DNA from: Candidatus Bathyarchaeota archaeon
GTDB lineage: Archaea > Thermoproteota > Bathyarchaeia > Bathyarchaeales > Bathycorpusculaceae
NCBI GenBank assembly: GCA_963715865.1
Contig: OY970280.1
Span: forward strand, 608,001-672,000
Direction of reading: 5' to 3'
Length of the DNA: 64,000 bases
Position 1 is the stretch's first letter. Each line of letters begins with the position of its first letter. The notes under the pieces are model-generated. The model worked only from the letters and a program-made list of their open reading frames with translations, searched no databases and was not told the origin of the DNA. This document shows, piece after piece, positions 1-64,000 of the stretch. Both the position numbers and the translations under genes were made by a program.

Positions 1-1
1 C

Positions 2-967
2 TTGCGCCTTTACGATTACAGCGAAAACATGGTGTTTCCACACGAAATCACTTACAAAGCACCAAAAGCTGACCGGTTAAACATGCTTCGCACCGTCCAA
101 AAAGACCTTGAACCAGTGTTTCTGATTTATTCGGACCACGAAAGAAAAACCCTCGCTTTCCTGCAGGAAGTAGCGAAGACAAAACCAATAATCCAAGTTA
201 CTGACTCATTGCAAGTTAAGCATACCGTTTGGAGAGTTACTGACCCACAAAAAATAAAGCAACTGCAAGCAAACCTAAGCAGCAAAACCATGGTAATAAC
301 TGACGGACACCACAGGTACGAAAGCGCATTGGCTTACCGAGACGAAATGCGCAGCAAAGGAAATTGGACAGCGGATTCAGCGTTTAATTTTCACATGTGC
401 TACGTGGTTCCAGTTCAAGAGGAAGGGCTTGTTGTTTTGCCCACGCACAGGCTTCTCAAAGAATTCAAGTTAACTGATCAAGTTTTGCAAGGGCTCAAAC
501 GCTTCTTTGACGTTTCAGAAATAAAGCCGACTGTAGAATCCTTAGAGGATTTCTTGAAAAGCCATGTTAATGAGCATGCTTTCTGCGTTTATGATGGCTT
601 GAAAGCTTACGGTTTATCGCTAAAGCATGACAAAAGCGTTTATGATTTTGTGAACGCTAACGTTTCTAAAGAGACAAAAATTTTCGATGTAGTAATACTT
701 CGAGACATCGTTTTCAAACATATTTTGAAAACAGGGCAATTGAACATGGATGAAAATATCCTTTACGTGCGGTGGACAAAGGAAGCGGTGGATAAAGTTA
801 ACCGTGGAGAAGCCAGCATCGCATTTCTGGTTAACCCGATAAGCGCCCAAACCGTTGCAGAGATAGCACAGCAGCATGAATTGTTGCCTGAGAAAAGCAC
901 GGATTTTTATCCCAAGATGGTCTCTGGGCTTATGATGATGGATATTTCTGTAAGCGAGAAACTTTAA
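2..967 (+). CDS. DUF1015-family protein (5' partial at window edge)
   Basis: Motifs HE(I)T..PKADRL.ML, ITDGHHRYE and KSTDFYPK typical of DUF1015. Confidence 0.8.
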   Translation: MRLYDYSENMVFPHEITYKAPKADRLNMLRTVQKDLEPVFLIYSDHERKTLAFLQEVAKTKPIIQVTDSLQVKHTVWRVTDPQKIKQLQANLSSKTMVITDGHHRYESALAYRDEMRSKGNWTADSAFNFHMCYVVPVQEEGLVVLPTHRLLKEFKLTDQVLQGLKRFFDVSEIKPTVESLEDFLKSHVNEHAFCVYDGLKAYGLSLKHDKSVYDFVNANVSKETKIFDVVILRDIVFKHILKTGQLNMDENILYVRWTKEAVDKVNRGEASIAFLVNPISAQTVAEIAQQHELLPEKSTDFYPKMVSGLMMMDISVSEKL

Positions 968-1025
968 GCTAAGCTTTTTGCAGGGAAACTATTATAAGCG
1001 CTAACTTAGAAAGCAGAGAGCCAAA

Positions 1026-1769
1026 TTGGAAAAGGAGAAAGAGAGTTTGGGTGAAGTAGAAAAAACAATAAACGAGATACGTGAACCACCGCCAGCGACG
1101 CCTCAAATTGATCCTATGAAAAAATACGTTGCTGAACTGATTGGAACAATGGTGCTGGTGCTGATGGGCTGCGGCAGTGCAGTTATTGCAGGTTACTACA
1201 TTCAAAACGTGGGAGTGGCTTTTGCTTTCGGTCTTGCCGTGTTAGCTATGGTTTACACGATAGGCAGCATTTCTGGATGTCACATAAACCCCGCCATTTC
1301 AATTTCAATGTTGGTTGCTGGAAAACTAAGCATAAAAGATACGGTATTTTACGTTGTTTTTCAGTGCGTGGGCGCAATAATTGGTGCAGGCATACTTTAC
1401 GCGATAGTTATAGGAAACTCAGGGTATGATTTGGCAGTTAATGGCTTGGGTGCGAACAGTTATTCCACTTATTCTTTAGCGTCTGTATTCATTGCTGAAA
1501 TAGTTTTAACCTTCATATTCGTGCTTGTCGTTCACGGTTCAACCCATGAAAGGGTACCTAAAGGATTTGCGGGATTATCTATTGGCTTAACCTTAGTGAT
1601 GATTCATCTTGTAGCAATACCTATAGATGGCACTTCAGTGAACCCTGCGAGAAGTTTGGGACCAGCGCTTTTTGTCGGCGGTACAGCGTTGACTCAGCTT
1701 TGGGTCTTTTGGGTGGCTCCGATAATTGGCGGAATCTTAGCTGCTGTTGTCTGGAAACTCTTCAAGTAA
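1026..1769 (+). CDS. aqpZ: Aquaporin (MIP family); probable true start ATG 1116
   Basis: Two NPA motifs (GCHINPA, SVNPARS); six hydrophobic helices. Confidence 0.9.
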   Translation: MEKEKESLGEVEKTINEIREPPPATPQIDPMKKYVAELIGTMVLVLMGCGSAVIAGYYIQNVGVAFAFGLAVLAMVYTIGSISGCHINPAISISMLVAGKLSIKDTVFYVVFQCVGAIIGAGILYAIVIGNSGYDLAVNGLGANSYSTYSLASVFIAEIVLTFIFVLVVHGSTHERVPKGFAGLSIGLTLVMIHLVAIPIDGTSVNPARSLGPALFVGGTALTQLWVFWVAPIIGGILAAVVWKLFK

Positions 1770-1813
1770 ACCTAAAAAACAACTAATCCCTTTCTTTTTT
1801 GTTTGTGACAATA

Positions 1814-1957
1814 TTATTTGACGAATTTTGTGGCGTGCCTCTTGAATCTTTTCTTGCAAACAAGGCTGCAGAAATGGTAGGTTTCACCCTCATAAGTGAT
1901 TTTGAATTTAGCTGTATTTTCGTCAAGAACCATGCCGCAAACAGGGTCTCTAAACAT
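1814..1957 (-). CDS. Small YHS-domain protein (47 aa, below ORF-track cutoff)
   Basis: Manual translation MFRDPVCGMVLDENTAKFKITYEGETYHFCSLVCKKRFKRHATKFVK contains DPVCGM and YHFCS..C. Confidence 0.8.
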   Translation of the reverse strand: MFRDPVCGMVLDENTAKFKITYEGETYHFCSLVCKKRFKRHATKFVK

Positions 1958-2141
1958 TATTTGTTTTAATGCCTCATGCATGATTCTACTTTCTGCCTAT
2001 TATGATTAGCGGTGGCGAAAGTTTAAAGCATCGAGGCTCTTGTGCTCGGAGCAGTCTGATACCTCCCTTATTCAAAGTAGAAGAAAGTGGAAGTAAGTTG
2101 ACGTGCAAGCTCTCTTATTGGTTAATGGTTTAGCTGGTTGG

Positions 2142-2453
2142 TTAATCGTCTTCCGCGTCTTCCTTCGCTAATTCAACCGAAATTGTATCGTCGTGGCTGA
2201 CGGCTTTTTTTCGTGTTTCTTTCTTGCTTGGCGGTTCCTGTTCTCTTCCTCTCATGAATCCTTCTTCGGCTGCGCTGATTTCGTCCTCATCTAGCATTTG
2301 TTCTCTTTCCTGTGTGTCGTATATGTCTTCAGTTTCGTCTTCTGTTTTGTCTTTCGGTTCTCCGGTGTAGATGTAGGGTTGGGGCTTTTTTCTTGTTTTG
2401 CTCATTTTTTCTTTAACCTCTCTAATTGCTGGAAAAATTTTTGACTTAAACAA
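2142..2453 (-). CDS. Acidic hypothetical protein (likely start ATG ~2405)
   Basis: D/E-rich ORF with EEGFMRG segment; no family recognised. Confidence 0.55.
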   Translation of the reverse strand: MFKSKIFPAIREVKEKMSKTRKKPQPYIYTGEPKDKTEDETEDIYDTQEREQMLDEDEISAAEEGFMRGREQEPPSKKETRKKAVSHDDTISVELAKEDAEDD

Positions 2454-2480
2454 ACTATAACTTCGAATTACTTTTATGAC

Positions 2481-2508
2481 TATGTGACTGAGCTCAGACA
2501 GTCACATA
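2481..2508. promoter_or_regulatory. Perfect 10-bp inverted repeat, candidate operator
   Basis: TATGTGACTG-N8-CAGTCACATA in the intergenic gap between divergent genes. Confidence 0.45.
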
Positions 2509-2816
2509 CATCGGCACAAAAAAGTTGGTGCTAAATCTAAAATGGATAACAATAGTCACTCAAACTATTTTTCATGTGCATAATACTCTTGATTGTAAAA
2601 ATAACATAATTACAAAAATATGCCCTTTCTAACTGCAAATTACCCGTCTTTGAAGAAAACCTAACTTTTAACGTACTCTTTTGCCTGAAATTGTGCTAAA
2701 CCTTTTTATACACCAAACCCGACTGTTGGGGTGTCACATTAACTCATGTATCACAAAGCTCCTGAAGCTTTTAGAGAAATCATGAAAAAGTTCTGTGGCA
2801 GGAGAAAAAATAATAT

Positions 2817-3968
2817 ATGCAAATTCAATCATTTAAGGACTTTCCCTTAACTGGGGAAATCCTCAGAAGTATAGAAGAACTTGGGTTTGAGAGTCTTTTT
2901 CCAATTCAAGCTCAAGCAATAATGCCGTTGCTTGAAGGCAAAGATGTCATCGGGCAAGCGCAAACGGGAACAGGCAAAACAGCCGCTTTCGGCGTTCCCA
3001 TGGTTCAACGGTTAAACCGTGAAATCCGCGGTGTTCAAGGCTTGATTTTAGTGCCAACCCGCGAATTAGCCGTGCAAGTAGCCGAACACATGGCGTGTTT
3101 CGCAAAATACGCTAGACTGAAAGTTTTAGCCGTTTACGGCGGAGAATCAATCAACAAGCAAATACACGCCCTATCAAGCGGTGTTCATATTGTTGTCGGC
3201 ACACCTGGCAGATTAATCGACCTCATGGAAAGGCGAGTGCTAAACCTCTCATCCGTCCGCATAGTGGTTCTTGACGAAGCAGACAGAATGCTTGATATGG
3301 GCTTCATAGAAGACATCGAGCTTATTCTTTCGAAAATACCGTCAGATAGGCAAACTAGCCTTTGGTCAGCAACCATAGATCAATCAGTAATGAAAGTATG
3401 CAACAAATACATGAAAAACCCGCAGAAAATCCTTGTCAGCAAAGACGAAATCGCACTAACACAAATGAAACAGTTCTACACAGTCGTCAATCAACACGGA
3501 AAGTTCGAAGCCCTATGTACCATTCTTCATAGCGACCAAGTGGATAAAGCCATCATTTTCTGTCGAACTCGCAGAGAAACAAGCCGGCTCGCTGACCAAC
3601 TCTACCGCAAAGGTTGCCGAGTACAAGCGCTGCACGCTGGCTTTACCCAAGCGCAGAGAGACCGCGCAATCAACGACTTCCGCTCGGACAGACTCAACCT
3701 CCTAGTAGCAACGGACGTTGCCGCAAGAGGCTTAGACATTCAAGGCATAACCCACATAATCAACTATGATGTGCCGATGGATGCGCTAGTATATTTCCAC
3801 CGCATAGGCAGAACTGCACGCAAAGGAGAAGAAGGCACAGCCATAACACTGGTAAGCTACGGTGAAATGTCAGACTTCAACAACATCAAAGCCCTGACCA
3901 AAACAAAAATTCAAGAAATCAAATCAGCAACCGCCGAAGACGACTCACCCATTAAGAGTTTCTTTTAA
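2817..3968 (+). CDS. DEAD-box RNA helicase (core only)
   Basis: Q motif, AQTGTGKT, PTRELA, DEAD, SAT, HRIGRTAR. Confidence 0.95.
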   Translation: MQIQSFKDFPLTGEILRSIEELGFESLFPIQAQAIMPLLEGKDVIGQAQTGTGKTAAFGVPMVQRLNREIRGVQGLILVPTRELAVQVAEHMACFAKYARLKVLAVYGGESINKQIHALSSGVHIVVGTPGRLIDLMERRVLNLSSVRIVVLDEADRMLDMGFIEDIELILSKIPSDRQTSLWSATIDQSVMKVCNKYMKNPQKILVSKDEIALTQMKQFYTVVNQHGKFEALCTILHSDQVDKAIIFCRTRRETSRLADQLYRKGCRVQALHAGFTQAQRDRAINDFRSDRLNLLVATDVAARGLDIQGITHIINYDVPMDALVYFHRIGRTARKGEEGTAITLVSYGEMSDFNNIKALTKTKIQEIKSATAEDDSPIKSFF

Positions 3969-4148
3969 ACTATCAACCTCTCAACTGGGAGAGGCTTGAC
4001 TCTTAATTCTAATAGTTGGCGTTTTCTTTTTTTGAAATAGTAAAGTAAGCCTACAACGGCAACAGCAAACGTTGCAGAGGAAAACTCTGGTTCAGAACGC
4101 AAGCCAAAGCAAACAAAAACTAATTTTTTCTTGCCTTTTTCCGTTCAT
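3965..4148 (-). pseudogene. Internally deleted surface-protein relic ending in a PEF-CTERM-like tail
   Basis: Minus frame reads KKLVFVCFGLRSEPEFSSATFAVAVVGLLYYFKKRKR; ATG at 4148 is out of frame. Confidence 0.55.
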
Positions 4149-4501
4149 ACCAAAAATCATACGGCCTAAAGAAACAGTAGGCAACAATTAGTAATCCAAC
4201 GTAGAGAGCCACAGTCACAAGTGCAACGTTAACGTTGTTCAGTTGCTAAACTCTTCCATTTCAATCGTTGGTTTTGCTGGAAATAAAAAAACTTAGCTAT
4301 GCTCATAGAATGCTCTCAGTATGCTCCTAGTGTTTGCAGAAATTGACACATTTATGTTAATTTGCTATGGTTTCAGATGGGATTAGGAAATAGTCGTGAT
4401 TAAACTAAACAAAAATGACTTAAAAGGTGCTTGCGATGTTGCGTAAAATCTTCATGTAAATATTATGAAGCGTTATTATTTCTTTTTGCCCATGAAAACT
4501 C

Positions 4502-4714
4502 ATGCCAAGGCGAAACAGGGCACTTTCCATTATGGCGATGCCAATAGCGATTCTCTTATTTTTTATTGGATGGAGTCTCTATTGGATAGGGCCCAAAAAA
4601 GAACCGCGCAGACACAAAGTTAAGTTACCTGGTCAAAAAGAACTCGCCTTCATTGTGCCAATACTAGAACAGCAGCATGCTATCATCCACCTATCCCCTC
4701 AATGTATGCAGTAA
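4502..4714 (+). CDS. Small single-TM hypothetical protein
   Basis: Hydrophobic IAILLFFIGWSLYWIG followed by basic tail. Confidence 0.5.
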   Translation: MPRRNRALSIMAMPIAILLFFIGWSLYWIGPKKEPRRHKVKLPGQKELAFIVPILEQQHAIIHLSPQCMQ

Positions 4715-4799
4715 CAAAGCGAGCAGACGAAAAGTAACACCTAAACGGAACAAAAACAGAGGTAACAGAACCTATTAATCTTTTCTGAGTTGATAACCG

Positions 4800-4907
4800 T
4801 GGCGGGCGGGGAGGGATTTGAACCCTCGACCCCCAACTTAGGAGGCTGGTGCTCTATCCGTACTGAGCATCGAGAAAGAGTCATGAGTTGGCCCTCTTTA
4901 CTCGCCC
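4800..4907 (-). tRNA. tRNA-Arg(CCU) with 30-nt intron (4869-4898) at non-canonical position 9/10; encoded CCA; A6.C67 mismatch
   Basis: Spliced 78-nt cloverleaf GGGCGAG TA GCTC AGTACGGATA GAGC A CCAGC CTCCTAA GTTGG GGGTC GAGGG TTCAAAT CCCTC CCCGCCC G CCA; BHB motif at the junction. Confidence 0.8.
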
Positions 4908-5132
4908 ATATTTCCCGTCCAGCAACTCACTAAGAATATCGGGTGTAATAACCCTAACGTTTGAATTATCAAGTAACTGTGAGTATTTTTCTCTGTATTT
5001 TTGGGTAGTTACGATGAGTACCGTTTTGATATCTATTTTGAAGTAGTCGTGGATTTTCTGTTGCAGTTCTTTAGCTCTTTGTTCTACGTCATGCCAAAAA
5101 GTGCTTAACAGTATCCTTAAGGAAATATCCAA
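4881..5132 (-). CDS. Hypothetical protein or fragment whose 3' end overlaps the tRNA-Arg 5' exon and intron
   Basis: 83-aa ORF; stop TGA at 4881-4883 lies inside the intron. Confidence 0.4.
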   Translation of the reverse strand: MDISLRILLSTFWHDVEQRAKELQQKIHDYFKIDIKTVLIVTTQKYREKYSQLLDNSNVRVITPDILSELLDGKYGRVKRANS

Positions 5133-5184
5133 GATTTAGGATTAAAGTATGATTGAGCTATCTGTTTCATTTATGAGTGCTCTT

Positions 5185-5367
5185 CTACCTTCTTTTATGT
5201 CTAGCGTAGATGATTGACGTAACTGTGATGCCTACAAAGAAGGCTAGTACTGAAGCCAGCATCGTCCCCATCATGGTGATTGATAATGCGGCTGACCCTC
5301 CGAAAAGAATTGCTAACAGAAGGATGGTAAGAACCCTTAACTTCAAGACTCGTCTCATTCTCTTCAC
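5185..5367 (-). CDS. Small two-TM membrane protein
   Basis: Two hydrophobic stretches with basic termini. Confidence 0.5.
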   Translation of the reverse strand: MKRMRRVLKLRVLTILLLAILFGGSAALSITMMGTMLASVLAFFVGITVTSIIYARHKRR

Positions 5368-5567
5368 ACAAACCTCAATGTTTATTTAAATTGTCCTCGT
5401 AAATAAAGAGTCTTGCTATTCACGTAATATATCGAAACAGTAAAAGCAATAGCTAAAACAATTGCCCAATAGGAAGATAATTTGTAGTATTTTATATATT
5501 TCTTTTTAGAAAACCACAAGTTATATTAAAAATAGGTTGAATAAATTAATTTGCAGGGGTTTTTTGC

Positions 5568-5948
5568 GTGGATAAAGAAGATGAAATATTAGTAGAGTTA
5601 AAGAAAATTAGTGCAGCTTTAGAAAAGGCTTCAATACCTCAACCGCCAAAAGGCTTATGGAATGAATTCAAAGATTTCCTGTCAAAATACAAGATTCTTG
5701 GCTTGGCTGTTGCTTTCATTTTAGGCTTGTATTTGGGTGCTCTGGTTCTGGCGCTTGTCAAAGACTTCATTATTCCGCTCTTAGGTTTAGCTATTCCAGG
5801 CATGTCAAACTTAGCTACATATTCGGCAACATTGATGAATCAAGTGTTTAGCATAGGTGACTTTCTGATAGCGCTGATTACTTTCATTGTAGTGGCTTTC
5901 ATAGTGTTCATTTTGGTGAAGGTAGCTAAGAAATGGAAAATTGAGTAA
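5568..5948 (+). CDS. mscL: Large-conductance mechanosensitive channel
   Basis: EFKDFL..Y.ILGLAVAFILG; IGDFL.ALITFIVVAF. Confidence 0.85.
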   Translation: MDKEDEILVELKKISAALEKASIPQPPKGLWNEFKDFLSKYKILGLAVAFILGLYLGALVLALVKDFIIPLLGLAIPGMSNLATYSATLMNQVFSIGDFLIALITFIVVAFIVFILVKVAKKWKIE

Positions 5949-6464
5949 AACTTTCTCTCTCTTTTTCCTTTTTTCAAAATAATTTAGATAAAATATTGGG
6001 GGTTTCTCATTTTAGTCTATGGTTCATTTCTGAGTTAATGTCAAAGCTCTAAAAGACTGTCAGGTGACCATTATTTAAAATGGTAGAACATAGATTTGGA
6101 ATGGTCAAGATTTTTAGAAACAAATGAAAAAAGAGACAAAAGCCTAACTCTGATGGATAAGGATGAAATATTACATTTATAGGAATATGGCTTTTATTCT
6201 ATTTCATACTCCTTCAAAATTACAGAGGGCGAAAGGAGAAAGACTCCATCACCCAGGAACTAGGAAACTTTATCCTCAGTTCCTAGTAAACCTTCTAAGT
6301 CAAACTCACATGACAACAAGTCTTAAATCTACAAAGCGTAGAAATAGCCTAACATGGTGAATAGGGCTAAGAAAAAAGAGAGGTTATTAACTTGAGAAAG
6401 AAGCTAACTTGGTACCTATTGTTGGTTTAATGTTGTTTGTTTACAGTCACACATTTTTATTAAC

Positions 6465-6716
6465 TTGAAGATGATTTGGGATTATCTGAGGCTGATTTTT
6501 GTGAGTAAAATGAACAGTCAAAGCAGTGTTAAAGATGCGTTGAACCACATTAAAAACGACGTTGACTATCCAGCTAGCAAACGGGACATAATGCAGGCAT
6601 GCTCTGGTTTTTCTGAAGTTTCTAAGAATGAAAGAGACTGGTTTGACAACACGTTGCCTGATAGAACGTATAACAATCCTGATGAAGTCATAAGAGCTAT
6701 TTTCGACAAGATTTAA
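6465..6716 (+). CDS. DUF2795-family protein (likely start ATG 6510)
   Basis: VDYPASKRDIM and LPDRTYNNPDEV. Confidence 0.75.
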   Translation: MKMIWDYLRLIFVSKMNSQSSVKDALNHIKNDVDYPASKRDIMQACSGFSEVSKNERDWFDNTLPDRTYNNPDEVIRAIFDKI

Positions 6717-6805
6717 AAGCCGATTTTTTGCATTCTCTTTTTTCTTTTCTTTTTTTGATAAGGCTTAAGCAATTATTTGTTTAGGGTTTTAGGTTCTGTA
6801 ACTTT

Positions 6806-7183
6806 TCATTTGGAAGATGAGCAGTGCTCAAATCCCACTGCCGCTGCAGCCTTCAACAGCCTTACTATTTCAGGTTTTAACTTATCAACGTCACTTACTG
6901 CTATATGCCTGACGTTTTCCGATTTCTCTGCTTTACCTCTACTTTTGAGAAGATCTGAATCAAGGCTTGCTCCCATGAAAAACTCCAAATCCACGTGGTC
7001 TTGGTAGTGGCTTATCCAAACAAAGTCTTTACCGTTTAACTTGTAAGCGATTTTTCCCTGTCTCACTATTTCCACAGTTTCTGGAACAACGCTTTTTATT
7101 AGTGCGCGAAGGTTTTGTATGGTTTCCTTCTGAGCGGGTTCAAGGCTGACTAAAATTTCATCAATTGTTCTTTGGTTTACCAT
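6806..7183 (-). CDS. DUF1801/YdhG-like protein
   Basis: IDE.L..L..AQKE..Q.LR.LI...VPE..E pattern; RHI near C-terminus. Confidence 0.7.
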   Translation of the reverse strand: MVNQRTIDEILVSLEPAQKETIQNLRALIKSVVPETVEIVRQGKIAYKLNGKDFVWISHYQDHVDLEFFMGASLDSDLLKSRGKAEKSENVRHIAVSDVDKLKPEIVRLLKAAAAVGFEHCSSSK

Positions 7184-7477
7184 AAATAATAATTTGTTTT
7201 GCGGATTTTTATTGTTTCCTACTTTTCCGAGGCTTTAGGAAACTAGCATGGAAAAATTATAGCCCCCTTGTTTAAAGCAGACAATAAGAGACATAGCGTC
7301 TCCGTGACCTATCCCCTCCCTCTTTACACAGTTTGGATTTGCAAACGGGTTGAAGCTTGGTTTGCCGTAAGATTTCTTGACTAAGCAATCCTGCCCTTAG
7401 TTAAGTTAGATTGTTTTCTATGCAAGTTTCCCAAAGTTTTAAAGCATTGTAATCAAATTAATGTTTGCAAGTTAACA

Positions 7478-8545
7478 GTGGTTAGTTTGACTTTAAATTA
7501 CCATTACATGCAGCTTCCTCGCGAGGTCATCGTCGGAAAAGGAACCCTGAACCGTGTTCCTGAAGTCGCAAAACGGCTAGGCCTAAAAGGAAAGGTGTTG
7601 GTGATAGCTGGGTCAAAAAGCTACGATTTAGCGGGAAAAACCGTAAAAAACTTACTTGAACAAATGGGCTTACAGACTGATGTACTTATAATTAAAGCAA
7701 TGAGCATAAAAGAAATGATAACTATAGAAGAGCAAATTGAAACATTAAAACCGCAGGTGCTCTTCGGCGTTGGTGGCGGAACAATAATTGACGCTGCCAA
7801 AATAAGTTCAGGAAGCCAAAACATTCCCTTCATCAGCGTGCCCACCACTGTCTCTCATGACGGCATCGCAAGCCCGTTAGCTTCAATTAAAGGTTCAGAC
7901 AAGCCTTACTCAATACTGGCACAAGCGCCACTGGCGATAATTGCTGACACAGACGTTATTGCTCAAGCGCCCTGGCGTTTTGTAATAAGCGGCTGTGGAG
8001 ACGTGATCGCCAAGTTTACAGCCGTTAAAGATTGGAAATTAGCACATCTGGAACAAAACGAGTATTATGGCGAGTACGCTGCCAGCTTAGCCTTAATGAG
8101 CGCAAAACTGGTGATTGAAAACGCCGAGCTAATCGTTTATCGAAGAGATGAAGGACTACGTGTACTTCTTGAGGCTTTGATAAGCTGCGGCGTCGCCATG
8201 AGCATCGCTGGAAGCAGTCGTCCATGCAGCGGCTCAGAGCACTTGTTCAGTCATGCTTTGGACATGATTAATTCACATCACGCCATGCACGGTGAACAAT
8301 GCGGTGTAGGCTCAATATTGTGCGCTTATCTTTACAGGGCAAATTGGCAAAGGATAAGGAATACGCTCAAGCAGATAGGTGCGCCAACAACTGCTAATGA
8401 ATTAGGCGTTAAAGACGTTGATGTAGTTAAAGCGTTGGAGGTAGCAGCGAAAATAAGGCCTGAACGCTACACAATCCTTCACAAGTTAAATCTTAATTTT
8501 GAAGCCTGCGAGAAAACAGCGAAGGCAACAGGAATAATCAATTAA
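7478..8545 (+). CDS. egsA: sn-glycerol-1-phosphate dehydrogenase
   Basis: GVGGG..ID.AK, PT..SHDGIAS, SRP.SGSEHLFSHALD, HGEQCG. Confidence 0.95.
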   Translation: MVSLTLNYHYMQLPREVIVGKGTLNRVPEVAKRLGLKGKVLVIAGSKSYDLAGKTVKNLLEQMGLQTDVLIIKAMSIKEMITIEEQIETLKPQVLFGVGGGTIIDAAKISSGSQNIPFISVPTTVSHDGIASPLASIKGSDKPYSILAQAPLAIIADTDVIAQAPWRFVISGCGDVIAKFTAVKDWKLAHLEQNEYYGEYAASLALMSAKLVIENAELIVYRRDEGLRVLLEALISCGVAMSIAGSSRPCSGSEHLFSHALDMINSHHAMHGEQCGVGSILCAYLYRANWQRIRNTLKQIGAPTTANELGVKDVDVVKALEVAAKIRPERYTILHKLNLNFEACEKTAKATGIIN

Positions 8546-8556
8546 ATCGCTTAATT

Positions 8557-8940
8557 TTAAACACGTAACGGCTGAATAAGTGCAAACTGGTTTCCTTCAG
8601 GATCTTCTGCGGCAGCTATCCAGCCAACATTAGGAACTTCCTGTTTGGGCGAGATTATTTTTCCACCAAGCTTTAGGATTTTAGTTAAGTAATCGTTAAT
8701 GGACTCAACGGCAAAATAGTTGATAGGCTTAATTTCAGGTTGTTGCTTTCTAAACATGCCACCGTTTACTCCTGGCCTTAGCGGCGTGCCGTTTGCGTCA
8801 ACAGGAACGGTTTGTATTACCCAGTAATCTATTGGTCCTGGATACTGGATTATTTTCCAGCCGAAGACTTCTTCATAGAACTGCTTTAGTTTTTCTACAT
8901 CTTGGGCTGGGATTTCAAAGTGAACTATTGTATGATCCAT
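8557..8940 (-). CDS. VOC/glyoxalase-family protein
   Basis: IVHFEIPA.D...FYE.VFGW; DPEGN.F. Confidence 0.85.
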   Translation of the reverse strand: MDHTIVHFEIPAQDVEKLKQFYEEVFGWKIIQYPGPIDYWVIQTVPVDANGTPLRPGVNGGMFRKQQPEIKPINYFAVESINDYLTKILKLGGKIISPKQEVPNVGWIAAAEDPEGNQFALIQPLRV

Positions 8941-9101
8941 CCCGGTTTTTTCACCTCCCTTCGAACCCTTGCGCGAGAAGAACGGAAAACGTTAGTGTTT
9001 TGTATTATAATTATAGGGGCATGATGGATTTATCTTTATTCTTAGCTCTAAAATAAAGTGGAATTTAATTATAAAAGGGAAAATTGTTTGCTAACGCTTT
9101 T

Positions 9102-9845
9102 TTAGGGCGCGATAGCTTGCACTTCTGGTGCCGGGGTGGGTGCTGCTGGTGCTGGTTTGGGTTCAGCTTTGAAGGTTTCAACGAATTTTGTCTCAGCTAG
9201 GTCAGGGATGAATTTCTGGATGTCCAAGGCGATGCCGCGTTTTGCAATTTGGATACCTTCAATGTAGAAGGCTACCTCCGGCATGTCAATGGTTAAGCTT
9301 TTGCCTTGTATGGTTAGTTTGAACTGGTTTTCTTCAACTACGGGTATTCTGCGGTGGACAAGAGCGCCAATTTTTTCCTCGTTGCTTTCAAGTTTCTTGT
9401 TGACTGTGACAGCGTAAATTAAGGTTTTTCCAGCTAATGGAGGGTTGAAGTCTAAAAGTACTCTTCCCGCGCCTATTGCGCGAACACTCGCCATTTTTCC
9501 TTGATATTCTATGCGTGCCCCAATAACGGGGTTAATTTCTTTTGCCAGTAATTGCTTGAGTGATACGCGCCTCACTTTTTCCGGGTCTCTTTGTCCGAAG
9601 CCTTTGTCAGGTGGAATTTCAACGGTTGCAGGCTTGTTTATCTCCATAGTTGTTAAACTGTCATCTAAGGCTTTGAGTACCCAGCCTTCGCCTATAACTA
9701 CCAGGTTAGGTTCGTATATTTCTCCTTCTTTATGCAAGTGCTCTTTTTTGGCTACTTCTTCGTTTGTTGTATCGAAAACTTCGTTTGTTTCCTTAACTTT
9801 CGCTGTATAATTGATTAATATGAAATCTCCTTTTTGTAGGGCCAT
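9102..9845 (-). CDS. slyD: Long archaeal FKBP-type peptidyl-prolyl isomerase
   Basis: GDFILINYT, VFDTT, IPPDKGFG, DFNPPLAGK.L. Confidence 0.9.
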   Translation of the reverse strand: MALQKGDFILINYTAKVKETNEVFDTTNEEVAKKEHLHKEGEIYEPNLVVIGEGWVLKALDDSLTTMEINKPATVEIPPDKGFGQRDPEKVRRVSLKQLLAKEINPVIGARIEYQGKMASVRAIGAGRVLLDFNPPLAGKTLIYAVTVNKKLESNEEKIGALVHRRIPVVEENQFKLTIQGKSLTIDMPEVAFYIEGIQIAKRGIALDIQKFIPDLAETKFVETFKAEPKPAPAAPTPAPEVQAIAP

Positions 9846-9976
9846 CTTGAATCATCCTTTGTCTTAACGGTCGAAGTTTAAGTTTCAAACGCGAATAAAA
9901 ACTTTGTCTAGCAAAAAACTATTATGCTCTAGAGTTGTTAACATATTTAAAAATTTAGATCAAAAAAAAATTAGTT

Positions 9977-10149
9977 TTAACTATCTAGCGTAACATCGGT
10001 TATTAATTGAATTTCATAATGCATGAACAGTCGCCTTAAAGCATCTTTAACGATTTCTGCTTGACTCTCATAGAGCCCATCTTTAATTAAGAGTTCCATT
10101 CCTTCCAAGTAAGATTAGCCATTGTTACTTCAACTCTCTTCTTTTGCAC
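9977..10149 (-). pseudogene. CopG/Arc ribbon-helix-helix regulator with a frameshift near 10115
   Basis: VQKKRVEVTMANL joined across frames to YLEGMELLIKDGLYESQAEIVKDALRRLF. Confidence 0.55.
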
Positions 10150-10263
10150 TACACCCAAGATATCATGTACCCCCTCTCTCGATTACTTTAAGAAATCGAT
10201 TAGCTTTTAAAATTAAATTTGATTCAGAATTGGAATAAAAAGTGCAGCAAACCTTCCGCTCTC

Positions 10264-10833
10264 TCATCCGGTACATTCAATCTTAACGTCGTTTTTATGA
10301 ATCTGCCCATTCTTTAGCACATAACCATTGGTTGTAGGAAGCTTCTCATACAAATCAGTAGTAGTCAAAATCACAGTAACCTTCTCTTCCCTGTTTATTC
10401 TACAAAGCATCCTTACTAAAAGCTCAGAGTTTTCATCATCCAAACTAGACGTAGGCTCATCAGCCAAAAGCACAGTCGGATAATTAACTAACGCACGAAT
10501 AACAGCGATACGCTGCCTTTCTCCTCCGCTAAGATTCTCTGGAAACCGCTCAGCCAACTGAGTCAAATCAAAATACCGCAAAAGCTCAAACGCTCTCTCA
10601 TGCCTAGAAGACTTTTTGACCCCGGCTAAAGCCATCGGCAACTCAATATTCTCCAAAACAGTTAACGACGGCAAAAGATTAAAAAACTGGAAAACCAAAC
10701 CAAGCTGCCGCAACCGCAAACGTGCTTTTTCATCCTCACTAAGTGCATAAACGTTTTTTCCAAACAACCTCACGGTGCCATCACTAGGCAATTCTAAAAG
10801 TCCCACAAGTTTGAAAAGGCTGGTTTTGGTCTC
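10264..10833 (-). pseudogene. 5'-truncated LolD/MacB-type ABC ATPase
   Basis: LSGGERQR, LLADEPT and FQFFNLL present; only the KTS tail of Walker A remains and an upstream in-frame stop lies at 10846-10848. Confidence 0.75.
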
Positions 10834-10903
10834 TATTAATATAATTTATAGAAAAGCTTATGTTTTGTTCTAGAGTGATTGTTAAATAATTTGAGGAAAA
10901 AGT

Positions 10904-11365
10904 GTGAGTAGAGAAAGAGAGGGACAATTGCAGGTTACTAACCATTCGCCTCAGGCTTTTGCTGATGCTTCTCTTGAGAGAATCAAAGCGCAGAAGGAAC
11001 TGGTTGAGGAGCTTAAGGTTCAGTGGAAGCTTTTATGGAGTGAGCGCTATGCCGATAAGGTGAGGGCTGAGGGGGTTTCGGTGAATGATTATGTTTGTTT
11101 GCGTGTGGAGCGGGGCACCATTATTCACGCGACTAGGGATTTTAAGGCGTTAAGTTTTAAGGAAATCCTTGAACAACATTTGGTTGAAGATCTCGATCGT
11201 TTCGTTCAACCAGAGGTTCATGTGGGAGGCTGGAATAAATTCGTAAAAACCAAAATCACCAATCGCGAGCCTCAGAGAAACAAGCGTACTTTGCCGTATG
11301 CTCCTAAGAAGCGGGAAGTTCAACAGCCCAAGAAAGGCGGGCGCGGTTGGCTTCACGCAACCTAA
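10904..11365 (+). CDS. Uncharacterised RGWLH-motif protein, paralog A
   Basis: Strong similarity to 42397-42792 (W.LLWS.R..DKVRAEG, VERGT.I.ATRDFKAL, VGGW.KF.K, GRGWLH). Confidence 0.75.
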   Translation: MSREREGQLQVTNHSPQAFADASLERIKAQKELVEELKVQWKLLWSERYADKVRAEGVSVNDYVCLRVERGTIIHATRDFKALSFKEILEQHLVEDLDRFVQPEVHVGGWNKFVKTKITNREPQRNKRTLPYAPKKREVQQPKKGGRGWLHAT

Positions 11366-11471
11366 CCCTTTGCTTAATTATTAAATTCAGTGAATTTTAT
11401 TTTGGACGAGTCTACTTGCAAGATAGCAGTTTTAGACAAAATCTCGAATTAACAGGGAAACGAGGCAATGG

Positions 11472-13577
11472 TTAGATTTTTAGCCAGTTGAAGAGGGAGG
11501 TTTTTTCAGGTATTTGATTTTTCCATGCGAGAGCCGGGTTGTCATTCTTGTTTATGAGTATTTTCTTGATTAAGCCGGCGTTTTCTGCTTCATCAAGTTT
11601 TTGTGCGACCCAAGTTTCAGAAGGGGGTGTTTGAGCTAGTTTTTGGAATTCAAGAGTTATAGCTTGGGTTGTTGGGTTGTACATGTTTTTGGCGTTTGTG
11701 ACTGCTTTCATTATGAGTTGGTCTTGTGATGGAAGTTTTAGGTAGAGGTTTAAAAGTGCAAGTTTCTCTTTTCTATCTAAGTATACAGCGTAGAGAATGA
11801 GTAAAACAAGAATTGCGGTAGCGCCTGCTGAGAGTGCAAGCCCGTTTTGGCTGATGCCTAATGCGATGGTGGTCCAGGTTTGTATTGGTTGCCAATAGTT
11901 GTTGATGGCGTTGGCAATTGGCAGCTCCTGGTTTTCAGCTTGTGATACGTTTTGGGGAGATGATGGGTACATAACTAAGCTTATCATTACGCTTTTTGTT
12001 TGTGCTGTGCCGTTTGTGTTGAATGTGGCTGTTTCGTACCAGTAGAGGACAGCTTGGGTTTGGTTTGTGTCTTTGTATTGGAAGGCGAAGTAGCGTGCTG
12101 TTATAGGTGGGTTATCTTGAATCTGAATGTCTCTAAGGTCGAGTTGGTTTACTGACGTCTGTTCTCCTAGGCTGAGTGGGAAGTTGATGAGGCAGGTTTC
12201 CCATCGGTGTTCGGATGTTACGCTGGTTGCTATTTGTATAGCTACCCACACGGTTGATGTTGTTCCGTTAGGTGAGCCGTAGGTGTAGACTAGTGCTACG
12301 TCGTCGCCGGATGATTGTTCAAATTGTGTGTCGCGGTAGACGTAATTTAGAGCATATCCTGTGATGTTTGGGAGCATGGAGCTTGATGTGTTTATTTGAA
12401 CGCCTGAGGGTGTTTGGATCATGACTTGAGCTGGGCCTTGGGTTAGCGCGAACACTGGCGCTTGGATGGTTAAAAGCATGATTGTGATTATGGTTATGCC
12501 TGCGATTTTTGTGATGTCGGCTCTGTTGAGTTTTGCTTTGGGATATTTGAAGAGTTTTCCGCAGTTTGGGCAGAATGGTTCGGTTGGGTTTGTTGGGGTT
12601 GGGTTGCATGTTGGGCAGGGTTGGGGTGGTTTGGGTTTTTTAAATGCTTTCTCTGTTACCGCCAGCAGCAGAAGCGTGCCTATGAACATGAGTACTGTGG
12701 CGCCTACTGCATGGAAAAATTGGAGCGCTAAGTTTTCGCCGAAGTTATAGCCTATTGCGAGGATTGTTGTTATGCGAATTATGTTCAATGCAACAATTAG
12801 TGGTATGCCCATGACGAGAATGGCGAATTTGTTGCGCAGTTTACCGCGTGTAATGTATGCTATGAACAATACGAATATGACGAAGCCTATGATGCTGTAG
12901 ATTCCTGAGCAAGCCACATCCACACTGAAAGGTAAGGTTGTGTGGTCTGGTCTGGTCAGCGTTATTAAGGGACTCCCATTGCTGACGGAAAGCGCTGCAT
13001 GCATTCCGAAAACGTTTGCCAAGGTGTTTGATGCTGATGCGCTTAGGTTTGCGAGTGCTGAGCCGATGCCGTAGAGGATTTCGGCTGGGGGTGGTGCGAG
13101 GAAAATGAGGAATGCTATGGGGAAAAGTAATTGTTTTAGTGTTTGGGTGTTGAATAGTATAAGGGTTAGTCCTGCTGTTAGAAAAGGCAGGGTGAGCATG
13201 TGATATTCTAGTGGTGTGAAGGTGTAACTTCCATACCAGTATGTGAGTATGGCGACGGCACATAATGATATTCCCGCTAGTGTGCTGAAGTATTTTTGGA
13301 ATCCGCGTGTGCTTGTTTGAGGGGGCTGAAGGGCAGCGTTAATCATTTTCCGTTTTCTGTATATTAAGTAAGCGAAAAGGAAGGGTATGACGAGTATGTG
13401 GTAAGTTGATTCGTCGGTTAAAGCACCCGTGAAGACCATGCTTAAGTCTTGAAAGTACAGTGCAACTACAACCAGGGTTATAACGGAGAATTTTAGTGCG
13501 ATTGCTAATCTATGCTGGCTTAGCACTAAAGCCATCTTTGTGGTGGTGGAGATTTTGGTTTCTTGCATGCGGTACAC
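11472..13577 (-). CDS. Exosortase/archaeosortase-family protein fused to a Zn ribbon, an EpsI-like domain and a C-terminal wHTH-like domain
   Basis: Catalytic VDVACSG (Cys), NIIRIT (Arg), FFHAVG (His); CPTC..FCPNCG; HRWETCL. Confidence 0.85.
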   Translation of the reverse strand: MYRMQETKISTTTKMALVLSQHRLAIALKFSVITLVVVALYFQDLSMVFTGALTDESTYHILVIPFLFAYLIYRKRKMINAALQPPQTSTRGFQKYFSTLAGISLCAVAILTYWYGSYTFTPLEYHMLTLPFLTAGLTLILFNTQTLKQLLFPIAFLIFLAPPPAEILYGIGSALANLSASASNTLANVFGMHAALSVSNGSPLITLTRPDHTTLPFSVDVACSGIYSIIGFVIFVLFIAYITRGKLRNKFAILVMGIPLIVALNIIRITTILAIGYNFGENLALQFFHAVGATVLMFIGTLLLLAVTEKAFKKPKPPQPCPTCNPTPTNPTEPFCPNCGKLFKYPKAKLNRADITKIAGITIITIMLLTIQAPVFALTQGPAQVMIQTPSGVQINTSSSMLPNITGYALNYVYRDTQFEQSSGDDVALVYTYGSPNGTTSTVWVAIQIATSVTSEHRWETCLINFPLSLGEQTSVNQLDLRDIQIQDNPPITARYFAFQYKDTNQTQAVLYWYETATFNTNGTAQTKSVMISLVMYPSSPQNVSQAENQELPIANAINNYWQPIQTWTTIALGISQNGLALSAGATAILVLLILYAVYLDRKEKLALLNLYLKLPSQDQLIMKAVTNAKNMYNPTTQAITLEFQKLAQTPPSETWVAQKLDEAENAGLIKKILINKNDNPALAWKNQIPEKTSLFNWLKI

Positions 13578-13652
13578 TGTCAGGGTTAAATAGTAAAAAA
13601 GAGATTGTGGGCATTAGCGATAGCTTTTGTGAAGTGCGGCGGTCTTAGTGGT

Positions 13653-14270
13653 TTAGGTTTTGATGTGCGAGGTCAGAGCTGTTTTGTCGGTGTGTTTTCC
13701 GCGTATTTTGAAGAGGGCAAAGGCTGCGAAGAAGACGAATAATGCGAGCAGCGTGCCTACACCATATTCGGGAGCACGAAAAGGCGAAGGCAAAAATGAA
13801 GACGAAGGAGAGGGAGAGGATGAGGGCGAAGGCGAGGGAGAAGATGAAGGCGAACCGTCATTAGTGCCCGTGCCCCCGAGTGGAGTTCCTGTCAGGGCGA
13901 TAGCGGCGAAGGTGCCAACTAATGTGTGGGACGATTGGAACTCTGCGGACACAGAAATCCATTTGCCTTGGGTGGTATTGTAGTAGTACATTGTGCTGTG
14001 TTTATTGAAGTTCAGGTTTGTTATAGTTACTTTCGCCATCACGTCTGGGCTTAAAGTAATGTTTGTGGTGACTTTTACGTCGTAGTAGCCTGCGGCGGTT
14101 GCGCCTTTAACTGCGAGGGGGCGCCGGCGTCTTGAGGGACATCAGTGCCGTATTTAGTCGTGGTAATCGTGAAGTATGCATCGTCAGGCAGTGAGCTTCC
14201 GCTGATTTCTACAATAATGTTTGTGGTGGTGCTGTTAACTTGGTGAGATACGACTTCTCCATGTTAACTG
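13653..14270 (-). pseudogene. PEF-CTERM-like surface protein, 5'-truncated and frameshifted
   Basis: S/P linker then APEYGVGTLLALFVFFAAFALFKIRGK; upstream coding frame shifts at the G5 run 14117-14121; no signal peptide. Confidence 0.7.
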
Positions 14271-14371
14271 TCGTGAGATACTTAAAATTTTTAAGCTTTT
14301 TCTTTTCCCCTTTTTTTCTAGTGCAAACCCTTAAAACCATTAACGCCTAAACGATAAATGGTGTTGAGAAT

Positions 14372-15394
14372 ATGTCTGCCATAATTGCCTTTGATTCAAA
14401 AGAATTTAAGAGACCAAACAAAACTGGGGGGTTAGCTTGGTATACGCCTTTTGGTTGTGGTGTTAAAGTATCAAAACCTGATGAGTTCATTTCTACTTAC
14501 AATAGCAAATTAAAAGAGCTGTTAGGAAATTTCGGGGTAGAGCAACTGTGTTCATGTTTCCCTACATCAGAATACTTCTCAAAAATTGGTCATGCGAAAG
14601 CGTACAAAATAAGCGATGAGCTACTAAAATCAGTGCAACAATACATTGATTCCGTTTATTTTTCCTACGCTGTGCTTCCACCTAAGCAGGTTCCAACGGT
14701 AGAGGTTGGTGGATATAAAACAGCAAAAAAGGAACTTGACATTTTTGATTTTTTAAGAAAATTATCGGTATATTTCTCATATATTACTGCATGGCGCTAT
14801 TTGGGAGTAGAAAGCCGAAAAAAAGACAGAATACTAATTGATGGATTCCATGGAAAGAGAACTACGGCATGGGATGAGCTGGAGAAAATAACTAAACCAA
14901 TAGTTTATTCTCATGGTGATGAATGTAACCCCTTCATTTCAATGGCAGATGTGATAGCCTCGTTAGCTGACAAGAAACTCTATGATAATTACAAGAAATT
15001 AACGCCTGAGAACTTAGCTGAAGTATGGCAAGGTTATTCCTTCAATGTCGAAACACACTTTTTAGACCAAGGTATTATTTCACGGATAAAATGGTACACT
15101 GATGACCACATAGATTTAACAAACTTCTATGCAAGACCAATGATTTTCTTGAAAGCTGACGGGTATAATGCTGATGAAATAAAGAGTTTGATGGCTTATC
15201 CAAAAGCCACGTTTTTTGCACAAAAGCTAAATGGTTCTCTTCAAGGTTTTGACAAAGCGATAGATTCTCCAAAATTAAGAAATGGTGATTATTTTATTTA
15301 TGCAGGAAAAGAATCGGAAACACTTGCGTACACAATAAAAGATTTAGGTAAAATAACTACGTTGCCATTTAAGGATTTAGAAGAAAAAACATAA
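14372..15394 (+). CDS. Uncharacterised protein, possible RNase H-fold (DUF3800-like) nuclease
   Basis: Acidic motifs IIAFDSK, ILIDGF and PFISMADVIA in RNase H-like order; AT-rich. Confidence 0.45.
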   Translation: MSAIIAFDSKEFKRPNKTGGLAWYTPFGCGVKVSKPDEFISTYNSKLKELLGNFGVEQLCSCFPTSEYFSKIGHAKAYKISDELLKSVQQYIDSVYFSYAVLPPKQVPTVEVGGYKTAKKELDIFDFLRKLSVYFSYITAWRYLGVESRKKDRILIDGFHGKRTTAWDELEKITKPIVYSHGDECNPFISMADVIASLADKKLYDNYKKLTPENLAEVWQGYSFNVETHFLDQGIISRIKWYTDDHIDLTNFYARPMIFLKADGYNADEIKSLMAYPKATFFAQKLNGSLQGFDKAIDSPKLRNGDYFIYAGKESETLAYTIKDLGKITTLPFKDLEEKT

Positions 15395-15555
15395 CAGACT
15401 TAAACATTCATTACTCTACTACGATGGCAAATGATGCCGACGTGGAACCATTCGCATTATACCCGTTATAGCGCATAGTATATAAAACTTGTTACGTTAC
15501 AAGATACAACCACATCTGAACAGCATGAATGCAGAAAACGCTTTAACGTTCAAAA

Positions 15556-16314
15556 CTACTCTTTTCTACTTGCGTTTTGTATCAGTGTTTTCCATTTGTT
15601 TTGTCCTTCTATCTGTATGCCACATGCTTCTGCAGGTGTTTTGCCATCTAAGCCTTCATGTGGTCTAAAATAGTTGTGGTAAAGTTGGTATCCTTGAAGG
15701 ATAGGCGTGTCATCTTTTTTGAGTCCACGCATGACCTTTTCCCTATCTCTGACTTCTCCGTTCATGCGTTCCATTTTGTTGTTGTTGTGGTCGCCTTTTA
15801 GAGTGATGTGTCTGATATGCTTGGTTTGTGGAAGTCCGAGGGTACGGAACTCTTTTTTGTAAGCGTCATGGTAAGATGGTAAACCGTCAGTTATGAAAGT
15901 TAAAGGCTTTTTTCCCGTTACCTCTTTAGACATGCGTAACAGGTTTCTTGCGTCATGCCTATCTTTAGATTCAGCTACTTCTTGTGCAATCCAGAACCTT
16001 GTTTCATCATCCATCATAGCGAAAAGATACTTCATGTTGCCGTTGATTTTAATGTATAATTCGTCTGCTCTCCATGTGTCGCTTACGTTTGGCTTTACTT
16101 TCTCAAGGTACTTGTTCATTAATGCGATGTACTTGTTTATCCACTTGGCAACTGCTACATGGCTAACTTTTACGCCTTGAAGTTTAAGGAATTTTTGAAC
16201 GTTTCTTAATGATTCTCCTGTGAAGTAAAGTTGCATTGCAGAAGTGATAATTTGCGGTGAAACTCTCATGCCTTCAAAACCCAAGTTAAAAGTGAAACGC
16301 TTAATCCTCTTCAT
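15556..16314 (-). mobile_element. IS6-family DDE transposase, probably N-terminally truncated
   Basis: WRADELYIKI, YLFAMMD, TDGLPSY, NNKMERMN; no terminal inverted repeats recognised. Confidence 0.8.
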
Positions 16315-16512
16315 TATCGACGCAAATATTTTATTAGATTCATAATTAATTAAGAATTATTTACATTCGGAATCTAAACTAGAAATTAAAAAAGAAATAT
16401 ACAGATAATTGCCAAAATAATGAGCCAACATAATTTCCGATAAAACTTTAAATTCTGCTTAGGTCAGAGAAAAGGTACGAACCAGCTTCAATCCAGAGTT
16501 GGTTTTTCATTT

Positions 16513-16628
16513 GCCGGGGTCTCCTAGCCAGGCAGGGAGCAAGCCTGGAGATGCTTGCAGAAAAGCAAGCACCAAGCAGCTTGTGGCCTCTCGGGGCCGC
16601 GGGGGTTCAAATCCCCCTCCCGGCGCCA
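16513..16628 (+). tRNA. tRNA-Ser(GGA) with canonical 37/38 intron (16551-16577, 27 nt); encoded CCA
   Basis: GCCGGGG acceptor, CAAGC/GCTTG anticodon stem, long variable arm, GGGGG TTCAAAT CCCCC; intron hairpin TGCTTGC/GCAAGCA. Confidence 0.93.
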
Positions 16629-17016
16629 CCATAATAATCTCGCCCCTATGGCGGTGTTATGCATTGTTTTCGTCTCCTGAAGATTTTGTCGTCGCTAAAC
16701 TCGCAAACGTATTCGAATCCAGCTTCACGCGGCGTCGATTTCAAGTTTTTCTTTAGCGGCAAATTGTAGACGCACCATAAAAGCCAAAATCACACAGGCA
16801 TTAATTTCAGGAATGCTGCATAATGCGACGTCTATTTATGAAAATGGTTCTTGGTGGGCTACTTAGGTTAGAACCCACGTTTAGATGCACGGTGTTAAGA
16901 AACTACGTGAGAACTACAAAATGGCAAAACAATCAATGAAAATACCGACTAAATTCGGGAGTACCAATGCCATTTGGGAAATTGCTTAAAATCACGACTT
17001 AACATATGTCCTCCAT

Positions 17017-17343
17017 TTGAGAAGGTCTTTAATGGCTGTTAACGTGCGCCAATTAAAATATCTACTCGGATGGTTAATCGCAGGATCAAGAGGCGGTCCG
17101 ATGCGTGCCAAAATGATTGAGATCCTAAAGGAGACCCCGCAAAACGCAAATCAGCTAGCAACCATACTGAAAGTTGATTACAAGACAATACGGCATCATA
17201 TTGAAGTTCTCGAAAAGAACAATATGATTACTTCAGCTGGAGGAGTTGGAGGAAGGTATGGAATCACATACTTCCTATCACCAGCGTTGGAGGAGAATTA
17301 CGCCTTGTTTGAGGATATTCGGAAAAGAATGTGGCAAAAGTAG
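17017..17343 (+). CDS. ArsR-like winged-HTH regulator
   Basis: GSRGG..R..I, NANQLA..L.VDYKTIRHH..VLE, YG..YFLS. Confidence 0.8.
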   Translation: MRRSLMAVNVRQLKYLLGWLIAGSRGGPMRAKMIEILKETPQNANQLATILKVDYKTIRHHIEVLEKNNMITSAGGVGGRYGITYFLSPALEENYALFEDIRKRMWQK

Positions 17344-17361
17344 AAAAGAGGGAAAAGCAAC

Positions 17362-17802
17362 ATGAAGAAACGTATGCACAAGAACTTAAAAATAGTGTTA
17401 GTGCTGGTCATCTTGATAGTTGTGGCTTTAGATGCAGCCCTTTGGGCTGCGTACACGTTTTATAAGCCATTTAACCCTTTAAGCCCATTGCCGCCGCCTA
17501 ATAGTAATCCTGGTGATCTTGAGGTGTTTTACGCAGCGGAAGCTGTGGTTTCCTCTCTTAACATAGCGCTTCTGGTTTTTCTTCTCATCACGAATGCCGA
17601 CATGTTTAGGAAGACACGATCCAAGTTCACGTTTGGATTGTTGATTTTCTCAACGGCTTTTCTCTTCAAGGATCTAACGTCCAGTCCTTTGGTGATTTGG
17701 GTCTTCGGTTACCACCAAGAGGGTCTAGGTCCATTTGCGTTGTTGCCAGACTTGTTCGAGTTGGTAGTGTTGTGCGTGCTACTGTACCTCAGCTTCGAAT
17801 AA
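17362..17802 (+). CDS. Multi-TM membrane protein
   Basis: 3-4 hydrophobic helices; KT.SKFT.GL; LPDLFE. Confidence 0.65.
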   Translation: MKKRMHKNLKIVLVLVILIVVALDAALWAAYTFYKPFNPLSPLPPPNSNPGDLEVFYAAEAVVSSLNIALLVFLLITNADMFRKTRSKFTFGLLIFSTAFLFKDLTSSPLVIWVFGYHQEGLGPFALLPDLFELVVLCVLLYLSFE

Positions 17803-18141
17803 TAGGAACTTCTCTTCCTTAATGGTCAATGAAACGGGCACCACCTTAAAGATTTAACGAGTGATATTCTGGGATTTCGTTTCCCCAATACGTGTCTGCG
17901 CCGGAAAAACCTTTTGAGAGCTGGTGTCGTTTGCTCTGTGTTGGCATCTGAATCTGAGTCTGTGATGATAGTTACATCGGTCTCGTATGACGTTTAGAGA
18001 ACACGAGGCAATTAGGGCGACAACTCAGTCGGCTGCAAAGCATTCTGGACTTAATGTTGCTGAATTTGGAGTTGAGTTGGGATTAATTTAGAAGAGAATG
18101 GGTTTCAATTTTGAAAAATCGTTTAATAACGGATTGGGCAA

Positions 18142-18726
18142 GTGTGTTGTCAGATAAAAAGGAGGCGAAGAAAAATAGAAAGAAAAACCGCGGCTTTGAC
18201 TCTACTACTAATAACAGCATGCGCCGCAATCATCGGAGGCTTCATAATGACGGCACATGCAACCGACACAAATTCAACCACGACTTCAAGCATAAGCTCT
18301 ACAACAGCCATCACTTCGGGCAGCAATGCAAATAACCCTCAGCTATGGGGAATGAGCGGTATGAATACAGGTGACCAGGGATTCGGCGGACCAATGGGGT
18401 CAGGAAGAGGCCAAGGAGGATTCATGGGCGGCATGGGCAACATCGAAGTCAGCTCAGAATACACAGCCAACGTAACCGCCATACTCAACAATGACACAGA
18501 CGTGCAGAACCTAATCTCACAAGGCTACAACGTAACATCAATCAACCCAATAGTCAAGAACGTCATCGAGGGTGACGGAACAATCGCCACACAAGCAACC
18601 ACTGCGATAGTTACGCTCCAAAACGGCACGTCTGGATATGCAACTGCCTACGTGGACGTCGAGCAGGCAAAAGTCACTCAAATAGTCATCATCACAAGAA
18701 CTGTAATTGACAAGACCACCGGCTAA
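18142..18726 (+). CDS. Secreted or membrane-anchored protein with Gly/Met-rich linker
   Basis: Basic N-terminus, TM/signal, T/S-rich stretch, GGPMGSGRGQGG. Confidence 0.65.
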   Translation: MCCQIKRRRRKIERKTAALTLLLITACAAIIGGFIMTAHATDTNSTTTSSISSTTAITSGSNANNPQLWGMSGMNTGDQGFGGPMGSGRGQGGFMGGMGNIEVSSEYTANVTAILNNDTDVQNLISQGYNVTSINPIVKNVIEGDGTIATQATTAIVTLQNGTSGYATAYVDVEQAKVTQIVIITRTVIDKTTG

Positions 18727-19217
18727 ACCAAAAAAGCGAATATGCAACATAGAAACAATGCCATAAGACGGGGAAGCCAAAGGGCTATCCCACTCTTCAA
18801 CTTTTCTTGTTTATGAATGCTAACTACGTAAAAACGAAGTTGGGGCTGAGAAGGATCTGGTTAATTACGATTACTAAATCAGTATCGTGATAGCGCATTT
18901 GCATTTGCGTTCTTTTCTCCTTAAAAGTGTTCCAGAGCCTCAGCAAACCCTCTTTCTTCAGAGCCACTTTTCTCGGTTAAGAACTAGTTGCAGTGGACCG
19001 AGGAACAAGCTGCCTTTCGCAACAAATCCGGCGCCAGCTTTTTATAAATTCAAAAACTTTAATGATGGTTCGCCAATACTTTGAATGTTCTTGCGCAATA
19101 TTCTGTATACTGCTCTTTCATAATGCACGGTTAGATGCTCACCTTCATAACTAATAATCTTCCTCATCATTTCGACTGAAAATCACGGTTCCTTCTTTCC
19201 AAAAATGTAATTTGTAG

Positions 19218-19323
19218 TGCTCCGGCCGGGATTTGGACCCGGGTCCGCGACTCGAGAGGCCGCTATACATAGCCCCTTAATAAGAAGCCTTAGTAAGGTT
19301 TGACCGGACTATACTACCGGAGC
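19218..19323 (-). tRNA. tRNA-Glu(CUC) with 31-nt D-loop intron (19269-19299, position 21/22); CCA not encoded
   Basis: GCTCCGG/CCGGAGC acceptor; GCGGC CTCTCGA GTCGC; BHB GGUC:GGCU with bulges AA^A and AU^G; T-loop reads TCCAAAT. Confidence 0.88.
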
Positions 19324-19404
19324 ATTCGGAAGATGGTTCTCTCTTAGAGATAAATATCTTTTTATGCGTTTAGACTGTGCAAGCAATCCATTTTCTTTGA
19401 AAGC

Positions 19405-19758
19405 TTATGTTTCATCGTCTACGTTTAAGAAACGCTTTATGGCTGCTACAATTTCCTGCAATCCTTTCTCTGTTAAAGGCGGCTCATAGGGAATTCTGAG
19501 CACATCCCAGCCTTGAGCTGTCAAAAGATCAAAGATTTCCTCATCATGCTGTTGCTGTTTATCGCTTGAATGCACTTGCACGCCGTCTAAGTAAACGATT
19601 TTCCGCTTGTTCACCCAGCAAAAGTCGGGAATCGTTGATTTTAGAACAATTGTTTTTTGCGTCACCATACCGCTGGTTAACCCAGCTATGCTCAGTGCTT
19701 TGAATACTTCGATTTCTGCTTTGCTGACTTTAGGATGCATGTTTCTTTTATAGCTCAA
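19405..19758 (-). CDS. DUF559/Vsr-like endonuclease
   Basis: SKAE..V, PDF, VYLDG..H, D..L...GW.VLRI. Confidence 0.7.
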   Translation of the reverse strand: MSYKRNMHPKVSKAEIEVFKALSIAGLTSGMVTQKTIVLKSTIPDFCWVNKRKIVYLDGVQVHSSDKQQQHDEEIFDLLTAQGWDVLRIPYEPPLTEKGLQEIVAAIKRFLNVDDET

Positions 19759-20426
19759 TTTGGCCCCCGAGAATTAGCATTGCATCTAACCCTTAATAAA
19801 TTCTATACAAAAAAGCAACAAAACTGCTTATCAAGCAGTAACCAAAAATAGGCTTGACGGATCGCCACTGTTAACCCAAGGCGCGAATCAAAAAGAGCAC
19901 CTGAATTGTCAGGGTGGTAATCCGCGTCTCGTTTAACTGCTGACCCGCCAAGCATGGGTGTACCTCTTGGATGGCTATTTCTCGCAAGATAACAACTCTT
20001 CGCCAAGTATAAATGGAATTGTGACTGTGCAATAACAGCAACAAGCATATGCTAACTTCTATAAGACCACTTACCAAAAAGTCCTAATTTATTAAAAAAA
20101 GAATACTTACTTTTTAATTACACAGTTTTTAATGCCAAAAATCATCAAAATAATTTATCTAAAAATGAAACGTTCCCATTCTGGAAGTTTTCCTTTCTTC
20201 AATCGCCCTTTGCATTCCAATCCAGTACAAACTCCACCCGAAAATAAAGATGAAGGCGAATGCTGGGAGAAGAATCAATCTTACGGCTTTGTAGCGTTTA
20301 TAGGCAGTTTTAGGAAATGCCACCAGTGCACCCGACTACTCAATAACTGAGCAACAAAATTTAAGCTTTTGCTTGGGAAAGCAACTTTAATGAAAAAATG
20401 ACAACTTGCTGTCTTTGCGTTGATGT

Positions 20427-22844
20427 TTAATCTTCGATTTTTTTCTCTTGAATTTGGAAAGGAGGATATTCTTTGAGTTTCTCTGCCATTTCTCTAAGTT
20501 GCTTGTCGACAAGGTAATTTACTGTTCCTTCCTCAAAAGTTCCATCTGCTCGTCGTTCACCAGCTTTGGTGCCTGTGACAACCTCTATGCCTTCGGCGAT
20601 AGTTTTAACAGAGTAAATGTTAAATTGTCCAGCCTTAACCGCCTCCACGACTTCCTCTTTCAGCATTAAGTTTTGCACGTTGCTTTCCGGTATCATCACG
20701 CCTTGCTGTCCAGTAAGTCCCTTTAGCTTGCAGACTTCAAAGAAACCTTCGATTTTCTCGTTTACTCCGCCTATGGCTTGAACTTCACCTTTCTGGTTAA
20801 CTGAACCGGTTACTGCTATGTTCTGCTTTATTGGAAGCCCAGAGAGCGCTGATAAAATCGCGTACAATTCGGTGCTTGAAGCGCTGTCACCTTCGACTCC
20901 TTCGTAATTCTGTTCGAAGACAAGCCTTGCGGAGAGGCTTAACGGTTTATCTCTGGCGTATTTGTCATTTATGTAGCCACTGAGGATTAAGACGCCTTTG
21001 GTGTGTATGGGTCCGCCCATTTTAGCTTCTCTTTCAATATCGATTACTCCTTCTCTGCCTAAGCCTATGCTTGCTGTTACGCGTGAGGGGTTGCCGAAGG
21101 CGAAGTCGCCTAGTCCCATAACGGATAAGCCGTTTACTTGCCCAACTTTCTCTGCGATTGTGTCTATTAGGAAAAATCCGCGCTCGATCATTTCTTGAAT
21201 TTTTTCTTGGATTAGTTTTGAGCGGTAAATTTTTTCTTCTATTGCTTTCTTGACATGATTTCCGTTTATAAACTCAGCATTTTCCTGCGACGCGTAGTAG
21301 TTGGATTCGCGAATTATGTCAGCAATATAGGAGAACTGCGTTGATAGCTTGTATTGGTCTTCTGCAACCCTTGAGCTGTACTCTACTAGTTTAGCTAATC
21401 CTGAGCCGTCGAGGTGTTTGAGGTGTTCTTTTTCGCATAGCATGCAAACGAAAGCGGCGTACTGCTTAACTTTTTCATCAGTTCTATCCATTACTGTATC
21501 GAATTCTGCTTTTACCTTGAAAAGTTCTTTGAAATCAGTATCCAATCCGAATAGCATTTGGTAAATGTAGGGATTTCCAATCAGGATTACTTTGGCTGTT
21601 AAAGGAATGGGCTGGGGTTTAAGGGTTTTAACACTGAGGAAACCATAACGTTCTTCAGGTTCCTCTATAACCAAGTTTCCGTCTCTGAGGTCTCTTTTTA
21701 AGCCATCATACGAGAACGGGTTTCGGAGTAATTCTTCAACTGGAATAATTAAGTATCCACCGTTAGCTTTGTGTATGGATCCTGCCCGGATCATTGTGAA
21801 GTCTGTGGTTAGAGCGCCAAACTGAGCTTCCTTCTCTGTTTTACCAAGAAGGTTAGGGTAAGTAGGGTTGGTTTCCACAACTACAGGTGCACCTTTAGTA
21901 TCTGAGTTATCAATGACGACGTTTACCTCGTATTTCTTGAAGGGTTCCTCTTTCATCCAAGGCATTTGAAATGGAAGTTGCTGTTGGGATTCGCCTCTTT
22001 TAATAAACTGTTGCAGATTGTCCAGAATGTCATTTTGTACGTCTTTCAGGTAGGTTGTTACTTCTGGGGTGTCTTTGTACTTCTCGATGAGGCTTTCCAC
22101 TTGGTTGCCAATGGCGTAGAGGGCAACTTCCTTGTTTAGTTTCTTTAATGCCTCGTGAATTTTTCTCTCCATGTCTATTAGTTGCCTCATTGTGTTTCTG
22201 AATTCCGTTTCCAACTTTTCCCTTTTTTCTTGGAGTTTATCCTTCATTTTTTGAGGCAATGCTAACATTTCTTCTTCACTGAGCGGTTTGCCATCTAACA
22301 CTGGAATAAGTAGCAGGCCAATGGGTGTTGTTTGAATTACAAAGCCTTCCCGCTGAGCCTTTGCGCTTAATTCGTCAATTAACTGTTTTCTTTGATTTTC
22401 CAACCCTCGAATTGTGGCTTCTCTTCTTGCAGCGTAATCTTCACTTTCAAAAGCTTTAGGAAGCGCATTCCGAACAACATTTTCAATAAAATTTTTCATA
22501 TCATCTCTAAATTCTTTCCCTTTTCCAGCGGGCAACTTAATCGCTTTTGGCTCATACGGATTAGCAAAATTATTGACATAACACCAGTCGGGTGGAACTG
22601 GCTGAACTTTAGCTTGCGCTTCTACGAAGTTTTTAACCGCGGTTTTTCTGCCTGTTCCAGGGTAACCTGCAACATACATGTTGAAACCGTGGTCTTTGAT
22701 GCCTAAGCCAAAATTTAAAGCTCGAACGGCTCTTTCTTGACCTATAATTTCGCTTAGAGGAACAAGGTTCTTGGTTGATTCGCACTGCATAAAATTAGCA
22801 TCACATTCTCTTCGGAGCTTTTCTACTGGCAACTTGTTTATCAT
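20427..22844 (-). CDS. Lon-like (LonC-type, S16) ATP-dependent protease without TM segment
   Basis: IIGQERAV, GYPGTGRK, Ser in EGDSASSTEL, Lys in IGGVNEKIEGF. Confidence 0.9.
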   Translation of the reverse strand: MINKLPVEKLRRECDANFMQCESTKNLVPLSEIIGQERAVRALNFGLGIKDHGFNMYVAGYPGTGRKTAVKNFVEAQAKVQPVPPDWCYVNNFANPYEPKAIKLPAGKGKEFRDDMKNFIENVVRNALPKAFESEDYAARREATIRGLENQRKQLIDELSAKAQREGFVIQTTPIGLLLIPVLDGKPLSEEEMLALPQKMKDKLQEKREKLETEFRNTMRQLIDMERKIHEALKKLNKEVALYAIGNQVESLIEKYKDTPEVTTYLKDVQNDILDNLQQFIKRGESQQQLPFQMPWMKEEPFKKYEVNVVIDNSDTKGAPVVVETNPTYPNLLGKTEKEAQFGALTTDFTMIRAGSIHKANGGYLIIPVEELLRNPFSYDGLKRDLRDGNLVIEEPEERYGFLSVKTLKPQPIPLTAKVILIGNPYIYQMLFGLDTDFKELFKVKAEFDTVMDRTDEKVKQYAAFVCMLCEKEHLKHLDGSGLAKLVEYSSRVAEDQYKLSTQFSYIADIIRESNYYASQENAEFINGNHVKKAIEEKIYRSKLIQEKIQEMIERGFFLIDTIAEKVGQVNGLSVMGLGDFAFGNPSRVTASIGLGREGVIDIEREAKMGGPIHTKGVLILSGYINDKYARDKPLSLSARLVFEQNYEGVEGDSASSTELYAILSALSGLPIKQNIAVTGSVNQKGEVQAIGGVNEKIEGFFEVCKLKGLTGQQGVMIPESNVQNLMLKEEVVEAVKAGQFNIYSVKTIAEGIEVVTGTKAGERRADGTFEEGTVNYLVDKQLREMAEKLKEYPPFQIQEKKIED

Positions 22845-22938
22845 TTCAAAATCCCTTCATTAAACTTACAAAACTAATATAGCTTTTAATTTGCTTAGTA
22901 ATTAAGTTTCTGTTGGCTAATTTTCCAGTGGTGTCTAA

Positions 22939-23499
22939 TCAGGGACTATCCTTATTATTCAGTTGGATGAAGCATTTGATTAATTCAGGATTTCTTACTT
23001 CTGGATGAAAAAGCATACCATAAATTGGCTTGATTTTATGCTTAATGATTTGGATGCACTTTGCTGATTTTGCCCAAACCTCAAAATCCGCTGAAGACTC
23101 GACGCAATAGCTATGAAGTGAGTAAGCCTTGAACTCTCCAGAGAAAAGGGGATTTTCCTTTAGCGTAGTTATCTGTGTCATGCCTATTTCCAAACACTTA
23201 ATCAAGCGCATACCGAAAACCACGCCTATCGTTTCCATACCTGCACAGATGCATAGCACTGGTTTTTCAGTTCCCTTGACCCAGGGGAACTTTTCTGGCT
23301 GACTTAAAGTCGCTGTATCCTTGAGTGCTGTTCCTGAAAGAATAATCCTGTCACATCGACTTAGGTCTTCATTGGTTACTTCAAGATAATGTTTTACCAT
23401 GCAATTGTCCAGTGTTTCAGCAATCGTGACTATGGGTAAGACAAACTCGTAAAAGCCCAGCGAATTCTTCTTCCAATTCATGTCAACAATTAAAATCAT
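22939..23499 (-). CDS. Class I glutamine amidotransferase
   Basis: Nucleophile ICAGME and HPE triad motif; start overlaps the dph6 stop. Confidence 0.8.
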   Translation of the reverse strand: MILIVDMNWKKNSLGFYEFVLPIVTIAETLDNCMVKHYLEVTNEDLSRCDRIILSGTALKDTATLSQPEKFPWVKGTEKPVLCICAGMETIGVVFGMRLIKCLEIGMTQITTLKENPLFSGEFKAYSLHSYCVESSADFEVWAKSAKCIQIIKHKIKPIYGMLFHPEVRNPELIKCFIQLNNKDSP

Positions 23500-24176
23500 T
23501 TCGAAACCAGCCGAGCTTGCTTAATCCTGAACACTCCAGAATTCCCCTTTGCTTCGGTACTATAATCAAGGACGTCGATTTTCTTTTTGAACAGAGGCGC
23601 GTCTAAAACTGTCGTCTCAATTTCACCCCCTTCTCCTGAGGGGCTCAAACCGTATTTTTGCTGAAGGTCAACTAGCCTTTCTATTAGCTGGGTGTCGATT
23701 TGTTTTCCAAGCCATTTTTCGTCAAGGGGGTAAGCGAAAACTCCTGAAATAATCACTTTGAACTGTTTCTTTAGCAGTTCCTCTAAAAGGGCTTTCTGGT
23801 CGTGTTTCCACAGTGGGTTAAAGCACCAAAGTCCAAGCCGATTACATATGCGTTGGACGCGTTCGGCTTGGTAAACTGATTCCACTGCGCCCGTTACAAT
23901 GCCCTCTATCTGGAATTTCCTTGCTGCCTCAGCGATTGCATCTTCTAGGTCTGAGAGTTCTTTTTCCTTTTCGCCTTCAGTTGTCTTTGTTATTTGGGGC
24001 AATCCTAAGGCTTCTGCTTGGAGTGCCGTAATGTCGATATTTGGGGTATGGAACATGTAGCTTTCCTTGTTTTTCGAGAGTATTGTGATGAGGCATACGA
24101 CTTCTTCTTTCTCCGCGGCTAAGAGAAGAGCAAGTGTTGAGTCTTTGCCGCCTGAGAACAGAACCCCTAATCGCAT
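23496..24176 (-). CDS. dph6: Diphthine--ammonia ligase
   Basis: LFSGGKDS, SYMFHTPN, GAVES.YQ, GEGGEIET.VLDAPLF. Confidence 0.92.
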   Translation of the reverse strand: MRLGVLFSGGKDSTLALLLAAEKEEVVCLITILSKNKESYMFHTPNIDITALQAEALGLPQITKTTEGEKEKELSDLEDAIAEAARKFQIEGIVTGAVESVYQAERVQRICNRLGLWCFNPLWKHDQKALLEELLKKQFKVIISGVFAYPLDEKWLGKQIDTQLIERLVDLQQKYGLSPSGEGGEIETTVLDAPLFKKKIDVLDYSTEAKGNSGVFRIKQARLVSK

Positions 24177-24232
24177 GGCTACTTTAAAAAAGAAAACTGG
24201 CTTATATGCCTGCTTGAAAGAGAGTTTTTAGC

Positions 24233-25427
24233 TTAAACTTTCACGTTGCAAACGTTCGTGATTGCTTTGAGCTTTTTTATTATTTCTGGGCTAACTTTTT
24301 TGTGAAGCACGTAAACTGATATGGCGAAGCCGCTGTTTCCTATTTGCCTTGAATAGTTGGCTCTTATGTTTATGTCGTTGTCAGCTAACACCGTGTCAAT
24401 GCTGGCGAAGACTCCTGGCACATCACGGTGGTGAATAAATAAAGTGTAAACTGGTTTTTCTTCCAGCTCTATGCTTTCGCCTGCGTTCACTACATTGGCA
24501 AAGTCTCCGCCTAAAAGATAACCTGAAACTACGCGGGCAATCTCAATTGAAGTTTCCCTTTGAGCGTCAGTTGTTGACGCGCCAAGGTGGCTGCTGAAAA
24601 CCACGTTATCTAACTCTTTGAGTTTGCTCTTAAATTCAGCGCCTTCCGCTTTAGGTTCATCCGCATAAACGTCTAATGCGGCGCCAGCGATTTTTCTTTC
24701 TTTTAATGCTTTGTATAGTGCTTGTTCGTCAACGTTGCTGCCTCTTGAAGTGTTAATTAGGTAAGCGGTTTTCTTCATTAACGCGAATTCTTTTTCGCCG
24801 ACGACTAGGTCTTTTCCGCCTGTATGAATGCTTATGTAATCGGCTTTTGAGAGAACTTCCTCTTTTGACATGAATTTTATTCCTGATTCAAGGCATGGCT
24901 TTATGTCATAACCGATTACTTCCATGTCAAAGCCGCGGCGTGCAATTTCTGCCTAGTCTTTGCCCGATTCTTCCGCAGCCCAAAATGCCCAAGGTTTTAT
25001 AAGACAACTCGGTTCCTTTAAACTTCCCTTTTTTCCACACACTATTTTTTAGTGAATGGTGCGCTTGAGGAGTATTTCTTGAGATGCTTAGCATTAAACC
25101 GATGGTTAACTCTGCCACTGCATTGGTGCTTCCGTATGGGGCAGATTTTACAACTATGCCATTTTCTGAGGCGGCTGCAGCGTCTATGTTGTCGTAGCCT
25201 ACTCCTGCTCTTCCGATGATTTTGAGTTTGCCTTTTGCGCCTGCTTCAAGGACTTCACGCGTAACTTTTGTGGCACTTCGCACGATTAACGCGTCAAACT
25301 GGCCTATTTCCGAGACAAGAGCGTTTAAGTCTCTCTTTTTTGTATCCGTTTCTATGCCAGCTTCTTGGAAGAGTTTTAAGCCTTCTTTTTCTAAACCATC
25401 ATTTAATAGTACCTTCACTTTAGCCAA
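24233..25427 (-). pseudogene. serA: D-3-phosphoglycerate dehydrogenase with ACT domain, split by a 1-nt insertion near 24952
   Basis: RAGVGYDNID and GCGRIG in ORF1; removing one base gives LAEIARRGFDMEVIGYD continuous with ORF2 (NTSRG, HLGAST). Confidence 0.85.
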
Positions 25428-25523
25428 CTCCTTTCAGTGGTTATTGAGGTTGGAGATTTAAGTTGATTGGCACCGAGAATATTAAATCTTCTAGAAACCT
25501 GAAAATTTTGCCCTATTGCACGG

Positions 25524-25805
25524 TTAAGCTTTGTTTTTCAGGGCTGGGATTGGTTTGCTAATTCTGGTGGATGCTATGTTAAAGGTTGATAATTTATGAC
25601 AGTAGGGGCAATGAAGGCGCCGTTTGTTTCCATAAAGTAGCGAGGTTAAGGTGGCTCCCGGAACCCAATGGAAATTAAACTGTTTTCTGCAGTTTGGGCA
25701 GGTAAGCCTTGAGGTGTAATGTGGCCCATATCTGGGAAGTAGAATGAATAATACTATGAAACCTATAACGATTATTGGGCTTAGAATGTATAGAATGTCT
25801 ACCAT
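25524..25805 (-). CDS. Membrane-anchored zinc-ribbon protein
   Basis: N-terminal TM; CPNC and CPYC. Confidence 0.6.
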   Translation of the reverse strand: MVDILYILSPIIVIGFIVLFILLPRYGPHYTSRLTCPNCRKQFNFHWVPGATLTSLLYGNKRRLHCPYCHKLSTFNIASTRISKPIPALKNKA

Positions 25806-25893
25806 GGTTTTCCAGTCTCAAATGAAATATGTGGGTTTATTAACGTTTAGGCTTGGCTAAAGAATTTCTGGCAAGTGAAAAGGAAAAGAGGGC

Positions 25894-27231
25894 TTAAGCC
25901 TTTTTAATATAGCTTAAAGCTTCTTCTACGTTTTGGAAGCAGTATTTCACTTGGTTAAACTCTTTCTTTAACGATAACACGTCTTCCTTAACCTGAGCGG
26001 GTTTACGTTTGCCCTTTATCACGTCGAGCATTAGGTTACATAAGTGTTTGATGTCGCCTTCTTTGAAGCCGCGTCTGGTTACGTCTTGGAAGCCGATTCT
26101 TAATCCTGAGGGATCATCTTTGCTGCTTTGGTCATCATAGGGCAAGAGGTTCTTGTTGAGGATTATGTTTGCATCTTCGAGGTCTTGAGCAATCTTTTTG
26201 CCGCCGCCAAAGCTGCGAATATCAACCGCAATTTGATGAGATTGAGTGAAACCTTTTTTCTCAGCGAGAACTTTAACGCCGTTCTCATACAAGTGCTGTC
26301 CAGCTGTCTGCGCGTTCTTTACTGTTTGCCTTGCTAGTTTAGCGCCGAAAAGCTTCATCTCTAACGCGGCTATGCTAAGCGCTGGTAACCTGCCCAAATG
26401 GGTGTTTGAAGCGCTAAGTGGAAATATGGCGAACTGAATTTTTTTCACCGCTTTTTCTAATGCTGGATTGGTTGGGCTGCCCATGATGACGCCGCCTTGC
26501 GGGCCTGGGAAAGTTTTGTGAGTTGAAGAGGTGATAAAGTCTGCGCCTTCTCGCAAGGGGTCTTGGAATTCGCCGCCTGCGATTAAGCCTAAAACGTGGG
26601 ATGCGTCGTAGGCTACGTATGCGCCTACTTCTTCACAAACAGCTCTTAACTCTTTAACTGGGTGCGGGAATAGGAAGAGGCTGCCGCCGAATGTGACTAT
26701 GCCTGGTTTGGCGGCGCGTATGACGTAGGCTGACTTGTCTGGGTCTATGTTGAATTCGTCTATGTCGTAAACGTGGTTTATGTTGTCCAATCCTAAGATG
26801 TTGCCTGCTAGGCCAGCGTAATCGTGTGAAATGTGTGCGCCGCAGCTTAGTGGAGTGACGACCATTTTGTTGTTTTTTGAGGCTAATGATAAGCCTTTAA
26901 ATGTGGCTAGGTTCGCGTGGGTGCCTGAAACTAGACGGACGTCTGCCCAGTCAGTTTTGAAGAGGCTTTTCATTATGTCTGTTGCGTAGTCTTCGATTTG
27001 GGACATGTATTTTTGTCCTTGATAGTACCGTTTTTTCACGTGCCCTTCTAGGTCGTTTTCGCCTTCGGCGTATCTGCATTCGAGGTCGTGCGAGAGGCTG
27101 AGCATTTGGTTGACTGCTGACGATTTGAGTCCCTCGCTTGCAATCATGTTTATGCATTCTTTGTCTCGGTACTGTTCATGTTTGCTAGTTGCTTCGATTA
27201 GCTTTACGATTAGGTCTGAGAAGTTTTCCAT
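25894..27231 (-). CDS. glyA: Serine hydroxymethyltransferase (archaeal type)
   Basis: NMIASE, RYAEG, YDASH, STHKTFPGPQGG, SGLRIG. Confidence 0.95.
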   Translation of the reverse strand: MENFSDLIVKLIEATSKHEQYRDKECINMIASEGLKSSAVNQMLSLSHDLECRYAEGENDLEGHVKKRYYQGQKYMSQIEDYATDIMKSLFKTDWADVRLVSGTHANLATFKGLSLASKNNKMVVTPLSCGAHISHDYAGLAGNILGLDNINHVYDIDEFNIDPDKSAYVIRAAKPGIVTFGGSLFLFPHPVKELRAVCEEVGAYVAYDASHVLGLIAGGEFQDPLREGADFITSSTHKTFPGPQGGVIMGSPTNPALEKAVKKIQFAIFPLSASNTHLGRLPALSIAALEMKLFGAKLARQTVKNAQTAGQHLYENGVKVLAEKKGFTQSHQIAVDIRSFGGGKKIAQDLEDANIILNKNLLPYDDQSSKDDPSGLRIGFQDVTRRGFKEGDIKHLCNLMLDVIKGKRKPAQVKEDVLSLKKEFNQVKYCFQNVEEALSYIKKA

Positions 27232-27348
27232 TTGTTCTTTTTCCCCACTCTTAAATCATCAACGGAATTAGGCTTTGCAGTATTTAGCCGTTACTGGAAG
27301 CAAGTGAAGGTTCAAGGGTTGAATGTTGGCGAGTAATTCACTTCACTC

Positions 27349-27773
27349 TTATAACACGTACATTATTATGTAGAATATTTCTCCTGTGAGGAAAGCAAAC
27401 CACCAGACAAAGAAGAGAATCTTCGCTAGTTTTCCATGCCATCTGTTGGGTGCTTTCTGCTTTAGCTGTGACAAGCCGATAGCGAGAACGGCAACTTCTA
27501 GAGACATTACTAAAATCGCAATTGCTCCGTGGACTCCGAAATACACATCCAAAGTTGGAGTTAACTGTAGAGTAGCGCCTTCAACTGCTCCGCCGAAAGA
27601 GCGGTACAGCATGTAACCGATAGACATGGTAAGGTCCCATGAAATCGCAAGTACGCCTGTGACAGGGTGGAAACGGTTTTTTCGTCTGCCGCTTAAGAAG
27701 GCGTGGCAAACAGAAAAGCCACTGGAATCAAGCCAACAGCGACTATTGTGCTTGCAAGTGGAGCAATGGTCAT
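27349..27773 (-). pseudogene. DUF420-like membrane protein with a frameshift near 27703
   Basis: Hydrophobic MTIAPLASTIVAVGLIPVAFLFA in one frame continues as AFLSGRRKNRFH in the annotated frame; HG.IA and WHGKLA helices. Confidence 0.55.
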
Positions 27774-27815
27774 TTTTAATCACCAGTTTTGGAAGTCTTT
27801 TCTTGCGCTTGCTAA

Positions 27816-28631
27816 TTAAGACTGCGCCGTTTTTCTTTCCGTTTGACTTGATGCTTGTGTTATTTTTGCTATGGGTACTGCGCCCGATAGGACGCTGTTG
27901 TTAAGGAAGGTTATTTCTTTTCCAGAATCCAAAAGGACAACCGTGTGTAATGGTGTTAATTCTTTGATTATGCCCTGCTCATTCATGAATGAGGTAATTA
28001 CTCTATCTCCTTTAGTGTAGGGTATTCTGCTTTCTTGTTTTCCCTCAAACTTGTGGACGGCAGTTATGATTACTCCGCCTGAAGCAATTGCACTGTTTGG
28101 AATGCTAATTTGACCTACATCAGTTCTTATCCTCATGACAAGCGCGGTCATGTCTGTAACTCGTCCGGGAATGTTGTTAACCATAACGTCGTCGCCTACT
28201 TTGAACTGGTAAGTGGTGAAAACTAATGCGCCTGATAAGAGGCTGCCGACAAATGTGGATATTACAAGTCCAGCGGTGATTGAGATTATTCCTGCACTAG
28301 TCAAAAGCGCCGTTGGAGAGACGCCCAAAGAGTTTAGGAGTCCGAAGGTCATGACTAATATTGCTATTGCAAGCATTGCGAACTGTAGTATTGTTGCTGC
28401 TTGGATTCCTATTTTCGGCGTCATGAGTGGTTTAATGCGTCGTAAAAGCATTATTGCTGTTAACCAAAAACCTAAGATGATGATTATTCTTATGGCTTGT
28501 ATTAATAACATGGGTAGGCTTATTGGTGCAGCAACAAACAGGTCAAAAACGTAGAGGGTACCTATGCTTAAGATTACTATGAATATTAAGTAAACAGCGA
28601 GTCTTTCTAATGAGTATATAACGTGGGCCAT
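27816..28631 (-). CDS. mscS: Small-conductance mechanosensitive channel family protein
   Basis: TM helices then FKVGDDV, G.VTDM.A...IRT..G....IPNS; duplicated KOW-like segment. Confidence 0.8.
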   Translation of the reverse strand: MAHVIYSLERLAVYLIFIVILSIGTLYVFDLFVAAPISLPMLLIQAIRIIIILGFWLTAIMLLRRIKPLMTPKIGIQAATILQFAMLAIAILVMTFGLLNSLGVSPTALLTSAGIISITAGLVISTFVGSLLSGALVFTTYQFKVGDDVMVNNIPGRVTDMTALVMRIRTDVGQISIPNSAIASGGVIITAVHKFEGKQESRIPYTKGDRVITSFMNEQGIIKELTPLHTVVLLDSGKEITFLNNSVLSGAVPIAKITQASSQTERKTAQS

Positions 28632-28795
28632 GTTGATCCTTCCTATCCTTAATTTGCAAGCATATTTCTATAGTTTTCTCAATAAAAGATATGTCGCTGC
28701 GCGCGCGTAATCGTAAGGGAGACAAAGTGTAAATTTAGCTTGGGTTAATTTTGGTACAAAAAAGGGAGAGGAGAGGAAAAGGAACTCTTTCTGGT

Positions 28796-29182
28796 TTAAC
28801 CTACGATTTGCGTTATTTCTTTGGCGATTCCTCTTTCTACGTGCTGAGTCCACAGCATTTCGGGCACGTCAACAGCGAGAAACAGCCAAGACAGCAAGAT
28901 AGCTTCGACTGCTGCTACTGCTAGGTTCTGGATCCATTTGCCTACGCCTATGTGGATTGAGAAATCATTCGGCTGCCCGGTTACTAGGATGCTAAACGCC
29001 CTGTCCGCAGTGATGATGTCCCGTAAAATCCCGGCTTTTTTCGCTTGTATAACTATTCCCAAAGGTGCATTGGCTGACTGTGTTTTGTAGCCTTCAGTTG
29101 ACAGTTGCTGAACAATCTGCTGTGATAGTTGATTTAGGTCCTTGTTTTTTCCTTGAAAACGCATTACTTTTTCCGATACCAA
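28796..29182 (-). CDS. Conserved-looking hypothetical protein
   Basis: 128-aa ORF with C-terminal hydrophobic helix. Confidence 0.6.
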   Translation of the reverse strand: MVSEKVMRFQGKNKDLNQLSQQIVQQLSTEGYKTQSANAPLGIVIQAKKAGILRDIITADRAFSILVTGQPNDFSIHIGVGKWIQNLAVAAVEAILLSWLFLAVDVPEMLWTQHVERGIAKEITQIVG

Positions 29183-29317
29183 ATTTAAAACCTCAACATC
29201 CAGTTTGGGTGCTGCGCTCTTTTAAGATATTGTCAGTCACACTCTTATCTTACAGTCGAACCCTCTCATCAAGCGGGTTGAAGATCCCAACGAAATTCAA
29301 TCACCTAAGTAAAATCG

Positions 29318-30610
29318 CTATTTCGTCTCTTTACTATAGATGATTACGTTTTCAGAGAGTTTATTCCACGTTTCTTCGGCCAACGCCCAGAACAGGGTGA
29401 CAATGCCCTGTTCAAGAGACCAAATAGCTTCACGTGGAATCTGAATTAAAGGACTAGACGAAAACATGCATTCCGACTCAGTTACAACGAAACTTACAGG
29501 TCTATCTTTGAGCACCCGTAGACTAACTCTTCCGCTAAAATTTTGCACGACTTCATTGTTCCTTTGATCGACTACCGTTACCCATCTTATCGAAACACTT
29601 CTTTTTCTCAAGTCTTCAAGTAACGGAATCATCAACTCAATACTCTCATTATTTACATAAGAAACTATAAACAACTTTGATTTGGCAGCAGAAGCAACTT
29701 CGATCAGTTTTGCCTTCACCTTTTCCTCTCCCTGAATGACGGAAAAGCTTTCCACTATTCGTCCGCTTCTTATTGCGTCTATCCCTATGACCGCAGGCAC
29801 AGAAATGTTCCAGACTTTCTCAAAAAAATCCCTCATTAGGTTTATGTGGCTGGAATCATTGGTCCATAGTTCGTGCATTAGTTCACTGCCGACAGAGTTT
29901 TCAACTGGATATATTGCTGAGCCGATGATTAGCTCTTTGTGATCAACAATCGTTGCCACGGAGGTGACTCCGAGAGAGTGCTTTATCTCGCAAAACTTGC
30001 TCAGTTTTTCCACCTTATCAACGTTTGTTTCATCGATCTCCGTGACTATTCGCACTTTCACATTTCTTTTGGTACAGTTGTTAAGCAATCTATCCCTATC
30101 AACTGCTATGCCACGTTTAATCTCGGCCTTAGGAGCTATCCAAAGAACCTCATTTGTGGCTTTTTGCAACATTTCCCTGATTCTCTCGTTGATTAAATTT
30201 TGACCGGAAATTAACATGAATCGAATTGGCTCTGGTCTGACTAAGCCAGCTGACCTGTCTTCTACTTCTTTCAACTCATCCTCTAACTCCGTCTTCTTTC
30301 GCCGGAGATCGGAAAGGTGCCTCTCGAGAGTTTCTTTTTGAAGTCCGATAAGCTGTTTCAAAACATCGTGGGGACTAATCGCAAGATATTTGGTGGGTTT
30401 ATCAATGATTACTTCGACGAGGCCTATTTTTTCAACCCGTGGCAAGACTCTGTAGACTTCTTGTCTAGGAATATTGGCTAGTTTTGCAATTTCGGCCGCA
30501 CTTGCCTTACTGAGTTGAAGAAGTGATAGATACACCTTGGCTTCGTTTCCAGTTAAACCAAAAGAGGTTAATTCGTTGAGTAGCTTATCAGAAATCGGCT
30601 TAATTGTCAT
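29318..30610 (-). CDS. TrmB-family transcription regulator with duplicated effector domain
   Basis: FGLT.NEAKVY..LL, IA....IPR.EVYR.L..VE..GLVE. Confidence 0.85.
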   Translation of the reverse strand: MTIKPISDKLLNELTSFGLTGNEAKVYLSLLQLSKASAAEIAKLANIPRQEVYRVLPRVEKIGLVEVIIDKPTKYLAISPHDVLKQLIGLQKETLERHLSDLRRKKTELEDELKEVEDRSAGLVRPEPIRFMLISGQNLINERIREMLQKATNEVLWIAPKAEIKRGIAVDRDRLLNNCTKRNVKVRIVTEIDETNVDKVEKLSKFCEIKHSLGVTSVATIVDHKELIIGSAIYPVENSVGSELMHELWTNDSSHINLMRDFFEKVWNISVPAVIGIDAIRSGRIVESFSVIQGEEKVKAKLIEVASAAKSKLFIVSYVNNESIELMIPLLEDLRKRSVSIRWVTVVDQRNNEVVQNFSGRVSLRVLKDRPVSFVVTESECMFSSSPLIQIPREAIWSLEQGIVTLFWALAEETWNKLSENVIIYSKETK

Positions 30611-30783
30611 TCTGTCACCTTACCACAGGACTAAAGATTGTCAATGTTACTTTTAAAAATATGGCATGTGCAAAAATCATTCTTAATGGGGCAACTGATA
30701 TCTTGCCAAAAATACTCGTTGTAGTTAGGGAGGGCAACTTTGGAAAAAAACACAAGGTCACTTCAAATACTGTAAGGCGACAA

Positions 30784-30814
30784 TCTGACTGTCATGCGTT
30801 AAAAGGAGAGAAAA
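30784..30814 (+). promoter_or_regulatory. TGACTGTCA operator plus TATA-like box, copy 1
   Basis: TCTGACTGTCA-TGCG-TTAAAA-GGAGAGAAAA upstream of 30859. Confidence 0.55.
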
Positions 30815-30858
30815 GCGTTCTCGTTCCTTTAATTGACTGTGTATGAAAAGGTGATGTA

Positions 30859-31272
30859 ATGTTAATGCAAAAAGATCATGCTGTTTCATCGAAATCGCCG
30901 GTTGAGAATGATGATAAAATGGGGAAGGTTCTTGATAAAAATTTGGCTGATTTCTTGAAAGACCAAAAAATCAGGATGAACCTGCGAAAAATTTCCGATT
31001 CAGAGTTCTGGCTGGTAGATCCTTACGGCTTTCTAACTGCCAGATTCTTAGTGGACGAGGCCGCTCTCGAGGTAACATATGACGTTTTTTCTCCAAAATA
31101 TGATTTACATTTAAGGGAGTCAAGCCTCAAAGACGTTGAACAGTTGGAGAGGATTCTTGAAGAAAAAGGAAAGTGGAACTACGCAAAGTCGATTGAGGAT
31201 CTGTGGCTTGTCCTGGATTATGTTAGGATATGGACTCAAAAAAGGGGATACAGCATTAAGGAAAAACGCTAA
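30859..31272 (+). CDS. Hypothetical protein
   Basis: 137-aa ORF preceded by GGTGA ribosome-binding site. Confidence 0.6.
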   Translation: MLMQKDHAVSSKSPVENDDKMGKVLDKNLADFLKDQKIRMNLRKISDSEFWLVDPYGFLTARFLVDEAALEVTYDVFSPKYDLHLRESSLKDVEQLERILEEKGKWNYAKSIEDLWLVLDYVRIWTQKRGYSIKEKR

Positions 31273-31449
31273 GTATAGCAGCGCCATTCTTGCGAGCGCA
31301 AAACTAAAGTTAATAGTTTCAAAGGCGCATTATTTTGTCATTCTCCCTGACTAAATGAAGTCAGGAGTTTTCTTGCAGATTTTTCTATAAGGATTTACGA
31401 CATCTGTTAATTCAACAAGGCAAATCGTTCAAGAATTGTAAGATTACAG

Positions 31450-31480
31450 TCTGACTGTCACATCTTAAAGAGAGAGAAAA
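31450..31480 (+). promoter_or_regulatory. TGACTGTCA operator plus TATA-like box, copy 2
   Basis: TCTGACTGTCA-CATC-TTAAAG-AGAGAGAAAA upstream of 31505. Confidence 0.55.
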
Positions 31481-31504
31481 TTAATTCTGCTTTGAGCGAA
31501 TTGT

Positions 31505-31780
31505 GTGAAGAAAATGCTCATAGCAATGCAAGAAGAACAGGACGGCAAGCCAAAACTGATGACCAGTTCAAAACCGGTGCTAGGCTACAAGTTGCAGTAT
31601 CTGAATGCGAACCATTCACAAATTATCCATAGTGTTGAGGTTAAAAGGCTCTACGTTCAAGACATATTGCAACACCTTCAGCGAGGAGAATCTGTACTGA
31701 TCACACCAAAGCTTCAAGAAACCTTACAGGCCAGAACAAAAGACTTGACCCAGTTACCTTGGTACTTTACCCATCTCTGA
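31505..31780 (+). CDS. Small hypothetical protein
   Basis: 91-aa ORF behind the copy-2 promoter. Confidence 0.55.
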   Translation: MKKMLIAMQEEQDGKPKLMTSSKPVLGYKLQYLNANHSQIIHSVEVKRLYVQDILQHLQRGESVLITPKLQETLQARTKDLTQLPWYFTHL

Positions 31781-31836
31781 AAGAAAACAAATATGTACAC
31801 GATAAAAATGAAGTTGAATACAGAGGGAGAAGTTTA

Positions 31837-31977
31837 ATGTCTACTAAAAAAGTAGTTCGTAAGACAGCAAACAGAGGATCAGCCTCGCAAATTCTGAGAT
31901 CCGTTTCCACGAACAAAGCATTCCGTTTCTTTACGCGCGCGCGAACCTCACTGTGCGAGAATATTCGAGAAGGATAA
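31837..31977 (+). pseudogene. Truncated DUF5752-like protein
   Basis: ASQILRSV...KAFRFFT resembles the DUF5752 N-terminus, then early stop. Confidence 0.4.
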
Positions 31978-31983
31978 GAACAA

Positions 31984-33795
31984 GTGAAGTCACCCAGTGC
32001 TTCTCGCGAGTTTGGTTATCTTAGAAAATGGGTTCCAATCGCTATTTTGATAGGTACGATCTGCGGATTAGGAAGTATTGTTTTCTATGAAGCAATTAGA
32101 CTTGTAAGCACGGTTCTGCTCGGCGATGTTGCTGGTTTTTTTGCGCCTTCACCAGTCGGAGAAGGCGGAAGCTTGGGATTACTCTCATCCCGTCTTTACT
32201 TGATTCCGTTGGTAACTACTGTTGGAGGACTTTGCAGTGGTATACTCGTCTATGGCTTGGCGCCAGAAGCCGAGGGCCATGGAACTGACGCAGCAATAGA
32301 TGCTTTTCACAATAAAAAGGGTGAGATTCGATCCAGAATACCTTTGGTTAAGCTTGTGGCCTCAGCATTAACGATCGGCTCTGGAGGAAGTGCAGGCAGA
32401 GAGGGTCCGACAGCGCAGATAGGGGCAGGCTTCGGTTCCTTCCTGGGCAGAAGACTTCATCTCAGTTTACACGACAGAAGAATCGCAGTTGCGGTCGGTA
32501 TAGGTTCAGGAATTGGCTCTATCTTCAAGGCGCCGTTTGGAGGGGCCATACTGAGCGCTGAGATTCTTTACATGGGAGACTTTGAGGTGGAAACGTTGCT
32601 GCCAGCTTTCATAGCTTCAACTGTGGGATATAGTATTTTCGCGTCATATGCTGGGTGGACGCCTATATTTGGCTACATGAATCTAGGTGCTTTCAATGAC
32701 CCACTTGATCTGCCCTTTTACGTTGTTTTGGGTATAGTCTGCGGTTTAGTGGGCATTGTGTACGTCAAAGGGTTCTACGGCACACGGGCTTTTTTTCAGC
32801 GTCTAGGAATGCCACGTTTCTTGAAGCCGGCTCTGGGAGGATTTTTAGTGGGTATTATTGGAATGTTTCTACCGCAAGTGCTCGGCATGGGGTATGGCTG
32901 GCTTCAGATAGCGATGACGGGCAACTTTGTCTTACTCCCCATAATTTTGATTCCAATAATCATCGTAGCCAAAATAGTTGCCACTTCTCTTACTGTAGGA
33001 TCAGGAGGAAGCGGAGGAGTCTTCGCACCAGCTCTGGTGATAGGCGGCTTGCTAGGAGCAGCACTCTGGATATTTCTAGATGGGCTTTTGCCAAATTTCG
33101 GTCCTGTCATTGCCGCATTTGTTATCGTGGGGATGATGGCATTTTTCGGAGGCGTAGGCAAAGTGCCTATTGCCGTCATACTTATGGTTAGTGAAATGAC
33201 TGGAGGGTTTGCTCTGCTGGTTCCCTCAATGGTAGCCACTGCCATTGCATATGTGATCACAGGAAAGTATACGATCTATAGAAGCCAGGTTCAATCAAGG
33301 GCTGATTCGCCAGCCCACAGAAGTGAATATTCCGTTCCTCTGCTGCAGAAGCTCTTCGTCAAAGACGCAATGACCAAAAAGGTCATCACAACTACTCCCA
33401 ACTCACCACTTTCAGAGGTCGCTGAGATAATGGCAAAGAACGGAATAAAAGGTATACCGGTCTTGGATGACAACGGCAGACTTGTGGGTATGGTCACACT
33501 TACAGATGTTCTTCAGCTCCATCCAGACCATAGAGCTACGACCATGGTAAGCTCCGTAATGACGAAAGAGCTGGTGACAACGATTCCTGATGAAAGTCTT
33601 TATACAGCTTTTGACAAGATGACGAGTAACCAAATCGGACGCCTGCCAGTTGTTGAGCCAGAGGACAGCACGAAGCTGATAGGCATAATCACTCGAGAAG
33701 ACATCTGGCGAGTCTACAACATAGAGATAAGGTCAAAACTGGAAGAGGTTAAACTTTCAGGAAGCGTCGAAGAGAACAGCGAGTCAAACTTCTGA
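31984..33795 (+). CDS. ClC chloride channel/antiporter with CBS pair
   Basis: GHGTD, GSAGREGP, GGVFAP, two CBS domains. Confidence 0.92.
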   Translation: MKSPSASREFGYLRKWVPIAILIGTICGLGSIVFYEAIRLVSTVLLGDVAGFFAPSPVGEGGSLGLLSSRLYLIPLVTTVGGLCSGILVYGLAPEAEGHGTDAAIDAFHNKKGEIRSRIPLVKLVASALTIGSGGSAGREGPTAQIGAGFGSFLGRRLHLSLHDRRIAVAVGIGSGIGSIFKAPFGGAILSAEILYMGDFEVETLLPAFIASTVGYSIFASYAGWTPIFGYMNLGAFNDPLDLPFYVVLGIVCGLVGIVYVKGFYGTRAFFQRLGMPRFLKPALGGFLVGIIGMFLPQVLGMGYGWLQIAMTGNFVLLPIILIPIIIVAKIVATSLTVGSGGSGGVFAPALVIGGLLGAALWIFLDGLLPNFGPVIAAFVIVGMMAFFGGVGKVPIAVILMVSEMTGGFALLVPSMVATAIAYVITGKYTIYRSQVQSRADSPAHRSEYSVPLLQKLFVKDAMTKKVITTTPNSPLSEVAEIMAKNGIKGIPVLDDNGRLVGMVTLTDVLQLHPDHRATTMVSSVMTKELVTTIPDESLYTAFDKMTSNQIGRLPVVEPEDSTKLIGIITREDIWRVYNIEIRSKLEEVKLSGSVEENSESNF

Positions 33796-33888
33796 ACAGA
33801 AAGATGCGCGCAAATGACTGCTTCCAAAATTGTCAATTGTCAAAAATGGTGCTAAATTCTTATTTTGCTCCTTCTACAGACAGACCAT

Positions 33889-36426
33889 TTAGCGGTCTTC
33901 ATTTTTAGGGCTGGAAGGCTTTTTTAATTTTTTGAAAAAGGATAATGTGATATGAGAAAATGTAGATGAAGCAACGTAAGGTTGTTGTCTGTTAGACAAA
34001 GCTTCTTCGTGCCCCATTAATCTGAAGAAGTGAATCTTTAGCTGGTCGGTTATCAGGAAACTAAGCAATGCATAACCCCATACAAAGGCGGCGAATCCCC
34101 ACCCAATCGGATTCATAAATACACCGTAGACAGCAAACAACGTACCAATAACTTGAGTCACCTCAGTGGTTACAAAGAGAATGCTGGCTGGAAGTGGACG
34201 TTTCCAGAAGTGATTCACTCCCGTGCGCGCAAGATAAATCGTGAGGTGCCCAGCAACGGCCATTTTAAGGAAAATCAGCGTCTGCAGCGTGCTAAAGCTT
34301 AAATGGAACACGTTTAACCCAATTATGAAGAGCCCGAAGCTAGAGACAACGCCCGTTGCTCCAAGCAGAGAAGCCACGATCAATACTCCACGCATGTTCC
34401 AGCGAACGGGTTTCTCTTGCACCCTCACGTTATCGTATGCAATTGTCATGATAGGCATGTCATTAAGCAAAGCAAGAATGACTATCATAACTGCCGTCAA
34501 GGGATAGAAGTTGAAGGCAAGAATTGCAAGCGACAAGAAAATTAACACTCTAGTAGTCTCGGCGATGCGGTAGACGGCGTAATTGGTCATGCGTTCGAAA
34601 ATCTTGCGGCTCTCTTTTATCGCGTCGATGATGACAGAAAGCCCCGGCTTCGTTAGCACCACGTCTGCTGCGGATTTAGCCGCGTCAGTTGCTCCCGCAA
34701 CAGCAATCCCTGCATCTGCCTTCTTTAAGGCAGGAGCATCGTTAACTCCATCGCCTGTCATGCCGACAATGTGTCCTTTTTCTTGGAGCAACTGAACAAT
34801 GCGGTACTTATGCTCAGGAAAAACTTGGGCGAAACCATCAGCGTTTTCAATAAGGCCTATTGTTTCGCTGTCGAGTTTATCCATGAAAGAAGAAGCTGGT
34901 ATTATGTTTGTGCCCAGATTAACTTCTTGAGCAATCTGCTTAGCTATAGCAATATGGTCGCCAGTGACCATCTTGACGTTTATGCCCATCTTCTGGGCTG
35001 TTTTTATTGTCTCAGCAGAGTCTTCGCGGGGTGGGTCGTAAATTGCAAGAAGACCAACAAATTGCCAGTTGCCCTCTTCGTCTCCCTTAATTACTCCTAG
35101 TGCTCGATGCCCTTTGCTTGCAAAAGTGCTTACAATTTCGTTAACTCTATCTTCGATTTCTGTCTTGTTGGAAACAAGAGACAAAACAACTTGCGGTGCA
35201 CCCTTGGACACTTTGAAGCGCCCACCATCACGGCTCTCCACCGTGGCTTCAGTCCTCTTCGAAACAGGGTCAAAGGGCTTAAAATCAACCACGCTGTATC
35301 GACCAAGAACATCGGCAAGTGCACTGACCGACCTGGCTTTGGCGATGACGGCATCATCAATGGGATCATGATTTTCTTCCCTGGAAGCCAATGTTCCATA
35401 CAAGAGAGCGTCGTCAATTTCGAATTTGCCCAAGGCTTGCGCTTCTGCAATAGTAAGTTCATTCTTCGTTATCGTGCCTGTCTTGTCCGAGCATAATACA
35501 TCAACTCCAGCCATTTCTTCAATTGAAACCAGCTTGCTCACGATAGCTTCTTTTTTGGCGAGGACGATTGCCCCAACAGCCATAGTGACTGTCAAAACGG
35601 CTGGCAACGCTACAGGTATTGAAGCTACAACCAAAACCAGCGCAAACTGCAGAATAGCTAATGGGTTGGCATGTCGAAGGAGAGCTGCAATGACAACGGC
35701 AGAAACCATTATTGCCGCGAGGATGATCAAGTAGTTTCCTATTCTTATGACTGCTTTTTGGAAGTGGCTTACTGTTCTGGCTTCCGCCACCAGTTTGGCG
35801 GTTTTGCCAAAGAAACTGCTTATTCCTGTTGCCACGACATAAGCGTCCATTTCACCTTGCCTGACGATAGCTCCTGCATAAGCAACATCGGAAACGTGTT
35901 TCTCTACGGGCAGGGATTCACCGGTTAACGCGGATTCGTCCGCGAGCAAGTAGGCGCCTTTCATAAGTTTAACATCAGCAGGAATAATGTCGCCCAAGCG
36001 GACTCGTACGATGTCTCCCGGAACGAGTTCCTTTGAGGGTATCTCATGCCATGTCCCGTCTCTTAGCACTCGGGCTTTAGGGGCAAGTCGCTTTTTTAAC
36101 AATTCTATGGCGTTGTCTGCTTTCCGTTCTTGCCAAAATCCTACTACTGCGTTCACAAATAGCAACGTGAAAATAATCGCAAAATCATCATAGTGCTGTA
36201 TGATTATAGATAGCACTGAGGCAATTTCTATCATCCAGGGAATAGGTCCCCAGAAATAGCCCATAAACTTGCGAAAAGGACTAACTTTCTTTTCAGGAAT
36301 TTCGTTAGTACCATACTGTTGAAGCTTTTTCGCTACTTCTTCTGAAGATAGTCCAGTCTTAACGTATATTGAAAATGGAGTTTCTTCTTCAGACGGGTTT
36401 TTTGACTGTTCGGATTCCACTAACAA
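33889..36426 (-). CDS. P3A-type plasma-membrane H+-exporting P-type ATPase
   Basis: LTGES, IPVALP, CSDKTGT, KGAP, GDGVNDAPALK, LLND..IMTIAYD. Confidence 0.92.
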   Translation of the reverse strand: MLVESEQSKNPSEEETPFSIYVKTGLSSEEVAKKLQQYGTNEIPEKKVSPFRKFMGYFWGPIPWMIEIASVLSIIIQHYDDFAIIFTLLFVNAVVGFWQERKADNAIELLKKRLAPKARVLRDGTWHEIPSKELVPGDIVRVRLGDIIPADVKLMKGAYLLADESALTGESLPVEKHVSDVAYAGAIVRQGEMDAYVVATGISSFFGKTAKLVAEARTVSHFQKAVIRIGNYLIILAAIMVSAVVIAALLRHANPLAILQFALVLVVASIPVALPAVLTVTMAVGAIVLAKKEAIVSKLVSIEEMAGVDVLCSDKTGTITKNELTIAEAQALGKFEIDDALLYGTLASREENHDPIDDAVIAKARSVSALADVLGRYSVVDFKPFDPVSKRTEATVESRDGGRFKVSKGAPQVVLSLVSNKTEIEDRVNEIVSTFASKGHRALGVIKGDEEGNWQFVGLLAIYDPPREDSAETIKTAQKMGINVKMVTGDHIAIAKQIAQEVNLGTNIIPASSFMDKLDSETIGLIENADGFAQVFPEHKYRIVQLLQEKGHIVGMTGDGVNDAPALKKADAGIAVAGATDAAKSAADVVLTKPGLSVIIDAIKESRKIFERMTNYAVYRIAETTRVLIFLSLAILAFNFYPLTAVMIVILALLNDMPIMTIAYDNVRVQEKPVRWNMRGVLIVASLLGATGVVSSFGLFIIGLNVFHLSFSTLQTLIFLKMAVAGHLTIYLARTGVNHFWKRPLPASILFVTTEVTQVIGTLFAVYGVFMNPIGWGFAAFVWGYALLSFLITDQLKIHFFRLMGHEEALSNRQQPYVASSTFSHITLSFFKKLKKPSSPKNEDR

Positions 36427-36533
36427 GCCTTCTGTTGTACTAGGCGAATAGATTTTCTATTAACAGAATAGCCAAAGTTCATAACACCGCCGCTTTTTAA
36501 TGTTTCCAAACTATTGAGGAAAAGCCTTCAACC

Positions 36534-36767
36534 TTAGGGTATGTCCGACGATTTTCCTCTTACACAGTAGTATTCTAGTTTCAATCCGTATTTGGAGGCT
36601 ACAGGACAAAAACTACACAAGCAACCTGATTCGAGAACTGTTTCTTCGGATTTTCCCCTAGAACAGTAAAGGGCGCTGCTCAAAGGCGAGTTTTTATAGC
36701 TTGGGCACTCAGGGCAAGCGCACATCTTCAAGTTTTCACTGTTTTCCTCTACAGTATTTCCCATCAA
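36534..36767 (-). CDS. DUF2769 Cys-rich protein
   Basis: CACPECPSY, LYCSRGKS, CLCSFCPV, YYC. Confidence 0.75.
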   Translation of the reverse strand: MMGNTVEENSENLKMCACPECPSYKNSPLSSALYCSRGKSEETVLESGCLCSFCPVASKYGLKLEYYCVRGKSSDIP

Positions 36768-36929
36768 ACATCACTCATGTAATTAAGCCGTTACAAGCAC
36801 TCAGTTTCGACTGGCTCATACCACATAACTCATGCACAACCTAAAAAGCTCTAACACCTTTAAACCTTTTTTCCTGAAAAACTGAATTCAGGAAATATTT
36901 AAATTGAAAAAAAGAGATACATAACAGCT

Positions 36930-37208
36930 ATGCGCCCTTCAGAGTTGAATGGTAAAAAAGTTGTCGGAGCTGGAGCTAAGATAGCGGGAACAGTCTTTGA
37001 CGTTGAAATAGACCCAATAAGCTGGAAGGTGACCAGTTTGCAGATAGAATTATCTGACGAGGCAATCGAGATTCTGGGCTACAAGAAACCATTCATGGGA
37101 CGTGTAGATATTTTACTTTCAATAGAAGCCGTAGCGGTTGTAGCTGACGTAGTAAACCTCAACAAACCAATCACGGAGCTAAAAAAGTTCATCCAGCCAC
37201 CAAAGTGA
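36930..37208 (+). CDS. PRC-barrel protein
   Basis: SEL.GKKVVG..AK.AG.V.DVEID. Confidence 0.8.
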   Translation: MRPSELNGKKVVGAGAKIAGTVFDVEIDPISWKVTSLQIELSDEAIEILGYKKPFMGRVDILLSIEAVAVVADVVNLNKPITELKKFIQPPK

Positions 37209-37255
37209 AATATTTTTTTGTTAGATTTTGCCGGGAAAAAGTTTTTTTGTTTTCC

Positions 37256-38458
37256 CTATTTTTCCTTTCTATTCTTCCTTGAAAGGAAGATAACGCCGAT
37301 TGTTGCTATGACTGCCGTGGACATGATAATTACTACAGCAAAGTTAATGAAAAGAGACGCATAGGACAAGCCATATTGTGCGGGCAAAGTCGCCAGAACG
37401 GCAGCTGCTAAGCCACGTGTAAGCACAAAGGTCAAAATAGGTCTTTCATTTTTGAGTTCACTCCTTAAGGTCGTCAGATATACTGCACCGTACCTAACAA
37501 AGAGTAAAAGAAACGATAGGGCAATTCCAAAAAAGATGAAATTCACATTAGATATGGTTGCGATTATTCCGAGGAACACGAAAAAGAAAGTTCTTATAAA
37601 AAATGCAATTTCCGATTCAAAACGCTTTAATCCATCATCTACCGCCAAGTTAGTTGTTGTTTTTCTCCGGAGGAATTTGAAAATTGCAGTTTCGTTACCT
37701 AACATTAGACCAAAAAGAAGTGCGCTTAGTGCACCGCTGCCTCCGAGGGTCTCTGAAATTGCGTAGGCGAAAAGAGCAATGGCTAATGTCAACATGTAAG
37801 AAAAAGGCAAATAAGAAATTCGCCTCAAGAGAAAGAGTCCCAGGATTCCAAGGGCTGTGCCAATTCCTGCACCAATTAGAAATTTTCCTGCAATTCCGGC
37901 GCCGATTGACATGTAATCAGCCTGGCCTGTCATTATGACTCCGATTAAGGCGAGAGAAACTACAATGCATAGAATGTCCGTTGCTGCCGATTCGAGCACT
38001 AATGTGGTTGAGCCCTTTTCGCTTATTTTGATTTTGGCAGCCAAGGAGATTACCACTATTGAACTGCTTCCTCCATAAATGCTTCCGAAGAGTAGACCGT
38101 AAGAAAGAGGCATGCCAAAAAGTAAAACCATGAAAAGCGCAACCACTAAAACACTGAAAAGGAAACCCAACAGAGCAAGCAACGCTGCCCTTGGGCTGTG
38201 AGAAAGAACCTGTTTAATACCTATGCCCATGCCGCCATCGAATAAGATGAAAACAAGTGCCAATGCTGAAATGTAAGGAGCAAATCCCTGAATTGCACTG
38301 GTGTCAAATATATGCAGTAGTGGCCCGACAATCATTCCTAAGACTATGAGAAACAGCATGTCAGGAATGCCTTTCTTTGCAAAGAGGTAGTTGCCCAAGA
38401 AACCTATCACAATAATAAGAGCGCTCGTGATCAAGGCTAACGAGACAAGGTCTACCAT
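37256..38458 (-). CDS. CPA1 (NhaP-like) cation/proton antiporter
   Basis: LFDGG, LESAATD, FF..TFFFVFLG, RGLAAAVLA. Confidence 0.88.
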   Translation of the reverse strand: MVDLVSLALITSALIIVIGFLGNYLFAKKGIPDMLFLIVLGMIVGPLLHIFDTSAIQGFAPYISALALVFILFDGGMGIGIKQVLSHSPRAALLALLGFLFSVLVVALFMVLLFGMPLSYGLLFGSIYGGSSSIVVISLAAKIKISEKGSTTLVLESAATDILCIVVSLALIGVIMTGQADYMSIGAGIAGKFLIGAGIGTALGILGLFLLRRISYLPFSYMLTLAIALFAYAISETLGGSGALSALLFGLMLGNETAIFKFLRRKTTTNLAVDDGLKRFESEIAFFIRTFFFVFLGIIATISNVNFIFFGIALSFLLLFVRYGAVYLTTLRSELKNERPILTFVLTRGLAAAVLATLPAQYGLSYASLFINFAVVIIMSTAVIATIGVIFLSRKNRKEK

Positions 38459-38819
38459 TTTGAAACACGACGAAATAATTAGTCGGGAATGCTTAAAAGA
38501 TTTCTCAAAAATCCTAGCTGCAAAACGTTGCCCGAATCTTGATGCAAAAGATTATGAAATCATACAAGGCTCTTTGTCGTTTCCCAACATATTGTCCTTT
38601 GAAAACACAGGGTGCCTACGAACTGCGATGTGAGCGGATAGTATCTTTACGTTAAACTTCTTGAAGTTGTTAAGGATGTTATCGATTTTCTATTAGCTCA
38701 TGGATTTCTTTTTTCGCTTTCGCAACCCGGGCTGGAACAAGGGGACACACAATAAAAGAGATCTGGGGTCTGGGTTTGGTTCGATTTGGCAACTTTGGAG
38801 TTTGAGATTCCAAGTCAAA

Positions 38820-39164
38820 CTAGAGTTTCGTTTTTTTCAATTCTTCAGTAATTTGTTGGCACGTTTCGTACACGTCCTCGATTTGAATCGGCGGTCCTTT
38901 AACCTTGGATTGAAACACTCCAGCGGACATCAATATGATTCCAAGACTCTCGCTAATAACTGGCACTGGAACCAAAAAAACGGTTAATCCTAACTTTATT
39001 AGCGGTGAAACAGCTCCTTTGTTTTCTCCTCTCATCAGCTTCTTCGCTCCCTTTGCTTCATTCAGGGACTTGCTCAACAAGCTTACGGTTTCCTGATAGC
39101 TCATCCCCATTTCGCGCAGCACTTTAATCAGAGTGGCAGCATCCTCAATCTTGGGTGGATCCAT
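38820..39164 (-). CDS. Hypothetical protein
   Basis: 114-aa ORF with hydrophobic LIKLGLTVFLVPVP. Confidence 0.5.
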   Translation of the reverse strand: MDPPKIEDAATLIKVLREMGMSYQETVSLLSKSLNEAKGAKKLMRGENKGAVSPLIKLGLTVFLVPVPVISESLGIILMSAGVFQSKVKGPPIQIEDVYETCQQITEELKKTKL

Positions 39165-39659
39165 CAGTTTCTCTCCGCGGAATTCAACCTATCCTTAGTG
39201 TTTGAAGAGATACAAAAACCTTCATTTGCACAACACAGTTTTAAAGCCCCCAAATAAAAGCTCTTTTGTTTCTTTTTTGGCTCGTTTTGTCATTTAATAA
39301 AGAGGCTCTTTTGGGGTAAGCATCGCCAAATATATTTCAATTTAACGTTACGGATTTTCCTCAAAAGTACGAGCTTTTGCCTTTACCTTAATAAAATGGT
39401 GAAAATACCAAGAGAAAAAATTGGGAATTGCGGGTGATATCTCCACTGTGGTGAGGGCTCAAGTCCCACCCCACGCCATGTACAAACCTCGCCTATTTTG
39501 AGAAGGGGTACTTTGCGTTTTCTGAATAGTTTTGCAAGTTTGCAGACAAATTCTTCCTCTTTGAACACAGTGAATTGCGTATAGATCGACAAATAACAAA
39601 GCAATTATCCAGAATATATTAAAGATTAATACTTTAAGACCTTTGATATTGAGTTAAGA

Positions 39660-39872
39660 GTGACGGATATGCCTGCTGCAACTAATTTGACCCCTGATAA
39701 ATTACGCCGAAGAAAGAGAACAATCGGCATAATTGCAATAGCTCTTCTGCTGCTGTTCACTGTTTTGGCTCTCTTAGGAGTTATTTCGTTTATAGTTTGG
39801 ATTTTAGCCGATTTGGCTGTGGCTTTGATAGCCAACGTACTGTTGAGAAGAGTTGGAAGAGGAAACCCCTAA
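39660..39872 (+). CDS. Small two-TM membrane protein
   Basis: RRRKR followed by two hydrophobic helices. Confidence 0.55.
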   Translation: MTDMPAATNLTPDKLRRRKRTIGIIAIALLLLFTVLALLGVISFIVWILADLAVALIANVLLRRVGRGNP

Positions 39873-40033
39873 CGAGACTGGCGTAGCTGCATGTATAAAT
39901 AATAAAAAAGAATGAATATTTTACCCTCACGCGAGTCAAACAAATGCCTCCAGCATCAAAGCTATCCGAGAATCAAAAATGAAATGGATGTGAAAAACCG
40001 AGTTTTCTTTAGCCAAAAGAAAAAGAGGGAGGA

Positions 40034-40249
40034 TTGCGCGGGAGATATCGCCAGTTAGGGTATGTTCCGATAAACTGGTATCTTGAATTTAGAGCAGATA
40101 GAATAGCGGCAAAATTTGTAGGGCGAGAGTACATGAAATCTGCTCTGACAAAGCTGGCCAAAAGCAAGAACTATGACGTCAATGAGCCTTCCGAAACGCA
40201 TCCTTCAATAACTGAAAGAATCAAAGAGCTAGACAGACTGAAACTTTGA
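40034..40249 (+). pseudogene. C-terminal fragment of an M48/HtpX-like metalloprotease
   Basis: EFRAD..AA and THPSITERI present; HExxH absent. Confidence 0.6.
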
Positions 40250-40276
40250 CGCACAAAACCAAACCTGTATTCAGTC

Positions 40277-40321
40277 TCACCCACATTCTTCATCACGTAA
40301 CATCGGGACAAGGCAGCGCGC
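40277..40321 (+). repeat. 45-bp direct repeat, copy 1
   Basis: 39/45 identical to 41291-41335, including 19-bp TCGGGACAAGGCAGCGCGC. Confidence 0.85.
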
Positions 40322-40356
40322 AAACAGGGCGGCACCGTTATTTATCATTCATTTTT

Positions 40357-40384
40357 TGGATTCATAATTATTATTAAACGCGTT
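40357..40384. other. dif-like 11-6-11 site (tentative)
   Basis: TGGATTCATAA-TTATTA-TTAAACGCGTT. Confidence 0.3.
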
Positions 40385-40427
40385 TTCCACAATAATAAAG
40401 GTCAACCTTTACATTGAGAGTTCCATT

Positions 40428-41243
40428 ATGATGAACGAAGCCACGACTGAAAAGACGTTTATATCTTACGCGACGATAGCGCGCGCGCACGTGCTCTCGG
40501 TTTGCACGGATAAAATAGTCCGAAGGAAGACCGTGGTTTACTCGACTCTGGTCGACCCGACCGTCATAAAGGTGACCGGAGAGAGGCTAAAACGACGGTT
40601 GTTCACTAAGTTTGGGATTCTGAAGCCTAACCCCGCATTCATCCAGTTAGTTTCCATGGAGAAATACTACGAACCCTACATAGTGATTAGCGCCAGATAC
40701 TTTCTCGATTACTACCGCATGTGCGCTTACACCATTTCAATCGATAACGACGTGCGTGAGGTCATCCTGCTTGACCAGAAATTTGATCCGGTGAAGTACC
40801 AGAATTCGACTGCGAGCATAAAGCTTGAGGGTGAAGAACGGCTTGTGATCGAGAAGAAAGCCTTCTTCATGTTAGCCAAGGATGGGCAAGAAGCGAACCT
40901 GGAAACGTTACCTTCCGCGCCTTCAGAGAAGAACCCTGAGAAGACAATCGCGAAGCACGGCATCACGGAAATCGATTCGGAAGCGGACGTTGACTTTGTT
41001 CGGAAAAGGCTTGTTCACCGACCGGAAAACCTGAGCCGCATAGTCGACGAGGTTTTTGAAGTCGGCGAAAGAGTCGTAATTTACGCTCCAAGGTTCAAGC
41101 TTACGTACGTTAACGCGTACACTTACCAAGAAAAATCAATAGAGTTTGACGGAGTCACATCAAAAAGAATCCACGACGAGAACATCCGTTCTCGAGTAGT
41201 CCGAGCCATCAAGTCCGCCTTAAACGCGATCATCAAGAAGTAG
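40428..41243 (+). CDS. Hypothetical protein flanked by 45-bp direct repeats
   Basis: 271-aa ORF with GC-richer codon usage than neighbours. Confidence 0.7.
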   Translation: MMNEATTEKTFISYATIARAHVLSVCTDKIVRRKTVVYSTLVDPTVIKVTGERLKRRLFTKFGILKPNPAFIQLVSMEKYYEPYIVISARYFLDYYRMCAYTISIDNDVREVILLDQKFDPVKYQNSTASIKLEGEERLVIEKKAFFMLAKDGQEANLETLPSAPSEKNPEKTIAKHGITEIDSEADVDFVRKRLVHRPENLSRIVDEVFEVGERVVIYAPRFKLTYVNAYTYQEKSIEFDGVTSKRIHDENIRSRVVRAIKSALNAIIKK

Positions 41244-41290
41244 AACAAAACCCCGCTGACTTTTGTGTAGTGAACGGCTTTTCCAGCGTT

Positions 41291-41335
41291 TCACCCACCT
41301 GCTTCAACACTTAATGTCGGGACAAGGCAGCGCGC
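41291..41335 (+). repeat. 45-bp direct repeat, copy 2
   Basis: 39/45 identical to 40277-40321. Confidence 0.85.
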
Positions 41336-41454
41336 GGTTCGCCATAGTCATAGATAGAAGCTGTGAAATCTTTTTTAGTTTTTGGATGTTACGGTTTTGG
41401 AAATATGGCTTATATACTTTTTGGGCGTTTTGCTTGTTTTAGGAAGAGGGTTCC

Positions 41455-41718
41455 GTGCGGAAGCGTGGTTGGGGAGCTATTACTGTTGATATTTTAGAGG
41501 CAACTTTAACTCCTCAGAAAAAGACGAGAATAATGTATACGGCCAATTTGAATTATAATCGCTTTAACAAGTATTTTGTTGATTTTGTGAGAAAGGGTTT
41601 CATAGTAGAAGCGGACGATTCTGATGGGAAGCCCGAGTACAAGATTTCTGAGCGGGGTAGAACTTTTTTGGCTGCTCTTAGAAAGGCGCAGGATCTTGCT
41701 GCTGTCGAGGAATACTAA
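41455..41718 (+). CDS. Archaeal winged-HTH (HTH_45-like) regulator
   Basis: KRG...ITVDILE; KKTRIMY.ANLNY; Y.ISERG..FL. Confidence 0.8.
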   Translation: MRKRGWGAITVDILEATLTPQKKTRIMYTANLNYNRFNKYFVDFVRKGFIVEADDSDGKPEYKISERGRTFLAALRKAQDLAAVEEY

Positions 41719-42080
41719 AGGTTTATGACCACCTCTTGGATTTTGTCGTTTATTCTTAGGGTTAACTCGAGGTCAATCTTGGTAGCGTTTTGGATAAGCG
41801 TGGATTGAATGTTGACTGTTGTTTCTGGCGGGATCATAACTGTGGCGACCGTGATTTTGGGTTCAGTTGCGGGTTCCTTTTCTTCTGGGATCAGTTCTTT
41901 CCATTCGGGTTTAATCTTGATTCTCTGAGTTTGGTCTTCATATTCGATTATGCCTTGTTTGGAGAGAAACTGTGAGAATTCAGTGAGTTTGTCTGCTGGA
42001 ATTTCGATTTGTTTTGCTAACTCAGGTATGTTGTGCCATTCTCCGTCTTTTAGGATGGCGAAGAAATTTTCGATGTCCAA
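41715..42080 (-). CDS. wHTH-containing hypothetical protein
   Basis: LKDGEWH.I.ELA; FL...GIIEY. Confidence 0.6.
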   Translation of the reverse strand: MDIENFFAILKDGEWHNIPELAKQIEIPADKLTEFSQFLSKQGIIEYEDQTQRIKIKPEWKELIPEEKEPATEPKITVATVMIPPETTVNIQSTLIQNATKIDLELTLRINDKIQEVVINL

Positions 42081-42396
42081 GGTTGTTCTGGATTGATGTA
42101 TTGGTTAGGGTGTATTTAAGTCAAGCAGAACCTTTGGTAGAGCTTCAATTAGTTTGTGCTTCTGTATTTTTTGGTTGATTTTTTTAGAAAATCGACGTGT
42201 ATAATCAGTATTTTTGAGCTGTATCTGAGGTGTATGCTCTTTGAGCAGTACCTTCAGAGCCTTACTTTTGGTTCTACATATTTTATAACCTTTGCAGTGT
42301 TACGTATAGATGCTATTTGAATCCGAGTCTGAGGAGAAGCGGGCCTCGGGTTCGCGGTTGCTTTTCTGCTCTGGATGGCACGGGGGGGATGACTAA

Positions 42397-42792
42397 GTGT
42401 TAACTCGTGAGGAGGGGGTTTCGCGTGTGTTGGCGGATGATATCAGAGAGGAGTGGAGGTTGCTGTGGAGCGGTCGCATCGACGATAAGGTTCGCGCTGA
42501 GGGCTTAGCGAGCAAGAGTTTCTCGTTGTTATCTGTTGAACGGGGCACCGTCATCAAGGCTACCAGGGATTTTAAGGCGCTAGACCTTAGGGAGATTCTG
42601 TGCTCACACAGAGTGCAAGACGTTGAACGGGTTTTGGGTCCTTGCCCCTCAGTGGGCGGGTGGACGAAATTCGCCAAGACAGTTTTGAACAAGCAGGGTC
42701 GCACTCGAAGGTTTGCCGAGGAGTTGCCTGAGCGGAAGTTGAAAAAGAATATGCAGCAGAAGCAGTGCGGTAGAGGCTGGCTCCACCTGTAG
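42397..42792 (+). CDS. Uncharacterised RGWLH-motif protein, paralog B
   Basis: Paralog of 10904-11365. Confidence 0.75.
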   Translation: MLTREEGVSRVLADDIREEWRLLWSGRIDDKVRAEGLASKSFSLLSVERGTVIKATRDFKALDLREILCSHRVQDVERVLGPCPSVGGWTKFAKTVLNKQGRTRRFAEELPERKLKKNMQQKQCGRGWLHL

Positions 42793-42836
42793 TTAAAAGC
42801 CAATATGGGTTTTAGGAAATTTCTTCTCTGTTCTGC

Positions 42837-43241
42837 TTGGATTCTCTGGTTTTTCAAAGTAGTGTAGAGGTGTTTGTTGTGTTGTTTTCTTATGGAAATG
42901 GTAAGAACAAGAATCGGGGCAAATTGGATATTGTTCGTGAGATGCTTAGTGTTGCGTCCGTCAAGGTGCGGAAGACCAGGATCATGTATCAGGCCAACTT
43001 GAGTTTTGTCCAGGTTGAACGGTACCTTCAAAGTTTATTGGAAAGCGGCTTGGTCGAGTCTTTTGATGGTGCTTTTTATTTGATTACTCCGAAGGGAAAG
43101 GAGTTCCTTCAAATGTACACTGAATATTTGACGCGGGTACGGCGAATAGGCGAAGAAGCCGCCGAGACTGAGAAGAGCAGGCTGCAGCTTGAAAGTATGT
43201 GCGTGAACAACAAGAAACACTCTGAACAGAGCGTTAGCTAG
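42837..43241 (+). CDS. Archaeal winged-HTH (HTH_45-like) regulator
   Basis: RGKLDIV.EML; KTRIMYQANLS; Y.IT.KG.EFL. Confidence 0.8.
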   Translation: MDSLVFQSSVEVFVVLFSYGNGKNKNRGKLDIVREMLSVASVKVRKTRIMYQANLSFVQVERYLQSLLESGLVESFDGAFYLITPKGKEFLQMYTEYLTRVRRIGEEAAETEKSRLQLESMCVNNKKHSEQSVS

Positions 43242-43292
43242 GAAAAAATGTGTTTAGGGTTATCGTTTGTCGGGAATCGTCGCTGATGTGGG

Positions 43293-43883
43293 TTGAACAT
43301 TGAAGATAAGGTTCTAGTGGTTCTTGTTTTGAATCAGGTTCCATGCAGAAACGAACCAACCCGCGATGGGAGGGGTTTGAGAATGAAAATCGGCGCTAAA
43401 ACTTGGGCTTTGTCATTTTTGTTTTTGTTGGTTGCGTCAGGTTTTGTTTCTGATCGGTGTTTTTGTGTTTCCGGTGATAGTCAAGGTTCTTCAAGATTAG
43501 CGGATGCGGAGCAAGCGGTTGGCCAGGCTTTTAACGCTGTTTTGGCAGCTGAGCATGCTGGGGCAAACGTCACCAGCTTGCTAAATCAATTAAACGGTGC
43601 AGAAGACCTTTTAGCTCAAGCAGAAAACGTATACAGAACCGGCGATGACAACACAGCCGCAAACAAGGCCGACGCCGTTCTTCTGATTGCACAACAAGTT
43701 ACAACAGCGGCACAAACTGCGAAAGAAACAGCTCCAACTTTGGCTCAAACTTTTTTTTGGTCAACTATAACAGTGATTTATGCTATTGAGTTCGTTTTGG
43801 TCTTGTTTTTGGTTTGGTGTCAGTTTAAGCGAAGATACATTAACAGTTTATCTGAAACAAAACCCGAGGTAACCAGTCAATGA
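43293..43883 (+). CDS. Membrane-anchored helical protein (likely start ATG 43383)
   Basis: Signal peptide, Ala-rich helices, C-terminal TM and KRR. Confidence 0.65.
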   Translation: MNIEDKVLVVLVLNQVPCRNEPTRDGRGLRMKIGAKTWALSFLFLLVASGFVSDRCFCVSGDSQGSSRLADAEQAVGQAFNAVLAAEHAGANVTSLLNQLNGAEDLLAQAENVYRTGDDNTAANKADAVLLIAQQVTTAAQTAKETAPTLAQTFFWSTITVIYAIEFVLVLFLVWCQFKRRYINSLSETKPEVTSQ

Positions 43884-44494
43884 AGCTAAATGATTACAAA
43901 CTTATTTTCGTCGCTGTAGGCTTAATTGGCATCTTGCTCATTGCGACTCCTGCTTTAGTTTCTGTTATTCGTCTTCCAGGTGGAGAGCAATTTTCCGAGC
44001 TTTATCTCTTAGGTCCAGGGCAAATGGCTGAGAACTATCCGTCCAACGTTATGACGGGTCTAAACTATTCGGTCTACGTAGGCGTGGGTAATCATTTGGG
44101 CTCTTCAGCCTATTACGTGTTATACGTGAAGTTTGGGAATCAAACCGATCAGTTGCCCGACAGCACCAGTGCAACACCCAGCCCTCTTGCGCTGTTGTAT
44201 GAATATCGGTTTTTTGTCCAAGACGGCGGGACATGGGAAAGCCCATTGACTTTTTCGGTGACTGATGCTTACGTTTTGGGCAATCAATCCATGATAAAAA
44301 CGCTAACGGTAAACGGCCTCGCGTTTGGTGTGGACAAACCTGCTGCCTGGGACGTGAACAGCACCGAGTTCACTTATCAGCTTTTCTTGGAGCTCTGGAT
44401 ATACAATGTCCAAAACAATTCTATTCAATTTAACAATCGCTTTGTCGGTCTTCACCTTAATTTGACGCAGACTGCCATTCCAAGCACATCTTAA
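43880..44494 (+). CDS. DUF1616-domain protein
   Basis: EQFSELYLLGP..MAENYP; GVGNHLG....Y..YVK. Confidence 0.7.
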   Translation: MKLNDYKLIFVAVGLIGILLIATPALVSVIRLPGGEQFSELYLLGPGQMAENYPSNVMTGLNYSVYVGVGNHLGSSAYYVLYVKFGNQTDQLPDSTSATPSPLALLYEYRFFVQDGGTWESPLTFSVTDAYVLGNQSMIKTLTVNGLAFGVDKPAAWDVNSTEFTYQLFLELWIYNVQNNSIQFNNRFVGLHLNLTQTAIPSTS

Positions 44495-44634
44495 ATGGTT
44501 GTTTACAGGGTTTTCATGATTTTTTGTAGAGATTGTTCTAGAATTTGGTTCGCGTTAATTCCATGTTTGTTTAAGTGTTGGTGAAATGAAATGAGCATTG
44601 GAATACATTCTGGTTTGCAGGCGGTGTCGCTAGT

Positions 44635-45171
44635 TTGAAGGGGGTAGCAGGGACGCTCTTAGTTCCTTTGTTGAAAATTCCCTTAGCGAAGCCTGTGTTT
44701 GATAGAGAGATGGAAGAGGCAGCAGTCGAAGCTCTTCGAAATGAGCGGTTTGTTTTGGGCGAGAGTGTTCGGAAATTCGAGGAAGAATTTGCTAAGTACT
44801 GTGGAACCGACTATGCAGTGTCCACTAATTCTGGAACAGACGTGTTGCATATTGCTCAGTTGGCTACGGATATTGGTCCAAATCGTCGTGTAGTGACTTC
44901 GCCAGCTTCGTTCATTGCCACTGCCAATGCGATCATTCACGCCAATAATTTGCCTGTCTTTTCGGACATCAATTTAGAGAATTATACGCTCGACTCTGAG
45001 ATGTTAAGCAAAGCTGTATGTGCGAAAACGAAAGCGGTCATTCCTGTGCATTTGTATGGTACGCACTGGTTAGTGTTCTTTCATTTAAAATGGCTGAATC
45101 GCAGACTTGGCGTTTGGAATATTAACAGAAAAAAAATTGTTGATTTTTTGGAAAGGAGGGTGGTTTTGTGA
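44635..45171 (+). pseudogene. DegT/DnrJ aminotransferase truncated after IPVHLYG
   Basis: NSGT and SFIATANAI present; the DAA(Q/E) Asp and PLP Lys region is missing. Confidence 0.8.
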
Positions 45172-46223
45172 CGTTTCGGTATAACTATGTTGGAAGTCTG
45201 ATGGAACGTCTATTGCAGAATAATGGGTTCCCTCTTCAATTGGAACTTCATCCTGGTTCACATTGTGGACCTTTTGATTGCCCTTATTGCTATGGTAAAC
45301 AGCAAGTATTATGTGACGGCTCGATGGACACGACAGACTATGGCCAGTTGTTCGATGAACTGGAGGGGTATAGATTATTTGTTGAAATCTCCGGGATTCG
45401 AAGTGATCCTTTAAGTTATCCTGATTTTTGCGGCTTGCTAGATATTGTCAAAAGAAAGAAATTTAGTTACGGTATTCACACAAAAGGATACTTCTTAAAT
45501 GCACAAATAATTAAGCTTCTAAATTCGGAGTCTGACTCACCAGATTGCATCACGATAAGCGTCGATTCTGCAAACGCCAGTACTTACAATAACCTGCATG
45601 GGCTATCCCCAAACAGTAACGTATTCAATATGGTAAGGGAAAACATTATTCGACTTCACCAAGAAAAGGTAAAAAGAAAATCGTCTCTCAAAATTAAACT
45701 TGCCTATTTATTGTTTGCTGACAACTCTTCTGAAGAGCAGATCAAAGAATTCATCAGTACTTTTGGAGACCATGCTGATGTCATACGTTTCTCAATCCCA
45801 CAAGTACCTAACGCGGCGGAACCTCAAAACTATCTAAAGAGCGAGTTTATCCCTGAAACCTTTGACATGCTTAAAAAATATGAAAACGACAAAATCATAA
45901 TATTGAATTTCCGGCAGTCAAAGCACAACGAAAGTTTCCATTCCTGTTGGTCCCAGCGATTCAACGCCACAATCGACAAAGCAGGTAACGTCTTTCCATG
46001 TCCGCAAGTTGCTCTCAGAAACTATGCGAACTTGATCCTCGGAAACGTAAGAAAAGACCGATTTTTGAATATATGGAATTCTGAAAAAAGGAGCCAATTG
46101 TTAGCTATGCCCGTCAAAGAAATGAATTGCAGAGTTTGCGATCGAAAAGATGAGTCCATAAACATAGAGCTGAACAAACTGATGAACGTCAATCGATTTG
46201 TCATAAGTAGTGAAAATGGATAG
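45168..46223 (+). CDS. Radical SAM/SPASM-twitch enzyme, DesII-like
   Basis: LELHPGSHCGPFDCPYC (CX4CX2C); ISG..SDPL.YP; CW..RF...ID..GNVFPC; CRVC. Confidence 0.75.
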   Translation: MTFRYNYVGSLMERLLQNNGFPLQLELHPGSHCGPFDCPYCYGKQQVLCDGSMDTTDYGQLFDELEGYRLFVEISGIRSDPLSYPDFCGLLDIVKRKKFSYGIHTKGYFLNAQIIKLLNSESDSPDCITISVDSANASTYNNLHGLSPNSNVFNMVRENIIRLHQEKVKRKSSLKIKLAYLLFADNSSEEQIKEFISTFGDHADVIRFSIPQVPNAAEPQNYLKSEFIPETFDMLKKYENDKIIILNFRQSKHNESFHSCWSQRFNATIDKAGNVFPCPQVALRNYANLILGNVRKDRFLNIWNSEKRSQLLAMPVKEMNCRVCDRKDESINIELNKLMNVNRFVISSENG

Positions 46224-46253
46224 TGCAATTTAAAAAAATAAGGTGATAATAAA

Positions 46254-47381
46254 CTGGAAAGAATTCGAATACCAATATGCGAGCCAACTTTAACTGGAGG
46301 GCGCGAAATTGAATACCTATCAAATTGTATTAGATCAAACTGGATATCGTCAAAAGGAAATTATGTGACTGAATTTGAAAAAAGATTCAGCAGATTCTGC
46401 AATGCGGAATACGGAATTGCCACTTCGAGCGGGACAACTGCCTTGCACTTAGCGTTGGTGGCTTTGGGAGTGGGAAAAGGCGACGAGGTAATTTTGCCCA
46501 CACTCACCATGATTGCGACGGCCAATCCTGTAATTTTTGCGGGTGCGACTCCTGTTTTTGTTGATTCAGAACCAAACACGTGGAACATTGATGTTGCTGC
46601 AATTGAAGAAAAAATAACTGATAGAACTAGAGCAATACTGCCAGTTCACATATATGGTCATCCAGTGGACATGGATCCGCTCTTGAGTCTCGCCAAAAAG
46701 CACAACTTGTTTGTTGTAGAGGACGCTGCTGAAGCCCATGGAGCCGAGTACAAAGGCAGGATTGTTGGATGTTTGGGTGACATTGGATGTTTTAGTTTTT
46801 ACACAAACAAAATCATAACGACAGGAGAGGGAGGAATGACGGTAACTAAAAACAGTGAAACTGCAGAAAAGCTAAACCTGCTCAGGGATCTTGCTCATAG
46901 CAAAGAAAAAAGATATCTACACTACCAAATTGGTTTCAATTATAGAATGACGAATCTCCAAGCAGCGATCGGAGTAGCACAAATGGAACGAATTGACGAA
47001 TTTATCAGAAACAGGCGAAGAAACGCGAAATTGTACAACTCAATTCTGAGAGACATAAAAGGAATAACTTTGCCCCCTGAAGCAGATTGGGCAAAGAACA
47101 TTTATTGGTTATACTCTATATTGATACAAGACGACTTTGGAACTAGCAGAGACGAACTACTAACAAAACTAGCTGAAAGAGGAATTGAGACTAGACCCTT
47201 TTTTATTCCGATGCACAAGCAACCTGTGTTTGAAGAAATGGGATTAATTAGCGGAGATTACCCAATTGCTGATGAACTCTGTGCAAAGGGGATATGCCTA
47301 CCATCCAGTTCTTCTCTTAAAGAAAACCAAATAAACTACGTTTGCGATGCTATCAAAGAAATCCAAAAAACTGCCAAGTAA
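46254..47381 (+). CDS. DegT/DnrJ/EryC1/StrS aminotransferase (perosamine synthetase-like); CTG start proposed at 46254
   Basis: In-frame IPICEP...NWISSKG upstream of the ORF-track start; AGGTGAT SD; EDAAEAHG; SFYTNKIITTGEGG. Confidence 0.9.
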   Translation: MERIRIPICEPTLTGGREIEYLSNCIRSNWISSKGNYVTEFEKRFSRFCNAEYGIATSSGTTALHLALVALGVGKGDEVILPTLTMIATANPVIFAGATPVFVDSEPNTWNIDVAAIEEKITDRTRAILPVHIYGHPVDMDPLLSLAKKHNLFVVEDAAEAHGAEYKGRIVGCLGDIGCFSFYTNKIITTGEGGMTVTKNSETAEKLNLLRDLAHSKEKRYLHYQIGFNYRMTNLQAAIGVAQMERIDEFIRNRRRNAKLYNSILRDIKGITLPPEADWAKNIYWLYSILIQDDFGTSRDELLTKLAERGIETRPFFIPMHKQPVFEEMGLISGDYPIADELCAKGICLPSSSSLKENQINYVCDAIKEIQKTAK

Positions 47382-47542
47382 AATGGGATTAGATTCAAAC
47401 GCGACAGTTGTCATGCTCCTTCTAAATGGCGGACTTCTCAAAGCGTTCGACGTGGCAAAAGAAGAAAGGGCAAATATTAAAAACTTTTGCCTTTCACGCT
47501 TGTTTTTTCTTGTTCTTGAATCCAGCTTATGAGTGACCTTTT

Positions 47543-48241
47543 GTGGTGAATGGTCTATCTTTGGTAATGGCAACCCGAAACGAGTCTGAGTGCATTGTGG
47601 AAATAGTCAGAAAGCTCGCTTCGGTTCTTTCCAAACTGCCATTGAATACCGAACTTATTATTGCCGATTACAGCGAGGATGATACGCTAGAATTGGCAGT
47701 AGCGGCAGGCGAAAGATACTCGCTAAAAGTGGTTCCGCTAGAAGTCAATCGTCCCGGAAGAGGATATGCCGTGCGGATGGGCCTTGCAGCTGCATGTTTT
47801 GATTTGATCTGTCTAATAGATGGTGATGGCAATCACGATCCAAAATACATTCCAAAGCTGCTTGAAGCCTACAAGCCAGGATGCATCGTATCTCCAACAC
47901 GTTTTCCTCCGCTCGGATGGAGTGAAGAGCATACTTTTTTCCATTATTTTGGAAATAGGCTTATGGTAATTTCTGTTAATTTGCTTTTCAGGTCGAGTGT
48001 ATCTGATATTACAAACGGCTTCTATCTCATGAGCCGACAGGTATGGGACTACCTTCACCCGGATTCAAACAATTGGTCGCTCGACGCTCAAATAATATGT
48101 CGAGCTATAAAGAGAGGCGTTGAAATTATTGAAATTCCATATTATGAGCCCAAACGCAAGGGAGGGCGAGCTGGTCTGAAACTTGTTACTGCCTTTTGGA
48201 GAATAGGTGGGCGAGTATTCTTAGAGAGTGTAGTACTGTAG
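47543..48241 (+). CDS. GT2 glycosyltransferase (DPM synthase-like)
   Basis: GRGYAV..G; DGDGNHDP; SDITNGF. Confidence 0.85.
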   Translation: MVNGLSLVMATRNESECIVEIVRKLASVLSKLPLNTELIIADYSEDDTLELAVAAGERYSLKVVPLEVNRPGRGYAVRMGLAAACFDLICLIDGDGNHDPKYIPKLLEAYKPGCIVSPTRFPPLGWSEEHTFFHYFGNRLMVISVNLLFRSSVSDITNGFYLMSRQVWDYLHPDSNNWSLDAQIICRAIKRGVEIIEIPYYEPKRKGGRAGLKLVTAFWRIGGRVFLESVVL

Positions 48242-48380
48242 CAATTGGAGCACTATATCCTCGTATTTATAAATTAAAACGTGACCATGAATGAGCGCGT
48301 CAACCAAGTTATCCCTATCAAACTTTGGCAAGTTCGCCTTCTCCGGGCTTTAGCAATTTTATGAAAGAGATGAACAAAAC

Positions 48381-49589
48381 ATGAGAATATTAGTTTTGCC
48401 TCCAAACGACTACCTAGGTAATCCCAACCCCTGCAGATTACATCACATTTTTGAGCAATTTCCAGCCTTTGGCGACGAGATTTTTGTAATGCGTTTTTCA
48501 CTGCGGGACAAAATAATTAGAAAGAGCAACTTAAACGTACTTTCCATTGGGGATGTTAGGTCTAAATCACTTCCTGCCTACTATCTCATTAATAGTGGCA
48601 TCTTCGCAAAAGCATCAATGGAAATAATTAATAGATTTGATATAGACATTGTTCTTTTTGCAAATTTGTACCCGCCATACGTAGTTTCAAAGGTAATCCC
48701 ACCAGAACTTCTTTCCATTGTGGACCTTGTCGATCACTATCCGGCTGTAGCCGCGGAAAATGTTCCAAGAATCATCCCGAAACGATTTGTTGACTCCGTA
48801 TTCTCCCGTATAATGAAATCTGTTTTCACTAACTCCGACTCTACGATAGCCTGTTCTTTTCCTCTTGCCGAATACGCAAAAGAAAGCGGAGCAAAAGATG
48901 TTCACAGGATTCCCAACGGCGTTGAAGAGTTTTTTTTCTGGGATTACGAAAAAGAGGGTATTCAACTTCGCCATAAACTTGGTATTCAAGACTCGGACCT
49001 TTTAATGTGCTTCGTCGGAAACATAGAGTATTGGTTGGATATGGAAAACTTGCTAAAAGCAATTTACATGGTCAAGAAAAATGCTAAGAAAAGAATAAAG
49101 TTCTTGATTGTTGGAGGAAAACTTACAACAAACTACGTAAATGTTATCGAGAATCAAGCAAGAGCACTAAATCTAGAAGAAAATGTAATTCGCGTTGGTT
49201 TCATTTCTCACCATGAGGTCCCGAAATACATCGCTGCGTCCGACATCTGTGTCAGTCCTAAGAATATTCGAGATCCAGTTTCTTACTACTCATCACCGGT
49301 TAAGGTCTGGGAATATTTAGCCCAGGGAAAACCAGTCATATCTACTCCCATACCTGAAGTAGTCGTTACTGCGAGTGAATGCGTGTCAATGGCGAACACG
49401 AGTGCGGAATACTTCTCCTGTATCATGTCCTTCTTAGATGATCCAAGCGTTCTACTCGGGAAAGCGAAGAAGGGAAAAGCGCTTGCCAGTGCCTATTCTT
49501 GGTCAAAGATTGCCAAGTCCTATAGGACCATGCTCTCAGGTCTTCTGAACCAAAAGAACAGACTATGTAGCTCGCCAGTAGCGCATTAA
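48381..49589 (+). CDS. GT4 glycosyltransferase
   Basis: IPNGV; SPVKVWEYLAQGKPVIST. Confidence 0.88.
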   Translation: MRILVLPPNDYLGNPNPCRLHHIFEQFPAFGDEIFVMRFSLRDKIIRKSNLNVLSIGDVRSKSLPAYYLINSGIFAKASMEIINRFDIDIVLFANLYPPYVVSKVIPPELLSIVDLVDHYPAVAAENVPRIIPKRFVDSVFSRIMKSVFTNSDSTIACSFPLAEYAKESGAKDVHRIPNGVEEFFFWDYEKEGIQLRHKLGIQDSDLLMCFVGNIEYWLDMENLLKAIYMVKKNAKKRIKFLIVGGKLTTNYVNVIENQARALNLEENVIRVGFISHHEVPKYIAASDICVSPKNIRDPVSYYSSPVKVWEYLAQGKPVISTPIPEVVVTASECVSMANTSAEYFSCIMSFLDDPSVLLGKAKKGKALASAYSWSKIAKSYRTMLSGLLNQKNRLCSSPVAH

Positions 49590-49747
49590 TTAATGTGATC
49601 GAACTCAGTCCAAAGGGCGATTATTTAAGCATATTCCTCTTTTTGTTTCAGCGTACAATTGATTTTGTAAGAAATCAAGCGCAGGTTTTTTTGACCAATC
49701 GAAAAGTGGTTTGAGGAGACATAGGTCTAATTGAGATCTACGAATAT

Positions 49748-50938
49748 TTGGGTGGTCATGTGAAAGTAGCTTTGATTAGCGAGGAGGGAGGAGGCCTCTC
49801 AACAGTTTCCAAGGGTATCGGCAAAGGTCTCTCGGAAAAAAAAATCTATACCACAATATTCACTGGCGCTATCAAATCTGCTCCTCGAACTGAAAGACTT
49901 AATGAGTATTTTGAAATCGTGTATCTGCCTAATCTTGATTTCCCTCCGAGACCCATTTGGTTTCAGGCTCAAAACATAGCAAGGCTATTGAGAACATTAG
50001 ATCACTCAATAATCCATGGGGTGAGCCCAAATGCCTCGCTTGGTTTGGCTCTCTTTAAGAAACAACTCGCAAGTCCATATGTCGCAACGATTCAGGATCC
50101 CATCAGAACACGTCAAAGAGAATTTGTTAATCAACCTTTCAATTCATGGAATTTGCAGGAATTTGGGTACTTCATCTTGGAGTACCCCCTAAACTATTAT
50201 ACTATCGAAAAAGCCCTGCACTGTTCTGACCATACAACTTTCTGTAGCTACGCAGTTTTGAGAGACATAAACGCCTGCATGAACATAGATCACAGCAAAA
50301 CTTCGGTGATCTACAATGGCGTGGATTTTGAGGAAATTGAAAATGTTAAGGTTGTGCAATCTGAGAACGGAAGTGATATCTCGATAGTCTATGCCGGACG
50401 ATTGTACTCATCGAAAGGAGCGATGTTTCTGCTGGAAGCATTTGACAGAATAAAGAATGATGTTAAGAATATTCGTCTTCAGATTTTTGGAAAAGGACCA
50501 TTAGAGTCAAATATTGACAGTTTTATTTCAAATTCCGGTCTAACGAATAGGGTAAGTCGCGTGGGTTGCGTTTCACATGAGAGGTTAATTTCTGAAATCA
50601 AGAAGTCGGATATCGTTGTCTTTCCAAGTTTGAGCGAGGCCCAGTCAATGTTTATGCTTGAAGCGTGTGCGTGCAAAAAACCACTGATTGCTTTTGATTT
50701 ACCATTTGCACGCGAAGTTATCTCGAACCTGAAAACTGGTCTATTAACTAAACCTGGCGATATATTGGACCTTTCCGAAGGGATCAAAATGCTTGTCCAC
50801 GATGAAAAACTGCGCCGTAGACTCGGAGAGGCCGCTTATCAACATGTTAAGAAAAACCACAATTGGGACAAACTGGTCGAACTGTATCTAGAAGTTTACG
50901 AAAAAGCGAGCGCTCGTGCCCTACATTGCGCACCTTGA
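49748..50938 (+). CDS. GT4 glycosyltransferase
   Basis: IYNGVD; YAGRL; FPSLSEAQ....LEA.AC.KP. Confidence 0.88.
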   Translation: MGGHVKVALISEEGGGLSTVSKGIGKGLSEKKIYTTIFTGAIKSAPRTERLNEYFEIVYLPNLDFPPRPIWFQAQNIARLLRTLDHSIIHGVSPNASLGLALFKKQLASPYVATIQDPIRTRQREFVNQPFNSWNLQEFGYFILEYPLNYYTIEKALHCSDHTTFCSYAVLRDINACMNIDHSKTSVIYNGVDFEEIENVKVVQSENGSDISIVYAGRLYSSKGAMFLLEAFDRIKNDVKNIRLQIFGKGPLESNIDSFISNSGLTNRVSRVGCVSHERLISEIKKSDIVVFPSLSEAQSMFMLEACACKKPLIAFDLPFAREVISNLKTGLLTKPGDILDLSEGIKMLVHDEKLRRRLGEAAYQHVKKNHNWDKLVELYLEVYEKASARALHCAP

Positions 50939-50963
50939 TGTAGCCGTTAGTTAAGGTTTAAAT

Positions 50964-51307
50964 ATGAAATCGACTGGAAAAAAGATTGTGTGGGCAAGTC
51001 CACTCATTTTAGATTCTCACCTTCACAAGACGACACAACTAGAAATCTTGAAAAACCTATCCAAAAGGGGACACAATGTTCTTTTAATTGGGATGAGATC
51101 AAAAGGCACTTTCAAAATCCGCGACAATTGTTTCAATTCCCAAAAATGCTTCTGTTTCCGATAAGATACTTCCCGATTATCACCCCTGAAATGTACGCGT
51201 TCGTACTGTCGTTTTTTCTTCAGTTATATATTGCTCGTTTCGATCCTGATTTCATTATCATTGCAGCCTATTTTTTTGGTCGTGACAAAACCACTAGTTG
51301 GACGTGA
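50964..51307 (+). pseudogene. Decayed GT4 N-terminal fragment
   Basis: HKT..LEILK.LSKRGH.V then frameshift and early stop. Confidence 0.5.
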
Positions 51308-51401
51308 CACTTTGATTGCATCTAGCACCCAGGAGTATATTCTACCTACATCGTAGCGCGAGCACATGCAAAGAACTATAAAGATTTGCTTATGCTGAAT
51401 T

Positions 51402-52325
51402 GTGAGAGTTGCCAAAATGGGTAACATGTTGATTACAGGGGGTGCGGGGTTTATCGGAAGCCATTTGGCAACGCGCCTGCTAACCGAGGGTCACAACATA
51501 ATTGTTGTCGATAATCTATCCCGTGGAAACCTGCGAAATTTGCCTAATGTCTCCGATAAACTGCGATTTGTCAAAGGAAGTATTACTGATTATGATCTAA
51601 TCGATAAGTTGGTCAAAGACATAGAGGTTGTTTTTCACCTAGCTTCATTATCGAGGGTCATGCCCAGCATCGAAAATCCTGAGAAATGTTTTAAAGAAAA
51701 CGTATATGGTGTCGAGATTATTGCAAGGTTATGCTCAAAATACAATAAGAAACTTGTTTTTTCCTCTTCACGAGAAGTCTATGGGACTGCCACCTACATC
51801 CCTGTTGATGAAAGTCATCCATTAAATCCTGAAAATCCATATGGGGCTTCAAAAATTTGCGGAGAAAAAATCATAGTCGCTTATTCGAGATGCTACGGCT
51901 TAAACTACGCAATTTTAAGGTTAGCAAATGTCTACGGTCAAAAAGACTTTGAAAGAGTAATACCTACTTTTATAGAAAAAACCTTGAGAAATGAACCGTT
52001 GATTATTTATGGTGGAAAGCAGATTATAGATTTTGTTCACGTGTCTGATATCGTGGATGTACTTCTAAAAGCTTCAAATTATGATAAAAACGTCATTGCC
52101 AATGCAGGCAGCGGAAAAGGCACGACTATAATAGATTTAGCAAAACTAATCCAAGAAATTAGTCATGGCACAAACAAAATTATCATGTGCGAAAAAAGGC
52201 AGGGCGAAGTTGAAAGTTTTGTCGCGAAAATTGACTGCGCCAAAAAACTGTTGAAATGGGAACCAAAAACAGGGCTCAAAGAAGGAATAGCATCCCTATT
52301 GGCAAGCGCGCTGAACTATCCTTGA
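51402..52325 (+). CDS. NAD-dependent sugar epimerase/dehydratase
   Basis: TGGAGFIGSHL; SSSREVYG; YGASK; LRLANVYG. Confidence 0.92.
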   Translation: MRVAKMGNMLITGGAGFIGSHLATRLLTEGHNIIVVDNLSRGNLRNLPNVSDKLRFVKGSITDYDLIDKLVKDIEVVFHLASLSRVMPSIENPEKCFKENVYGVEIIARLCSKYNKKLVFSSSREVYGTATYIPVDESHPLNPENPYGASKICGEKIIVAYSRCYGLNYAILRLANVYGQKDFERVIPTFIEKTLRNEPLIIYGGKQIIDFVHVSDIVDVLLKASNYDKNVIANAGSGKGTTIIDLAKLIQEISHGTNKIIMCEKRQGEVESFVAKIDCAKKLLKWEPKTGLKEGIASLLASALNYP

Positions 52326-52448
52326 AAGGTATAACTTCAAAATCTTGGTTAAGAAGATGATTAACTTAGTGTGTGAAGATAATATTCGATAGACAAAGGT
52401 TTCTGTTCGATTATCAACAATTTTGACTTTAGGTTGGAGGTCTAAGAA

Positions 52449-53546
52449 ATAAGGGTCTCAATAGTCTCGGGTACTGAAGTCTTTACAACCGGCGCTGGAA
52501 CAAGCTATACTGTGCTAAAAATAGCCAGATACTTAAAGACCAAGGGTCTAAACACATCCGTGTTGTCAATTTCGGAAAAAGAAACGGGGTATTCCATTGA
52601 TGGTATTGAATTTGTATTTTTCAGAAAAGGCAGGTTGCCAAACTTCTCATGCTCTCTTCTACGATACCTATTGACAAGTAACTCTGATAGATTTGTTTTT
52701 GTTGGGTCTACCTCTGTTGCTATGTTGCTACCATGGCTTAGGTTCAAGAAAATGATATTGATTCCTCAATGGCATCACTCTTATTTATTCAAGAACAAAT
52801 TTTCGTCGTTGTTATACCACATTTATCGGTTCCTTTTTGACTATTCTTTAACGTGTATTGCGCAGCCCGATGTTGTATGTTACACTGAGACGGAGTATTC
52901 TCACATTAGGAAGTTTGCCAAAAACGTAACAAGGGTGCCCCTTGGATTAGACTTTGATCGGTCTCTGTGGAAAGTCTACGACAAATTAGGGCCAGCCCAA
53001 AAGACCAATTGCCCCAATCTCCTTTTTGTAGGTCGTGTAGTAGATCACAAGTTTCCAATCTTCGTACTTGAAGTCATAAGACGTTGCATGAAGAAATTTG
53101 AAAATAGTTTTGTTTTCAATGTTGTAGGTCCGATTGATCAAGCTTATTTTTCGGAGCTTAGAAAAAGACTTGAAAACACATCTTTTGGCGATCGCATCAT
53201 TTTCACAGGTCAAATCAGTGAGGCAGAATTGGCGAGATACTATAGGGACGCCGATGTTTTCGTTTTTCCATCTTTTTCAGAATCTTTTGGTTATAGCATC
53301 GTTGAAGCATTGTATGCTGGATTACCCGTTGTTGCGACTAGGACTGGGATCGTACCATACTTGGAGAAACAAGGGCTAGTGTCGGGAGTCACTTATGGTG
53401 ATGCAGAAGATATGGCGAACAAAATACTTGATTCGGTTAGAAACTCGGACGTAATAAAAAGAAAACTTGTTGAGCGAAGAATGTTTTTGACGAAAGAATT
53501 TGACATGAACAACTTTCTCGAGTCCCTCTTCAATATCGTGAGTTAA
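52449..53546 (+). CDS. GT4 glycosyltransferase; ATA start proposed at 52449
   Basis: GGAGGT SD, then in-frame IRVSIVSGTEVFTTGAG after stop at 52443; FVGR; FPSFSESFG..IVEAL. Confidence 0.85.
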   Translation: MRVSIVSGTEVFTTGAGTSYTVLKIARYLKTKGLNTSVLSISEKETGYSIDGIEFVFFRKGRLPNFSCSLLRYLLTSNSDRFVFVGSTSVAMLLPWLRFKKMILIPQWHHSYLFKNKFSSLLYHIYRFLFDYSLTCIAQPDVVCYTETEYSHIRKFAKNVTRVPLGLDFDRSLWKVYDKLGPAQKTNCPNLLFVGRVVDHKFPIFVLEVIRRCMKKFENSFVFNVVGPIDQAYFSELRKRLENTSFGDRIIFTGQISEAELARYYRDADVFVFPSFSESFGYSIVEALYAGLPVVATRTGIVPYLEKQGLVSGVTYGDAEDMANKILDSVRNSDVIKRKLVERRMFLTKEFDMNNFLESLFNIVS

Positions 53547-53571
53547 AATAAATTTTCTGAGAGTTTTAGAT

Positions 53572-55278
53572 TTGTTCGAAAAACGGAGTATCGCCAATAT
53601 TGCAGTCTTAGGGGCAATTTGCTTCCTTTTGGCAATTTACCCTTTCTTCTTTAGGATGGACTTCGCTGCGGCAACAACGTTCGATGCAACCGATTTTCTG
53701 CACTTGATTTCCCCTGCTGCGATTGCTTATTTGTTGATTCTGTGTGCCCTTTTAGGTCTTTACATTTGGACACTATCCAATAAGAATACAACATTTCTGC
53801 TCTCCTTGGTCATTGTTCTAGTTTTTTTCGCGCTTTTCACAGTTTCGCAGTATCCAGCTCTCTCTGACGCTGACTACTTCCTTCATGGCAGACTTGCGGT
53901 AGAAATAATCAATACTGGGCACTTCCCATCAGCCTCGATACCAGGAAATTACTATATTGAGTGGCCAGGCGCCTTCACTATGCGTGCTGTATTCAGTTTG
54001 GTTTTGGGTTTACCTGAGATAGAATCAGTTCGTGTGTTATCATTTGTGTTTCAAATTCTAATTGCGCTATTCTTTTACGTGTTTGCCAAACAAAAACTTG
54101 GAAGGTTTCTTGCTGGTCTAGTTCCAGCAGTGTTCTTGTTATCCAATCTAGTTTATACGTTATCTCAAACAGACTTTTTTTGTCCTCAACTATTTTCACT
54201 TTCGCTCTTCTTGTTGATTCTTTATTGCTGCACTAAGACTGTATCTCGAGATATTGCCACTAAGATGCGAGTTGTAATAATCCTGCTTAGCTTTACAATA
54301 TTCATTTCGCATCCGACTACTTCTTTGTTCTTACTTTCGGCGATAGCTGGAATATGGCTATTGAATACATACATGTCGCGTCATGGAAAAAAAACGTTCT
54401 CACTGATAAATTTTCGCTTAGTATTTTTGCTATTTATTCTATTTTTGGCTTGGTCGATTTTCTCAGCCTGGGGAGAATTTAGCATAGGGATTTCACAAAT
54501 TGTCATACTTGTAAATCCGAGGGCAGTTGCGGAAGTGCAACCCCTCCAGTATGAGGGTATATTACTTAATAGTCTTAGTTATTACTGGAAAATACTTGAT
54601 CTGATAATTGTAATAGCCGCTTTCTATTTGGTTAGTCGCTTTTTCCGGGGAAGGGTGAAAGAAAGAGAAAATCTCGTAGCTCTTTCCGGAATTTTTTTAG
54701 GGATTGCCTTGGGCGGTTTTCTTTTTTCTTTTACAGGATTCTTTACTCTTACTCGAACGATAATGTTCATTTTGATTCCAGCAAGTTTTCTGGCCGTACT
54801 TTTTGCGAAAAGATATGTAGGACAAAAAGTCTTGGCGTTTATTCTGATCCTTCTCCTTATTCCATCCTTTTTGTCAATCTACAGTTTCGTAAGTGTAAAT
54901 CAATCCTTCCAACATACTTGGGAAATCAGTGCCTGCCAGTGGCTCGCCAGAGAGAACATAAATAGAAAGTTAGTATCAAGCGATTATTACACAATGATGA
55001 TCTACAGTTACTACGATCCTAATTCTTGGCCCGGCGGTATCGTTCCTAACGATCAAATAACTAATTATACTATTCCTGTAGCCTCCAATCCTTTTTTCAC
55101 AGGAGATTTTATGATCAGGTCTATCCGTCAGGACTTGTTCAAAACAAACATATTTCAGGAAGGAAACAATCAAGGTCTTGAGTACTGGACCCAGATAGAT
55201 TCATATGCGAATAACTGTTCAACATTAGATAAGATATTCGATAACAATTACGTGAAGGTTTATGCCAGAAATGGGTAG
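53572..55278 (+). CDS. Polytopic membrane protein, possible GT-C-fold transferase or polymerase
   Basis: More than 10 TM helices; external-loop DADYFLHG, YYIEWPG, PQLFS, SHPTT. Confidence 0.65.
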   Translation: MFEKRSIANIAVLGAICFLLAIYPFFFRMDFAAATTFDATDFLHLISPAAIAYLLILCALLGLYIWTLSNKNTTFLLSLVIVLVFFALFTVSQYPALSDADYFLHGRLAVEIINTGHFPSASIPGNYYIEWPGAFTMRAVFSLVLGLPEIESVRVLSFVFQILIALFFYVFAKQKLGRFLAGLVPAVFLLSNLVYTLSQTDFFCPQLFSLSLFLLILYCCTKTVSRDIATKMRVVIILLSFTIFISHPTTSLFLLSAIAGIWLLNTYMSRHGKKTFSLINFRLVFLLFILFLAWSIFSAWGEFSIGISQIVILVNPRAVAEVQPLQYEGILLNSLSYYWKILDLIIVIAAFYLVSRFFRGRVKERENLVALSGIFLGIALGGFLFSFTGFFTLTRTIMFILIPASFLAVLFAKRYVGQKVLAFILILLLIPSFLSIYSFVSVNQSFQHTWEISACQWLARENINRKLVSSDYYTMMIYSYYDPNSWPGGIVPNDQITNYTIPVASNPFFTGDFMIRSIRQDLFKTNIFQEGNNQGLEYWTQIDSYANNCSTLDKIFDNNYVKVYARNG

Positions 55279-55305
55279 TGCGCTTTTGAAAGTGTCAATT
55301 GAGTC

Positions 55306-56142
55306 TCAATTGTTGGCTTGCTCAAAGGTGTTAGCGGCAATAAATCTGTCAAATACTACCCAGTTTCCAGGTGGATTTCCAGCATCTTGGTATAGACCAA
55401 ACTCAGGCCATGCAGCGGGGGGCTCCCCCATAGCGGTTGTGTCATAGTGAATATCTGCTTTCAAAACCCCGTTCTGCCAGAGCATGACTGTCCCATTCAC
55501 TGATATGTTGATATAAATAACGTAATCAATCCATTGTCCTAGAGGGATGGGGTTTGGGTCCATCCATAACGCATCTGTAGGGGCTATCTCTGATTTCACA
55601 ATATACAAGTGGTCTTTTCCATCGGTTGAATTGCAGATCTGCAATTGGGCAATGTGAGGCCAATTCGCCACTTTAGATACGTACTGGTCCTCTTCAAATA
55701 TCTGCAACCAATTTGGTGCATCTAAGGTTGGTGAAAGAAAAACACTGAACCCATAATAGCATTCGTTTAAGTGCAAATTACCTAATTCAGACAAAACTAC
55801 TTTCGCCCTGTTGCTTGTGCCTGGGATGGCGCTTGGGTCTGTTTGAATGCACCGCATGGAGTAGTTGCCTTCGCGTACTATGTCGGTCACTATGGTGCAA
55901 TTAGAGATTGGTGGATCGTCAGCAATACCGCCGAGTTCTCCAACTTGACTAAAGTCCCCTGTCTCAAAATTTACGTCTGCGTAAATCAGTGGTGTGGGTG
56001 TTATTGGGTTGCTTATCATGCCACTGCTGCTTATGTTGACACTATAAGTAAGAATTGCGCTTCCATGGTTCATACTCATGAGCACAATCGAAACCAAAAC
56101 TGCTATGGCGAATGGTTTTTTGCTCAAGACTTTTTCCACCAC
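55306..56142 (-). CDS. Secreted polysaccharide-lyase-like (beta-jelly-roll) protein
   Basis: Signal/TM; FETGDF; YYGFSVFL; GQWID; G.V.LWQNG; FGLY. Confidence 0.6.
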   Translation of the reverse strand: MVEKVLSKKPFAIAVLVSIVLMSMNHGSAILTYSVNISSSGMISNPITPTPLIYADVNFETGDFSQVGELGGIADDPPISNCTIVTDIVREGNYSMRCIQTDPSAIPGTSNRAKVVLSELGNLHLNECYYGFSVFLSPTLDAPNWLQIFEEDQYVSKVANWPHIAQLQICNSTDGKDHLYIVKSEIAPTDALWMDPNPIPLGQWIDYVIYINISVNGTVMLWQNGVLKADIHYDTTAMGEPPAAWPEFGLYQDAGNPPGNWVVFDRFIAANTFEQANN

Positions 56143-56270
56143 TCCGTATTCTGCTTTCTTTTGTATGGCAAATTGACGGGACTATTGTATAGTAATACTC
56201 AATACTCGTTTATTAAAGTATTGTTCAATTTTCATCATCTTTAATTATTTAGAGAGTCAAGGAACTGAAC

Positions 56271-57050
56271 GTGATTACAATGCCCCCAAAGAAACCAATC
56301 AAAAATTTGTTTGGTAGAATGAAAGTCTTCTCCAACTGGTATAGTGTGGAGCTGATGCATTCTGGATTGCGAGAGCCAGCCACTTGCAGAGTGAACACTT
56401 GGAAGGGATTGAAAATTCACGTTAGAGACCAACACGAACTCTCTGTTCTGGACGAGGTTTTCATATCAAAAGTTTATGACCCAAACCGAAAAGTCCCTTC
56501 AAATGGTGTTATCGTAGATGTCGGAGCGCATATAGGTTCGTTTTCTCTTTATGCCGCTTCTGTTCGCAAAGCAAGAAGAGTATTCAGTTACGAACCTTGC
56601 CCAGATAACTTCACTCTCTTAAAGGAGAATATAGAGCGCAATGGTTTAGGCAAGGTCATAACCCCTATCGCCAAGGCCGTAGCTGCAACAAATGAAAATC
56701 GTACTCTTCATCTTTCTTCGAAAACCAGTGGGAGCCACTCCTTATTCGGTAAGGGCAGACCGATTCAAGTTCAATGTGTGACTCTGAAACAGATTTTGGA
56801 TGACAACAACATTGATCATGTTGATTTTCTCAAACTAGACTGCGAGGGAGCTGAGGTCGGAATTTTGCAAAATATTGATAAATTAACTTTGGATAGTGTC
56901 GATAGAATAGGTATGGAGTTTCATGATTACCCGAGGCAATGGTTTGTCTCACGACTGCTGGATTTAGGGTTTTCAGTGGTTGAGTCAAAGGAAGCATGGA
57001 GAAATGAACTCTATATTATTGCGGACAAGTCTGATGTATCTCGCAGATAA
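56271..57050 (+). CDS. FkbM-family methyltransferase
   Basis: VDVGAHIG.FSL; YEP.P.NF..L; LKLDCEGAE. Confidence 0.9.
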   Translation: MITMPPKKPIKNLFGRMKVFSNWYSVELMHSGLREPATCRVNTWKGLKIHVRDQHELSVLDEVFISKVYDPNRKVPSNGVIVDVGAHIGSFSLYAASVRKARRVFSYEPCPDNFTLLKENIERNGLGKVITPIAKAVAATNENRTLHLSSKTSGSHSLFGKGRPIQVQCVTLKQILDDNNIDHVDFLKLDCEGAEVGILQNIDKLTLDSVDRIGMEFHDYPRQWFVSRLLDLGFSVVESKEAWRNELYIIADKSDVSRR

Positions 57051-57144
57051 GATTTTTGCCACATTATGACAGAGCACTTCTTTCATTTCACCACGTCATA
57101 TTAAATCGGAATCCGATAGCGCGCCAGTCCGTTGTTAATCGAAT

Positions 57145-57348
57145 GTGAAGAAGAGAGATAATATTGAACCGGATGATAACATGCGTATGTTCGTCGGGTT
57201 AGATGTTCATAAAAAGTATACTGAATATTCCATTGTCGGAGATGGAGTCGTAACAGAACAAGAAAGAATAGAGAATGAGTACGCGCGTGCTAAACATCAA
57301 CCTTTTTCTCGTGTTTGTAGGAAAACTCCTATCTCACAAAACAAATAG
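57145..57348 (+). mobile_element. IS110-family transposase N-terminal fragment
   Basis: MFVGLDVHKK motif, truncated after ~35 aa of homology. Confidence 0.65.
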
Positions 57349-57498
57349 ATACTCAAATTCAAACAATGGTGCATATCCACAATGCAAAAATCGCGCAAAA
57401 TAAGCCTGACCCAGACCAGGACAGCATTGTACTCAATGCTGACCCAGTCGTCATCAAAATAATTAACATAATCACCGGCTCCTAAACAAATTAAATGG

Positions 57499-58155
57499 AT
57501 GACCATTAAAGTGACAAGAAACCTGAGTCAAGCCGCAAAAAACCAGGTCAAAGACCTCATCATCCAAACGGCAAAGCAGGAAAAACCCGAAACCGCAAAA
57601 CAACTAATCGCCCTAATGCAAGAACACCACGACATACCGCCCGAACAATCAACCGACCTGATTGGTGAACTGGAAAACGAAGATCGCCTACACTTCACAA
57701 GGCAGGGACCGTCAACACCCGCATCCGCACCCGCATCTGCAAAAGAATATGTTTTCTCAAAACAAGCCACATGGTACTGGACAACAATAGCCCTCGCCAT
57801 AGCCACAGCAATAGCCGTGTTCACCATTCCCGAAAACGCCGTCCCATTAGTTTACCTGCGCTCTGCGCTCGGCATCATTTTCGTCCTGTTCTTGCCCGGC
57901 TTCGCATTCATAAAAGCCATGTTTCCTACTAAAGTGCCACTCAAAACATCTTCAGAAAACACGGACACAACAGAACGGATGGCACTGAGCCTCGGAATGA
58001 GTCTGGTCCTTACTCCTATAGTGGGATTGATATTGAATTACACGCCCTGGGGCATTAGATTAACACCCATAGTCCTCAGCCTTCTCGCACTAACAGTCGT
58101 CTTCGCAACAGCGGCAATAATCCGAGAATACCAAACAAAACAGAATCCAACCTAA
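57499..58155 (+). CDS. DUF1616-domain membrane protein
   Basis: YLRS.LG..FVLFLPGF; ER.ALS.GMSL...P.VGL.LNYTPWGI. Confidence 0.8.
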   Translation: MTIKVTRNLSQAAKNQVKDLIIQTAKQEKPETAKQLIALMQEHHDIPPEQSTDLIGELENEDRLHFTRQGPSTPASAPASAKEYVFSKQATWYWTTIALAIATAIAVFTIPENAVPLVYLRSALGIIFVLFLPGFAFIKAMFPTKVPLKTSSENTDTTERMALSLGMSLVLTPIVGLILNYTPWGIRLTPIVLSLLALTVVFATAAIIREYQTKQNPT

Positions 58156-58232
58156 CCAACACGCTTGACCAAGGCTCAAAGAAAAGAAACAACGACGAAA
58201 CATGTTAAATCTCGATGAATTAATTCCTGAAG

Positions 58233-58544
58233 GTGGTGAGAAACAGAATGAGTAAAGACCAAACAATAGGCGCGCTAATCCTTGTGGTCTGCATCGTCGT
58301 CGCTGTCGGCTACGTCGTCGGACTTTTCCTCTACGGACCCCTCGTTAAACCCTGGCTTAATATCGGCGCCGCAAGCAACGTTCAATTTTGGCTGATCGCC
58401 ATACCCGTTTTCATAGGCTTCGTCGCCATACTCGCCATCGGCGCCTGGATCGGCTACACCATGGCCTCAACGCCGCCACCAAAACCCATAGAAGAAATCA
58501 CAATCGAAACCAAACAAGAAACAGAACAAAAATCCGAAAAATAA
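58233..58544 (+). CDS. Conserved two-TM archaeal membrane protein
   Basis: MSKDQ.IG.LI; WIGYTMASTPPPKPIEEI. Confidence 0.75.
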   Translation: MVRNRMSKDQTIGALILVVCIVVAVGYVVGLFLYGPLVKPWLNIGAASNVQFWLIAIPVFIGFVAILAIGAWIGYTMASTPPPKPIEEITIETKQETEQKSEK

Positions 58545-58886
58545 CATTCTTGTGAATGCTACGGCTGCAATGAAAGTATCGACAGCCATTCTGCCAGAAA
58601 CTTGTACTGGCAGCTGCTCGATACCTACACGAGAGCATAAAAATTTATTAGCTCAGCCCGTGCGTTTTTCTCTCCTACAAAAGCTGCCGGACATAGACAG
58701 AGAGAAACTTGAAAATGAGAAAAGAGAAGGAACTTCGTGATACATTGCTCACGTGTAATATTATCGTAGTGTAGTCTTATCGTGATAATGAGGCAATGGA
58801 TTAAATTTTAGTCCCCCTCCTCCTCCTCACTACGACGACGGTGACCTGCCTGAGTAACAGTGGCTTGAGAAGACGGCAGGGCATCA

Positions 58887-58972
58887 GTATATCCTTTTCA
58901 GGATAGGGATATACAGATTAGAGAATCAAAGGTAAAAATTACGCGTATATCCCTAAGGGTAAAAGGATATAC
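58887..58972. repeat. Two inverted 28-bp palindromic sites GTATATCC-N12-GGATATAC (58887-58914 and 58945-58972)
   Basis: Site 1 GTATATCCTTTT-CAGGA-TAGGGATATAC; reverse complement of site 2 GTATATCCTTTT-ACCCT-TAGGGATATAC. Confidence 0.85.
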
Positions 58973-59018
58973 TCGCAATTTGACTCCCGAAAAATCGAAC
59001 GTGTGCGCGCTAATCTAT

Positions 59019-59044
59019 TTTTTGATTCATATTTTTGATTCATA
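59019..59044 (+). repeat. Tandem 13-bp repeat TTTTTGATTCATA x2
   Basis: Exact duplication. Confidence 0.8.
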
Positions 59045-59202
59045 AGGCTTATTTTCTTTGAACCTCAAAAACTTAACGAAGACACGTAGAAACTGGAACG
59101 CGAAGGCATGTTTTACAAGCTCCCACCGAGAGAGAACTAAATGAAAAACCAAAAGAAACGCCAAAAGGAACGGCGAAAGCAAATTTTAGAAAGTTATTAA
59201 AA

Positions 59203-59325
59203 ATGAAAGCTAATGATAAATGTCCTTCTTGCAGTTCAACTGAGACCGAAACCGTCTATGAAGGCGAATTGGTATTAAGTGTTTGCAAAGTTTGCCGAGT
59301 AATGCGGTCAAAAAGCTGGTTTTGA
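59203..59325 (+). CDS. 40-aa zinc-ribbon microprotein
   Basis: MKANDKCPSC...VCKVCR. Confidence 0.4.
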   Translation: MKANDKCPSCSSTETETVYEGELVLSVCKVCRVMRSKSWF

Positions 59326-59591
59326 AAAATACCCCTACCCTAAAACAATGCGTGTGAATTAAAATTTAGTCCAACCAACCAACGGAAAACTACTCAGAAT
59401 GACCTTCTGAAAGGACTTCGCAGGACAGTATACTCGATTCAGGCCATATAGTCTATGAATGTACTCAGAAGAGACAGGGTAGTAATAGAAATCAAGTCAT
59501 TATAGGATATGGTATAGTCGGAATCGAGTATACTCTATTTAAACAAGAAAGCCCCACTTCCCCTTCTCTCAGCCAAGAGTCGGAGTTTCTC

Positions 59592-59798
59592 CTACTCCAA
59601 AGGCTCGACCTTGCGCTTGTGATAAAGCTTGCATTCTTTCACAACGGCGTTTCTGTATTGCGACGTATATGCTATGCCCATACTGGTCATCGAAATCAAC
59701 GGCAAAGCCGAATCATAACGCCTTTCTCTGTACTCGGGGCAGCCTTCGCACTGATCTGGAAAGTCTCTGAAGCAGGATTCATGCCTTTGCATTCCCAC
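59592..59798 (-). CDS. Small Cys-containing hypothetical protein
   Basis: C......QCEGC..., KECK. Confidence 0.35.
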   Translation of the reverse strand: MGMQRHESCFRDFPDQCEGCPEYRERRYDSALPLISMTSMGIAYTSQYRNAVVKECKLYHKRKVEPLE

Positions 59799-60281
59799 TC
59801 CCCTAATAAACTATTTGACGACCCAAATATTTAAGCCAATCTAAATCCCGCCATACAGTATTGCTCTATCAAGGCATCGGTGCCGTTTTTGTATAACAAC
59901 TAACTAAGAAATTTTCCACCCTTTCAAGGCAAAGAGCGAAATCCAAAATGAAAGTCCGCGAAGAATTGGGTGCCCGCTTTAACATCATAAAAGCATACTC
60001 AAAGTCAAAACTTTGCAATTATGTCGCTCCATCTCCACCAAATTGGGCTTGCAGACAAAACTAGTCTTACGTTAATTCAGGTTCTGTTAAGTTGGTGTGG
60101 GATTTTTCTCGGTGTTAAGTTTCGTGGGATACGGATTTTTGCGAGAATGCCACTGTTAACTTTCGTGGGATAACTAAGTTTAGTAGCCAAAAGCGTAAAT
60201 TCACAATATATGATTCTATGCAAAGTTTTATGAAGGAAAAGAGAAGATTAATTTCTTGGTGTAGTAAATTGATAAGTTGTC

Positions 60282-60614
60282 CTAATTTTCTTCCCCGCCT
60301 TTTTCTGATTCCTTAGTCTCTTTGCCCTCAGAATCTGCAGTGGCATTTTGTTCACCTTCGGCACTTTCGCCCGCACCCGCATTTTCGTCTTTTCTCTTTT
60401 CCTCGTCTTCGTCCTCTTTCTCTTCGTCCTCATCTTTCTCTTTGCCCGATTCTTCGTCCTCTTTGTCATCTGATTTCTTGGGTTGCTGCTGGGGCTGTTT
60501 TTGCTGTTTTTGCTGTGAAGGCTGTGGTTGTGCTGTTTCATCACTGCCTTTCGGCTTTATTTCAGTCACTTTTGGGGGCTCTTCTTTCGATTCGTTTGGT
60601 GGGTACGAAAGCAT
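60282..60614 (-). CDS. Low-complexity E/K/Q-rich protein
   Basis: Acidic disordered composition. Confidence 0.55.
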   Translation of the reverse strand: MLSYPPNESKEEPPKVTEIKPKGSDETAQPQPSQQKQQKQPQQQPKKSDDKEDEESGKEKDEDEEKEDEDEEKRKDENAGAGESAEGEQNATADSEGKETKESEKGGEEN

Positions 60615-60735
60615 GTACCGCTGGGATGCGCTTAATTATTTAAGCGAATCCGAGTAGTTGATTTAGGAAAGTTTTAAATTAGTTGGGTGCCAATCTTACT
60701 GTGTAAGATATTTAAGTCTTACTGGATGGGAAAAC

Positions 60736-61197
60736 ATGACCTTAAGCTTGGGATACTTGACTGCTAAACAAAAAATGATCTGGGACCTAAAAAGCAGAGG
60801 ACAACAAGAAGCCAGCATCGCAAGAAAACTCAACGTCACCCGCCAAACAATTCACAGTGTCCTCGACACCGCCAACCTCAAAATCGGCGAAGCCCTACAA
60901 GAAGTAGCAGAAATCAACAAAATCGAAGTCGAAACCCTCGACCCAAACAGAGGATTCCTCAAAGGATACAGCAACCACTTCAAAACCCAAGCCTTCGTCA
61001 CCTTCTCAGCCAAAAACGGCATCCAACTCTGGTACAAACACGAAGGCGACTGCGAAAAATGCCAAAAACTCCAAACCTGCCGAGAAACCCTGCTCTCCGA
61101 GGCAAAAGACCGCAACTTCCTACTGTTAGATGATACGAGCAAGATTTTGCCATCCAAATTAGCAGAAGCCCTATTCACAAAAATCACCGGTGAATAA
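60736..61197 (+). CDS. HTH regulator with C-terminal CxxC..C motif
   Basis: LT.KQ..IW; IARKLNVTRQTI; CEKC...TC. Confidence 0.75.
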   Translation: MTLSLGYLTAKQKMIWDLKSRGQQEASIARKLNVTRQTIHSVLDTANLKIGEALQEVAEINKIEVETLDPNRGFLKGYSNHFKTQAFVTFSAKNGIQLWYKHEGDCEKCQKLQTCRETLLSEAKDRNFLLLDDTSKILPSKLAEALFTKITGE

Positions 61198-61199
61198 AA

Positions 61200-63473
61200 A
61201 TGGGTATGCGTAAAAGATTTAGGGATTTTAGAGATTGGTGTCCCCAGCCGCCAGATCGTCTGCCTACAAAACTGAAACATTATTCTGCTCCAATTGCCGT
61301 TGTTCTCTCTGTCACGCTTTTCTTGGTTTCATTCTCTGTGTTTTTCTCAAGCTACGTTTTCCATCCTTCTATGCCACAAGTACCCCTGCCAATAGTTAAC
61401 GTAATATCTTCATCGACTGAGCCTCCAGCGTTGAACTGGGTCTCGACGTTTGGAACGGGTCTTAGCGATTCAGCTTCAAAAGTGATTCAAACCAGCGACG
61501 GCGGATACGCAGTGATAGGTACATTAGGAAACGGCTATGCACCGAGCACCGCGATGCTTGTCAAGACCGATTCCTCTGGAAAAATGCTTTGGAACCAAAC
61601 CTACGATTACTTATACAGTGGCATTGCTGTGGTGCAAACAAGCGATGGAGGATACACTATAGCGGGTAATGGCAACGATGGCGGCTTCATGCTTGTCAAA
61701 ACTGATTCAAAGGGCAATGCAATATGGAACCAAACTTACACGGTTTCTTACCAAGGAAACAAAGGTGGAGACGCCTTAACTATGACTCAGACTAGCGATG
61801 GCGGCTACGTTATAGCTGGCGCTTGCACGCCATATCTTTTAGGTGAAGGGTCAAATAACGCGTTTGTTCTCAAGACGGATTCGTCGGGGAAGATGCAGTG
61901 GAGCAAGACCTATGGAGGGTCAGGAATCGACTTTTTCCGTTCAGTGGTTCAAGTCAGTAATGGAGACTATGTTTTGGCAGGTTGCACAACCTCATTTGGG
62001 GCAGGAGGTTTTGATGCTTGGCTAGTAGAACTTAACTCATCTGGTAATCAACTCTGGAGCAAAACGTATGGAGCAGGACCCACGTCCAATCCAACACAAC
62101 CACAAACGGGAACAGTGGGCGATGATGAGGCAAACTCGGTAGTGAAAACGAGCGATGGATTCGCTTTAGCGGGATATACCTATTCCTTTGGTTTAGTCGG
62201 CGCTAAAAACGCTTGGCTTATAAAAACCGACGCTTCAGGCATCATGCAATGGAACAAAACATACGGTGGGCAAGAGCAATCTGCGGCAAATTCACTTATT
62301 AAAACAAGTGATGATGGATTGGCGTTTGCTGGTTCAACGTTAGTTAATACAAACTGGGGTCTTATTGATGATATGTGGCTTGTTAAAACTGATTCATTTG
62401 GAAATAAGCAGTGGAACCAAACCTTTGGCGGAATGACGGCTACTCCAGACACTGACATTGCGAATTCGCTTATCCAGACAAGCGATGGCAGCTTCGTTCT
62501 TGCAGGGTCAACAAACCCAGGAAGCACAAGCCATGGCGGATACTACTATGTAGTGAAAACAATGTCAGTTGAACCAAGTCCGCTTCCCACACCACAGACA
62601 GCTGGCAATGCAGTAATCAATACTGACGGTTCAGTAACGGGCACCAATGTTATTGAGCAAATCGGTAGTACCTACGTTTTAACCGCTAACATTCCCAACG
62701 GTATCGATGTCCAGAAAAGCAACATCATAATAGACGGAGCAGGCTACACGCTTGACGGAAACGGCACTGGAGGAATAGACTTAACAAACGGGGTAGGACA
62801 AGACCCAACAAGGTCAACAATTAGCAACGTAACAATCGAGAACTTGCATATTCTAAATTGTGGCAACGGAATAACTACTAATGGCGGTGGCAACGATACT
62901 TTCTACGACGATTACATATCAAATTGTACTTGGGACGCATGTATCATGCTAATAGGCGACTGTGATTACAATAACATTACGTTTTGCACCCTTAACGGTT
63001 CAAATGGCACAGAAGCAATAGGAATGGTTTATGGAGCGAATTATAATGGTACAATAACAGAAAATAACATCATGGGTGGCGTTATGCTATGGTTAAGTGT
63101 GGGCGGAAACGTTGACAGAAACTATTGGAGCGACTACTTAACAAGGTATCCAAACGCTACAGAGGTCGGTTCTTCAGGAATAGGAAACACACCATATGTA
63201 TATGCAACAGGTTATCAAGATAGTCATCCGCTAATGAAACCCGTCGCAATTCCGTTAAAAGGCTCAAGCCCTGAGTCTATACCTACGTCGTCTTCTTCAT
63301 CTGCGTCGTTTAACACTTTGTTCATTATAATTGGGGTGGTAGTTGCATTTGTTATTGTTGCCGCAGTGGTTTTCTTAATGTTTCAAAAGAGACTGAAAAC
63401 TAAAACGAAAAATCCACCAACTACACCGCAGAACTCTACCTCAGTTTCCTCTGTTCAAATATTCCAAAGATAG
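61200..63473 (+). CDS. Two-TM surface protein: WCP cytoplasmic motif, 7-blade beta-propeller, NosD-like beta-helix
   Basis: Seven TSDGG.V.AG...LVKTD..G..W..TY repeats; NYWSDY..YP, DSHPLM; C-terminal TM and KR. Confidence 0.8.
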   Translation: MGMRKRFRDFRDWCPQPPDRLPTKLKHYSAPIAVVLSVTLFLVSFSVFFSSYVFHPSMPQVPLPIVNVISSSTEPPALNWVSTFGTGLSDSASKVIQTSDGGYAVIGTLGNGYAPSTAMLVKTDSSGKMLWNQTYDYLYSGIAVVQTSDGGYTIAGNGNDGGFMLVKTDSKGNAIWNQTYTVSYQGNKGGDALTMTQTSDGGYVIAGACTPYLLGEGSNNAFVLKTDSSGKMQWSKTYGGSGIDFFRSVVQVSNGDYVLAGCTTSFGAGGFDAWLVELNSSGNQLWSKTYGAGPTSNPTQPQTGTVGDDEANSVVKTSDGFALAGYTYSFGLVGAKNAWLIKTDASGIMQWNKTYGGQEQSAANSLIKTSDDGLAFAGSTLVNTNWGLIDDMWLVKTDSFGNKQWNQTFGGMTATPDTDIANSLIQTSDGSFVLAGSTNPGSTSHGGYYYVVKTMSVEPSPLPTPQTAGNAVINTDGSVTGTNVIEQIGSTYVLTANIPNGIDVQKSNIIIDGAGYTLDGNGTGGIDLTNGVGQDPTRSTISNVTIENLHILNCGNGITTNGGGNDTFYDDYISNCTWDACIMLIGDCDYNNITFCTLNGSNGTEAIGMVYGANYNGTITENNIMGGVMLWLSVGGNVDRNYWSDYLTRYPNATEVGSSGIGNTPYVYATGYQDSHPLMKPVAIPLKGSSPESIPTSSSSSASFNTLFIIIGVVVAFVIVAAVVFLMFQKRLKTKTKNPPTTPQNSTSVSSVQIFQR

Positions 63474-63630
63474 TTTTTGCACTTAGGAATCAAGATTGTA
63501 GCAGCTGGTACTGGAGCAACCTCGAAAGCGCGGTTGAACGTATGATAAAAAACAATAAAAAGAAAAAACGCAACTTAAACGATGATACAAATCAGTCAAC
63601 AAGCATCTTGCAGACAAGGATTTTGAAAGA

Positions 63631-63987
63631 TTGAAATGGAGAATCGGCTGGGCGCTTTCGGAACTGGATGAGCTTAGCAGGAAGCTGCTTGAGGACGGCT
63701 TGGATACGGTTGCCCGCTTTATCAGGAACTCAGCTAACTACATGGTTACGTTTGCGAAGCTAGCTGTGAAAGAGGTTTGCATTCCCATCACGAATAATCT
63801 CGTTGAGCGTTTGATGGGTGAGATAGCTAAGCGCATTAAGCATAAGTGGATGCATTGGAGCACGAGGGGGCTGGAGAATCTGCTGAACATTCTTTTGGCG
63901 AGATACTGCAGTAGACGCGTCTACGATGAAATGAAAGAAAGATACTTAAGCCCAAACACCACACAAATCCAAATAGCGATAACGTAG
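63631..63987 (+). mobile_element. ISH6-like transposase C-terminal remnant
   Basis: TNNLVERLMGEIAKR.K..WM.WS..GL. Confidence 0.6.
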
Positions 63988-64000
63988 GAAAGCTAGCCGA

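What the first reader, a model, noticed from the sequence alone, without database searches (positions are those of the whole stretch)
4800..4907. tRNA-Arg(CCU) with a BHB intron at position 9/10, overlapping a protein-coding gene
Seen: nucleotides 10-76 of the tRNA are intact, but the acceptor 5' strand is displaced by 30 nt (intron 4869-4898). The RNA forms a full hBHBh' motif: outer helix U-1,G1,G2,G3 with C11,U12,C13,A14; central helix CGAG:CUCG; bulges UA^A and AU^G; inner helix AGAGGG:CUCUUU; 11-nt loop. Cutting after the second nucleotide of each bulge (the EndA rule) rejoins exactly U8-A9-G10. Knowledge: archaeal non-canonical introns are known in the D, anticodon and T arms and at 3/4; I do not recall 9/10. 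The BHB requires the acceptor and D stems to be unfolded, i.e. an alternative pre-tRNA fold. Exon 1 and part of the intron also encode the C-terminus (YGRVKRANS*) of the upstream ORF, so splicing a co-transcript would remove that mRNA's stop codon. The mature tRNA would carry an A6.C67 mismatch, which could reflect editing, a pseudogene or a sequence error.
Basis: partly seen in the sequence, partly recalled or inferred. Interest (0 to 1): 0.85.

Follow-up and report, generated by a model that had tools for sequence, protein, structure and literature searches.

The report
Intron-split tRNA-Arg, relic homing cassette
This is the archaeon's only tRNA-Arg(CCU) gene, split by a real 30-base protein-spliced intron at an unusual spot near its 5' end; the "gene" overlapping it is the dead tail of a DNA-cutting enzyme gene that, in relatives, travels with this intron as a small selfish cassette, which suggests one way such introns get into tRNA genes.

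Summary
Observation confirmed. On the minus strand of a Bathyarchaeia genome lie exon 1 (4907-4899, GGGCGAGUA), a 30-nt intron (4898-4869) and exon 2 (4868-4800, CCA encoded). Joining the exons gives a standard tRNA-Arg(CCU), the only one found in the genome. About 36 distinct sequences from Bathyarchaeia and Micrarchaeota have an intron at the same 9/10 site, and its helices change in step with exon 1. The A6.C67 mismatch occurs across the genus, so it is not a sequencing error.

The overlapping ORF is not a live gene. It is the C-terminal 75 residues of a ~270-aa HTH + PD-(D/E)XK nuclease and has lost the catalytic residues. Where the gene is intact, loci read: promoter, intron-less tRNA 5' fragment (nt 1-17), nuclease gene, exon 1 copy + 9/10 intron + rest of the tRNA. 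One Micrarchaeota locus has the same layout with a LAGLIDADG nuclease that shares the HTH domain. Intact, decayed, intron-lost and re-invaded forms all occur, and they are scattered on an RtcB tree.

Best reading: a working EndA-spliced intron left behind by a homing-endonuclease cassette ("collaborative homing"). Cleavage and splicing are untested. This scan noted similar LAGLIDADG-tRNA cassettes in other genomes. New here are the PD-(D/E)XK variant and the series of decay stages.

The parts
4800..4868 (-). Exon 2 of tRNA-Arg(CCU): nt 10-76 with D arm, anticodon arm (CCU), variable loop, T arm, acceptor 3' strand, G73 and an encoded CCA
   Evidence: Rfam tRNA match 4811-4868(-), 40.5 bits. 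The ARAGORN cloverleaf of the spliced sequence is tRNA-Arg(cct). The stretch is 100% identical in several genomes of the genus.
4869..4898 (-). 30-nt BHB intron at position 9/10: first nt in the 5' bulge, inner hairpin AGAGGG/CUCUUU with an 11-nt loop, CUCG pairing with exon nt 4-7, last two nt (AU) in the 3' bulge
   Evidence: Sequence. Same-site introns of 17-32 nt occur in 36 distinct sequences, with compensatory changes. Intron-less alleles in the same genus join GGGCGAGTA directly to GCTCAG.
4899..4907 (-). Exon 1: nt 1-9 (GGGCGAGUA), the acceptor 5' strand plus U8 and A9; A6 faces C67
   Evidence: The same 9-mer directly precedes GCTCAG in intron-less relatives.
4881..5132 (-). Remnant ORF (83 codons, TTG start). 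Homology from 4890 to 5114 covers residues 196-270 of an HTH + PD-(D/E)XK nuclease family. The N-terminal HTH and the catalytic E159, D189 and E198 are missing
   Evidence: 91% identity to P0002 residues 196-270. It is the only match in the genome. Differences from the intact L077 gene fall at codon positions 6/3/6, with 2 synonymous and 7 non-synonymous codons.
4913..4920 (-). GGACGGGA, an 8-mer resembling exon 1 that lies 5 nt upstream of it, within remnant codons L-D-G-K; role unexplained
   Evidence: Invariant across the genus. It reads GGGCGGGA where exon 1 is GGGCGGG, and GGGCTCGA where exon 1 is GGGCTCG in one Micrarchaeota locus.
4941..4960 (-). Conserved CGTTAGGGTTATTACACCCG block (TTATTA at 4952..4947, about -42 from G1): candidate TATA-type promoter for the tRNA inside the remnant
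   Evidence: Conserved at 80% or more in the alignment of 29 upstream regions, including loci where only the last ~25 codons survive. The promoter function is inferred, not tested.

Best explanation
The locus is the working, single-copy tRNA-Arg(CCU) gene of a Bathyarchaeia archaeon. Its pre-tRNA carries a 30-nt intron between A9 and G10. Exon nt 1-7, the 3' end of the intron and D-stem nt 11-14 fold into a bulge-helix-bulge. The splicing endonuclease EndA cuts after the second nucleotide of each 3-nt bulge, and RtcB joins A9 to G10. Acceptor and D stems then form, and RNase P and the other end-processing steps finish the tRNA. The intron did not arise in place. It is the surviving half of a small selfish cassette that in relatives reads: host promoter, intron-less tRNA 5' fragment (nt 1-17), own TATA box, HTH-nuclease gene (PD-(D/E)XK here, LAGLIDADG in Micrarchaeota), a second copy of nt 1-9, the intron, and the rest of the tRNA. 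The likely mechanism is collaborative homing. The nuclease recognises the uninterrupted 5' part of the tRNA-Arg(CCU) gene and cuts intron-less alleles. Repair from a cassette-bearing allele copies in the nuclease gene and the intron. The intron in one copy and the truncation of the other keep the cassette's own tRNA sequences uncut. The duplicated tRNA 5' fragment serves as a portable upstream homology arm. In this genome the nuclease gene has decayed to its last 75 codons and the 5' fragment is gone. The intron stays because it is spliced, and the remnant may persist because it carries the tRNA's promoter. Shown here: gene anatomy, same-site introns with covariation, the cassette architecture in relatives, the decay series, and the presence of the splicing enzymes. 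Inferred: actual splicing, nuclease activity and target, immunity through the intron, and the promoter.
For: Intron: spliced product is tRNA-Arg(cct). No other tRNA-Arg(CCU) was found in 2.35 Mb. 36 distinct same-site introns show 92% pairing against 43-57% in shifted registers. The central helix follows exon nt 4-7: CGAG:CUCG, CUCG:CGAG, CCCG:CGGG, CGGG:CCCG/ACCG. Two separate EndA-domain genes fit the broad-specificity heterotetramer type (types described in PMC3239211). RtcB is present, and other tRNAs of the genome carry non-canonical introns.
Cassette: the ORF equals residues 196-270 of a 263-297-aa family. That family has an Xre-type HTH and a PD-(D/E)XK fold. A profile match to T7 endonuclease I aligns E159, D189 and E198 with E20, D55 and E65, and Foldseek finds Can2, AF1548, PspGI, Bax1 and Vsr. 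In 401 genomes of the order, 25 have a match, and nearly every C-terminal match sits directly upstream of exon 1 + 9/10 intron. An intron-less tRNA 5' fragment lies 65-72 nt upstream of the start codon in six loci with a full-length nuclease reading frame, with a shorter or degraded copy in two more. The fragment has the promoter type of intron-less alleles.
Second lineage: Micrarchaeota locus L072 has the 5' fragment, then an ORF with a homologous HTH domain plus a LAGLIDADG domain, then exon 1 + 28-nt 9/10 intron.
Family: the HTH domain has 1039 representative clusters. Nine of 10 sampled members carry LAGLIDADG, and 3 of 3 usable contexts have a tRNA abutting the 3' end of the gene.
Life cycle: intact genes in 2 of the 25 genomes, genes with stops in 3, and mostly C-terminal stubs elsewhere. 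G023 has a remnant with the 9/10 junction closed. L077 has an old remnant + intron-less 5' fragment + intact gene + intron-bearing tRNA, which reads as re-invasion. On an RtcB tree the 9/10 state needs 4 changes for 4 rows, and this genome is sister (96/90 support) to one with an intron-less allele. The concept of collaborative homing is taken from PMC6083498.
Against: There is no RNA evidence: metatranscriptome contigs covered only exon 2, and those contigs come from relatives. The strict BHB is not the minimum-energy fold in this genome. In the GGGCGGG group the 5' bulge can pair and the central helix has a G.A, so that motif is relaxed. The nuclease family has Thr where T7 endonuclease I has the catalytic Lys67, and its Pfam and PDB sequence matches are marginal, so activity is not assured. 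The genome holds no intact nuclease, so nothing can home here now. tRNA-Arg(UCU) might read AGG, so this gene may not be essential. The patchiness rests on a single-gene tree of 25 genomes. A homology arm of 17 nt is short. The reason for the exon-1-like 8-mer in the leader is unknown.
Confidence: 0.6

Rival explanations
1. This is an ordinary non-canonical BHB intron inherited vertically. The nuclease gene is just a neighbouring gene that decays, and it has no role in the origin or spread of the intron.
For: Non-canonical introns are common in this genome and are said to occur at seemingly random positions (PMC8450103). No nuclease activity has been shown. A recent census of Asgard tRNA introns found no general link to mobile elements.
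Against: Gene and intron occur together in two phyla with different nuclease domains but a homologous HTH domain. A duplicated intron-less 5' fragment flanks the gene. The relatives of the gene are homing-endonuclease-type proteins that also abut tRNAs. The state is scattered on the RtcB tree. L077 has a nested structure.
Confidence: 0.15
2. In intact loci the real unit is one long (~1 kb) endonuclease-bearing BHB intron at 9/10, running from the distal 5' fragment to G10, like ORF-bearing archaeal rRNA introns. The proximal exon-1 copy gives a second 5' splice site, and the window's 30-nt intron is what internal deletion left behind.
For: Cutting the distal fragment after its A9 would join to the same G10 and give the same tRNA. 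The distal copy can form the same outer and central helices with the intron's 3' end. Earlier notes of this scan report endonuclease genes inside tRNA BHB introns in other genomes (not checked here).
Against: The distal fragment runs past nt 9 into nt 10-17 and has no partner for an inner helix. The nuclease gene has its own TATA-like box downstream of the fragment. Most loci, this one included, lack the distal fragment yet keep the tRNA.
Confidence: 0.15
3. The locus is a dead tRNA fragment or an att-site scar of an integrase-type element, and the 9-nt exon 1 is a chance or leftover match.
For: In relatives this tRNA is a hotspot with partial 3' copies nearby. The gene has an acceptor mismatch.
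Against: No other tRNA-Arg(CCU) was found. No repeat of 14 nt or more of the locus occurs elsewhere apart from generic T-arm words. No integrase is among the neighbours. Exon and BHB pairs are conserved with covariation. The mismatch is a trait of the whole genus.
Confidence: 0.03

Closest known systems
Archaeal non-canonical BHB tRNA introns (Thermoproteales, ARMAN/Micrarchaeota, Thaumarchaeota), cut by (alpha-beta)2 or epsilon2 EndA and ligated by RtcB
   Same: Short ORF-less intron. hBHBh' motif built from exon and intron. Position outside 37/38. The host has two EndA-domain genes and RtcB. Many other split tRNAs occur in the same genome (PMC3239211, PMC4090602).
   Different: The 9/10 position is not among those listed in the reviews I could read, which name 3/4, 20/21, 22/23, 25/26, 29/30 and others. 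Here the motif uses the whole acceptor 5' strand, and the intron is physically linked to a nuclease gene.
[quoted passage not shown]
   Same: A free-standing nuclease gene lies directly beside a gene whose ORF-less intron interrupts the presumed target. The nuclease derives from a junction-resolvase-type fold (Endo VII there, T7 endonuclease I-like here). Linkage of intron and nuclease gene is the expected outcome.
   Different: There the intron is a self-splicing group I intron in a phage protein gene, and cleavage and immunity were shown by experiment. Here the intron is protein-spliced, the target is a cellular tRNA gene, the cassette also duplicates the 5' end of the target, and no biochemistry exists.
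ORF-bearing BHB introns of archaeal rRNA genes (I-DmoI, I-PorI and other LAGLIDADG enzymes)
   Same: An archaeal BHB intron is associated with a homing endonuclease. Relatives of the nuclease's HTH domain are mostly LAGLIDADG proteins.
   Different: In those the endonuclease gene lies inside the intron. Here it lies outside, upstream of exon 1, and in Bathyarchaeia the catalytic domain is PD-(D/E)XK.
Sugahara et al. 2012 model of tRNA gene disruption in Caldiarchaeum subterraneum (PMC3293823)
   Same: A mobile insert in a tRNA gene leaves a stranded 5' tRNA fragment upstream and an intron-richer complete gene downstream.
   Different: That 1.8-kb element encodes a recombinase and resembles pNOB8-type integrative plasmids. 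Here the enzyme is a homing-type nuclease, and the cassette is about 1 kb.

Membership tests
Archaeal EndA-spliced BHB tRNA intron | Two 3-nt bulges separated by a 4-bp helix (or an accepted relaxed form), with the splice sites in the bulges | tested here: met
   The strict 3-4-3 motif can be drawn: U-1,G1-G3 with C11-A14; C4-G7 with CUCG; bulges UA|A and AU|G. It is unambiguous in L002. It is not the minimum-energy fold in the window.
Archaeal EndA-spliced BHB tRNA intron | Removing the intron restores a canonical tRNA | tested here: met
   ARAGORN calls exon 1 + exon 2 tRNA-Arg(cct), 78 nt. The join is identical to the intron-less alleles of relatives.
Archaeal EndA-spliced BHB tRNA intron | The helices are kept by compensatory changes across relatives | tested here: met
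   36 distinct sequences; 92% of cells paired against 43-57% in shifted registers; three pair types at central positions 5 and 6; inner helix sequences differ.
Archaeal EndA-spliced BHB tRNA intron | The host encodes the splicing endonuclease (a broad-specificity type for non-canonical sites) and the RtcB ligase | tested here: met
   Two tRNA_int_endo genes at separate loci (100 and 80 bits) and RtcB at 593 bits. The subunit type is inferred from the gene count only.
Archaeal EndA-spliced BHB tRNA intron | Splicing observed in RNA, or cleavage in vitro | not testable with these tools
   RNA contigs of four metatranscriptomes covered only exon 2, from relatives.
Free-standing homing endonuclease with protective intron (collaborative homing) | A nuclease gene of a homing-endonuclease fold lies directly beside the intron-bearing target gene | tested here: met
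   Met in relatives: an intact HTH + PD-(D/E)XK gene in L045, L047, L048, L059, L073, L077, G365 and G389, and an HTH + LAGLIDADG gene in L072. In the window only a 75-codon remnant is left.
Free-standing homing endonuclease with protective intron (collaborative homing) | Intron and nuclease gene are linked, with presence/absence polymorphism among close relatives | tested here: met
   All Bathyarchaeia 9/10 loci examined have the gene or its stub. Intron-less alleles lack it, except G023. The state is scattered on the RtcB tree.
Free-standing homing endonuclease with protective intron (collaborative homing) | The nuclease cuts the intron-less allele at or near the intron insertion site, and the intron prevents cutting | not testable with these tools
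The catalytic Lys of T7 endonuclease I is Thr in this family.
Integrase-type integrative element at a tRNA gene (SSV or pNOB8 type) | An integrase gene and att direct repeats of the tRNA flank the element | tested here: not met
   No integrase is among the neighbouring ORFs. No repeat of 14 nt or more of the locus occurs in the genome. No 5' fragment occurs in the window at up to 3 mismatches.

The most novel reading that the evidence does not exclude
The 9/10 intron is the immunity half of a two-part selfish element: an HTH-guided nuclease with swappable PD-(D/E)XK or LAGLIDADG catalytic domains, plus a protein-spliced mini-intron and a duplicated tRNA 5' end that serves as a portable homology arm. 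This element homes into tRNA genes across archaeal phyla. Its invade-decay-lose-reinvade cycle would then be a general source of non-canonical tRNA introns and of stray tRNA 5' fragments.
Probability: 0.45. Interest if true: 0.85.

Novelty: new variant of a known kind. Interest (0 to 1): 0.72.

Why it matters
How protein-spliced introns enter archaeal tRNA genes is an open question. A 2026 census of Asgard tRNA introns tested intron copying, mobile elements and reverse transcription and found no general route. This locus and its relatives offer a concrete, testable route. A nuclease cassette brings its own intron-split replacement for the 5' end of the tRNA gene it invades. The stages appear in related genomes: uninvaded, invaded, decayed, intron lost, re-invaded. 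The route would also account for stranded tRNA 5' fragments, and for why gene finders miss these tRNAs. Here ARAGORN and Rfam report no complete gene, so an annotation would lack tRNA-Arg(CCU). The PD-(D/E)XK version would add a member to a small class of homing-type nucleases and shows a catalytic-domain swap behind a conserved DNA-binding domain.

Tried and rejected
1. RNA evidence: one search for sequencing runs, then four metatranscriptomes laid on 4700-5200. Contigs covered only 4797-4868 and ran on into unrelated flanks, so they come from relatives. This gives no information on splicing or transcription of this locus.
2. att-repeat reading: a 14-mer scan of the genome and a search of the window at up to 3 mismatches found no second copy of any tRNA part.
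3. Leader-decoy idea: the GGACGGGA copy might pair with the acceptor 3' strand and free exon 1 for the BHB. Folds with longer leaders gave unstable, register-shifted structures, and the 8-mer lies in conserved codons of the nuclease. I left it unexplained.
4. Synteny: flanks of the tRNA are not alignable between species beyond 50-235 nt upstream, so alleles could not be compared at identical flanks.
5. First marker choice for a species tree (the 701-aa ORF at 11472-13577) proved to be an accessory gene found in few relatives. RtcB was used instead.
6. PHROGs gave no useful match for the remnant. A phmmer search of the PDB with the L072 ORF gave nothing useful.
7. The word-index protein search with the HTH domain found only close relatives. 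The exhaustive profile search was needed.
8. The two key papers on intron positions (Sugahara 2008, Fujishima 2010) are not held, so I cannot exclude that 9/10 is listed there.

Full report
WHAT IS THERE. The feature lies on the minus strand. Read 5' to 3' it is GGGCGAGUA (4907..4899), a 30-nt insert (4898..4869), then 69 nt (4868..4800). The 69 nt hold the D arm, a CCU anticodon arm, a 5-nt variable loop, the T arm, the acceptor 3' strand CCCGCCC, G73 and an encoded CCA. Rfam's tRNA model matches only model positions 10-63 (40.5 bits). ARAGORN finds no tRNA in the window. Joining the two exons in a script gives a sequence that ARAGORN calls tRNA-Arg(cct), 78 nt, with one A6.C67 mismatch; it finds nothing in the unspliced form.

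The window is G000:C1:608001-672000 of a single-contig 2.35-Mb archaeal genome. Close matches in public genomes are titled Candidatus Bathyarchaeota or Bathyarchaeia MAGs. ARAGORN with introns allowed and the Rfam tRNA model over the whole genome find Arg tRNAs with CCG, UCG, UCU and GCG anticodons but no second CCU. A BLAST of exon 2 finds nothing closer than tRNA-Arg(UCU) at 78%.

IS THE INTRON REAL? Thermodynamics alone does not settle it. The strict 3-4-3 BHB scores -8.1 kcal/mol, against -13.4 for a neighbouring register, and shuffled sequences fold about as well. Comparison does settle it.

Within the genus the same tRNA occurs in three forms:
- intron-less, with GGGCGAGTA joined directly to GCTCAG (G001, G004, G007, G011, G018, G021);
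- with the 9/10 insert (this genome, G002, G015);
- with a different insert in the D loop (about ten genomes).

A pattern scan of 185,579 species genomes returned 38 loci. I removed false positives: six loci that are better read as a 3/4 intron, and three intron-less genes. Together with loci from the other searches, this leaves 36 distinct sequences with a 17-32-nt insert at 9/10. They come from Bathyarchaeia and from about eight Micrarchaeota MAGs.

The four nucleotides before the last two of the intron track exon nt 4-7:
- CGAG with CUCG;
- CUCG with CGAG;
- CCCG with CGGG;
- CGGG with CCCG, or ACCG in a relaxed form.

The inner hairpin differs in sequence but keeps pairing. Over 13 proposed pairs, 92% of cells are paired, against 43-57% when the 3' partners are slid by 1-2 nt. 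The genome has two EndA-domain genes at separate loci. That is the gene count expected for the heterotetrameric type that cleaves non-canonical introns (PMC3239211). It also has RtcB. Other tRNAs of the genome (Leu-UAA, Asp, Glu-CUC) also carry non-canonical inserts. I conclude that this is a genuine EndA-type intron. Actual splicing has not been observed.

THE MISMATCH. A6.C67 is present in every allele type of the genus. One relative changed C4-G69 to U4-A69 while keeping A6.C67. It is a trait of the lineage, not an error or a sign of decay. In the BHB, A6 pairs with a U.

THE OVERLAPPING ORF. The 83-codon frame 4881..5132 has no Pfam match. A search for longer relatives shows that it is residues 196-270 of a 263-297-aa protein family, with 91% identity to P0002. 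The family has an N-terminal Xre-type helix-turn-helix and a C-terminal PD-(D/E)XK nuclease domain. The evidence for the domains:
- Pfam Phage_endo_I is at or just under its threshold.
- A profile match to T7 endonuclease I aligns the invariant E159, D189 and E198 with the catalytic E20, D55 and E65. The Lys67 position is Thr.
- An AlphaFold model (pLDDT 77) matches Can2, AF1548, PspGI, Bax1 and Vsr nuclease domains, and HipB and C.BclI HTH domains.

The window's copy begins just after the catalytic glutamate, so it cannot be an active nuclease. It is the only match in the genome. Its 15 nucleotide differences from the intact L077 gene fall 6/3/6 over the codon positions, with 7 non-synonymous and 2 synonymous codons. 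That is the pattern of a pseudogene.

THE CASSETTE. In metagenome contigs L073 and L077 the full-length gene ends inside exon 1 or the intron of a 9/10-split tRNA-Arg(CCU). Among 401 genomes of the order, 25 have a match to the family. Nearly every match that includes the C-terminus lies directly upstream of exon 1 plus the 9/10 intron. Only two genomes have an intact gene, three have copies with 1-3 stops, and most of the rest keep only a C-terminal stub, as here.

An intron-less copy of tRNA nt 1-17 (GGGCGAGTAGCTCAGTAC, then unrelated sequence) lies 65-72 nt upstream of the start codon in six loci with a full-length nuclease reading frame. Two more loci have a shorter or degraded copy. The fragment is preceded by the same TATA-type promoter that intron-less alleles have, and followed by a TTTAAGTAA-like box for the nuclease gene. 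The full architecture is therefore: promoter, old 5' fragment, nuclease gene, new nt 1-9, intron, nt 10-76.

Micrarchaeota locus L072 repeats this exactly:
- an intron-less fragment of nt 1-23;
- a 342-aa ORF whose N-terminal domain is homologous to the Bathyarchaeia one (about 30% identity, E about 1e-8) and whose C-terminal part is a double-motif LAGLIDADG domain;
- then GGGCCCGTA, a 28-nt intron and the rest of the tRNA.

THE WIDER FAMILY. A profile of the HTH domain finds 1039 representative clusters. Nine of ten sampled 300-380-aa members carry LAGLIDADG_3. In the three contexts long enough to judge, a tRNA gene with an insert abuts or overlaps the 3' end of the gene. In four Bathyarchaeia genomes such a gene sits in front of tRNA-Asp(GUC), which has a D-loop insert.

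LIFE CYCLE. The relatives show these stages:
- uninvaded genes with their own promoter;
- invaded genes with intact nuclease;
- decay from the N-terminal side with loss of the 5' fragment (the window and most loci);
- a stub with the 9/10 junction closed again (G023);
- L077, where an old stub and an intron-less 5' fragment are followed by an intact gene and an intron-bearing tRNA. I read this as re-invasion.

On an RtcB tree of 25 genomes the 9/10 state needs four changes for four rows. This genome is sister (support 96/90) to G018, which has the intron-less allele. This is one gene and few genomes, so it shows patchiness, not a count of events.

MECHANISM. The closest described system is collaborative homing. 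There the free-standing endonuclease F-CphI cuts intron-less psbA, and the group I intron of its own genome's psbA prevents self-cleavage (PMC6083498). Here the presumed target is the continuous 5' part of the tRNA gene. The two copies in a cassette are each interrupted, one by truncation at nt 17 and one by the intron at 9/10. The duplicated fragment would let the cassette recombine into any intron-less tRNA-Arg(CCU) gene, whatever its flanks. That fits the lack of synteny around this tRNA. All of this is inference: no cleavage, target site or immunity has been tested.

Why do the last 60-75 codons of the dead gene persist? A block CGTTAGrGTTATwACA, about 40 nt upstream of G1, is conserved even where only about 25 codons survive. 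It may be the tRNA's promoter. This is a candidate only.

RIVALS. Three readings compete with this one:
- The intron and the gene are neighbours only by descent. This is unlikely given the two-phylum repeat of the architecture.
- The original unit is one long endonuclease-bearing intron at 9/10 with two alternative 5' sites. This is not excluded and can be tested with RNA.
- The locus is an att scar or a pseudogene. This is disfavoured.

RELATION TO EARLIER NOTES OF THIS SCAN. After I had reached the cassette reading (note), a word search showed that other agents had reported LAGLIDADG-plus-tRNA cassettes in other genomes. These include a tRNA-Phe with a 9/10 mini-intron and loci with a stranded intron-less 5' fragment. 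So the scan has found this kind of element before on other DNA. I did not check those reports. I count only what was tested here. New in this case are the PD-(D/E)XK catalytic domain behind the shared HTH domain, the same tRNA and intron site in two phyla, and the series of decay and re-invasion stages.

LITERATURE LIMITS. The reviews available to me list many non-canonical positions but not 9/10. tRNAscan-SE 2.0 describes such positions as seemingly random. The two papers with full position tables are not held. I found no paper describing a free-standing endonuclease gene paired with a BHB tRNA intron.

Noticed in passing
L085, L087, L088, L091 (G330, G238, G343, G364): Nuclease stub, exon 1 and the 9/10 intron are followed by the tRNA only up to ...CCAGCC (about nt 32). 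A conserved TTAGGGCTTAGTAAT and unrelated DNA come next. This could be a second, long intron near 32/33, a split gene or an insertion. The 3' half is not within 260 nt.
   Followed up: no
L096, L097, L099, L105 (Bathyarchaeia, same family): HTH + LAGLIDADG ORFs of 310-340 aa end just before or inside the 5' end of tRNA-Asp(GUC), which has a D-loop insert. A partial tRNA-like CTTAAGTAGTATAGCTAC lies upstream of each ORF. This genome's own tRNA-Asp (C1:1213150-1213267) has the same insert but no such gene.
   Followed up: partly
L094 (G336): A paralogue of the PD-(D/E)XK nuclease (matching residues 106-212) lies upstream of a tRNA-Ser(UGA) that seems to carry a ~27-nt insert right after GCCGGGATA, possibly another 9/10-type intron. 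The splice register is uncertain.
   Followed up: no
L036, L042, L043, L046, L050, L064: Another Bathyarchaeia clade reads GGG + 28 nt + CCCGTA before GCTCAG, with acceptor 3' strand CGGGCCC and a TATA box right before GGG. This fits a 3/4 intron in tRNA-Arg(CCU). The alternative is an intron-less gene with an A3.C70 mismatch.
   Followed up: no
L010, L014, L015 (D-loop-intron alleles of the genus): The 45-60-nt D-loop insert of tRNA-Arg(CCU) contains a decayed copy of tRNA nt ~44-56 (GGGGGTCGAGGGTTC in L010). That insert may also stem from a duplication or insertion event.
   Followed up: no
window 4913-4920 (minus strand); L053; the GGGCGGG group: An 8-mer copying exon 1 (GGACGGGA, GGGCGGGA or GGGCTCGA) lies 3-8 nt upstream of exon 1 and follows the exon-1 sequence in three lineages. 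It lies in nuclease codons L-(D/G)-G-K in Bathyarchaeia. Its role is unexplained.
   Followed up: partly
window about 19218-19330 (minus strand) and 16513-16628 (plus strand): Two more intron-bearing tRNA genes lie in the window: tRNA-Glu(CUC) with non-canonical insert(s), which gets only a weak Rfam match, and tRNA-Ser(GGA) with a 27-nt intron.
   Followed up: no
relatives G002, G007, G015, G018, G023 near their tRNA-Arg(CCU): Exact 25-31-nt copies of the tRNA 3' part lie 1-20 kb from the gene. They look like att sites of integrated elements, so this tRNA is also an integration hotspot in the genus, though not in this genome.
   Followed up: no
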